Source: Ignicoccus pacificus DSM 13166
GTDB lineage: Archaea > Thermoproteota > Thermoprotei_A > Sulfolobales > Ignicoccaceae
NCBI GenBank assembly: GCA_025340205.1
Contig: CP006868.1
Span: 360,001-392,000, forward strand
Direction: 5' to 3'
Length of the DNA stretch: 32,000 nt
Part shown: in pieces, positions 1 to 32,000 of the stretch
Layout of the letters: each line of letters begins with the position of its first letter
Numbering within the stretch: position 1 is the stretch's first letter
Translations under genes and position numbers: made by a program
The notes under the pieces: generated by a model
The model's database searches: none
What the model was told of the DNA's origin: nothing
Seen by the model: only the letters and a program-made list of their open reading frames with translations

Positions 1-361
1 CAACCTTGTACCTCCTCTTTACCTCTCTCACGAACTCCTCGAAGTTTCCAATGATAAGACCGTCGTCGAGCACCATCTCCGTAGGCCTTACTGAACTGTA
101 AACCCTTGAGATGATCTTTTCCGCGAGCTTTCTTTTCGTTTCGCCTAGCTTATGAGGAACGTAAGCGCCCCGCTCACAGAAGTAGAGCAGCCAGCCTATC
201 GCCCTCTGAGGGTCAAAGGAGGAGCACTTGAACCAATGGCGGGCCTTCTCCGGACAGCAAGAGCACTCCATGACCCTCTTTAGCTCGTAGTACGCCTTCT
301 CATCATCCTTTACGCAAACGGCGCACACCGCCACGAGCTTATCATCGAACGATTCGTCCAT
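1..361 (-). CDS. hypothetical Cys-rich protein, 3' end cut by window edge
   Basis: Not in the ORF track because it is open at the window edge. The reverse-strand ATG at 359-361 reads MDESFDDKLVAVCAVCVKDDEKAYYELKRVMECSCCPEKARHWFKCSS... with no stop down to position 1. Confidence 0.5.
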   Translation of the reverse strand, partial: MDESFDDKLVAVCAVCVKDDEKAYYELKRVMECSCCPEKARHWFKCSSFDPQRAIGWLLYFCERGAYVPHKLGETKRKLAEKIISRVYSSVRPTEMVLDDGLIIGNFEEFVREVKRRYKV

Positions 362-383
362 GAAACACATCAACGCTATCTAA

Positions 384-392
384 CTTTTAAGG
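384..392 (-). promoter_or_regulatory. TATA-like box (CCTTAAAAG on the minus strand) about 27 nt upstream of the ATG at 361; implies a leaderless mRNA
   Basis: A/T box at the archaeal TATA distance from the start codon, inside the inverted repeat CTATCT..AGATAG. Confidence 0.35.
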
Positions 393-416
393 CATTGGAG
401 ATAGGTTTTAATGGCC

Positions 417-470
417 GATGAGGCCACCGGATGCCCCCCCGATGAGGGGGTCGAAGGAGGGGCGAGGCAG
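417..470. repeat. copy A of a ~52-nt G-rich hairpin motif (GATGAGG-N4-CGGATGCCC-CCCC-GATGA-GGGGG...) abutting the stop of the antiporter gene
   Basis: Shares the blocks GATGAGG, CGGATGCCC, a C-run/G-run hairpin and GAAG..AGGGG with 21530-21580. Confidence 0.4.
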
Positions 471-1826
471 CTACTTCCCTTCAAACAGCTTGTAGACGTT
501 GAGGAATCCCCTGTACTTCCCGTTCTCAACGACTGCGATTATGGGAGCTCCTAACTCCCACCTTGAAGATATCACCTTCCATAAAGGAGTGGAGCACTCG
601 AAGGTAGGGATCCCCTCCTCCATTACTTCCTCAACGGTTGCACTGGGATTAACTATGAGATCTATTGCTGAGACCCAGCCTATGGGCTTCTCCCCTTGGA
701 CCACCGGAACCGCTGGCCTCTCCTTGCTCAACACCTTCAAAGCTTCCTCGGCCTTCTGCCAAGGCTCGACGTAAGTGGGATCCAGAGGAAGCTCTCCGAG
801 CCTTAAGGGACTTCCCATTCTCCCCCTAAAAGCCAAGGAGGGGATCAAAGCTCCCAAGACTATTGCAACCAGAGGAGCGGAGTAGAGGTCTCCCCTCAGT
901 CCGGAGGAGAGGAGCAAGGCGCTGTCGGCCCCTCCCTTGACCGCTCCGGCTAGAGCCTTCTTAGCATCTTTGAAGAAGAGGAAGGAAAGAAGAATCTTCG
1001 TGCCTATTACCATTCCTCCCAAGAGCCAAGGGTAAGGATCTAAGGAGAGGCCCCCGCTACCGACGCTCAAGAAGAAGAGGGGTTCCAAGAAGGTCTCGCT
1101 TATGGCCTTGAGTCTCCTCTTTGTCCAAGGCCTTTCGTTGAGATAATCGCTCATGAAGATACCCAAAGCTAAGGCTAGTACCACGTAACTGAATCCATAG
1201 AGCTCTGGAATGAAGGAAATCAAGATGAGGAGGGCTAGAAACGTAGCAGCGACTACTGAAGGACTGTGAGCATGATCATCGAAGCTAAGCATGGTCTTGA
1301 GGGCTTTTTCTCCTAGCTTCAAGGAAACCAACGCCACGAGCACGCCAAGGGCCACTTCAGCAGCTCCTCCCTTGAAGCCGCTAAACACAATTATTCCTAC
1401 AGCCTCTGCAAAAGCTAAGGAAATGAGTAAGTCTTCCATCCTCGCTCCCGGCTTTTCCTTAATCAGCTTGGCGAGAACTCCGACCCCTGGAAGGGAAGCT
1501 ATTATCGCCGCTTCCAGACCCCTGGGCTGGGGCACCAGAAGCCAGAACAGCGCTGTAGGGACCAAGAGTATTACCAATCCCCTGAGAGCGCTTTGGTAGC
1601 CCATCCTCGACTGGCCTACCTCCTCTACTCCCGCGAAGAAGACGAGGAGGGCCCCTCCAAGAGTTGCTAAAGGAGCTATTGGGTGGAGATCGATCTTTCC
1701 AGCTAATAGAATGCCGGCCACCAGCGGACCGACCATTCCCGGGAGCCCTAGCCACCTGGCAACGCTCTCGCTCACTCCCCCCACGAGGAGGGCAATGCCT
1801 AAGGTCAGTAGTTCAGCAACGTTCAC
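471..1826 (-). CDS. cation/proton antiporter (Kef/NhaP-like CPA family) with a C-terminal CBS pair
   Basis: 451-aa polytopic membrane protein. The N-terminus LLTLGIALLVGGVSESVARWLGLPGMVGPLVAGILLAG is typical of Na+/H+ exchanger folds. The soluble C-terminus (VPVVQGEKPIGWVSAIDLI... IIAVVENGKYRGFLNVYKL) looks like CBS domains. Confidence 0.8.
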   Translation of the reverse strand: MNVAELLTLGIALLVGGVSESVARWLGLPGMVGPLVAGILLAGKIDLHPIAPLATLGGALLVFFAGVEEVGQSRMGYQSALRGLVILLVPTALFWLLVPQPRGLEAAIIASLPGVGVLAKLIKEKPGARMEDLLISLAFAEAVGIIVFSGFKGGAAEVALGVLVALVSLKLGEKALKTMLSFDDHAHSPSVVAATFLALLILISFIPELYGFSYVVLALALGIFMSDYLNERPWTKRRLKAISETFLEPLFFLSVGSGGLSLDPYPWLLGGMVIGTKILLSFLFFKDAKKALAGAVKGGADSALLLSSGLRGDLYSAPLVAIVLGALIPSLAFRGRMGSPLRLGELPLDPTYVEPWQKAEEALKVLSKERPAVPVVQGEKPIGWVSAIDLIVNPSATVEEVMEEGIPTFECSTPLWKVISSRWELGAPIIAVVENGKYRGFLNVYKLFEGK

Positions 1827-2421
1827 CCTCGAAGCCTTGTTCTGCCTCTAAGCCCTCCCTTAACTCGCTTACACTTAGCAAGAAGTTCTTTATTACAGAC
1901 TGAACGAACTCCAGCTCCCTCTCATTTGAAGGCTTATGACCCATCCCCTCCACTATTACCAAGTCGCAGTTCTTCACCTTCTTACAGAACCTCACGCTCT
2001 GATCTATGGGGACCACGTCGTCCTCCGTCCCATGGATTATCAGTATCGGAGCCTCGTACTCGAAGTTTATGGGGCTGTGTTCATAGAGGACGTTTGGGTC
2101 CTTGACAGAATTCATTATGTCCTCGTAGATAACCGGTATTCTCTTCTTAAGATGCTCCATCTGGGCCCTTAAGTCAGTAGGAGGTGCCACGGCTACGGCT
2201 GGGACCCCGAACTTGGAGGAGAGGAGCAGGGCCAAGGCCCCTCCCATGCTGTGGCCTCCGTAGACGTCTGCCTTTGAGTCCTTGAAGGCTTCCCAAGCCT
2301 TCGTTAGGGGTGCAGGAACCTTGGGAACTTCAACCTCCTTATACACTTCCTTGAAAGGCTTGATCAACCAAGTTATCTTAGAAGGAGAGGAGCCGTAGCC
2401 GTGGAAGATCATAGCCTTCAA
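1813..2421 (-). CDS. alpha/beta-fold hydrolase (esterase-like)
   Basis: GHSMGG nucleophile elbow (G-x-S-x-G), HGTEDDVVP acid motif and GMGHK histidine motif. Overlaps the antiporter start by 14 nt. Confidence 0.75.
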   Translation of the reverse strand: MKAMIFHGYGSSPSKITWLIKPFKEVYKEVEVPKVPAPLTKAWEAFKDSKADVYGGHSMGGALALLLSSKFGVPAVAVAPPTDLRAQMEHLKKRIPVIYEDIMNSVKDPNVLYEHSPINFEYEAPILIIHGTEDDVVPIDQSVRFCKKVKNCDLVIVEGMGHKPSNERELEFVQSVIKNFLLSVSELREGLEAEQGFEGERC

Positions 2422-2507
2422 CGCTCTAGACCCGAATCAAGGAGCCATGGGGTCCTTTAATGCTGGAGGTCAATCCTTTTATACCATGATATTTCCATCG
2501 CCTATTC

Positions 2508-2515
2508 TATAAAAG
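2508..2515 (+). promoter_or_regulatory. TATA box TATAAAAG upstream of the 2552 ORF
   Basis: Consensus-like archaeal TATA about 40 nt upstream of the ATG. Confidence 0.4.
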
Positions 2516-2551
2516 GGTCTCACGTGTAATCAGCCTCTGGAGGAACGAAGT

Positions 2552-2932
2552 ATGGCGGACCAGCTCACGTTCCAAGGAAGGCCCGTCCCCGAGGAAGGAC
2601 AGCAGCAGAACGAGCAGAAGTACGGTATAACCAAGATAACCAGGATAAGGCTCTTCGGCAGGTGGTTCCCCGCCCTCTTCTGGGAGAAGCTAATGCTTGC
2701 GATAAGGGAGATCACGGAGGACGAGAGACTCGTAAGCGTTAGGAGCTTCAGGACCCCAAGAGGAGTGGTCCTCACTGACGTCGACATCGCTGGAGAGCTA
2801 GATCCCGCGAAGATGAGGAAGCTCGAAGATGAGGTAATTAAGGCTATGGAGCTAAGCAAGGTAAACGTCAGGAGGTTCCTAAAGATAGAGATAAGGGAGA
2901 GGCCCTCCGCCCTCTTCGTAAGTCAAGACTGA
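2552..2932 (+). CDS. hypothetical protein (126 aa), probably co-transcribed with the following radical SAM gene
   Basis: ATG ORF with coding-like composition and a 10-nt gap to the next gene. No family recognised. Confidence 0.5.
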   Translation: MADQLTFQGRPVPEEGQQQNEQKYGITKITRIRLFGRWFPALFWEKLMLAIREITEDERLVSVRSFRTPRGVVLTDVDIAGELDPAKMRKLEDEVIKAMELSKVNVRRFLKIEIRERPSALFVSQD

Positions 2933-2942
2933 TTTTTGAAAG

Positions 2943-3674
2943 ATGTTCGATCCCATATCCTTGGGAGAGAAGGTAGCGGAGAGGGTCTGCTCCGGTATAA
3001 AGAGAAAGTATTACCGCTTCAGAGGAGGGAGGTTTTACGGAGGCTGTTCTACAGCTGACGTGGTCGGATGCAACCTTAGGTGCGTCTTCTGCTGGAGTGC
3101 TGGAAGCAGGAAGCTGGACATAGGGGATTTCTACTCTCCTAAGGATGTAGCAAACAGACTCGTGAGGATAGCTGAGAGAGCGGGCTACTCCTATGCCAGA
3201 ATAAGCGGCGGAGAGCCTACGCTGTGCAAGAATCACTTGCTTGAGGTGATCAAGAGGGTGACGCAAAGAAATATTATCTTCATCCTGGAGACTAATGGAA
3301 TACTGATTGGGTACGATGAGGAATTGGCGAGAGATATAGCAGAGATGGATAAAGTTTACGTGAGGGTTTCGATAAAGGGTCCAAACGAAAAGTGGTTTTC
3401 AAGACTCACCGGAGCGGAACCGAGGTTCTTCGAGTATCAGCTTAAGGCCTTAGAGAATCTGATAGCGTTCGGGAAAGATCCCTCTTGGCTCAGGGCGGCC
3501 GTGGTCATGGGATACGGGAGCGAGGAGGAGTACGCTGAGCTCCTCGAGAGGTTAGCCTCAATACATCCGTCCTTAGCTAACATAGAGCCGGAGGTGTTAA
3601 CGCTCTATCCTAAGATTAAGAGGAGGTTGGAAAGAGCTGATCTCCTTCCGAAGGTTTACTACGAGGCGCCCTGA
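2943..3674 (+). CDS. radical SAM enzyme (small, archaeal type)
   Basis: CNLRCVFCW is a CxxxCxxC cluster motif. SGGEPT is a SAM-binding motif. LETNG motif also present. Confidence 0.8.
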   Translation: MFDPISLGEKVAERVCSGIKRKYYRFRGGRFYGGCSTADVVGCNLRCVFCWSAGSRKLDIGDFYSPKDVANRLVRIAERAGYSYARISGGEPTLCKNHLLEVIKRVTQRNIIFILETNGILIGYDEELARDIAEMDKVYVRVSIKGPNEKWFSRLTGAEPRFFEYQLKALENLIAFGKDPSWLRAAVVMGYGSEEEYAELLERLASIHPSLANIEPEVLTLYPKIKRRLERADLLPKVYYEAP

Positions 3675-4200
3675 GGGTCGCTTTGCTGGTCTCGTAGTAC
3701 GTCACGCTTCCGTTCCTGTCAACTATCGCTACTATGGAATTTAGGTCATTAGCTCTAACGTCCTCCACCCATGATAGGAGCTCATCTATGGTTATCTCGA
3801 CGCCTTCCTCGAGCACTAAGTACTCGGCCCACCACTTGTTCCTCCTTATTTCCAAGAGCGTGCCCTCCCTTCTGACCTCCGGAATGACCTTTCTCTTCCT
3901 CTTTCTCAGATCATAGTACACCGTGAACATCGACCAGAAGAGCTTGGAAAGCACGCAGCCGACTCCCTCCCTCTCGCACCTTTCCTCCAAGGTCTTGAGG
4001 ACTAGACCTAAGTACTCGTTGAAGTCAAGCTCCCTTCCGTCCTCGGTAATAGCTTTCCCCTCCCCCATGAAGAGGATGTAGGCCACTTCCAGAGGGTGTA
4101 AGACCATCTCTTCTCCGGTACCCCTTACCGCTATCAGCGAGGAGAGTCCCTCCCTCTTGGCCTTTCCCTCCATCGTCGGCAGGAGCCTTATCTCGATCAC
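3616..4200 (-). CDS. tRNA-splicing endonuclease (EndA) family protein, probably the non-catalytic structural subunit
   Basis: Aligns by eye to M. jannaschii EndA at YYDLRKRKRKV vs YKDLRTRGYIV and IVAIVDRNGSVTYYE vs LIAIVDADGDIVYYN. The positions of the catalytic His (HSVYLV here WAEYLV) and Lys appear substituted. Confidence 0.6.
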   Translation of the reverse strand: MIEIRLLPTMEGKAKREGLSSLIAVRGTGEEMVLHPLEVAYILFMGEGKAITEDGRELDFNEYLGLVLKTLEERCEREGVGCVLSKLFWSMFTVYYDLRKRKRKVIPEVRREGTLLEIRRNKWWAEYLVLEEGVEITIDELLSWVEDVRANDLNSIVAIVDRNGSVTYYETSKATLRAPRSKPSEGDQLFPTSS

Positions 4201-4411
4201 TTTCCTACCCTCTCCTCCAGCCTCACGGAGGAATAAAGGGTATAACTAGAGGAGGAGTAGGAGAGAGGTGGGGAACGTCCTTGAGCGACGAGAGGAAGGG
4301 AGAGGAGAGGGAGGAGATCACATTTGAAATGGTAAAGGTGAGGAAAAAGAGCGCTCCTTCTGAAAAGGACTTCACTATGGCGGAGCCCAAAGACGAGTAA
4401 GAGGGAGCAGA

Positions 4412-5527
4412 GTGGGATCAAGGCTCATCCTTTTGAGAAGGAAGAGGAAACTCACGTTCGATTTTCATTCCTTTGAGAAGGCGTACGAGCATCTCCAAGG
4501 ATGTTTGAGGTCATTTATCAAGGGTGAGGGGAGGAGGGATGGCGATTGTGTACATCCGCCCATGAAGTTTTGTAGGTGCGGCAAGAACCTCCTGACCAAT
4601 GAGCTGAGCGTTGCCTACTTTGCTGTAATACTCGAGGTTACAGATCCTAAGGACCTTAAAAAGCTCGATGAGCTCATGAAACCCTTGGAGCCTTTATACA
4701 AAGAAGAGGAGTTAAGAGTATACAACGTGCTCAAGGTAAAGCTAGATGACGAGTACCTCCTCCCTTCTGTCTTCATCGCTGTTAGTAGGGACTTCATTAA
4801 CTGGAGCGACGACTTCGAGAGAGTGCTTAAGAAGCTCGGGATGAGTTATAGAAGACTCAGCGTTGTGATGAAAAATAAGAACTTCGGGATAGTGAAGATG
4901 AACGCCACCTACCACTACCTCTCTTTGTATAAGGAGATAGTAACGTTCTTGGGTAAGGAAATAAACGAAATATTGAGTTCATGCATGTGCCTCAAAGACG
5001 ATAACGTTGTTTTCGACGTCTACTGTCTCATAAACGAACGGATAAGGCTCGGGGAGTACGAGGAGGTCCCCATACACCTCCTTCCGCTGTATCTAAACGA
5101 AATGATTTCGGATCTAATGAAGCTCAACGTGTCTTCAATCTTGAAGCTCCCTAGGCTAACGACCAAGATGCAGAATGTGTACAAAGGAATGAGCTTGCTG
5201 AGGCAGATGATCGACTTCAGAACCGACCTTCTGGCAATACTTCAAGATGTGGAGGAGGACTTGGAATACGTCGAACAAAGCATGGGAAAGCTAGACGAGG
5301 TTAGCAGAAGGGCGGTGGAGGCGCTTCTCGACGACGTTAAAGAGAGATATAAGCTGATGAAATGGATATACACCTACACGGGCGGCGTTATCGACAAGAT
5401 GGACAATCTCATAGAAAGAATAATGAACTTACAATTATTCAATATAAACATTTACTTCTTCGTGTTAACTATATTGTCTATATTAATAATGGTAACTCAG
5501 TTGCTAATGGCCTTCGTCGTCCACTAG
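4412..5527 (+). CDS. hypothetical protein with a coiled-coil region and a C-terminal TM helix
   Basis: 371-aa ORF with a GTG start; the true start may be downstream. C-terminus is NIYFFVLTILSILIMVTQLLMAFVV. Its stop shares a CTAG with the cysS stop. Confidence 0.5.
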   Translation: MGSRLILLRRKRKLTFDFHSFEKAYEHLQGCLRSFIKGEGRRDGDCVHPPMKFCRCGKNLLTNELSVAYFAVILEVTDPKDLKKLDELMKPLEPLYKEEELRVYNVLKVKLDDEYLLPSVFIAVSRDFINWSDDFERVLKKLGMSYRRLSVVMKNKNFGIVKMNATYHYLSLYKEIVTFLGKEINEILSSCMCLKDDNVVFDVYCLINERIRLGEYEEVPIHLLPLYLNEMISDLMKLNVSSILKLPRLTTKMQNVYKGMSLLRQMIDFRTDLLAILQDVEEDLEYVEQSMGKLDEVSRRAVEALLDDVKERYKLMKWIYTYTGGVIDKMDNLIERIMNLQLFNINIYFFVLTILSILIMVTQLLMAFVVH

Positions 5528-6924
5528 GCGAACCTCCACTCCGTTTCCTTGCCCTTGTCCAGCAGCCTAACTCCCAACTCTGCTAGCCTGGACCTTATCA
5601 TGTCAGCTAGGTCCCATAACTTTCTGTTCCTCAGCTCCTTCCTTACTTCAACCAGGAGCTCCACGAACGGCTCCACGTCGGCCTTGCTCTCCTCCACGAA
5701 GACCTCGAATACCCTATCCGCTTCTTCGATCGCTCCGAGGACCGCTAGGGACGCCTCATAGCTCTCCTTCTCCAAGGCCTCGTTCCCTAGCTTCATCATC
5801 TCGCTGACGCTTGCCAAAGCCTTAGGAGTGTTGAAGTCGTAGCTCATAGCTTCATGGAAGGAATTCCTTAGATCTATAGCCTTGTTTATGGCCTCTATCT
5901 CCCACTCGCTGAGCCTCCCCTTAGGACTTCCTTTCTCCACCAACCTTCTAAGGGCGGATACGGTCATCCTCATCCTCTCCAATGATGTCTTGGTCCTTTC
6001 TAAGGCCTCCCAGTCGAAGTTAAGCTCAGTTCTGTAGTGGGCGCTCAATAGCCAAAGCCTTACCACCTTTGGGTCGTACTTTGCCAAGACGTCTTTTAAG
6101 GCAATTATGTTTCCCAAGCTCTTACTCATCTTCTCTCCCTTGATGGTAAGGTAGCCAGTGTGGAGCCAGTACCTGACCCAAGGATGAACTCCGAACCTGG
6201 CCTCGCTCTGAGCGATTTCATTCTCATGATGGGGGAAGATGAGGTCCCTAGCTCCCCCGTGGATGTCGAACTGTTTGCCCAAGTACTTTGAGCTCATTGT
6301 GGAGCACTCTATGTGCCAGCCCGGCCTTCCCTTACACCAAGGGCTTTCCCACCAGGGCTCACCCGGCTTAGCGCACTTCCACAGAGCGAAGTCGTAGGGG
6401 TTCTTCTTGTCCTTTACGAAGGTCTCTTGATTCCACATCTTCTTGTCCTTAATTCCGGAGAGCTGCCCGTAGTAGGGGTACTTGTCGACGTCGAAGTAAA
6501 CGCCGGAGGGAGCAACGTAAGCGTAGCCCTTCTTTATTAGATCATCGATGAATTCAATTATTTCCGGAATGTGCTCGGTGACCCTAGGGTTTATGTTAGC
6601 CCTTATGCCGAGCTTGCCCATGAGCTCGAAGTATTCCTTTGAATAGGTCTCGACTATCTCTCTCCAGTCAACCCCAAGCTCGTTTGCCTTGTTTATGATC
6701 TTATCATCGATGTCAGTTATGTTTTGAACGTGAAGGACTTGGTATCCCCTGAGCATGAGGTACTTCTTTATTCCGTCGAAGGCGACGTAAGTCCTAGCAT
6801 GACCTATGTGAGAGTGGTCATAAACCGTGGGTCCACAGACGTACATCTTAACTAAGCCGGGAGTTAGGGTTTCCAGCTTCTCATACTTCCTTGTTAGAGT
6901 ATTGTAGACCACTATGTCCTTCAA
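5524..6924 (-). CDS. cysS: cysteinyl-tRNA synthetase
   Basis: CGPTVYDHSHIGHARTY (HIGH motif), KMSKSLGN (KMSKS motif), WHIECS zinc/Cys site, 466 aa. Confidence 0.95.
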   Translation of the reverse strand: MKDIVVYNTLTRKYEKLETLTPGLVKMYVCGPTVYDHSHIGHARTYVAFDGIKKYLMLRGYQVLHVQNITDIDDKIINKANELGVDWREIVETYSKEYFELMGKLGIRANINPRVTEHIPEIIEFIDDLIKKGYAYVAPSGVYFDVDKYPYYGQLSGIKDKKMWNQETFVKDKKNPYDFALWKCAKPGEPWWESPWCKGRPGWHIECSTMSSKYLGKQFDIHGGARDLIFPHHENEIAQSEARFGVHPWVRYWLHTGYLTIKGEKMSKSLGNIIALKDVLAKYDPKVVRLWLLSAHYRTELNFDWEALERTKTSLERMRMTVSALRRLVEKGSPKGRLSEWEIEAINKAIDLRNSFHEAMSYDFNTPKALASVSEMMKLGNEALEKESYEASLAVLGAIEEADRVFEVFVEESKADVEPFVELLVEVRKELRNRKLWDLADMIRSRLAELGVRLLDKGKETEWRFA

Positions 6925-7129
6925 GGGCTCGTTCCCAGGAAGGGATCATGAGATGGAATATAACTGGTCCTCTCTAACCGGAAAGTTTCCTTTAATTATT
7001 CTATTTCCTTCCAAGTCAATCACTTCCATAAATCCCCATCACTACTCTCGTTCCTTATTATTTACACTTCTCCATGAGCACACTTCAGAACATTTATGGT
7101 CTCCTTTCTTTCCTTCACCTTGAGCTCTA

Positions 7130-7390
7130 TTCGATTAGGTAACCTTAAATTTCAATTAGCTTAATGATCAAGCAATTCTTTCCATTGTCACATACATGGA
7201 AACGCCGATGATAATGAACTCATTCGTTTGACTATTAGTTTCAGTTAGGTAATTCTAATTGATGGAAGTAGAGCAAAACTGTTCTCATGAAAGCTTAAGT
7301 ATTCAGAGTTAATGAAGCAAGTAAATCAAGGCAATGGGAAAGGAATGACTTATTAGTGAAAGGAAGGGCTAGTTAAATAGGAGGGGCTGG
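7130..7390 (+). promoter_or_regulatory. CRISPR leader (AT-rich)
   Basis: About 260 nt of AT-rich non-coding DNA directly upstream of repeat 1. Contains the direct repeat TTAGGTAAyyyTAAaTT at 7135 and 7245. Confidence 0.5.
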
Positions 7391-8168
7391 GAAGAGTTAC
7401 AATAGTGAATAGAAAGTGGTGTAGTTAATCGCTATTCCTGCCTGTATTCCAAATCCATTTAGAAGAGTTACAATAGTGAATAGAAAGCCGCTTATCTCTA
7501 ACAACATACTCCCACCACCTCTCTATACCGAAGAGTTACAATAGTGAATAGAAAGTTAAAAGTGAGCCAAGCGTAAGCTCTGTGCCCTTTCCATCTCGAA
7601 GAGTTACAATAGTGAATAGAAAGTGGATGACCTTCGATATATCGGACATACTTAGCATTTACGTTAGAGGAGTTACAAGAGTGAATAGAAAGAATTATCG
7701 AGAGTCTCGCCTATAGTCTCATCAACAATAGTTTGAGGAGTTACAAGAGTGAATAGAAAGCTACCTCCAGCGCCCGCTATACGCGGGCGCTGGGAGTGAG
7801 TAGGAGAAGTTACAAGAGTGAATAGAAAGAGCTGGCCATGAAGCTGGGCACTCCATAGTTGGATATGTCGGAAGAGTTACAAGAGTGAATAGAAAGTTTG
7901 CTCTTACTGGTCCGCTCCTTTGCTAACCTCTTTCCTAATAGGGAGAGTTACAAGAGTGAATAGAAAGTGCAACGACGTTCTTAGGCTCAATGCCAGACGC
8001 CAGATCTCCGGAGGAGTTACAATAGTGAATAGAGAGGGTAATGTTCTAGTCCTCAGCAGTTGCCCTCTCCTTCAGCAGAAGAGTTATAATAGTGAATAGA
8101 AAGTTAGAGATGGCTAGGACGAAGAAGGGGGAGATAAAGGTAGAGGGATTACGAGAATGAATAGAAAT
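7391..8168 (+). CRISPR. CRISPR array with 12 repeats of about 26 nt (consensus GAAGAGTTACAA[T/G]AGTGAATAGAAAG) and 11 spacers of 39-45 nt
   Basis: Repeats start at 7391, 7462, 7530, 7598, 7667, 7735, 7804, 7871, 7942, 8011, 8078 and 8143. The last repeat is degenerate (GAGGGATTACGAGAATGAATAGAAAT). Orientation is inferred from the leader on the left, the degenerate distal repeat and the repeat 3' end ATAGAAAG (8-nt handle type). The first 3-4 nt of the repeat vary, so boundaries are +/-3 nt. Confidence 0.95.
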
Positions 8169-8177
8169 GAATCTTGC

Positions 8178-8627
8178 CTAAGGATCCAACTCTTCTAATT
8201 TATTGAGTAACTTAGAAGCGATCAATGGGGCGTCTTTCAGTAGGTCTTTCGCGTGATCAAAGAGTAACTCATAGCCGATATCAGCGTACGTATGTACCAG
8301 CATGTTCCTAAGGCCAGCTATAGCAGCTAGCTTCTTACCCTCGACCTTGCTCAATATTCCTGCCTCACTTAATATCTTTCCTATTTCAGCATAGGTGTTA
8401 GGTGAAGGTAACCTTACTAATGTTATAACTTGTTCACCTAGGTTAAGCAAGGCTTGAATTGCTACCTCAACTTCTCTTTCGAGTATGGCTTCAAGATCGT
8501 TTTCGAATATTTCGCTTAGTCTTATTTTACTTAGTTTCTCCAGCCTAGCCAATGCTTTCCTTAATCTTTTCGTTCTTTCCAGAGCTCCCGGAGATGGTAA
8601 AGGTAAGAGCGAGCCATCCTCTCCCAA
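8178..8627 (-). CDS. HEPN domain protein (DUF86 type), putative toxin of a HEPN/MNT pair
   Basis: GLRNMLVHTYADI is the R-x4-H HEPN motif in the typical DUF86 context. Overlaps the upstream MNT ORF. The true start is probably internal to the listed ORF. Confidence 0.8.
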   Translation of the reverse strand: MGEDGSLLPLPSPGALERTKRLRKALARLEKLSKIRLSEIFENDLEAILEREVEVAIQALLNLGEQVITLVRLPSPNTYAEIGKILSEAGILSKVEGKKLAAIAGLRNMLVHTYADIGYELLFDHAKDLLKDAPLIASKLLNKLEELDP

Positions 8628-8930
8628 GCAAGCTTAAAATCTAACCATTCGTTGATGCTCATAACATAATCCTCTACGAACTCGTTAATTTCCTTGACGT
8701 ATATTCTAATTCCCTTCATTGCCTCATATCTTAAGCTCGGCGGAGATCTATCATAGATTGAGATGTCAACCTTTTTCTTGAGCAAATTTTCAAGCTCAGC
8801 TATGAGCGTTCCGATTTCGTATACCCTTAGCCTTCTACCAAATTTAATCAGATCCACATCGCTTAAGGCGCGCAGGCCTTCCAAGCCTATCAGCGTTTTT
8901 CTTGAAATACTCGCTTAGCATCTCGACCAT
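8561..8930 (-). pseudogene. minimal nucleotidyltransferase (MNT) that appears degenerate (N-terminal frame break, GS motif missing)
   Basis: ORF 8561-8884 keeps SDVDLIKF and KKVDISIY (NT fold C-terminal half). The expected upstream LFGSxARG is absent. A separate frame starting at ATG 8930 encodes MVEMLSEYFKKNADRLG, a typical MNT N-terminus, and then terminates. Confidence 0.5.
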
Positions 8931-9009
8931 TTCTCTAAGTTTGTTCAAAGTAGAGTACCATGAGGATTTTCAAAGAAGATCCTTTTAATGCGAAAAGCAT
9001 TATTGAAGA

Positions 9010-10260
9010 CTACTGAGCAGTTGCTTGTACCAAGCTCTGGAACTCCTCGGGCTCGATGAAGCAGAGGGGGTCCTCCCCCCAAGGGTCTCCTGTCAGCGCC
9101 CAAGCCCTTCCTCTGCTGCCTCCTCCGCAGACCTCCTTGAAGGGACACCTCCCGCACTTACCCCTCAAGTTCTTGGCTATGTTTAGGAACGGCTGAAGGT
9201 CTGGGTTGTCCTTCCTCAATATCTCTCTCAAGCTCTTCTCTCTGACGTTGCCCAAGGTTACCCAGTCTATGAACTGGCAAGGCTTAACGTCTCCATTAGG
9301 ATAGATGCTTATGCTCTTCCTCCCACAGTCGCCTTGGGCTTGAAGCATGTTGAGGTATTCCTTGAAGTCCTCCTCATCCTTAGCCAGCTTCTTAGCTATG
9401 TAGATACCCATGAAGTTGCCCCTAACTATGAGTATCTCCAGCTTGTCAGCGTACTCCCTAGCGAGATCTATTACGGTATCAGCCATCCACTTGAGCTGCT
9501 CCGGGGTGGGAAGCCAATCCTTTATGTCCTCACCCCTTCCGATTGTGTCTAGCAAGTAGAAGGAGACCCTCTTGATTCCTTGCTCAGCGCTCCACTTGAC
9601 TATGTCCGGCACCTCCTTAACGTTGTACTTAGTTATGGTAGTCCTTATTCCTACGTCCAGTCCCGCTTCTAAGCTGTTCTTTATGCCATCCAAGGTGAGC
9701 TTGAACGCCCCCGGAACTCCCCTGAACTTGTCGTGGTACTGAGGGACTATGGAGTCTATGGAAATTCCAACGTAATCGAACCCATAATCCTTGAGCTTCT
9801 GGGCAACGTCCTTGGTTATCATGGTTCCGTTGGTGCTCAATGAGAGCTTGGGGAATTGAGCCTTAGCCATAGGCTCTATTATCTCCCAGAAGTCCTTCCT
9901 TATTAAGGGCTCTCCTCCAGAGAGGATGACCAAGGGAATCCTCATCTGGACCATTTCCTCGGAGAGCCTCCTGGCCTCCTCCGTGGTGAGCTCCGTTGGA
10001 TCCTGCTGGGCCTTAGCCCTTATGTAACAGTGAAGGCACTTGAGGTTGCACTGGTAAGTTATGTTCCAGAAGACCAAGGGACGGAAGTACTCGGTGAACC
10101 TAGAAGGCTTCTTCTTGTGGTACTCTCCCTTGATCTTTGTGGAGACGGTTCCCCTTCCCACGACCATGGTAGTTACGGGAATCACTCCTGGTACCCAGAT
10201 AGGGGCGTGGGGGACCTTAATTATAGGGCGTATTGAGGGACTAAACCGCCTATCCTTCAA
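9010..10260 (-). CDS. radical SAM enzyme with a C-terminal SPASM-type Cys cluster (AhbD/NirJ/PqqE-like family; function unresolved)
   Basis: CNLKCLHCY is the CxxxCxxC motif. SGGEPL is present. C-terminus has CGRKS...KPCQ...GKCGRCPFKEVCGGGSRGRAW. The listed TTG start at 10260 is doubtful; ATG at 10167 (MVVGRGTV...) is more likely. Confidence 0.85.
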   Translation of the reverse strand: MKDRRFSPSIRPIIKVPHAPIWVPGVIPVTTMVVGRGTVSTKIKGEYHKKKPSRFTEYFRPLVFWNITYQCNLKCLHCYIRAKAQQDPTELTTEEARRLSEEMVQMRIPLVILSGGEPLIRKDFWEIIEPMAKAQFPKLSLSTNGTMITKDVAQKLKDYGFDYVGISIDSIVPQYHDKFRGVPGAFKLTLDGIKNSLEAGLDVGIRTTITKYNVKEVPDIVKWSAEQGIKRVSFYLLDTIGRGEDIKDWLPTPEQLKWMADTVIDLAREYADKLEILIVRGNFMGIYIAKKLAKDEEDFKEYLNMLQAQGDCGRKSISIYPNGDVKPCQFIDWVTLGNVREKSLREILRKDNPDLQPFLNIAKNLRGKCGRCPFKEVCGGGSRGRAWALTGDPWGEDPLCFIEPEEFQSLVQATAQ

Positions 10261-10653
10261 GCCTTTCCTTAATCTTCTCCAGGAGGGCTATGCCTTCCCT
10301 AGCGGTCTTCAAGCAAAGTGCAGAGTCCTCTTCATCGAAGTCTCGCTTCTATGCCCTTCCTAGGTAATAGGCCTCTTCGAGCATTTGAAGGTACGACCTT
10401 TTATTCCTTGAGAACTCGTAGAGCTCTTCGGTATCCATTCCGACCTTGACGAGCTCCTTTATCAGCAATCCGAACAGCTTCCCTAAGTTATGATCTTTTG
10501 TTACCTTACCAAAATACTTAAGCAAAAGTCCTTTCAAGTACAGCTCTAGCGCTTGCTCTGCTGAGGCGCGAGCTAAGTTGTGAAATCGTCCTCTCTTTCC
10601 ACCTCTGCCACTTTCAGGAGCTCGTAGGCCCTTTCGATAAGCCTTTCAGCCAA
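10250..10653 (-). pseudogene. HEPN-domain gene remnant with a frameshift and an in-frame stop
   Basis: Three pieces in two frames: LAERLIERAYELLKVAEVEREDDF / HNLARASAEQALELYLKGLLLKYFGKVTKDHNLGKLFG...EEAYYLGRA* / KRDFDEEDSALCLKTAREGIALLEKIKERLEG*. These align to the intact HEPN at 25433-25852. The frame break is at the A3 run 10583-10585 and the TAG is at 10349-10351. Confidence 0.6.
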
Positions 10654-10917
10654 TTCTTATCACCTTACCCAATCTCTCGTATTCCTTCAACCTAGACTTA
10701 TCAGCAGGGTGAAATTGCAAGGGATAGTTGGGAATAATATTCTCTTCCATTAAGGCCTCGATTACGGAAAGCAGGTATCTGAACTTCGGTCTATACGGAA
10801 ACACCAGCAACAAGTCTACGTCACTCCTAGCGGTGAACTTGCCCTCTGCAACGCTCCCTATTAGGTATACCTCTACCTCAGGATAGACTTTTTAATTATT
10901 TTGATTGTTCTCTTCAT
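10646..10917 (-). pseudogene. nucleotidyltransferase gene with a 1-nt frameshift in a homopolymer
   Basis: MKRTIKIIKK (from ATG 10917) runs into a stop. The next frame reads VYPEVEVYLIGSVAEGKFTARSDVDLLLVF...GKVIRIG* with intact GS and DxD motifs. The break is at the T5 run 10889-10893. Absent from the ORF track. Confidence 0.6.
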
Positions 10918-10942
10918 AACCTTGTTTTTCCATTCTTTTATT

Positions 10943-12073
10943 TTAAGGTAGTTTTGATACACCGCTCTCCCCCTGGAGGCTCGCTTCCTCATTCCTTAGA
11001 GCTCCTCCGCTTTTCGACCTTAGCGACAAAAGCCACGAGGCCACGCTCAGTCCCAAGGAGGATAGTGACAGTATTGGCAGAGTCCAAGGTCCCAAAGCAG
11101 TTATCAAGCTTCCCAAGAACCTTCCTCCATCCGCAGAGGCGTTGAATGTACCTACCCTTCTTCCCACGTCTCCGGTTCTGGCGAGTCCTAGTAAGGAGCT
11201 CCTCCACCAAGCAACTAAAGTCTTGGTGGTGAAGAGGCCTAGGACAGAGAGCCCTCCGCCTAACGGCATTAGCAAGGAGCTTAGAGAGGTGCTCAGTCCT
11301 GGAAGCAGTATCGAGAGGTGACTCTCCATTATGTCTATGAGCTTTTTGTTCAAGAAGTAACTAACGGCCGATCCTACCAAAGCGGCTAGGGCGAGTATTA
11401 TCCCTCCGTAGAGCTTGCCGAACTCCTTCCCAAATATTGCTATCGCAACTTCAGTGTTCACCAGAAGGGTCATGAAGCCCAGCGCTATTCCAGAAAGTAT
11501 CAGAGCTGTCAGAGGTGGAACGAACGTCCTCCTCTTATCCTTTCTTCCCATCTTCTCCTTCTTTGCCTTTCCTTTCTCAAACAACATAATTGCAGACAGA
11601 ATTAACAAGGCTATGGAGCTGGGCAAGAGCGTTCCTTTAGGGAAGGCACCTCCTAGGGCAAAGGCGAAGAACCAGCCGGCGTTAGACGCCAAGAAGTACA
11701 AGGAGGAACCTCTCCCCCTCTTCTCGACTCCCACCTTGCTCATGGTTATCGCTTGAAGGGAGGGCCAAGTGAGGCCAGCGCTGAAGCCGTGAACTATCCT
11801 CAAGGGGAGATAAAGCGTGGAAGGAAGCAAGTAGTAGCCTATCCCGACCCATCCGAGAGTGAAGAGTCCCAAGGAGGTTATTTTGGCTCCGAACTTCTTG
11901 CTCAGCTCTCCTCCCAGGAAGGAGGTGAGTATCCTGCCTAAGGCGAAGGTCGCAGCCAATAAAGCTAGGAAGCTCCAGCCTTGGGAGAGCGTGGAGAAGG
12001 CACTTCCAACCCTCAACAGCCTTGAGGCCGTCGTCCCTAAGAACACTATTATTAATAATGAGTAGAAGTTCAT
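10943..12073 (-). CDS. MFS transporter
   Basis: 376 aa with about 11-12 predicted TM helices, a central basic loop KGKAKKEKMGRKDKRR and MFS-like loop motifs. Confidence 0.85.
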   Translation of the reverse strand: MNFYSLLIIVFLGTTASRLLRVGSAFSTLSQGWSFLALLAATFALGRILTSFLGGELSKKFGAKITSLGLFTLGWVGIGYYLLPSTLYLPLRIVHGFSAGLTWPSLQAITMSKVGVEKRGRGSSLYFLASNAGWFFAFALGGAFPKGTLLPSSIALLILSAIMLFEKGKAKKEKMGRKDKRRTFVPPLTALILSGIALGFMTLLVNTEVAIAIFGKEFGKLYGGIILALAALVGSAVSYFLNKKLIDIMESHLSILLPGLSTSLSSLLMPLGGGLSVLGLFTTKTLVAWWRSSLLGLARTGDVGRRVGTFNASADGGRFLGSLITALGPWTLPILSLSSLGLSVASWLLSLRSKSGGALRNEEASLQGESGVSKLP

Positions 12074-12106
12074 TTCGATACCCCGCGAGATTTCCTCGGA
12101 GGCTTA

Positions 12107-15100
12107 TTGAATGCCTTTTCCCTTAGGAGTAGCGTTAGGAGATTTCATGGAACTGTTCGCGTTCCAGAACGCGACACTGCTCCGCGCCTCAAAAGCGACG
12201 GTTTCGCACCCTCTGTGGGGTCAATGGTGCTGAACGGAAGGTTTAGAAAAGGAGGGATCGCAAACGTACTCTCTCTGGCGGTGCTCATAGTCATACTTAC
12301 TGTAGCGATAGTGCTGCTCATGAACGCCTTAGCTCAACAGAACACCATACTGCAGAGGCAGACTCAAAAGGCCTCTCAGTCAGCGGTAGTCCAAGCGATC
12401 CTGGCGAAGATAGGCGGGTGTGCTGCCAAGGTCTACGACACCTACCAAGGCCAATGGGCAGTAGTCGTCAAGTCGGATGACATCGCCTCGTTCTGCAGGT
12501 ACGTCCAAGCGGTCCAAGTCATAGGAGAGGAGAACGGGGTCAAGTATGCTTACCTAATCAAGAAGGTAGGCAATCAGTGGGTCATAACTTCCCCCGCCGG
12601 AGCTCCCAGCGTGCCGACGGTCTATCCCCTCCAGTGTGGAACTCCCGTTAACATAACCTACAGCCTAGACGGCTCTAGCAAGCCTATTGGAACCATAGAG
12701 GCCGTCATGGAGATCCTGCCTATAGATGAGAACTTCAAGGTTGATAGCGTACAGATACTGATCCAGGGAAGCGGCTGGAAGAACTTGGGCAGCTGCTTCC
12801 TAGCCCAAGGGGGAGGGGTGGTGCAGCAGACCACCATTCAGCAGACCGTCTACAGCATCGGACCAATAACGGTACTAGCAAGCGCCAACTTCAACCCGCT
12901 CAGCTACATCTGCCCTCCAGCTAAGACCGTGGTTGGAGATGAGGACGCTTACACGATAGCAATAGTTCTCAACCCTCAGATGAACGGCAAGAGGAACTAC
13001 GTACCTACAAGCTATCTAATAGACCTCAAGAGCATAATAGAGAAGGCCGCTCCACCGAGCTCCCCTCTAAAGGTCAATGAGAACGACGTGTTCATAAGGA
13101 ACATAACTGTCATAGGGCTAAGGACCATGCCGGGCCTAGGACCTACCAGCTTCGCCACCACCGGCTACTTGCCTTGGAGCTTCACCGCCCTGAACTACAC
13201 CTCCAAGATTCCGGTGTATCAGAGTGACGGAGTGCTGACCTTCAACATGACAGCAGATGCTCCAATGAGTCCCTCAAGCCCTGTTCAGTACAGCGCGGTC
13301 GTCTGTCTGTACCTAGGAATTAAGGGCCAGGTGCCAGCTGACGCCACTGGAGTGCTGGGAGACGTCAACAACGACGGTATTACCGACTGGAAGAAGATAA
13401 ACGTGCCGACGATAAACAGCACTCAGTTCCCGTGCTTCTCACCGATGGGCTACGATGTCTGCTACATACCGGCCACCTTTGGGCACTACAACACTACCAT
13501 TACTGATGCTTATAACGTAACCTTCGCTTACCTGCAGAAGCCCGTCGACAGCACCGTAAGGGTGCCGAAGATAATAATCGATAACCCCAACCCCAAGAGC
13601 TTATACTACTACGTGGTGAGAGTGGAGCTACCGGACAAGCTGAAGGATAAGCCGATAACCATAACTGACATGACGGGAGCCAAGATACCCTTCTGCTACG
13701 AGACCGCCGTTGGGTACTGTACTACTGACTACAAGCAAGGAGACGGCTACGTCTGGGTCAACGTGCCCTACATACCCGCCGGCTCAAGCGTGAGCCTACA
13801 GATACTTGAAGGTGAGAACGGAGCAACCGATCCGCACAGAGTGTTCCCGGTGTACATAAACTTCATGAAGTACAACGTGACTCAAGGAAACGAGACCATA
13901 ATATATGAGCCAGCAATAAACGTGACCGGCTACAAGTACCTGTGGTACTTCCCTGGAAACGCTTGGACATTAGCGGCTGCAGCAGTAGAGGATCCCAACC
14001 ACGTAACCAACTTCGTCTACAATGATCAGAACTTCACCATAGTCACCGACTTCAGGTGGGACGCTGCCCCCAACAACGCGGATAACGACCAAGTTGATTA
14101 CTACTACCAATACAGAACTAGGATATACTACAACTTCTTCCCAATAGCGTATAGCGCCGACCCTAATACAGGCGACGCATGGTTGTTGGGGCTCTACGAG
14201 GGATTGCCATTCTTGGTAATATGGGTGCAAGGAACCCCCTATAAATTCACCGCTCCAGAGGCAGTCATACCCGGAATCAAGTACAGGGTAGTAGCTACTG
14301 TCAAGTTCGTGAATGGAGTACCTCAAGGCACCGTCAGCGTTTACCCGCTCGAACAGGAGAGGGGAGAGAGGCCGCCGATAACCCAAGTGAACTTACCGCA
14401 GTACTGGAACTCTCTTATTGCCAGCTACTATGCTGACAATGTCTTCGCGATCTCTGGAGCCGACTACGGATACAACGTTACTGGAGGAGGCTTTGGATGG
14501 GGTGGCGGAACCACGAGAACTTACTACCTATTCAGCTTCTCCGGAATGATATACAATGTGACGCTGTTCTCCGGCTACATGGACCCACTGCAAGCAATAA
14601 ACTGCTACACCAACTACAACGCTACCATCTGTCCGCCCAGAGTGGCCTACATTATGCCGCCAACTGCCGACTCCTTACCAATAAACCTGAACGGAACGAT
14701 ACTGAACTCCACGATATTCACTCTACAACCAGGTTCGACAGCAACGACGCCCTTCTACGTCCAAACTTACAGCGCGCCGCCGTACCCGTTAGGAGCGGAG
14801 GTAGACTTCTACTTCTTCACGAATAAGACCGTAATAACCAACGGAACAGCGAAGAGCTACTTGATAGATCCGGTAGCCGCTGTCATGTACGGAACACCTA
14901 TGGACAACTTAGGGAACACTTCAAGGGTGATCGACCTAGCAAAGGTCGTGCAGACGTTGCCACACGCCTTCAACCTAACCGGAGATGGAGGATTTGTGCT
15001 CAACAGCACTTGGCTGGGAACGGGTAACAGCTGGAACATAATGCTGCAACCACAAGTACCAAAGGGAACGTACTACGAAGTCAGAAGTGCACTTAATGGA

Positions 15101-16261
15101 GGAAGCTACGGAGAGTACTACAGTACCAACCAGTCTTGGAATGTGATATACTCCTTCGTACCGTCTGTAGTAGCCGACGACTACAGCTGGCTGAAGTGGA
15201 TGCTCTATGAGGGCAGCGACTTAAGCGGAGTTACCACCAACAACTACAGGATATCATTCGTAAGGGACAGCCCCAACTACGATGCTTGGAGAATCTACTT
15301 CTATAGCTTCGGAACTACAATAGCATTCCACTTGACCAACCCGAAGAAGCTCTACTACGTAGTCGCCAAGTACGATCTGAGCAGACCGATGGCTACGTTC
15401 AAAATAAACGAGGGAGGAGCGATTGGAACGCTGTTCTACTACGCTATTGCCGACTTGAGTCAGAGCAACCTAGCGATCTACTACCAGCAGCTTAGACCTC
15501 AAGACGTGAAGTACATAGGAATGAGCTTCCTTGACAGGGACACCGCAGAGACCGTGAACTGGCTCAACCAGACCTTCGGATATCCCAGCGACACTAGAGT
15601 CTACTACTTCATGTTCGTAAGGCCCGTGGCAGAGGTGGAGCCGACAGTAACCATAGAGATGCCAGAGCTGGAGTCCCCGCTCGTAGACCTGCCAATTGTC
15701 TACTGGGTGGGCCACAGCTACTTCACCAACTTAACTAACATAACCCTCGCTCCAGCGAACGTGACCTATCATCTGCTAGGAGAGGACGTGGAGCTCGAGC
15801 CCAGCGTCTACGGAGTCCTAGCAAACCAGACGGTAGGAGCCTTCAGCAACGTGAGCAGCTTCGAGCAGATAAAGGCGGTCGCTCCAATATGGTCAGCCAG
15901 CAGCTACAACCTAACTATGGCCAACTACACACTACCGATAAGTATAGCCAGCAACTGGACGCTCTACGACTGGAATGGAACCGGCGTGGACTTCCAAGCG
16001 CTGCTAGACCCGTGGGGCGACTTCGTGTTCAACTTCAGGAACCTAACGCTGCCGGAGTACTACGTAATAGGACTCAGCAACCCCAACAGCACCATAGCGA
16101 CCTCTCTGATAATAGCTGGAAAGGACGTGAACGGAACGGTAGCGGGTCTGCTGAACGCTGACGACCTCCTAAGCACCGCTCTGAACGACACTGCGATAAT
16201 AGGAATAGACAAGCTGAACTGGTACGTGACGATAAGCGGACCCTACTGTATCAAGTGCTAA
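12107..16261 (+). CDS. giant secreted/surface glycoprotein with a type IV pilin-like (class III) signal peptide and a possible DUF2341/LamG-like region
   Basis: 1384-aa ORF. The likely start is ATG 12224: MVLNGRFRKGG/IANVLSLAVLIVILTVAIVLL, a basic segment then G then a hydrophobic helix, as in archaeal prepilins. About three dozen N-x-S/T sequons by hand count. Rich in Y, N, T and W. The segment YYVVRVELP..ITITDMTGAKIPFCYE..GDGYVWVNVPYIPAGSSVSLQI resembles DUF2341. Contains one dockerin/EF-like loop, GDVNNDGITDW. Confidence 0.85.
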   Translation: MNAFSLRSSVRRFHGTVRVPERDTAPRLKSDGFAPSVGSMVLNGRFRKGGIANVLSLAVLIVILTVAIVLLMNALAQQNTILQRQTQKASQSAVVQAILAKIGGCAAKVYDTYQGQWAVVVKSDDIASFCRYVQAVQVIGEENGVKYAYLIKKVGNQWVITSPAGAPSVPTVYPLQCGTPVNITYSLDGSSKPIGTIEAVMEILPIDENFKVDSVQILIQGSGWKNLGSCFLAQGGGVVQQTTIQQTVYSIGPITVLASANFNPLSYICPPAKTVVGDEDAYTIAIVLNPQMNGKRNYVPTSYLIDLKSIIEKAAPPSSPLKVNENDVFIRNITVIGLRTMPGLGPTSFATTGYLPWSFTALNYTSKIPVYQSDGVLTFNMTADAPMSPSSPVQYSAVVCLYLGIKGQVPADATGVLGDVNNDGITDWKKINVPTINSTQFPCFSPMGYDVCYIPATFGHYNTTITDAYNVTFAYLQKPVDSTVRVPKIIIDNPNPKSLYYYVVRVELPDKLKDKPITITDMTGAKIPFCYETAVGYCTTDYKQGDGYVWVNVPYIPAGSSVSLQILEGENGATDPHRVFPVYINFMKYNVTQGNETIIYEPAINVTGYKYLWYFPGNAWTLAAAAVEDPNHVTNFVYNDQNFTIVTDFRWDAAPNNADNDQVDYYYQYRTRIYYNFFPIAYSADPNTGDAWLLGLYEGLPFLVIWVQGTPYKFTAPEAVIPGIKYRVVATVKFVNGVPQGTVSVYPLEQERGERPPITQVNLPQYWNSLIASYYADNVFAISGADYGYNVTGGGFGWGGGTTRTYYLFSFSGMIYNVTLFSGYMDPLQAINCYTNYNATICPPRVAYIMPPTADSLPINLNGTILNSTIFTLQPGSTATTPFYVQTYSAPPYPLGAEVDFYFFTNKTVITNGTAKSYLIDPVAAVMYGTPMDNLGNTSRVIDLAKVVQTLPHAFNLTGDGGFVLNSTWLGTGNSWNIMLQPQVPKGTYYEVRSALNGGSYGEYYSTNQSWNVIYSFVPSVVADDYSWLKWMLYEGSDLSGVTTNNYRISFVRDSPNYDAWRIYFYSFGTTIAFHLTNPKKLYYVVAKYDLSRPMATFKINEGGAIGTLFYYAIADLSQSNLAIYYQQLRPQDVKYIGMSFLDRDTAETVNWLNQTFGYPSDTRVYYFMFVRPVAEVEPTVTIEMPELESPLVDLPIVYWVGHSYFTNLTNITLAPANVTYHLLGEDVELEPSVYGVLANQTVGAFSNVSSFEQIKAVAPIWSASSYNLTMANYTLPISIASNWTLYDWNGTGVDFQALLDPWGDFVFNFRNLTLPEYYVIGLSNPNSTIATSLIIAGKDVNGTVAGLLNADDLLSTALNDTAIIGIDKLNWYVTISGPYCIKC
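12157..12174. promoter_or_regulatory. perfect palindrome TCGCGTTC-CA-GAACGCGA in the divergent MFS / giant-protein intergenic region
   Basis: 8+2+8 dyad read directly. It lies about 50 nt upstream of the probable ATG at 12224. Confidence 0.3.
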
Positions 16262-16285
16262 AACGTTACCTTTGAAAGCTCCCTA

Positions 16286-16296
16286 CATTTTTATCT
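16286..16296 (+). promoter_or_regulatory. T-rich/TATA-like element (CATTTTTATCT), either the terminator of the giant gene or the promoter of the next gene
   Basis: T5 run 25 nt after the stop at 16261 and about 35 nt before the TTG at 16327. Confidence 0.3.
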
Positions 16297-16326
16297 ATTC
16301 TCCCTTTCCTTCATCTGGGTCATATC

Positions 16327-17685
16327 TTGGTCTTCGGGAGCAAGGGATCCCTATCCTACTCAGAAGCTAGAGATGCTATAGCTAAGTGGTTGCTCCTAGG
16401 AAACGTGGAGCCTTGTAGAGCACCCCCGATCTTCGTTTACTCAGAGCCGGGGTTCTCCATAAACCATCTCATAGCTGATGCCTTCAAGACTGCAATGAGT
16501 ACGGTGAAGGGTACCTACGAGGAGAAGGTACCGGAGGACTTGAAGGCCTTCGTAACTGCCTTAGAGAGGATAGACAACCTAGGGATACTTCACACTTTGA
16601 CTAAATACGACGACGTTAAGGTTTTGTTTAATACAAAGGAGAAAGGTGAGGGATTAGTAATCTATACCGTAACGCCGGAGTACTTGAAGAAGGAGGGGTT
16701 GGATGGAATAGTTGAGGCGTTGAGCAGAGCGGACTTCGCGGTCCTCCACGTTTACAACGCTCTCGATGGAATAGATGAGGAGGTCAAGAGGATGTATGAG
16801 GCTATGGTACAAGGACTCTGGAGCAAGCTCAACAAGCCGATAATCTTCAGCCAGCAGCTAGTACCGGGAGTCAGCAAGAGGGCGTTAAGCTTAGGGTTCG
16901 GAACCGGAGGAATTGCGATAATGAAGGTGGAGCTTCCGAACGTGGAGGAGTGGGCCTCTTGGGTTTCGAGAACCTTCAAGGTTAAGGCTGATAGGGACGT
17001 GATCGAATTCGTTAAGGTAATATCCCCTGAGACGTTACCCTTACCCTTCGCTGAACTTCTAAGGGAGATAAACGAGAGGGCTTACGGAGTTGGAGATCCC
17101 TTCAGCGGAAAGGAGCTCTTCGTCGTCGAGAGGGAGGGAATAAGGATAGAGGCGACGCCGGTGCTGGGTTCTCCCATGGAATCCCTTCCCAGCCCCGACG
17201 GCTGGACCAAGGTGGCTTTGCTTCCGTGGAACTATCACAAGCTCGCTAGAGAACTAGCAATTGCGGTGCTGGGCAGCACGAAGTTGGTAGATGGCTTGGA
17301 GCTGTACAAGAGGAAAGCTAAGATGGCTCCGAAGATTATCAAGGATTTAGAGGACTCAGTCAGTAGCGGGAGAAGCGAGGGAGCGATAGAGGATTTAGTT
17401 CAACTCATAAATGATCTAGAGGAGCATGGAGGAGACGAGGTGGCCTCTGCTATACTCATCAGAGCATTAGCGAGCCTCTACAAGTACGCCGAGAAGTTCG
17501 AGAGCTGGGAGACTTGCGATGAGGAGTGTAGGGCGCTCAAGATAATGTGCGAGCTTCACTCAAGACTCAAGGAGATACAAGCACCACTTCTCAGAAAAAT
17601 CGTAGAAGAAATAAATATTCTCGTTGTAGAGTTAACTGGAGCGGAGGCAGGGAAGGCATGCGCAAAGTTGAAACTTCTAATATAG
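16327..17685 (+). CDS. hypothetical protein (452 aa) with a weak resemblance to archaeal ATPase (PF01637-like) lacking a P-loop
   Basis: Long ORF with coding-like composition. Its layout recalls Arch_ATPase (AVLHVYNALDGIDEE like a Walker B; IAIMKVELPNVEEWASWVSRTF like the GR..i.L.pl..ee motif). The Walker A position reads YSEPGFSIN, with no GK[ST]. Confidence 0.55.
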   Translation: MVFGSKGSLSYSEARDAIAKWLLLGNVEPCRAPPIFVYSEPGFSINHLIADAFKTAMSTVKGTYEEKVPEDLKAFVTALERIDNLGILHTLTKYDDVKVLFNTKEKGEGLVIYTVTPEYLKKEGLDGIVEALSRADFAVLHVYNALDGIDEEVKRMYEAMVQGLWSKLNKPIIFSQQLVPGVSKRALSLGFGTGGIAIMKVELPNVEEWASWVSRTFKVKADRDVIEFVKVISPETLPLPFAELLREINERAYGVGDPFSGKELFVVEREGIRIEATPVLGSPMESLPSPDGWTKVALLPWNYHKLARELAIAVLGSTKLVDGLELYKRKAKMAPKIIKDLEDSVSSGRSEGAIEDLVQLINDLEEHGGDEVASAILIRALASLYKYAEKFESWETCDEECRALKIMCELHSRLKEIQAPLLRKIVEEINILVVELTGAEAGKACAKLKLLI

Positions 17686-18281
17686 GGTTCCTTAATAGAG
17701 AAAGAATACGTACCTTGATGTTACTTGAGAGTTGGGGGTTGAACGTTCCCCTATACGCTATCGTCGACGAGAAGAACTGGGAAAGGGCTAAGTTTTACAA
17801 GAGACAATGCGCAATAAGGTTCGACGTACTCACTTGTGAGCTCCCCAAGATAAATGCTAGAATAGTTCCCGGTCCCCCGCCATTAATTGCACATTCCTCT
17901 CCTTGCGTTGCAGAGAGACTCTTCGAGGAGCTCTCTAGGAAGGGATGTAAGTTCTTGGCGCACGTGACCGACGTAACCATAAACGACACGGTAGGAGCCG
18001 GCGTTACCATGAAGTGGAGGGGAAGGATAATCAGCGAGATAAGCATAGGAGGGAGCGTTAGGGACATCACTAGGAGGGGGAAGGTAGACGCTAGGGCTTT
18101 TTGGGAGGGCTGCAAGATGAGGATCGAAGGTCCTCTTCAAGGCCTTCTGAGCTATTGTGCTTACAAGAGCTTGGAGGTCATGGAAAGGCTTCCGGAAGGC
18201 CTCATCGAGTGGAGCTGTCATAAGGGGAGGTATGGAACTCTCGGCGATCACGCGATCTTCTGGGAGTTCGTAGAGCTCTAA
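17658..18281 (+). CDS. hypothetical protein (~207 aa from ATG 17658)
   Basis: The track ORF is 17547-18281. The internal ATG (MRKVETSNIGFLNRERIRTLMLLESWGLNVP...) overlaps the upstream stop by 28 nt. The N-terminus faintly recalls ATP-grasp/PEP-utilising N-domains. Confidence 0.5.
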   Translation: MRKVETSNIGFLNRERIRTLMLLESWGLNVPLYAIVDEKNWERAKFYKRQCAIRFDVLTCELPKINARIVPGPPPLIAHSSPCVAERLFEELSRKGCKFLAHVTDVTINDTVGAGVTMKWRGRIISEISIGGSVRDITRRGKVDARAFWEGCKMRIEGPLQGLLSYCAYKSLEVMERLPEGLIEWSCHKGRYGTLGDHAIFWEFVEL

Positions 18282-19300
18282 ACGATAGCTTAATGAATAT
18301 TGCAGATAGCACCATGGCTATTGAAGTGTAAATCGCTACAGTTCTAAAGCTCTTGATCCTCGTAAACGGAATAGCTACTATCGAAGCAATTGACATAGTC
18401 GTGTAGGTGAGTCCTAGGGCGCTTGCCGGCGCTTCGGGAACAAACTTGGAGACCAAGGCAACTAAGGACACCTCATAGAAGGGATAAACGGGAATGCTCC
18501 AAGCGACTAAGCATATCGGAGGAGGGGAAGCCAAGGCGAGCAGGGTTACCGGGATGTATGCTATAACGGAGATTAGGAAGAGTCTCTCCGCTCCCAGCTT
18601 CCTCAAGGCCTTTCCGGCGACGTAGCCTCCCAGGGCAGCGGTTAAGCTCGGGCCTACCGCGTAAGCCAAGGCGAAGCCTATCCTGTTCGTCGCCTCATAG
18701 AACCTCAAGGCGGTTAGGGCGTAGACAACGTACTCCGCTCCCATGAAGAGGGCCAAGGGAGGGAGCAAGGGGAGGAGCTTAGGTACAGCTGCCAAGAGGC
18801 CGCTCTTAGCCGGTTCCTTGCTTACAGCTAAGAACACCATTACCGATCCGAAGGCGAAGGAAAGGGAGTAAAGGGGCTGGTAGGGAAGGAACGCAACGGT
18901 CATTGTTCCTAGGCCCCAGCCTAGGGAGAGGGCACTAACTGCCTTTCCCAACTGATCCTCTCCCTCCTTGTAGGCCTCTAGCATCGCCGAGAGGAATGCT
19001 GAGTAGAAGGAGGAGAGGGTGAGGAACACCGTGAAGGGGCTGGGTTTTAACTAGCGAGGTAAAGAGGGACAGAACGCCTATCAAGGCTGGGGCCTTCAGA
19101 CCCTTCCTATCCCCAAGCCATCCCGCCAGCACTCCGGGAGCGGAGCTGAGCATCTCAGCGAAGGCTATTGCCGAAGCCGCCTCTGGGGAGCCGGAGCTCA
19201 CCCTCGCTAGGGTAGTGTAGCCCCCGTAAGCTAGGGCCAAAGCGAATATTCCGATTAAGAGCCTCCTCGATCCCAACTCCCAGTCCCTTGCACCCCTCAA
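18202..19300 (-). pseudogene. MFS transporter split into two ORFs by a 1-nt indel (pseudogene or sequencing error)
   Basis: ORF 18935-19300 encodes TM1-3 (...IGVLSLFTSLVK). ORF 18202-19029 continues in the next frame (PSPFTVFLTLSSFYSAFL...). The junction is at the T4 run 19045-19048. Removing one base gives a continuous ~365-aa MFS. Confidence 0.6.
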
Positions 19301-19332
19301 GTGGGGATTCTTGAAGGGGGCATGCCAGAAGC

Positions 19333-19339
19333 ATATAAA
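19333..19339 (+). promoter_or_regulatory. TATA box ATATAAA for tRNA-Arg
   Basis: Centred about 31 nt upstream of tRNA position 1. Confidence 0.5.
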
Positions 19340-19366
19340 CCATTCATTGAACCATGACCATGAAGG

Positions 19367-19440
19367 GGCCCCGTAGCTCAGCTAGGAAGAGCGCTGGCCT
19401 TCGGAGCCAGTGGTCCCGGGTTCAAGTCCCGGCGGGGCCG
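19367..19440 (+). tRNA. tRNA-Arg (anticodon TCG)
   Basis: Hand-folded cloverleaf: acceptor GGCCCCG/CGGGGCC, D stem GCTC/GAGC, anticodon stem CTGGC/GCCAG with loop CT-TCG-GA, T arm CCGGG-TTCAAGT-CCCGG, discriminator G. CCA is not encoded. Confidence 0.9.
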
Positions 19441-19652
19441 CTATTCATTCCAACATCTCCTGTGTAAATTCGGGAATCCGAGCGCCTACTGCTCTCCTAT
19501 TGCCTCCTCTCATTTACACCACAAAGGTCTAGAGCCTTACTCTTGCAGCATCTCTTTATCTAAATTCTCCGCAACTGGTACTTGAAGTAAAGGATACTTT
19601 CGTCCTCCCCTCTTCCCTTTTAATCCTCCATCTACACTATTGGTAGGATAAC

Positions 19653-20063
19653 ATGACCCTCTCCGATCAATTAGCGGACGAAATAGCTCGAGGAAAGGGA
19701 AAGAAGTTAGTCAAGGCTATAGTGAACGAAATAGCCTTGGATCCAGAGCTTAAGGCAATAGTGGTCAAGGAAGTAGCTGGGAACTTAGCTACTAAGGAGG
19801 ACATAAAGGAGCTTGAGGATAAGATTGAAAGAAAGATTGAAGATTTGAGAAAGGAGTTCAGAGAAGAAGTTGGAAGTCTGAGAGCAGAGTTCAGAGATGA
19901 GATTAGGGAGGTGAGAGGCGAAATTAATGAGCTTAGAAGGGAAATCAATGAGCTCAGAAACCAGTTCAATACCATGCTCAAATGGATGATAGGGCTAATG
20001 GCTTCCATGTGGATAAGCATCGTGATAGGGATAATTGTGGCTTTACTGAAGATGGGATGGTAA
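19653..20063 (+). CDS. coiled-coil protein with a C-terminal TM anchor
   Basis: 136 aa. Heptad-rich segment KEDIKELEDKIERKIEDLRKEFREEVGSLRAEFRDEIREVRGEINELRREINELRNQF, followed by WMIGLMASMWISIVIGIIVALL. Confidence 0.6.
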   Translation: MTLSDQLADEIARGKGKKLVKAIVNEIALDPELKAIVVKEVAGNLATKEDIKELEDKIERKIEDLRKEFREEVGSLRAEFRDEIREVRGEINELRREINELRNQFNTMLKWMIGLMASMWISIVIGIIVALLKMGW

Positions 20064-20202
20064 AGGTTCTTTGCCTAAACGTGTTATCTCGCTCATTCCG
20101 ATCGTAGAATTCTATTTTCTCAATTCCTTCTAGAAGCTTTAGGGCATCTGGTCTCCATGTTAGCATAAGCTTACAGCCTCCCTTAACTTTCATGATCTTG
20201 AG

Positions 20203-20949
20203 ATGAGCAAGCTAGAGGCGTTGCTTAAACGAATAGAAGAATACTACGAGGAGTTCGTTCAAGCGAAGAGGGAATGGGAAGAAGGGAAGGAGAGGATTTA
20301 CGCAGTCGAAAGGTTGGCCCAGCTCCTAGCTCAGTCCCTCCTCGACTTCTCCGCGATCTTAGCCTCAAGACTCCCTGGAAGGAAGCCGGAGAGTTACAAG
20401 GAATTGGCTGAGTTCTTGGCTTCCAAAATAGGTCATAAGGAGTTCTTGGTCGGCCTTGCTGGGTTTAGAAACGTATTGGTTCATATGTACATCGAACTGG
20501 ATGAGGAGCTAGAGAGGGAGAGCTTCGATGAAATAGAGGAGGAAATGCCCAAAATACTCAAGGCACTGAGGGAATTGGCTAAGGGCGACCCTTGCTTGAG
20601 TGAGGTGAAAAGAGAAATAGCAGAACTAGCTTCCAAGTGGAACCTAAGGTATGTGGCCTTAATAGGTTCTTTAGCTAGGGAAGGATGTGGGAACGACGTG
20701 GATCTAGTCGTGAAATTTGGGAGGATGCCCAAGGGACTGGAGCTTGGGAGGTTTGTGGCAGAAGCTGAAGATGCGCTGGGAAGTAAGGTAGACGTGATAG
20801 TGGTTGACTTGAAGCTGGACCCAATAATGGCAAAGACGATAGTTGATGAAGGGGTGTTGATCTTCGGTAGTGAGGAGGAGTTTGAGGAGGACAAGCTCGT
20901 GTTATATAAGAAGTTCTTAGATGAGAAGAGGCTCGTATTAAATCCATAA
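20203..20949 (+). CDS. fused HEPN (DUF86) - nucleotidyltransferase protein
   Basis: The N-terminal half has GFRNVLVHMYIELD (R-x4-H). The C-terminal half has LIGSLAREGCGNDVDLVV and SKVDVIVVD (GS...DxD minimal NT). All in one 248-aa ORF. Confidence 0.8.
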   Translation: MSKLEALLKRIEEYYEEFVQAKREWEEGKERIYAVERLAQLLAQSLLDFSAILASRLPGRKPESYKELAEFLASKIGHKEFLVGLAGFRNVLVHMYIELDEELERESFDEIEEEMPKILKALRELAKGDPCLSEVKREIAELASKWNLRYVALIGSLAREGCGNDVDLVVKFGRMPKGLELGRFVAEAEDALGSKVDVIVVDLKLDPIMAKTIVDEGVLIFGSEEEFEEDKLVLYKKFLDEKRLVLNP

Positions 20950-20975
20950 AGGACAAATCCCTTTAGGGAGATATC

Positions 20976-21482
20976 TTGATAGGTACTCTCTCAGTACCTT
21001 GTGGAACCTTGATAGCTTTCTTGAACATTACGACAAACGTTACAAGCTTTACTCATACGATTTACCCAACCTTAACTTTGATCCTGCGAATACTCCCTAA
21101 CACGACGGTTACTATATCTTCTATTGAGCTAAAGAAGACGCTCTACGTTCAGACAGCCACATTGACGGTCACCGCCACCTACTATGGTACCGTTAAGGGA
21201 TTGAGTGTCAACTATTTGCCTTCTTTTGTTGGTTGCTTAGACAACTATCCCGATACTCTCTGGATGATTGAAACAAAAACTGTCACGGAAATACTTACAT
21301 TAACGAAAGTTATTATAGGCACACTGAGAACGATTTGGAACGGAATCGTTACAACGATCTTCGGTTCCCATGGTAGGTTCGTTGTGAATGATAGCTATGC
21401 GTTCGGGAGCGCGTGGAGCATAACAAGCAATACCTTCAATCTAGTTAATGTTACAATTACGAGCACTATTAAGATTGGCTAA
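20976..21482 (+). CDS. hypothetical Thr/Ile-rich protein with several N-x-T sequons
   Basis: 168-aa ORF with a TTG start in an AT-rich stretch. The biased composition means coding status is uncertain. Confidence 0.35.
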   Translation: MIGTLSVPCGTLIAFLNITTNVTSFTHTIYPTLTLILRILPNTTVTISSIELKKTLYVQTATLTVTATYYGTVKGLSVNYLPSFVGCLDNYPDTLWMIETKTVTEILTLTKVIIGTLRTIWNGIVTTIFGSHGRFVVNDSYAFGSAWSITSNTFNLVNVTITSTIKIG

Positions 21483-21529
21483 CTTACTAAATCTAAATTT
21501 AAAGTAGTCAATCACGCGGCGCTTCAGAG

Positions 21530-21580
21530 GATGAGGTCTCTCGGATGCCCTCCCGGCTAGGGGAGGAAGCAGGGGACGAC
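21530..21580. repeat. copy B of the G-rich hairpin motif, abutting the stop of dph2
   Basis: GATGAGG-TCTCT-CGGATGCCC-TCCC-GGCTA-GGGGAGG-AAGCAGGGGACGAC. The hairpin CCTCCC/GGGAGG is present. Compare 417-470. Confidence 0.4.
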
Positions 21581-22519
21581 TCACCACGGGAATGAATACC
21601 TCTCCAAATCCCTCCTAAACGCGGCCCTCGCCTCCCCAGGAGCTAGGACCGGTTTGTGTAAGTCTCCGAAGTCGTCTAAGGCCAACCTAGGACAAGATAG
21701 GGTTACTGCGAAGTCGACCTCTTCCAGTATACCTATCATGAAGTCTCTCGTAAGTATTGAGGCCTTGAATACCTTTACCTCGAATCCGTTCCTCTCCGCC
21801 TCCCTCTTTAATGACTCTAGGAGCTGGGGCCTGCTCTGTCCCTCTATTCCGTCTATTATCGCTACCTTCTTTCCTTCTATGGCCTCGCTCACCTTCCACA
21901 TCCTCTTCTTCAGGACGGGATAGGGGTCTACTTCCTCCACCTTGGAGGTATATGGATCGAACTTTATGATCTTTCTACCCAAGTAAAGGGCTGCTCCTAG
22001 GGCGTGGAAAACCCCTCCCGCTACTATTACGTAATGATCGTATCCCTCTTTGAGGCCTGAGTAATCGCACCCTAGTATCAATCCCTCCACAAAGCCTTTG
22101 GCTAGATTCGCTTCTATACCTTTCCTCTTCAAGATATCCTTGAGCTCATAGAGCTGCTTGACGTGCTGGGCTGGAGAGGCCAGCAGAACCTTTCCACTTA
22201 AGACATCTACCAAGGGCCCCCAGTTTACCTTTCCCTTCCAGCTTGCCTCCAAGAATAAGGTAGGTTTCCTAGGCCTCCACCAAGGATATGGGTAGTGGCC
22301 TAGGTGAATTACGGCATCCCCAGCAAAGTGCTCGAAGACCAAACAAGCGCCGAAGACCGGAATAGCGCTCCTAATGCAATCAATCCCTTTCTCTTTTAAC
22401 ATCTTGCAAACCTCGTCCGCCTCCCTCCAGAGCCCGGGAGGGGCCTCTACTAACACCGAGGAGGGCTTTACCTCCTTTAGAAACTTCTCGATTCTCTCCT
22501 TGTCTACTTCATAGTACAT
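21581..22519 (-). CDS. dph2: diphthamide synthase subunit Dph2 (2-(3-amino-3-carboxypropyl)histidine synthase)
   Basis: Aligns by eye along its length with P. horikoshii Dph2: VLVEAPPGLWREADE vs VLIQSPEGLRREAEE; FGAC...VIHLGH; ILGCDYS; FDPYT; LSCPRLALDDFGDLHKPVLAP vs VACPRVPLDDYGAWRKPVLTP. Confidence 0.85.
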   Translation of the reverse strand: MYYEVDKERIEKFLKEVKPSSVLVEAPPGLWREADEVCKMLKEKGIDCIRSAIPVFGACLVFEHFAGDAVIHLGHYPYPWWRPRKPTLFLEASWKGKVNWGPLVDVLSGKVLLASPAQHVKQLYELKDILKRKGIEANLAKGFVEGLILGCDYSGLKEGYDHYVIVAGGVFHALGAALYLGRKIIKFDPYTSKVEEVDPYPVLKKRMWKVSEAIEGKKVAIIDGIEGQSRPQLLESLKREAERNGFEVKVFKASILTRDFMIGILEEVDFAVTLSCPRLALDDFGDLHKPVLAPGEARAAFRRDLERYSFPW

Positions 22520-22560
22520 GAACTCCTACCTAGGAGATCTTGGGAGAGGAGGAGAAAGGC

Positions 22561-23472
22561 TTAGGGGAGAGGGAACTGGACTGAGGCGTAGCCAACTACT
22601 TGGCTGTAATCGCCGCTGGTGTCCCCGCTGGTCGCGTGCTTGAGAAGTATTCCTCTATTCCCTCCGTACTTCTTCGTGAGCTCCATTACGGTCATAGTAG
22701 GGCCGGGGCCACACATGCTTATGTCATACTCAAGCAAGGCCTTGTAGAGGCCCTCCGTATCCAAGGCAGTTATTTTCTCTATGGCTATCATATCCTTCTT
22801 CACAGTTACCTCGTGGGGCTCGTAATGGTTTAGGTCGCTGGAAGCTAGAACCACGTAGTCCTTGCCCAGCTTCTCCATGGCCCTGTAGATGCCATCTGCC
22901 AAAGCCTTAGCGGCTTCCGGAGTCTGGAGGCCCATGACAATGGGAACTATCCTGAACTTGTTTCCGAAGAGGTACTGGAGGAAGGGAACTTGGACCTCCA
23001 AGCTGTGCTCGTAAGCGTGGGCGCTTGCATCCACGTCCACTATCCCGCTCTCCCTAACTATCTCCTCCACCGCCTCCGGATCCACGTGTACGTGTCCCAG
23101 AGGAGTCTCCCAGATGCTGGGAGGCATTATGGAAATGGGGCTTCCAACTCCGGTGTGGTTGGGGCCTATGATGATTACCACCTCTGGAGCCCCCTCTTGG
23201 GCCAGCTTGTAGTAGGCCCAAGCCGCTACTGGACCGGAGTAGATGTAGCCGGCGTGAGGAACCATGAAGCCCACGCTCTGCTTGTTCCTCTCCTCGCTAA
23301 CCTTTGGTAGCTCCCCGGGCCCTATCGGATGGGTGAAGCTCCATTCTATCAGCTTGATGAGCTCTTCTGGATCGGCTGGGTAGAAGGTTCCAGCCACCGC
23401 TGGGGGTCTCACTAACACGTTCTCTACCGCTCTCAACATTTCAAGGAGTGAATATGAATGGGGGCCTCCCAA
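22561..23472 (-). CDS. MEMO1-family protein (AmmeMemoRadiSam system protein B-like)
   Basis: RPPAVAGTFYPADPEEL is the hallmark N-terminus. GPNHTG and HSLEVQVPFLQ motifs are present. The probable true start is ATG 23439 (MLRAVENV...). Confidence 0.85.
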   Translation of the reverse strand: MGGPHSYSLLEMLRAVENVLVRPPAVAGTFYPADPEELIKLIEWSFTHPIGPGELPKVSEERNKQSVGFMVPHAGYIYSGPVAAWAYYKLAQEGAPEVVIIIGPNHTGVGSPISIMPPSIWETPLGHVHVDPEAVEEIVRESGIVDVDASAHAYEHSLEVQVPFLQYLFGNKFRIVPIVMGLQTPEAAKALADGIYRAMEKLGKDYVVLASSDLNHYEPHEVTVKKDMIAIEKITALDTEGLYKALLEYDISMCGPGPTMTVMELTKKYGGNRGILLKHATSGDTSGDYSQVVGYASVQFPLP

Positions 23473-23687
23473 TGAGAGTACTATATTTTAAGTGCAAGAA
23501 ATACAGAAGTAACTGGGAATATAGAGTGTCCTTAGCAGAACAAATAGAGACTATTTTAGAGAACCTTACTGAAGAAGAGCCTTCAGATGAGGAGATACAG
23601 ATTATTGAAGATTATGAAAAAAGGGTAAAGATGGGAAAGGTAGATCTCCGTCCTCTCGATGAGCTCTTAAAGAAGCTCAGATGTTGA
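23448..23687 (+). CDS. small acidic protein, possibly an antitoxin-like addiction-module component
   Basis: The C-terminal pattern EEPSDEEIQIIEDYEKRVKMGKVDLRPLDELLKKL resembles antitoxins partnered with RelE/ParE. A GGAG sequence lies 5-6 nt before ATG 23454. AT-rich. Confidence 0.4.
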   Translation: MNMNGGLPMRVLYFKCKKYRSNWEYRVSLAEQIETILENLTEEEPSDEEIQIIEDYEKRVKMGKVDLRPLDELLKKLRC

Positions 23688-23693
23688 AGTTGA

Positions 23694-24008
23694 TTATTTC
23701 TTCTTGTACGCGTTCTTACGAGGTCCGATATGAGTAATTACGAATACCTTTTCGTCTTTGCAATACTTGACTATTATCCTACACTTTCCAGCTCTTATTC
23801 GGTAGTAGTTTACTTGACCTTGAAGTTTTACTATATCAACGCTTTTGGGCCCTTTCTTACAGAGGAGCAGTAAGGTTTCTTTTATCTTCTTACAATCATC
23901 CTTACTTATGTGCTTCAGATCCTTTGACAACGCTTTATTATCATAGAGTATAGGTATTATGCAATCGTTGAGGTCCGCATCACTTAGATCACAACGCTTA
24001 GATCTCAT
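23694..24008 (-). CDS. RelE/ParE-family toxin
   Basis: The C-terminal core VKLQGQVNYYRIRAGKCRIIVKYCKDEKVFVITHIGPRKNAYKK matches the kL.g....yRiRvGdYRiiY...d....v..i.hR...Y pattern. Confidence 0.75.
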   Translation of the reverse strand: MRSKRCDLSDADLNDCIIPILYDNKALSKDLKHISKDDCKKIKETLLLLCKKGPKSVDIVKLQGQVNYYRIRAGKCRIIVKYCKDEKVFVITHIGPRKNAYKKK

Positions 24009-24079
24009 CGTTCATCACAAGGGGTGCCGATGTTGGGATTCGCGAGGACTTGAGAAGACACGACACCCCTTACACCCAT
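24005..24079 (-). CDS. 24-codon ORF translationally coupled (ATGA overlap) to the RelE-like gene
   Basis: GAGGAGGTG precedes the ATG. Reads MGVRGVVSSQVLANPNIGTPCDER. Too short for a normal antitoxin, so it may be a remnant or non-coding. Confidence 0.2.
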   Translation of the reverse strand: MGVRGVVSSQVLANPNIGTPCDER

Positions 24080-24237
24080 CACCTCCTCAAGACTGTAATA
24101 CGTTCCTTTCCCTATAAAACCTTATTCACTGAGACACATGAGTGAATTTGTAAGTTATTGCTTCTATAAAAGCTATTGTATTGCGTTCTCCGGTATTCAC
24201 GCTGAACCTCTAATGCTTTCCTACCCTTGTGATCCTC

Positions 24238-25146
24238 TTAAGTGTTTGCTGAAGGTACGGCAGAGAACACGTGACCGCTCCAAAGACCCATGAGGAGTTC
24301 ATTCCCTTCCCATCTTAGATCAGCGATTTTACTCTTAAAAGAAACCTTCCACTTGGGAATGCTTCTTTTATTTACGCTGATAACCTTGATCCATCTCCCA
24401 TTGATCGACGCTGCAGCCAATTTATCGCAAAACGGCCTATTGAATGAAACCAAGTAGGAACCTTCCTCCTTTAGATTTCCGACCCATAAAAGGCTGGGGT
24501 TTGAGGATCCATTCAGTAAATATAGACGTAAGTGACCCTTAGAGGAGAGGGTTGCTAACTTGTCTTTGCAGACATCGAAACTATGCTCGTAGGGTGAAAG
24601 GTTGAAGGTACTGACTATTTCTCCATTGTGTATGTTGATTATGTACATCAATCCTTGTCTAACTGGTAAGACGTACAAAAAGTCGCCTATCCTTTGGGGG
24701 AATGCTTTGATTTCCCCAAAGCCTCTACTCCAGAGCCTTTTCCCTTCCCAATTATGAGCTACTATTTGTCTTGGTGCTAGGCTTACAATAGCATCTTTAT
24801 AAAGTCTGATATGTCTAATGCTTTGTTGAAGACCTAGAAGAGGGAAGTATTCCCATCTACTTTCTTCGGTATCGAATAAATACAAGACATTTCTATAGCT
24901 CGCAAATCCCAGCTTGCCACAGCACTTGTGAACAGTCCTCATAACTACATCATCTTGCTTATATGAAATTATATCAAGGTCTTGGATTATATAGGCGTAT
25001 CCCCTCCTCGTCGCCACGCCGATGAAGCTTCCCAAACGATCGAGTTCCATTACTCCCGAGGGAAGGCGGAGGAACCAGTTCAAGAGAAGATTCGGAGATT
25101 TATTCTCTACTGGGAGCCTTTTACTCAAGAACGTCACTTCTTTCAA
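24238..25146 (-). CDS. hypothetical all-beta repeat protein (beta-propeller-like)
   Basis: 302 aa with a TTG start. Recurring ~40-aa units end in aromatic/W motifs (LYLFDTEESRW, VAHNWEGKRLW, PSLLWVGNL, IPKWKVSF, IADLRWEG). AT-rich. Confidence 0.5.
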   Translation of the reverse strand: MKEVTFLSKRLPVENKSPNLLLNWFLRLPSGVMELDRLGSFIGVATRRGYAYIIQDLDIISYKQDDVVMRTVHKCCGKLGFASYRNVLYLFDTEESRWEYFPLLGLQQSIRHIRLYKDAIVSLAPRQIVAHNWEGKRLWSRGFGEIKAFPQRIGDFLYVLPVRQGLMYIINIHNGEIVSTFNLSPYEHSFDVCKDKLATLSSKGHLRLYLLNGSSNPSLLWVGNLKEEGSYLVSFNRPFCDKLAAASINGRWIKVISVNKRSIPKWKVSFKSKIADLRWEGNELLMGLWSGHVFSAVPSANT

Positions 25147-25432
25147 TTTCTTTACCTTCAGTATTTGGAGATAATGTAGTAGAATAGGAACTAATCCTCG
25201 CCTTTCCTTTCCTCGTCTCAGCTAAGAGCAAGGACTCAATCCTTATCTCCTCTCCCGCTACAATTATGTCCCTATTCTCAAGGAATTCCACCGTATCCTC
25301 TCTTTCCAGTGCAGAATAGAAGACTGGAAGGACTCTGAAAGCACTTCCTAGGTCCCTTTTTCATGACTCTTCATCTCTTCATAATATGGTGACCTTTTTA
25401 CTTTCCGCTTTCATGAAAAAGACATATTGTAG

Positions 25433-25852
25433 TTGGATTCAAAGAAGCTATCGTGGGCTGAGTTGGTTTTCTTATTAAAGGAAAGAGCTATTGAATTCAT
25501 GAAGTTGGCCGAAGAGGCCTTGAGAGACGGAAGATACGACGTAGCTTGTGCCCTCTTCGAACAAGCATTCCAACTTTACTTGAAGTACATGCTCCTGAGG
25601 TTTTACAGTATAAGGGTGAAGAGCCACGACTTGAGGGAACTTATTGGAATCCTCGCATTGAAGACAGGAAACGAGAGACTAGCCGACTTTGCCAAAAGGA
25701 ATAGGTCTGAGCTAATACTCCTCGAGGAATCCTATTACGTGGGAAGGTATGGAGAGTACGAGTTTGAAGAAGAGGAAGGAAGGGCTTGTGAGAGGGTTAC
25801 GAAAAGAGCCTTCGAACTACTTCACGAGATTGAGCGGTCCCTTGAGGATTAA
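25433..25852 (+). CDS. HEPN domain protein (PF05168-like)
   Basis: AEEALRDGRYDVACALFEQAFQLYLKYML...KSHDLRELI...ESYYVGRY is a typical HEPN four-helix pattern. TTG start. Confidence 0.8.
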   Translation: MDSKKLSWAELVFLLKERAIEFMKLAEEALRDGRYDVACALFEQAFQLYLKYMLLRFYSIRVKSHDLRELIGILALKTGNERLADFAKRNRSELILLEESYYVGRYGEYEFEEEEGRACERVTKRAFELLHEIERSLED

Positions 25853-25853
25853 G

Positions 25854-26213
25854 GTGCTTAAAGAATGGAAAAGGTATCTGCCAACGGTAACCTCAATACT
25901 AAATGACATATTCAAAAACTGCAAGATCTATGTAATAGGAAGTGCTCTGAGGGAGGCGTTCCACGCTAAGAGCGACGTAGATTTGCTGATAATTTGTAGG
26001 GAGAGGCCCATGATGAGGGAAGTTGTCACTGCCTTGATGAAGCTTGAGGACATCGGAATCCCCAAGATCTTCCAACTCCACGTAGGAGATCGTGAAGACT
26101 TAGATAGATATAGGTCCTTAGGAGAGGTAGTTCCCCTAGAGGAGCTTTTACCCCCTGAGGAAAATCTAAAAGGGCGAAACAGTGCCTCCAGTGATAAGGA
26201 AAGTAATGGTTAG
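25854..26213 (+). CDS. minimal nucleotidyltransferase
   Basis: IYVIGSALREAFHAKSDVDLLII (GS...DxD). The GTG at 25854 is 1 nt after the HEPN stop. The track ORF 25749-26213 is in the same frame. Confidence 0.8.
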   Translation: MLKEWKRYLPTVTSILNDIFKNCKIYVIGSALREAFHAKSDVDLLIICRERPMMREVVTALMKLEDIGIPKIFQLHVGDREDLDRYRSLGEVVPLEELLPPEENLKGRNSASSDKESNG

Positions 26214-27270
26214 CGGCTACAAGGCAATTCCTTATGACAAGCCCGTTATCCTTGAACTTGGAGAGAAACTAACGTTGCTGGTGGGACCTAACGCAGCTGG
26301 GAAGAGCGCAGTCCTAGAGGCCTTGTACTACGTTCTAAATGGGAAGAGTTTCCCGGTTGAATATTCCTATAAGAAACTAGGTAGGTACGTGATCCTTTCG
26401 GTAGTCTTTCAACAAAAGGATGAACTGAAAACCCTTCTGTACTTGTACACTGTAACTTCGGGGTCAACATATACGCTCGAAGAAGTAGTAGAGATTAGAG
26501 GTGACGTCCTTGAAAAGATATCCAGCATTACTAAAAAGATTAGCTATGCTAATACGGATGAAGTCATGAACTCCATCTATCAAATTAGTTCCGATGTAGT
26601 ACATACGGGCATAGAACTTATAGATATACAAAGACCACTATACTTTGAAGGAGACCTTATTAAGAGGGAGAAAGTCCTTTCCCTTTTGTTTAAGCAGTAC
26701 GGTTTGATTAGTGAAGGAATAAAGAGGGTTGATGAGTGGGTAAAATTACTCGGATATACGAGATTTAGAACCTTAATCAACGAAAGAGGAGACTTCGTCT
26801 ATGAGTTTTATGATGGCAGAAGTGGAGAATGGATTAGGATAGATGAATGTGCGGGAGGTCTACGGTCTACCGTAGGTCTGATCTATTCGCTTAGCTGTCC
26901 CATTGAGATGATGTTAATCGATGACGTTGAGGTAGGTCTCCACCCCTCGCTCCAAATACGACTTCTTGAGGAGCTCTTGAAATGGCATGGACAAGTAATT
27001 GTGTCATCTCATAGCGAGACAGTGTTCTACTATTTGTTGTATAGAAAAAAGGAGCTAGGCGATAAGATAAAGATAAACTTGATGTACAGAGACGAAGAGG
27101 CAGTGTATGCTGAGGAAATAGGAAGGGAGATTCCGATAAAGCTCAGTAAGAAGGCAGAGAAGGCCTTGAAGGAGTTCGGAGCTTATGGTCTATTTGGAGA
27201 GAGTGGGTTCTACTCCCTAAAGGCCCTCTTAGAGGGAAATGAAAATGAGAAAGATAGTAGTAATAGATAA
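26182..27270 (+). CDS. ABC/SMC-like AAA ATPase (AAA_15/AAA_21-like)
   Basis: Walker A LLVGPNAAGKS, signature-like AGGLRS, Walker B MMLIDDVEVGLHP, SSHS H-loop. The start could be GTG 26182, GTG 26191 or ATG 26206; the last overlaps the NT stop. Confidence 0.85.
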   Translation: MPPVIRKVMVSGYKAIPYDKPVILELGEKLTLLVGPNAAGKSAVLEALYYVLNGKSFPVEYSYKKLGRYVILSVVFQQKDELKTLLYLYTVTSGSTYTLEEVVEIRGDVLEKISSITKKISYANTDEVMNSIYQISSDVVHTGIELIDIQRPLYFEGDLIKREKVLSLLFKQYGLISEGIKRVDEWVKLLGYTRFRTLINERGDFVYEFYDGRSGEWIRIDECAGGLRSTVGLIYSLSCPIEMMLIDDVEVGLHPSLQIRLLEELLKWHGQVIVSSHSETVFYYLLYRKKELGDKIKINLMYRDEEAVYAEEIGREIPIKLSKKAEKALKEFGAYGLFGESGFYSLKALLEGNENEKDSSNR

Positions 27271-27742
27271 GAGTGCTTTCCAAACGGAACCTAGCACTTG
27301 CGTGAAAGACGTAGTCGGAACGACCTTTTGTATACTAAGCCACGCTTCCCTTTGCCACTTCATCATATACATTCCCAAAGAAGCGTTCGAAAAAGAATGG
27401 AAAGACGCTTATAGGGGTTCAAGCATCCTCGATATAATGTCGGGTCTAGCTAAGGCCTACATCTCTGGTGTGCTAAAGGATTGTCAAGAGAGCACAACTA
27501 GTTGTTTACTTGCTAACATTTTCAGAAAGAGGAAGATTGTGCTCCGCAACGTCGGAGGTAATGTAAGGAACTTGAACCTCAAGGATCCCGACTACCTTTA
27601 CGTTGAGCTGGCTCTTCGATTAAAGGGCGAGAGCTCTCACGTATACCTCATAACGTGCGATGGAGATATGGAAAGGGTAGCTAGGCGTGAGGGAATAGTT
27701 GCTCTTGATCCCCAAGAGCTCTGTAACCAGCTCCTTAGGTAA
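27239..27742 (+). CDS. PIN-domain nuclease-like protein
   Basis: KIVVIDKSAF (D10), PKEAFEKE (E48/E51), KDPDYLYVELALRL (D116/D118), YLITCDGDMERVARREGI (D141) follow the spacing of PIN acidic residues. Overlaps the ATPase stop by 32 nt. Confidence 0.6.
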   Translation: MKMRKIVVIDKSAFQTEPSTCVKDVVGTTFCILSHASLCHFIIYIPKEAFEKEWKDAYRGSSILDIMSGLAKAYISGVLKDCQESTTSCLLANIFRKRKIVLRNVGGNVRNLNLKDPDYLYVELALRLKGESSHVYLITCDGDMERVARREGIVALDPQELCNQLLR

Positions 27743-27801
27743 GCGCCCTAAGGGGTCTAGGATTTCAATCTCCCCCTCCCTTCTCCCTCAGGGGTTCACT
27801 A

Positions 27802-29511
27802 GTGGCAAAGTGGGTCGTCGGAAGCGCTTGGCCTTACGTTAATGCAGTACCGCACTTGGGCAACTTGGTAGGCTCGATACTCTCAGCTGACGTATTTGCC
27901 AGGTTCCTAAGGCTAATGGGAGAGGAAGTAGTAGCGGTCTCGGGAAGCGACGAGCACGGCACTCCGGTAGAGGTGGAGGCCCGAAAGAGGGGATTGGAAC
28001 CCAAGGAGCTCACCGACAAGATGCACGCTTACGTGAGCTCCCTCTTTAAGAAGTACTTGATCTCGTTCGATAACTACACCAGAACGCACAACCCTGTTCA
28101 CATAAAGTTCGTTCAAGACTTGTTCATGAAGATATACAACAACGGCTACATCTTCACCCAAGACTTGATATTGCCATACTGTCCAAAGGATAAGATATTC
28201 CTCCCCGATAGGTTCGTGACCGGCACTTGCCCCTACTGCGGCTACAACGGGGCCAGAGGAGATCAATGCGACGCTTGCGGAAAGCTGCTAGATCCTCCGG
28301 ACCTCATAAATCCCAGATGCTCTCTTTGCGGAACCAGGCCCACTTGGAAGAAGACCACCCACTGGTTCTTCGACTTGCCAGAAGCGGCGAAGGGCTTGGA
28401 CGAGTGGGTGAAGGAGAGCGACCTCCCGGACAACGTCAAGAACTTCACCCTGAAGTGGCTCGAGGAAGGACTAACTCCAAGGGCGGTGACTAGGGACAAC
28501 AAATGGGGAATTCCCGCCCCGTTTCCGGGAGCGGAGAACAAGACCATCTACGTGTGGTTCGAAGCCGTGTTGGGATACCTCTCTGCAGTAAAGGAGCTTG
28601 AGGTCAAGGAAAACAGAGAGGGACTCTTCGAGTACTTCTGGAAGGATCTGAACACTAGAACGGTCTACTTCATAGGAAAGGACAACATACCCTTCCACTC
28701 CATAATTCTTCCAGCCCTACTCAAGGCCACCGGGGAGCAATACCCCTTACCCTACCACATCTCCGCTACCGAGTACCTAATGTACGAGGGCAAGAAGTTC
28801 AGCAAGAGCAAGAGGATAGGAGTGTGGATAGATGAGGCATTGAAGCTCCTTCCGGATCCAGATTATTGGAGGTTCGCCCTAATCAGAATGAGGCCGGAGG
28901 ACAGGGACATGAACTTCGTGTGGAAGGAGTTCCACAGAATAATAAACAGTGAGCTGAACGACGACATAGGCAACTTCGCCCATAGGGTCTTAAGCTTCGT
29001 GAAGAGGAGGTTCGGAGGAAAGGTGGAGGGAGAGGTCGATAAGGAGATCAAGGAGAAGGTGGAGGAGCTCCACAAGAAGTTCGTGGAAGCGATGTATGAG
29101 ACCAGGATGAGGGATGCTACCAACTACCTCCTCGAAATGGCTAGACTCGGTAACAAGTACCTCAACGAGAAGGAGCCGTGGAGGATGCTGAAGGAGGGAA
29201 GGGAGGAGGAAGCGAAGAGCGTGATGTACACGTGTATGTACATCTTAAGGGAGATAGCTATGCACATGGCGCCCTTCACGCCCCTAGCAGCACAGAGGCT
29301 TTGGGAGATGTTGGGCGAAGAGGGCTCGGTTCATGAGCACGGAACCTTAGCTAGGGAGCACGGCAAGGATCCGAAGGGAGTGGCAGTAAACCCCAAGCCC
29401 CTCTTCCAGAAGCTCCCGGACGAGTTTGCCGATGAACAAGAAATGGAGAAGAAGATAATGAAGATAAGGGAGGAAGTTGAAAAGGAGAGGCCATTCCCGC
29501 TCTTCTCCTAA
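27802..29511 (+). CDS. metG: methionyl-tRNA synthetase
   Basis: WPYVNAVPHLGNLVGS (HIGH-type motif), CPYCG...CDACG zinc knuckles, KFSKSKR (KMSKS motif), 569 aa, GTG start. Confidence 0.95.
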   Translation: MAKWVVGSAWPYVNAVPHLGNLVGSILSADVFARFLRLMGEEVVAVSGSDEHGTPVEVEARKRGLEPKELTDKMHAYVSSLFKKYLISFDNYTRTHNPVHIKFVQDLFMKIYNNGYIFTQDLILPYCPKDKIFLPDRFVTGTCPYCGYNGARGDQCDACGKLLDPPDLINPRCSLCGTRPTWKKTTHWFFDLPEAAKGLDEWVKESDLPDNVKNFTLKWLEEGLTPRAVTRDNKWGIPAPFPGAENKTIYVWFEAVLGYLSAVKELEVKENREGLFEYFWKDLNTRTVYFIGKDNIPFHSIILPALLKATGEQYPLPYHISATEYLMYEGKKFSKSKRIGVWIDEALKLLPDPDYWRFALIRMRPEDRDMNFVWKEFHRIINSELNDDIGNFAHRVLSFVKRRFGGKVEGEVDKEIKEKVEELHKKFVEAMYETRMRDATNYLLEMARLGNKYLNEKEPWRMLKEGREEEAKSVMYTCMYILREIAMHMAPFTPLAAQRLWEMLGEEGSVHEHGTLAREHGKDPKGVAVNPKPLFQKLPDEFADEQEMEKKIMKIREEVEKERPFPLFS

Positions 29512-29582
29512 CGTCCTTTCCCATGAGGAACCACGCAGGCTCCGAGGGGTGAGGAGAGAACTAGGCTTCCGAGGGTGAAGCT

Positions 29583-30650
29583 TTGGAGATTTGGGAGTTT
29601 GTTATAAAACCAAGCATATACATAAGCTCCCTCTGCTATTCTATCTTAAGAATAGAGCCTTGGGACACTTGCTCCTACTCTTGCTTGTACTGCTACGCTA
29701 GGTGGTACAGAGGTCCTCACGGTTTTCCGAAACCAAAGCCTTGGATCCCGAAGCTGTTCGAAAGGATAGTGAGAGAGATCAAGGTTTACCCAAAGCCCTT
29801 CTTTCGGCTAGCGACCCTCTCGGAGCCCTTTCAAAGACCTTGGAGGGGCCTCTTTGAGATATTCGAAACAGCTGAGAGGTATGAGGTGCCTCTTGTAGTA
29901 AATACGAAGAGCGACGTGAGGTGGAACGACCTCTTCAACTGGTTGTTGAGGTTGGCTGACAAGCGACTCCTCTTGGTTCAAGTTACGGTCGGCTTCTTGG
30001 AAAGCTCCTCCCTCTTGGAGCCGAGGACACCAAGTCCTTGGAGGAGGCTGGAGTTAATAGAGAGGCTCAGGGAGCACGGAGTTCCAGTGGTCGCTAGGGT
30101 TCAGCCCTTGATTCCCGGCCTCGAGGAGGAGCAAGTCAGGGTCGCTAGGGAAGCCTTGGAGAGGGGGGCGTTGGGGATAATCACCGAAAGCTTGAGGGAA
30201 AGTGAGGAAGGAATAAACATAATCTACAAGGTGTTAGGAGTAAAGAGGAGCGGGAAGTGGGAGCCCTACGATATTAAGGGAAGACTGATACATCCGTCTC
30301 TAAGATGGAGGCTTGAAAGGCACTTCGCCTTCAAGTCCTTAGCTAGGTCGTATGGTAAAGAGCACGCCGACTGCAAGGACGTCTGCGAGTTCAGGGGAGA
30401 GTTGAAGGACTGTTGCTTAACCCACCTAGCCTTCGAGTCCACCAAGAGGCCCACCCTCCGAGACTTGTTAGCTCTAGGAAGGGAAAGAGCTTGTGAGAAG
30501 TACCTCTGCGGAGATAGGTTGAGGGAGCTCGGGAAGCTGGCTAGGCCCTTCAGAATGCATGAGAAGTTGCTTCTTAGGGCCTTCGAGAAAAGGAAGGAGT
30601 TGTGTCCCTTAGCCTACGCTGAAAGTTCCGTGCGAGGTCTCAACGACTAA
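29583..30650 (+). CDS. radical SAM protein, SplB/COG1533-like (DNA-repair-photolyase-like family)
   Basis: CSYSCLYCYARW is CxxxCxxC followed by YAR, as in the COG1533 family. 355 aa with a TTG start. Confidence 0.7.
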   Translation: MEIWEFVIKPSIYISSLCYSILRIEPWDTCSYSCLYCYARWYRGPHGFPKPKPWIPKLFERIVREIKVYPKPFFRLATLSEPFQRPWRGLFEIFETAERYEVPLVVNTKSDVRWNDLFNWLLRLADKRLLLVQVTVGFLESSSLLEPRTPSPWRRLELIERLREHGVPVVARVQPLIPGLEEEQVRVAREALERGALGIITESLRESEEGINIIYKVLGVKRSGKWEPYDIKGRLIHPSLRWRLERHFAFKSLARSYGKEHADCKDVCEFRGELKDCCLTHLAFESTKRPTLRDLLALGRERACEKYLCGDRLRELGKLARPFRMHEKLLLRAFEKRKELCPLAYAESSVRGLND

Positions 30651-31118
30651 CTTAACTCCCTTTACCTCGTTCCACGGATTTAAGCAGATGTCACCCTTCT
30701 TGAGGGATGGATACTGCTTTAGCATCGAGGTAAGTATGTTATTGAGTGTGCTTTTGAAGATGCCGGAGAAGGCGTTCTCTATAGTGGAGTCCTTCAGTTT
30801 AGTCAAGGGAACCTTTCTAGATAAGACCCCTAGGACGTCGCTAACTACCACCTTCGGCAGCTTGCAGCCGTTCGTGTACAAGATGAGCGTCACGTTGCTC
30901 TTGAGAAATTGCTGAGGGGAGGGAGCGGTGGAGGGGGAGAGAAGCCAAGTCATTTGAAAGTGATACTCAAAGGTGGAGTAGTTCGAGGTAGAGGCCGAAG
31001 TATAAGCCATTACCAAGGTTACTAGAAGTACTACGAAAACAGCTATCAAATGAGTTATTTTAAAGGGAGAACGTTTCTCCTTCTCTTTCATAAATACCTC
31101 CATCTCTTTTGTTGACAA
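30609..31118 (-). CDS. hypothetical membrane-anchored/secreted protein
   Basis: N-terminal basic stretch then THLIAVFVVLLVTLVMAYTSAS. AT-rich. Alternative ATG starts lie downstream of the TTG at 31118. Confidence 0.45.
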   Translation of the reverse strand: MSTKEMEVFMKEKEKRSPFKITHLIAVFVVLLVTLVMAYTSASTSNYSTFEYHFQMTWLLSPSTAPSPQQFLKSNVTLILYTNGCKLPKVVVSDVLGVLSRKVPLTKLKDSTIENAFSGIFKSTLNNILTSMLKQYPSLKKGDICLNPWNEVKGVKLVVETSHGTFSVG

Positions 31119-31255
31119 AATTTATTTTCTCTCCTCCTTTCTATATAATTCGATTGACTAATAAAGAAAGAGAGGAATTCCTCATGTCTATTCGGTCAAC
31201 TTAGAGATCCATAATAAAGAATGCGCGTTGACCGTTGTAATTTTTTAGTAAAAAC

Positions 31256-31262
31256 TTTTTAT
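31256..31262 (+). promoter_or_regulatory. TATA box (TTTTTAT) with a purine-rich BRE-like GTAAAAA upstream, for tRNA-Ser
   Basis: Centred 27 nt upstream of tRNA position 1. Confidence 0.5.
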
Positions 31263-31285
31263 CCTTCGTTCAGAACCCCTTCCAT

Positions 31286-31374
31286 GCCGGGGTGCCCGAG
31301 CGGCCCAAGGGGGTGGCCTGGAGAGCCACTCCCCCTAACGGGGGGCGCGGGTTCGAATCCCGCCCCCGGCGCCA
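31286..31374 (+). tRNA. tRNA-Ser (anticodon GGA), CCA encoded
   Basis: Acceptor GCCGGGG/CCCCGGC, anticodon stem GTGGC/GCCAC with loop CT-GGA-GA, long variable arm CCCCC-TAAC-GGGGG, T arm GCGGG-TTCGAAT-CCCGC, discriminator G then CCA. Confidence 0.9.
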
Positions 31375-31378
31375 TGCT

Positions 31379-31390
31379 CCTTTTTACCTT
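31379..31390 (+). terminator. oligo-T tract after tRNA-Ser
   Basis: CCTTTTTACC lies immediately 3' of the tRNA. Archaeal terminators are oligo-T. Confidence 0.35.
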
Positions 31391-31565
31391 TAGGGTGTCG
31401 TCTCTACATGCAACAGACCCAGAGATGAGAAACTGTGATTTCCGTCCCAAGTCTCCTCGTTCTAAAATCCCCAATCTCCATAGGGTAAAGTTAAACTATA
31501 TTCTGTAGCTTATGAAGTACATAGGGTATGATAACATTACTAGATTCTCTATTTTGAAAAGTGAA

Positions 31566-32000
31566 ATGAACGGAGGGGTAAGAACCTACGTATTCATGGA
31601 GGTCAGAAGCGGAACACTCTCGTTAAGCGTACCACAACTCCCCTTTGGGAAACTGAAGTTATCTAAGATTGAGCATGATTTGGACATAATACTCGACGAT
31701 AAAGCAAATGACCCTCTTGGGAAGCTCAGGGGTGTGTTATGGCTAAACAATAAAGTACAAGCAATCGCAGTAACCAAGGGACTCTACGGAATTTCGTCAA
31801 CTTGCTCCCACGTCTTCGATTCTTCTCTAGGTCTGATTGAGAAAAAGTGTTCATTCATAAAGGCCCTTGATGTTTCATCATATAATAGTAGGATTGTCTT
31901 TACTGTTCTTTCAGATAACAATAGTCTTTACTTATTCGATTCAAATCTGAATAGATGGTTTCGAATAAGTGCAGCCCACCCTCCTCGTGGTGTTACACTT
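31566..32000 (+). CDS. hypothetical protein, 3' end cut by window edge; weak paralogue of 24238-25146
   Basis: Not in the track because it is open-ended. ATG 31566 reads MNGGVRTYVFMEVRSGTLSLSVPQLPFGKLKL...NNSLYLFDSNLNRWFRISAAHPPRGVTL with no stop over 145 codons. Shares LYLFD(S/T)xxxRW with the 302-aa protein. Confidence 0.5.
   Translation, partial: MNGGVRTYVFMEVRSGTLSLSVPQLPFGKLKLSKIEHDLDIILDDKANDPLGKLRGVLWLNNKVQAIAVTKGLYGISSTCSHVFDSSLGLIEKKCSFIKALDVSSYNSRIVFTVLSDNNSLYLFDSNLNRWFRISAAHPPRGVTL

Follow-up and report, generated by a model that had tools for sequence, protein, structure and literature searches.

The four tightly packed genes at the Ignicoccus pacificus DSM 13166 locus are best explained as two separate two-gene modules that came to adjoin each other in a small accessory island of low GC content (probability approximately 0.65). 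Module A comprises a HEPN gene and a nucleotidyltransferase (NT) gene, and module B comprises an ABC-type ATPase gene and a gene for a PIN-like protein (gene 4). This reading is preferred because the ATPase-gene 4 pair occurs without HEPN-NT at a locus in another archaeal assembly (L001), because the other HEPN/NT modules of the window (the whole 32-kb stretch of DNA analysed) occur without an ATPase or PIN gene, and because of the island context, in which all four genes have a low GC3 and a RelE-like toxin gene lies nearby. It is also preferred because precedents exist (HEC-03, Menshen, PARIS, Septu and the HEPN-MNT dyads), and because the ATPase matches models of AriA, NsnB, mad3, GajA and PtuA and is best conserved in its C-terminal tail. 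Both halves are of kinds already described, namely HEPN-MNT (PMC3710099) and ABC ATPase plus PIN (HEC-03, Menshen NsnB-NsnC). If the two-module reading is correct, the locus would be an ordinary example of how toxin and defence modules accumulate in an accessory island of an archaeon.

An ORF check placed four forward-strand ORFs exactly where the initial annotation had them (Table 1), and its description of four tightly packed genes with minimal or overlapping junctions was confirmed. All four are genuine genes; significant domain matches were obtained for three of the four (HEPN, NT and ATPase), and gene 4 has a syntenic homologue elsewhere. The HEPN stop and the NT GTG, which is preceded by GAGGA, are separated by a 1-nt gap. 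The NT stop overlaps the candidate ATPase starts at 26182, 26191 and 26206, as had been annotated, by 32, 23 and 8 nt, respectively. N-terminal conservation with the only detectable ATPase relative (P0003) favours a start at 26191 or earlier, and the start at 26191 gives a 23-nt overlap with NT. The 32-nt overlap given for ATPase and gene 4 holds if gene 4 starts at the ATG at 27239, but is 26 nt from the ATG used by NCBI at 27245. The annotated domains were likewise upheld by Pfam for HEPN, NT and ATPase, whereas the PIN call drew no significant profile match and stands as a plausible fold. Tight junctions were also seen at approximately 4 of the 13 other same-strand junctions of the window. 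The genome is compact, and tight junctions are common there.

Table 1 Features of the I. pacificus window (positions are those of the window)
Feature	Position	Strand	Details
NT + HepT pair	8178-8884	-	HEPN/NT-type module of the window
Decayed NT-HEPN paralogue	10256-10888	-	Order NT then HEPN; outside the cassette, comparator
HepT-NT fusion	20203-20949		HEPN/NT-type module of the window
Low-GC accessory island	23473-27801	.	Between Memo-like gene and MetRS
RelE-like toxin	23694-24008	-	Same island; PHROG match 3.3e-10
TATA-like hexamer TTTTTA	25395-25400	+	38 nt upstream of HEPN TTG; candidate cassette promoter
HEPN	25433-25852	+	TTG start, TAA stop, 139 aa
NT	25854-26213	+	GTG start, TAG stop, 119 aa
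ABC-type ATPase	26191-27270	+	NCBI start 26191, 359 aa
Gene 4, PIN-like	27245-27742	+	ATG, NCBI start 27245, 165 aa

The HEPN protein, which is identical in sequence to the NCBI I. pacificus protein, matches Pfam PF05168 (E 4.2e-19; 69.3 bits against a cut-off of 22), and a word-indexed homologue search with it returned only the protein itself. It contains an SHDL motif and a Tyr-rich C-terminal YYVGRY (YYVGRYGEY). The region around the motif reads IRVKSHDL, with the His present and Arg at -4 (Rx3H) and -9, where the strict motif is Rx4-6H; the basic position varies, with KVTKDHNL in the decayed paralogue and IEKRGH in PDB 1wol (weak alignment). The NT exceeded the Pfam thresholds of Polbeta (28.4 bits), MTPAP-like (27.9) and NTP_transf_2 (24.6), and carries the minimal-NT motif GS-x10-DVD, GSALREAFHAKSDVD (read directly; family pattern hG[GS]x9-13DxD). 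Against the MntA equivalog (NCBIfam MntA_antitoxin) it scored 18.9 bits, far below the cut-off of 60. HEPN is a predicted RNase toxin or NT partner, and the NT is its predicted cognate antitoxin or modifier.

In thermophilic archaea, HEPN-MNT dyads have expanded and sometimes cluster, and the MNT gene is almost always located 5′ of the HEPN gene (PMC3710099). Module A resembles those dyads that have a PF05168 HEPN (HEPN-T) in consisting of a small HEPN and a minimal NT that are adjacent, co-oriented and translationally coupled, but differs in its HEPN motif (Rx3H) and in the reversal of the usual gene order, with HEPN upstream of NT. It also differs from type VII MntA-HepT, as the HEPN belongs to PF05168 and not to DUF86/HepT (PF01934, RX4HXY) and the NT falls short of the MntA cut-off. 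AMPylation was shown in the DUF86/HepT family, and in type VII, the example that has been studied, the toxin is neutralised by (poly)adenylylation of a tyrosine. The same deviations (RVKSH instead of Rx4-6H, HEPN ahead of NT, and an MntA score far under the cut-off) could indicate that module A is a two-subunit nucleotidyltransferase with some other target, in which an inert HEPN would serve as the substrate-binding subunit (cf. kanamycin nucleotidyltransferase) and to which the ATPase-nuclease pair would be unrelated; HEPN domains acting as NT-tied binding subunits have been described (PMC3710099). This explanation is considered unlikely, given that HEPN keeps its histidine and a basic residue close to it, that YYVGRY, a proposed nucleotidylylation site, is present, that the literature treats PF05168/MNT dyads as toxin-antitoxin (TA) modules, and that the paralogue shows the decay often seen in dispensable TA copies. 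Module A would instead be a HEPN-MNT toxin-antitoxin-type pair, in which the HEPN, a presumed RNase, would be toxic and the NT would restrain it by binding and/or nucleotidylylation.

There are four HEPN/NT modules within the 32 kb, of which one is decayed, one is fused and one has an inverted gene order, and the window illustrates how densely such modules can lie in a small genome. The decayed pair is a paralogue of module A (37% identical in tblastn for both genes, across 78 aa of NT and 122 aa of HEPN) that still matches Pfam NTP_transf_2 (9e-8) and HEPN (6.5e-14), and both of its genes are pseudogenes, with an in-frame stop and frameshifts. Its neighbours are an MFS transporter gene and a radical-SAM/SPASM gene, the latter abutted by the decayed HEPN. 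No ATPase or PIN neighbour was found in the 32-kb window at the paralogue, the NT + HepT pair or the HepT-NT fusion. Pairs of the module A type exist without genes 3 and 4, the paralogue among them being a pseudogene pair. After the conserved LGxV motif, the cassette NT continues for 26 residues in a tail rich in P, E, S and N, while the paralogous NT ends 4 residues after LGxV, and the overlap between NT and ATPase looks secondary because the paralogue is without the 22-aa tail that creates it.

Pfam matches of the ATPase were to AAA_21 (2.7e-17), AAA_15 (1.8e-14) and SMC_N (6e-9), and DUF3696 was absent from the Pfam output. Walker A (GPNAAGKS), signature (AGGLR), Walker B (LIDDVE) and H-loop (SSHSE) motifs are all present and invariant in P0003; judged by its domain matches and motifs, the protein is an ABC-type ATPase (OLD-ABC / AAA_15 / AAA_21) and not AAA+. 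The residue following the Walker B Asp is Asp and not Glu, and given this DD instead of DE, the ATPase may bind ATP yet hydrolyse it poorly. The best PADLOC match was an AriA model (9e-18); NsnB (3.8e-13), mad3, GajA and, many times, PtuA were also matched, and no HEC-03A model was among the best 25 of 132 matches. The NsnB alignment places ATPase residues 28-320 on model positions 21-319 of 345. An AlphaFold2 model built from a two-sequence alignment was unusable (pLDDT 39). A word-indexed homologue search returned one relative, P0003 (40% identity, E 4e-82), which itself matches PADLOC NsnB at 1.6e-15; ATPase-alignment scans of genome, metagenome and viral contigs gave no further relatives, and tblastn against plasmids gave no match. 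The best-conserved block between the two proteins is the C-terminal tail, residues 318-345.

At L001, a gene 4 homologue directly follows the ATPase homologue, P0003, with a 4-nt overlap, sharing 57% identity with gene 4 in the N-terminal half and 27% in the C-terminal half, and it carries a frameshift at a G5 run. On its upstream side, a 103-nt spacer separates the L001 ATPase gene from a divergent gene without a Pfam match, and no HEPN or NT was found near the pair in the 12.5 kb examined. ATPase and gene 4 are conserved as a unit without genes 1 and 2 at this locus, the single comparator on which the independence of module B rests.

Gene 4 gave nothing at or above threshold against Pfam, NCBIfam, PADLOC, PHROGs or PDB sequences, and neither gene 4 nor its homologue matched a PADLOC model at E<=1. 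A word-indexed search and an exhaustive phmmer search of 1.84 billion representatives returned only the query itself, a scan of metagenome contigs with the gene 4 alignment yielded no further relatives, and tblastn against plasmids gave only noise. The ATPase/PIN-like pair has two members only across the large collections searched. A PIN-like fold is plausible for gene 4 from four conserved acidic residues and sub-threshold profile matches: the L001 homologue retains D8, E46, D116 and D139, which follow the PIN-like D-E-D-D order and spacing, and PIN_5 (E 0.061) and the Rrp44 PIN region (E 0.87) were aligned to the same C-terminal region. Strands typical of PIN are also present ('..VVxD' and 'LITxD..', the LITxD motif), and UniRef names the product 'PIN domain-containing protein'. 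A single-sequence AlphaFold2 model was unusable (pLDDT 39), and a regex search for VapC-like ORFs in the comparison loci gave one candidate only.

The missing significant PIN profile match would also be expected if gene 4 were not an active PIN, and were instead an inactive adaptor (like the Menshen NsnC inPIN) or a protein of another fold (PD-(D/E)xK, influenza PA-N), in which case the ATPase pair would work differently or would not be a toxin module. Consistent with this, hhalign of the gene 4 pair against annotated PINs and 25 pSYSA plasmid control proteins did not separate the PINs from the controls, the L001 copy is frameshifted, and the best weak matches of the two-sequence gene 4 profile were to influenza PA endonuclease (E 0.18-1), with the L001 homologue matching Flu_PA at E 0.005. 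However, the PA catalytic residues D108 and E119 correspond to N and R in I. pacificus gene 4, and a PA-N-like PD-(D/E)xK nuclease was rejected for this lack of conservation at the catalytic positions. With the invariant D-E-D-D residues, the shared C-terminal alignment of both PIN profiles and the independent UniRef name also standing against it, an inactive or non-PIN gene 4 is improbable, and gene 4 is a predicted nuclease effector.

Module B has counterparts among bacterial defence systems. In HEC-03, the ABC ATPase HEC-03A, regarded as the sensor, and the VapC-like PIN protein HEC-03B, regarded as the effector, are both needed for phage defence (Payne et al., bioRxiv 10.1101/2024.01.29.577857). 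I. pacificus similarly has an ABC-type ATPase and then a small stand-alone PIN-like protein, but HEC-03 is bacterial and gene 4 matches no PADLOC model, and the likeness is one of architecture and not of demonstrated family membership. In the Menshen core NsnB-NsnC, the gene for an ABC ATPase comes directly before that for a PIN-like protein, with a third, upstream sensor gene preceding both, and in AlphaFold 3 models the C-terminal tail of NsnB binds the NsnC PIN-like domain (PMC12065111). As in Menshen, the I. pacificus AAA_15-type ATPase gene directly precedes that of a PIN-like protein, the match to the NsnB model runs the full length of the ATPase, and conservation of the C-terminal tail is strong, as it should be if this tail binds an effector. 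Unlike Menshen, there is no NsnA (ParB-DUF262), the upstream genes being HEPN and NT, DUF3696 was not detected in the ATPase, and gene 4 is a single-domain protein of 165 aa without a C-terminal toxin that retains the D-E-D-D residues, in contrast to inPIN domains. In PARIS and Septu, the ATPase regulates a nuclease bound to it (PMC12065111), and module B shares with PARIS (AriA/AriB) and Septu (PtuA/PtuB) an OLD-ABC ATPase and a small, separately encoded nuclease, putative here. The effectors of these two systems are Toprim/DUF4435 or HNH, whereas gene 4 is PIN-like and has no Toprim, DUF4435 or AriB match in Pfam or PADLOC; the I. pacificus ATPase is also smaller (359 aa), and its matches span generic ABC motifs only.

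The ATPase is placed here as the predicted sensor or regulator of gene 4, and module B as a putative pair of the OLD-ABC class in which the ATPase controls the nuclease, as in pairs that serve in defence against viruses. An ATPase oligomer would bind and silence the small nuclease, probably via the highly conserved C-terminal tail. A trigger, possibly virus infection or DNA damage, would cause the ATPase to release or activate the nuclease, and the freed nuclease, if active as a PIN, would cut RNA and lead to growth arrest. The pair would represent a very divergent, lineage-restricted version, from hyperthermophilic archaea, of the bacterial ABC-ATPase-plus-nuclease defence architecture.

Transcription of the cassette was considered in light of its upstream sequence. 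TTTTTA at 25395-25400 is the only forward-strand TTTWWA between 24796 and 31058, and TTTWWA is rarer than expected in the window (40 observed vs 74 expected); the hexamer is the candidate promoter of the four-gene cassette. The four genes are probably co-transcribed from one promoter upstream of HEPN, and the annotated single operon remains plausible from this sole nearby TATA-like element, with tight junctions being common here. A series of three junctions that are all minimal or overlapping, with only one TATA-like element, suggests one operon, which would be compatible with a functional link between the pairs.

The initial annotation had gone further and proposed a composite system in place of two modules. 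All four proteins would then form one system, in which HEPN-NT would be a sensor/regulator arm in the NsnA position or the ATPase would control both RNases, and this would be a dual-RNase, NT-gated, ATPase-controlled module of a kind not described before. Besides the junctions and the shared TATA-like element, such a system would find parallels in the ABC ATPases that control fused HEPN RNases, e.g. PrrC and RloC (PMC3710099), and in the upstream sensor gene of Menshen, and the unusual HEPN-first order places NT directly beside the ATPase. However, the L001 ATPase-PIN pair is without HEPN-NT, HEPN/NT modules occur three more times in the window without ATPase or PIN, the overlap-creating NT tail is not conserved in the paralogue, and scans of genome, metagenome and viral contigs turned up no further instance. 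Unrelated genes also commonly overlap here, as where the decayed HEPN paralogue abuts the radical-SAM gene, and in a genome this compact, mechanistic coupling cannot be read from overlapping junctions. Within the limits of the data, the two modules were found apart, which is the observation that the annotation itself had named as speaking for a chance juxtaposition. The composite is unsupported and very unlikely; there is correspondingly little likelihood of mechanistic wiring between the HEPN/NT and ATPase/PIN pairs, and it is highly doubtful that HEPN/NT would be the sensing or licensing arm of an ATPase/PIN effector arm, with the L001 pair as a reduced version.

The two modules share an island in which no flanking direct or inverted repeats marking an insertion were found, and an Rfam scan returned two tRNAs and no other family. 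A MetRS-anchored genome scan gave distant relatives only. At the closest of these (L002, 74% identity), a membrane protein gene lies upstream, there is no cassette, and synteny is not conserved. A 302-aa gene, function unassigned, also lies inside the island, and has no relationship to an L002 ORF near MetRS. The GC content of the island is 41-46%, compared to ~52% in the flanks, and the GC3 of its genes, with all four cassette genes low, is 0.40-0.54, compared to 0.61-0.72 for Memo, MetRS, the radical-SAM gene and Dph2.

The cassette comprises four plus-strand genes encoding, in order, a HEPN protein, a minimal nucleotidyltransferase (NT), an ATPase and a PIN-like protein (gene 4). The positions of these ORFs in the initial annotation agreed exactly with our re-reading, and the ATPase, gene 4 and HEPN products are 100% matches to NCBI proteins of I. 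pacificus DSM 13166 (IPA_02210 and IPA_02215). The best explanation, held with a probability of about 65%, is a HEPN-MNT toxin-antitoxin-type pair with an ABC-ATPase/PIN-like effector pair stacked next to it, the two probably sharing a transcript and each pair being of a kind already known (HEPN-MNT dyad; ABC ATPase plus PIN). The HEPN stop and the NT GTG, which is preceded by GAGGA, are separated by 1 nt, the NT and ATPase genes overlap by 23 nt (8-32 depending on start choice), and the ATPase gene and gene 4 overlap by 26 nt (or 32). In the I. pacificus genome, neighbouring genes on one strand often lie close together or overlap.

Features of the cassette, of the other HEPN/NT modules and of the low-GC island (window positions)
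Feature	Position	Strand	Details
HEPN	25433-25852	+	start TTG, stop TAA
NT	25854-26213	+	start GTG, stop TAG
ATPase	26191-27270	+	annotated start GTG, stop TAA; in-frame alternatives 26182, 26206
Gene 4	27245-27742	+	annotated start ATG, alternative 27239; stop TAA
Decayed NT-HEPN paralogue pair	10256-10888	-	NT ~10888-10658, HEPN ~10621-10256
NT and HepT (DUF86) pair	8178-8884	-	NT 8561-8884, HepT 8178-8627; ORFs overlap, canonical NT-then-HepT
HepT-NT fusion ORF, 248 aa	20203-20949	+	HepT-like (DUF86) with C-terminal Polbeta-type NT
RelE-like toxin	23694-24008	-	PHROG 3.3e-10; Pfam ParE_toxin slightly under cut-off; in low-GC island
302-aa ORF	24238-25146	-	in low-GC island; divergent from cassette

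The cassette ATPase belongs to the ABC type (AAA_21, AAA_15, SMC_N); its motifs are GPNAAGKS (Walker A), AGGLR (signature), LIDDVE (Walker B) and SSHSE (H-loop), and in PADLOC it resembles AriA, NsnB (full-length match), mad3, GajA, PtuA and AbiLi. Only one homologue of this ATPase was detectable, P0003 (40% identity, E 4e-82), encoded at a locus, L001, in the archaeal assembly GCA_054016895.1, where a gene-4 homologue lies directly 3' with a 4-nt overlap (GTGA). This homologue is split by a +1 frameshift at the G5 homopolymer AGGGGGA (L001 9197-9210), reflecting either a mistake in the assembly or a recently formed pseudogene; deletion of one G restores an intact 155-aa ORF 39% identical to gene 4. 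On its 5' side the L001 ATPase has a spacer of 103 nt, a divergently oriented gene of 283 aa and ThrRS, and no HEPN or NT was found within the 12.5 kb examined. Since the two genes are paired there without HEPN or NT, the ATPase and gene 4 constitute a conserved pair that occurs independently of HEPN-NT. The best-conserved ATPase block in the comparison with P0003 is the C-terminal tail, LSxKAxxALKEFGxxGLFGESxFYSLK, which by analogy with NsnB and PtuA could be an effector-binding surface.

The cassette HEPN matches Pfam PF05168 (4.2e-19), and the NT, which contains GS-x10-DVD, scores above cut-off for three Pfam NT families but reaches only 18.9 bits against the MntA equivalog of NCBIfam (cut-off 60). 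HEPN-MNT dyads are a familiar class that has expanded in thermophilic archaea and at times forms clusters, with the MNT gene 5' in nearly all of them (PMC3710099), whereas the cassette has the inverted order, HEPN then NT, and its HEPN motif is Rx3H. A tblastn search of the window with the cassette proteins found a paralogous minus-strand pair, of which the NT (Pfam NTP_transf_2, 9e-8) and HEPN (6.5e-14) are each 37% identical to their cassette counterparts. This pair has the usual NT-then-HEPN order, opposite to the cassette, is decayed by frameshifts and an in-frame stop within the conserved RY motif, and neighbours an MFS transporter and an abutting radical-SAM/SPASM gene. Also present are a HepT (Pfam 2e-20, RNMLVHTY motif) paired with an NT, and an apparent toxin-antitoxin fusion, HEPN first as in the cassette (HepT-like residues 8-120, E 9e-15; NT residues 139-225, E 6e-8). 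The profile match of the HepT-associated NT begins at position 27, so this NT may lack part of its N-terminus or have a wrongly assigned start. An ATPase-PIN pair adjoins only one of these four HEPN/NT modules in 32 kb.

The paralogue NT terminates 4 residues past the conserved LGxV motif; in the cassette NT this motif is followed by a P/E/S/N-rich tail of 26 residues that enters the ATPase gene. The NT/ATPase overlap, stemming from a tail beyond the point where the paralogue ends, looks like secondary run-on rather than evolved coupling, and counts against the proposal in the initial annotation that the four genes form one composite four-component system. That proposal is unsupported given the ATPase-gene 4 pair at L001 and the three window modules that stand without ATPase-PIN; it is retained as an improbable reading because the comparative sample is tiny and because PrrC and RloC are examples of fused proteins in which an ABC ATPase controls a HEPN RNase (PMC3710099).

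Searches of Pfam, NCBIfam, PADLOC, PHROGs and PDB sequences gave no match to gene 4 that reached threshold, and phmmer run exhaustively over 1.84 billion representatives returned the protein itself alone. Residues D8, E46, D116 and D139 are invariant across both gene-4 homologues (n=2) and lie in PIN-typical contexts: VVxDKSAF in the first strand, IPKEAFExEW, and D-x22-LITxD followed by a helix and G(I/V)xAL-P-x-E. A two-sequence profile weakly matched the Rrp44 PIN region (E 0.87), the L001 homologue weakly matched PIN_5 (E 0.061), and the UniRef name is 'PIN domain-containing'. Influenza PA endonuclease gave weak matches slightly better than the PIN ones; this reading was rejected because the I. 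pacificus protein has N and R at the sites aligned with catalytic D108 and E119. The AlphaFold2 model (pLDDT 39) was unusable, and hhalign against annotated PIN proteins and plasmid pSYSA controls was a powerless test. A PIN-like fold for gene 4 is probable rather than demonstrated.

The ATPase-gene 4 pair shares its architecture with HEC-03, a validated two-gene phage defence of ABC ATPase and PIN (bioRxiv 10.1101/2024.01.29.577857), with Menshen, in which NsnC comes after the AAA_15 ATPase NsnB and is predicted to bind the NsnB tail through a PIN-like domain at its N-terminus, and with PARIS and Septu, which follow the same ATPase-holds-nuclease logic (PMC12065111). However, no NsnA, DUF3696 or C-terminal toxin as in Menshen and no Toprim as in PARIS was detected, and gene 4 matches no PADLOC defence model. 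At the sequence level the pair either falls outside HEC-03, Menshen, PARIS and Septu or cannot be placed within them.

The window is strongly depleted in the TATA-like hexamer TTTWWA (40 observed, 74 +/- 9 expected from shuffles), a pattern consistent with TATA boxes whose spurious occurrences are selected against. Copies at 16288, 19618, 25395 and 31256, and at 19334 on the minus strand, lie 30-40 nt 5' of gene or tRNA starts. Near the cassette the hexamer occurs once on the plus strand (25395-25400), 38 nt 5' of the HEPN start, so that a single promoter with co-transcription of the cassette genes is plausible. The hexamer is also missing at MetRS and the next gene, and its absence is therefore compatible with internal promoters in the cassette. 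The 59-nt gap between gene 4 and MetRS (27743-27801; 58% GC) contains no T-tract or TATA-like hexamer, and read-through into MetRS is possible.

A region of low GC content, about 23.5-27.75 kb, contains the cassette and is bounded by a Memo-like gene and MetRS; GC3 is 0.45-0.54 in the four cassette genes versus 0.61-0.72 in housekeeping neighbours. Neither flanking repeats nor RNA elements were detected. The 302-aa island ORF has no Pfam or PHROG match and is unrelated to the ORF near MetRS at L002, a locus in a distantly related genome. No antitoxin ORF was found upstream of the RelE-like toxin; a 79-aa acidic ORF at 23448-23687 (+) is convergent with it, tail to tail.
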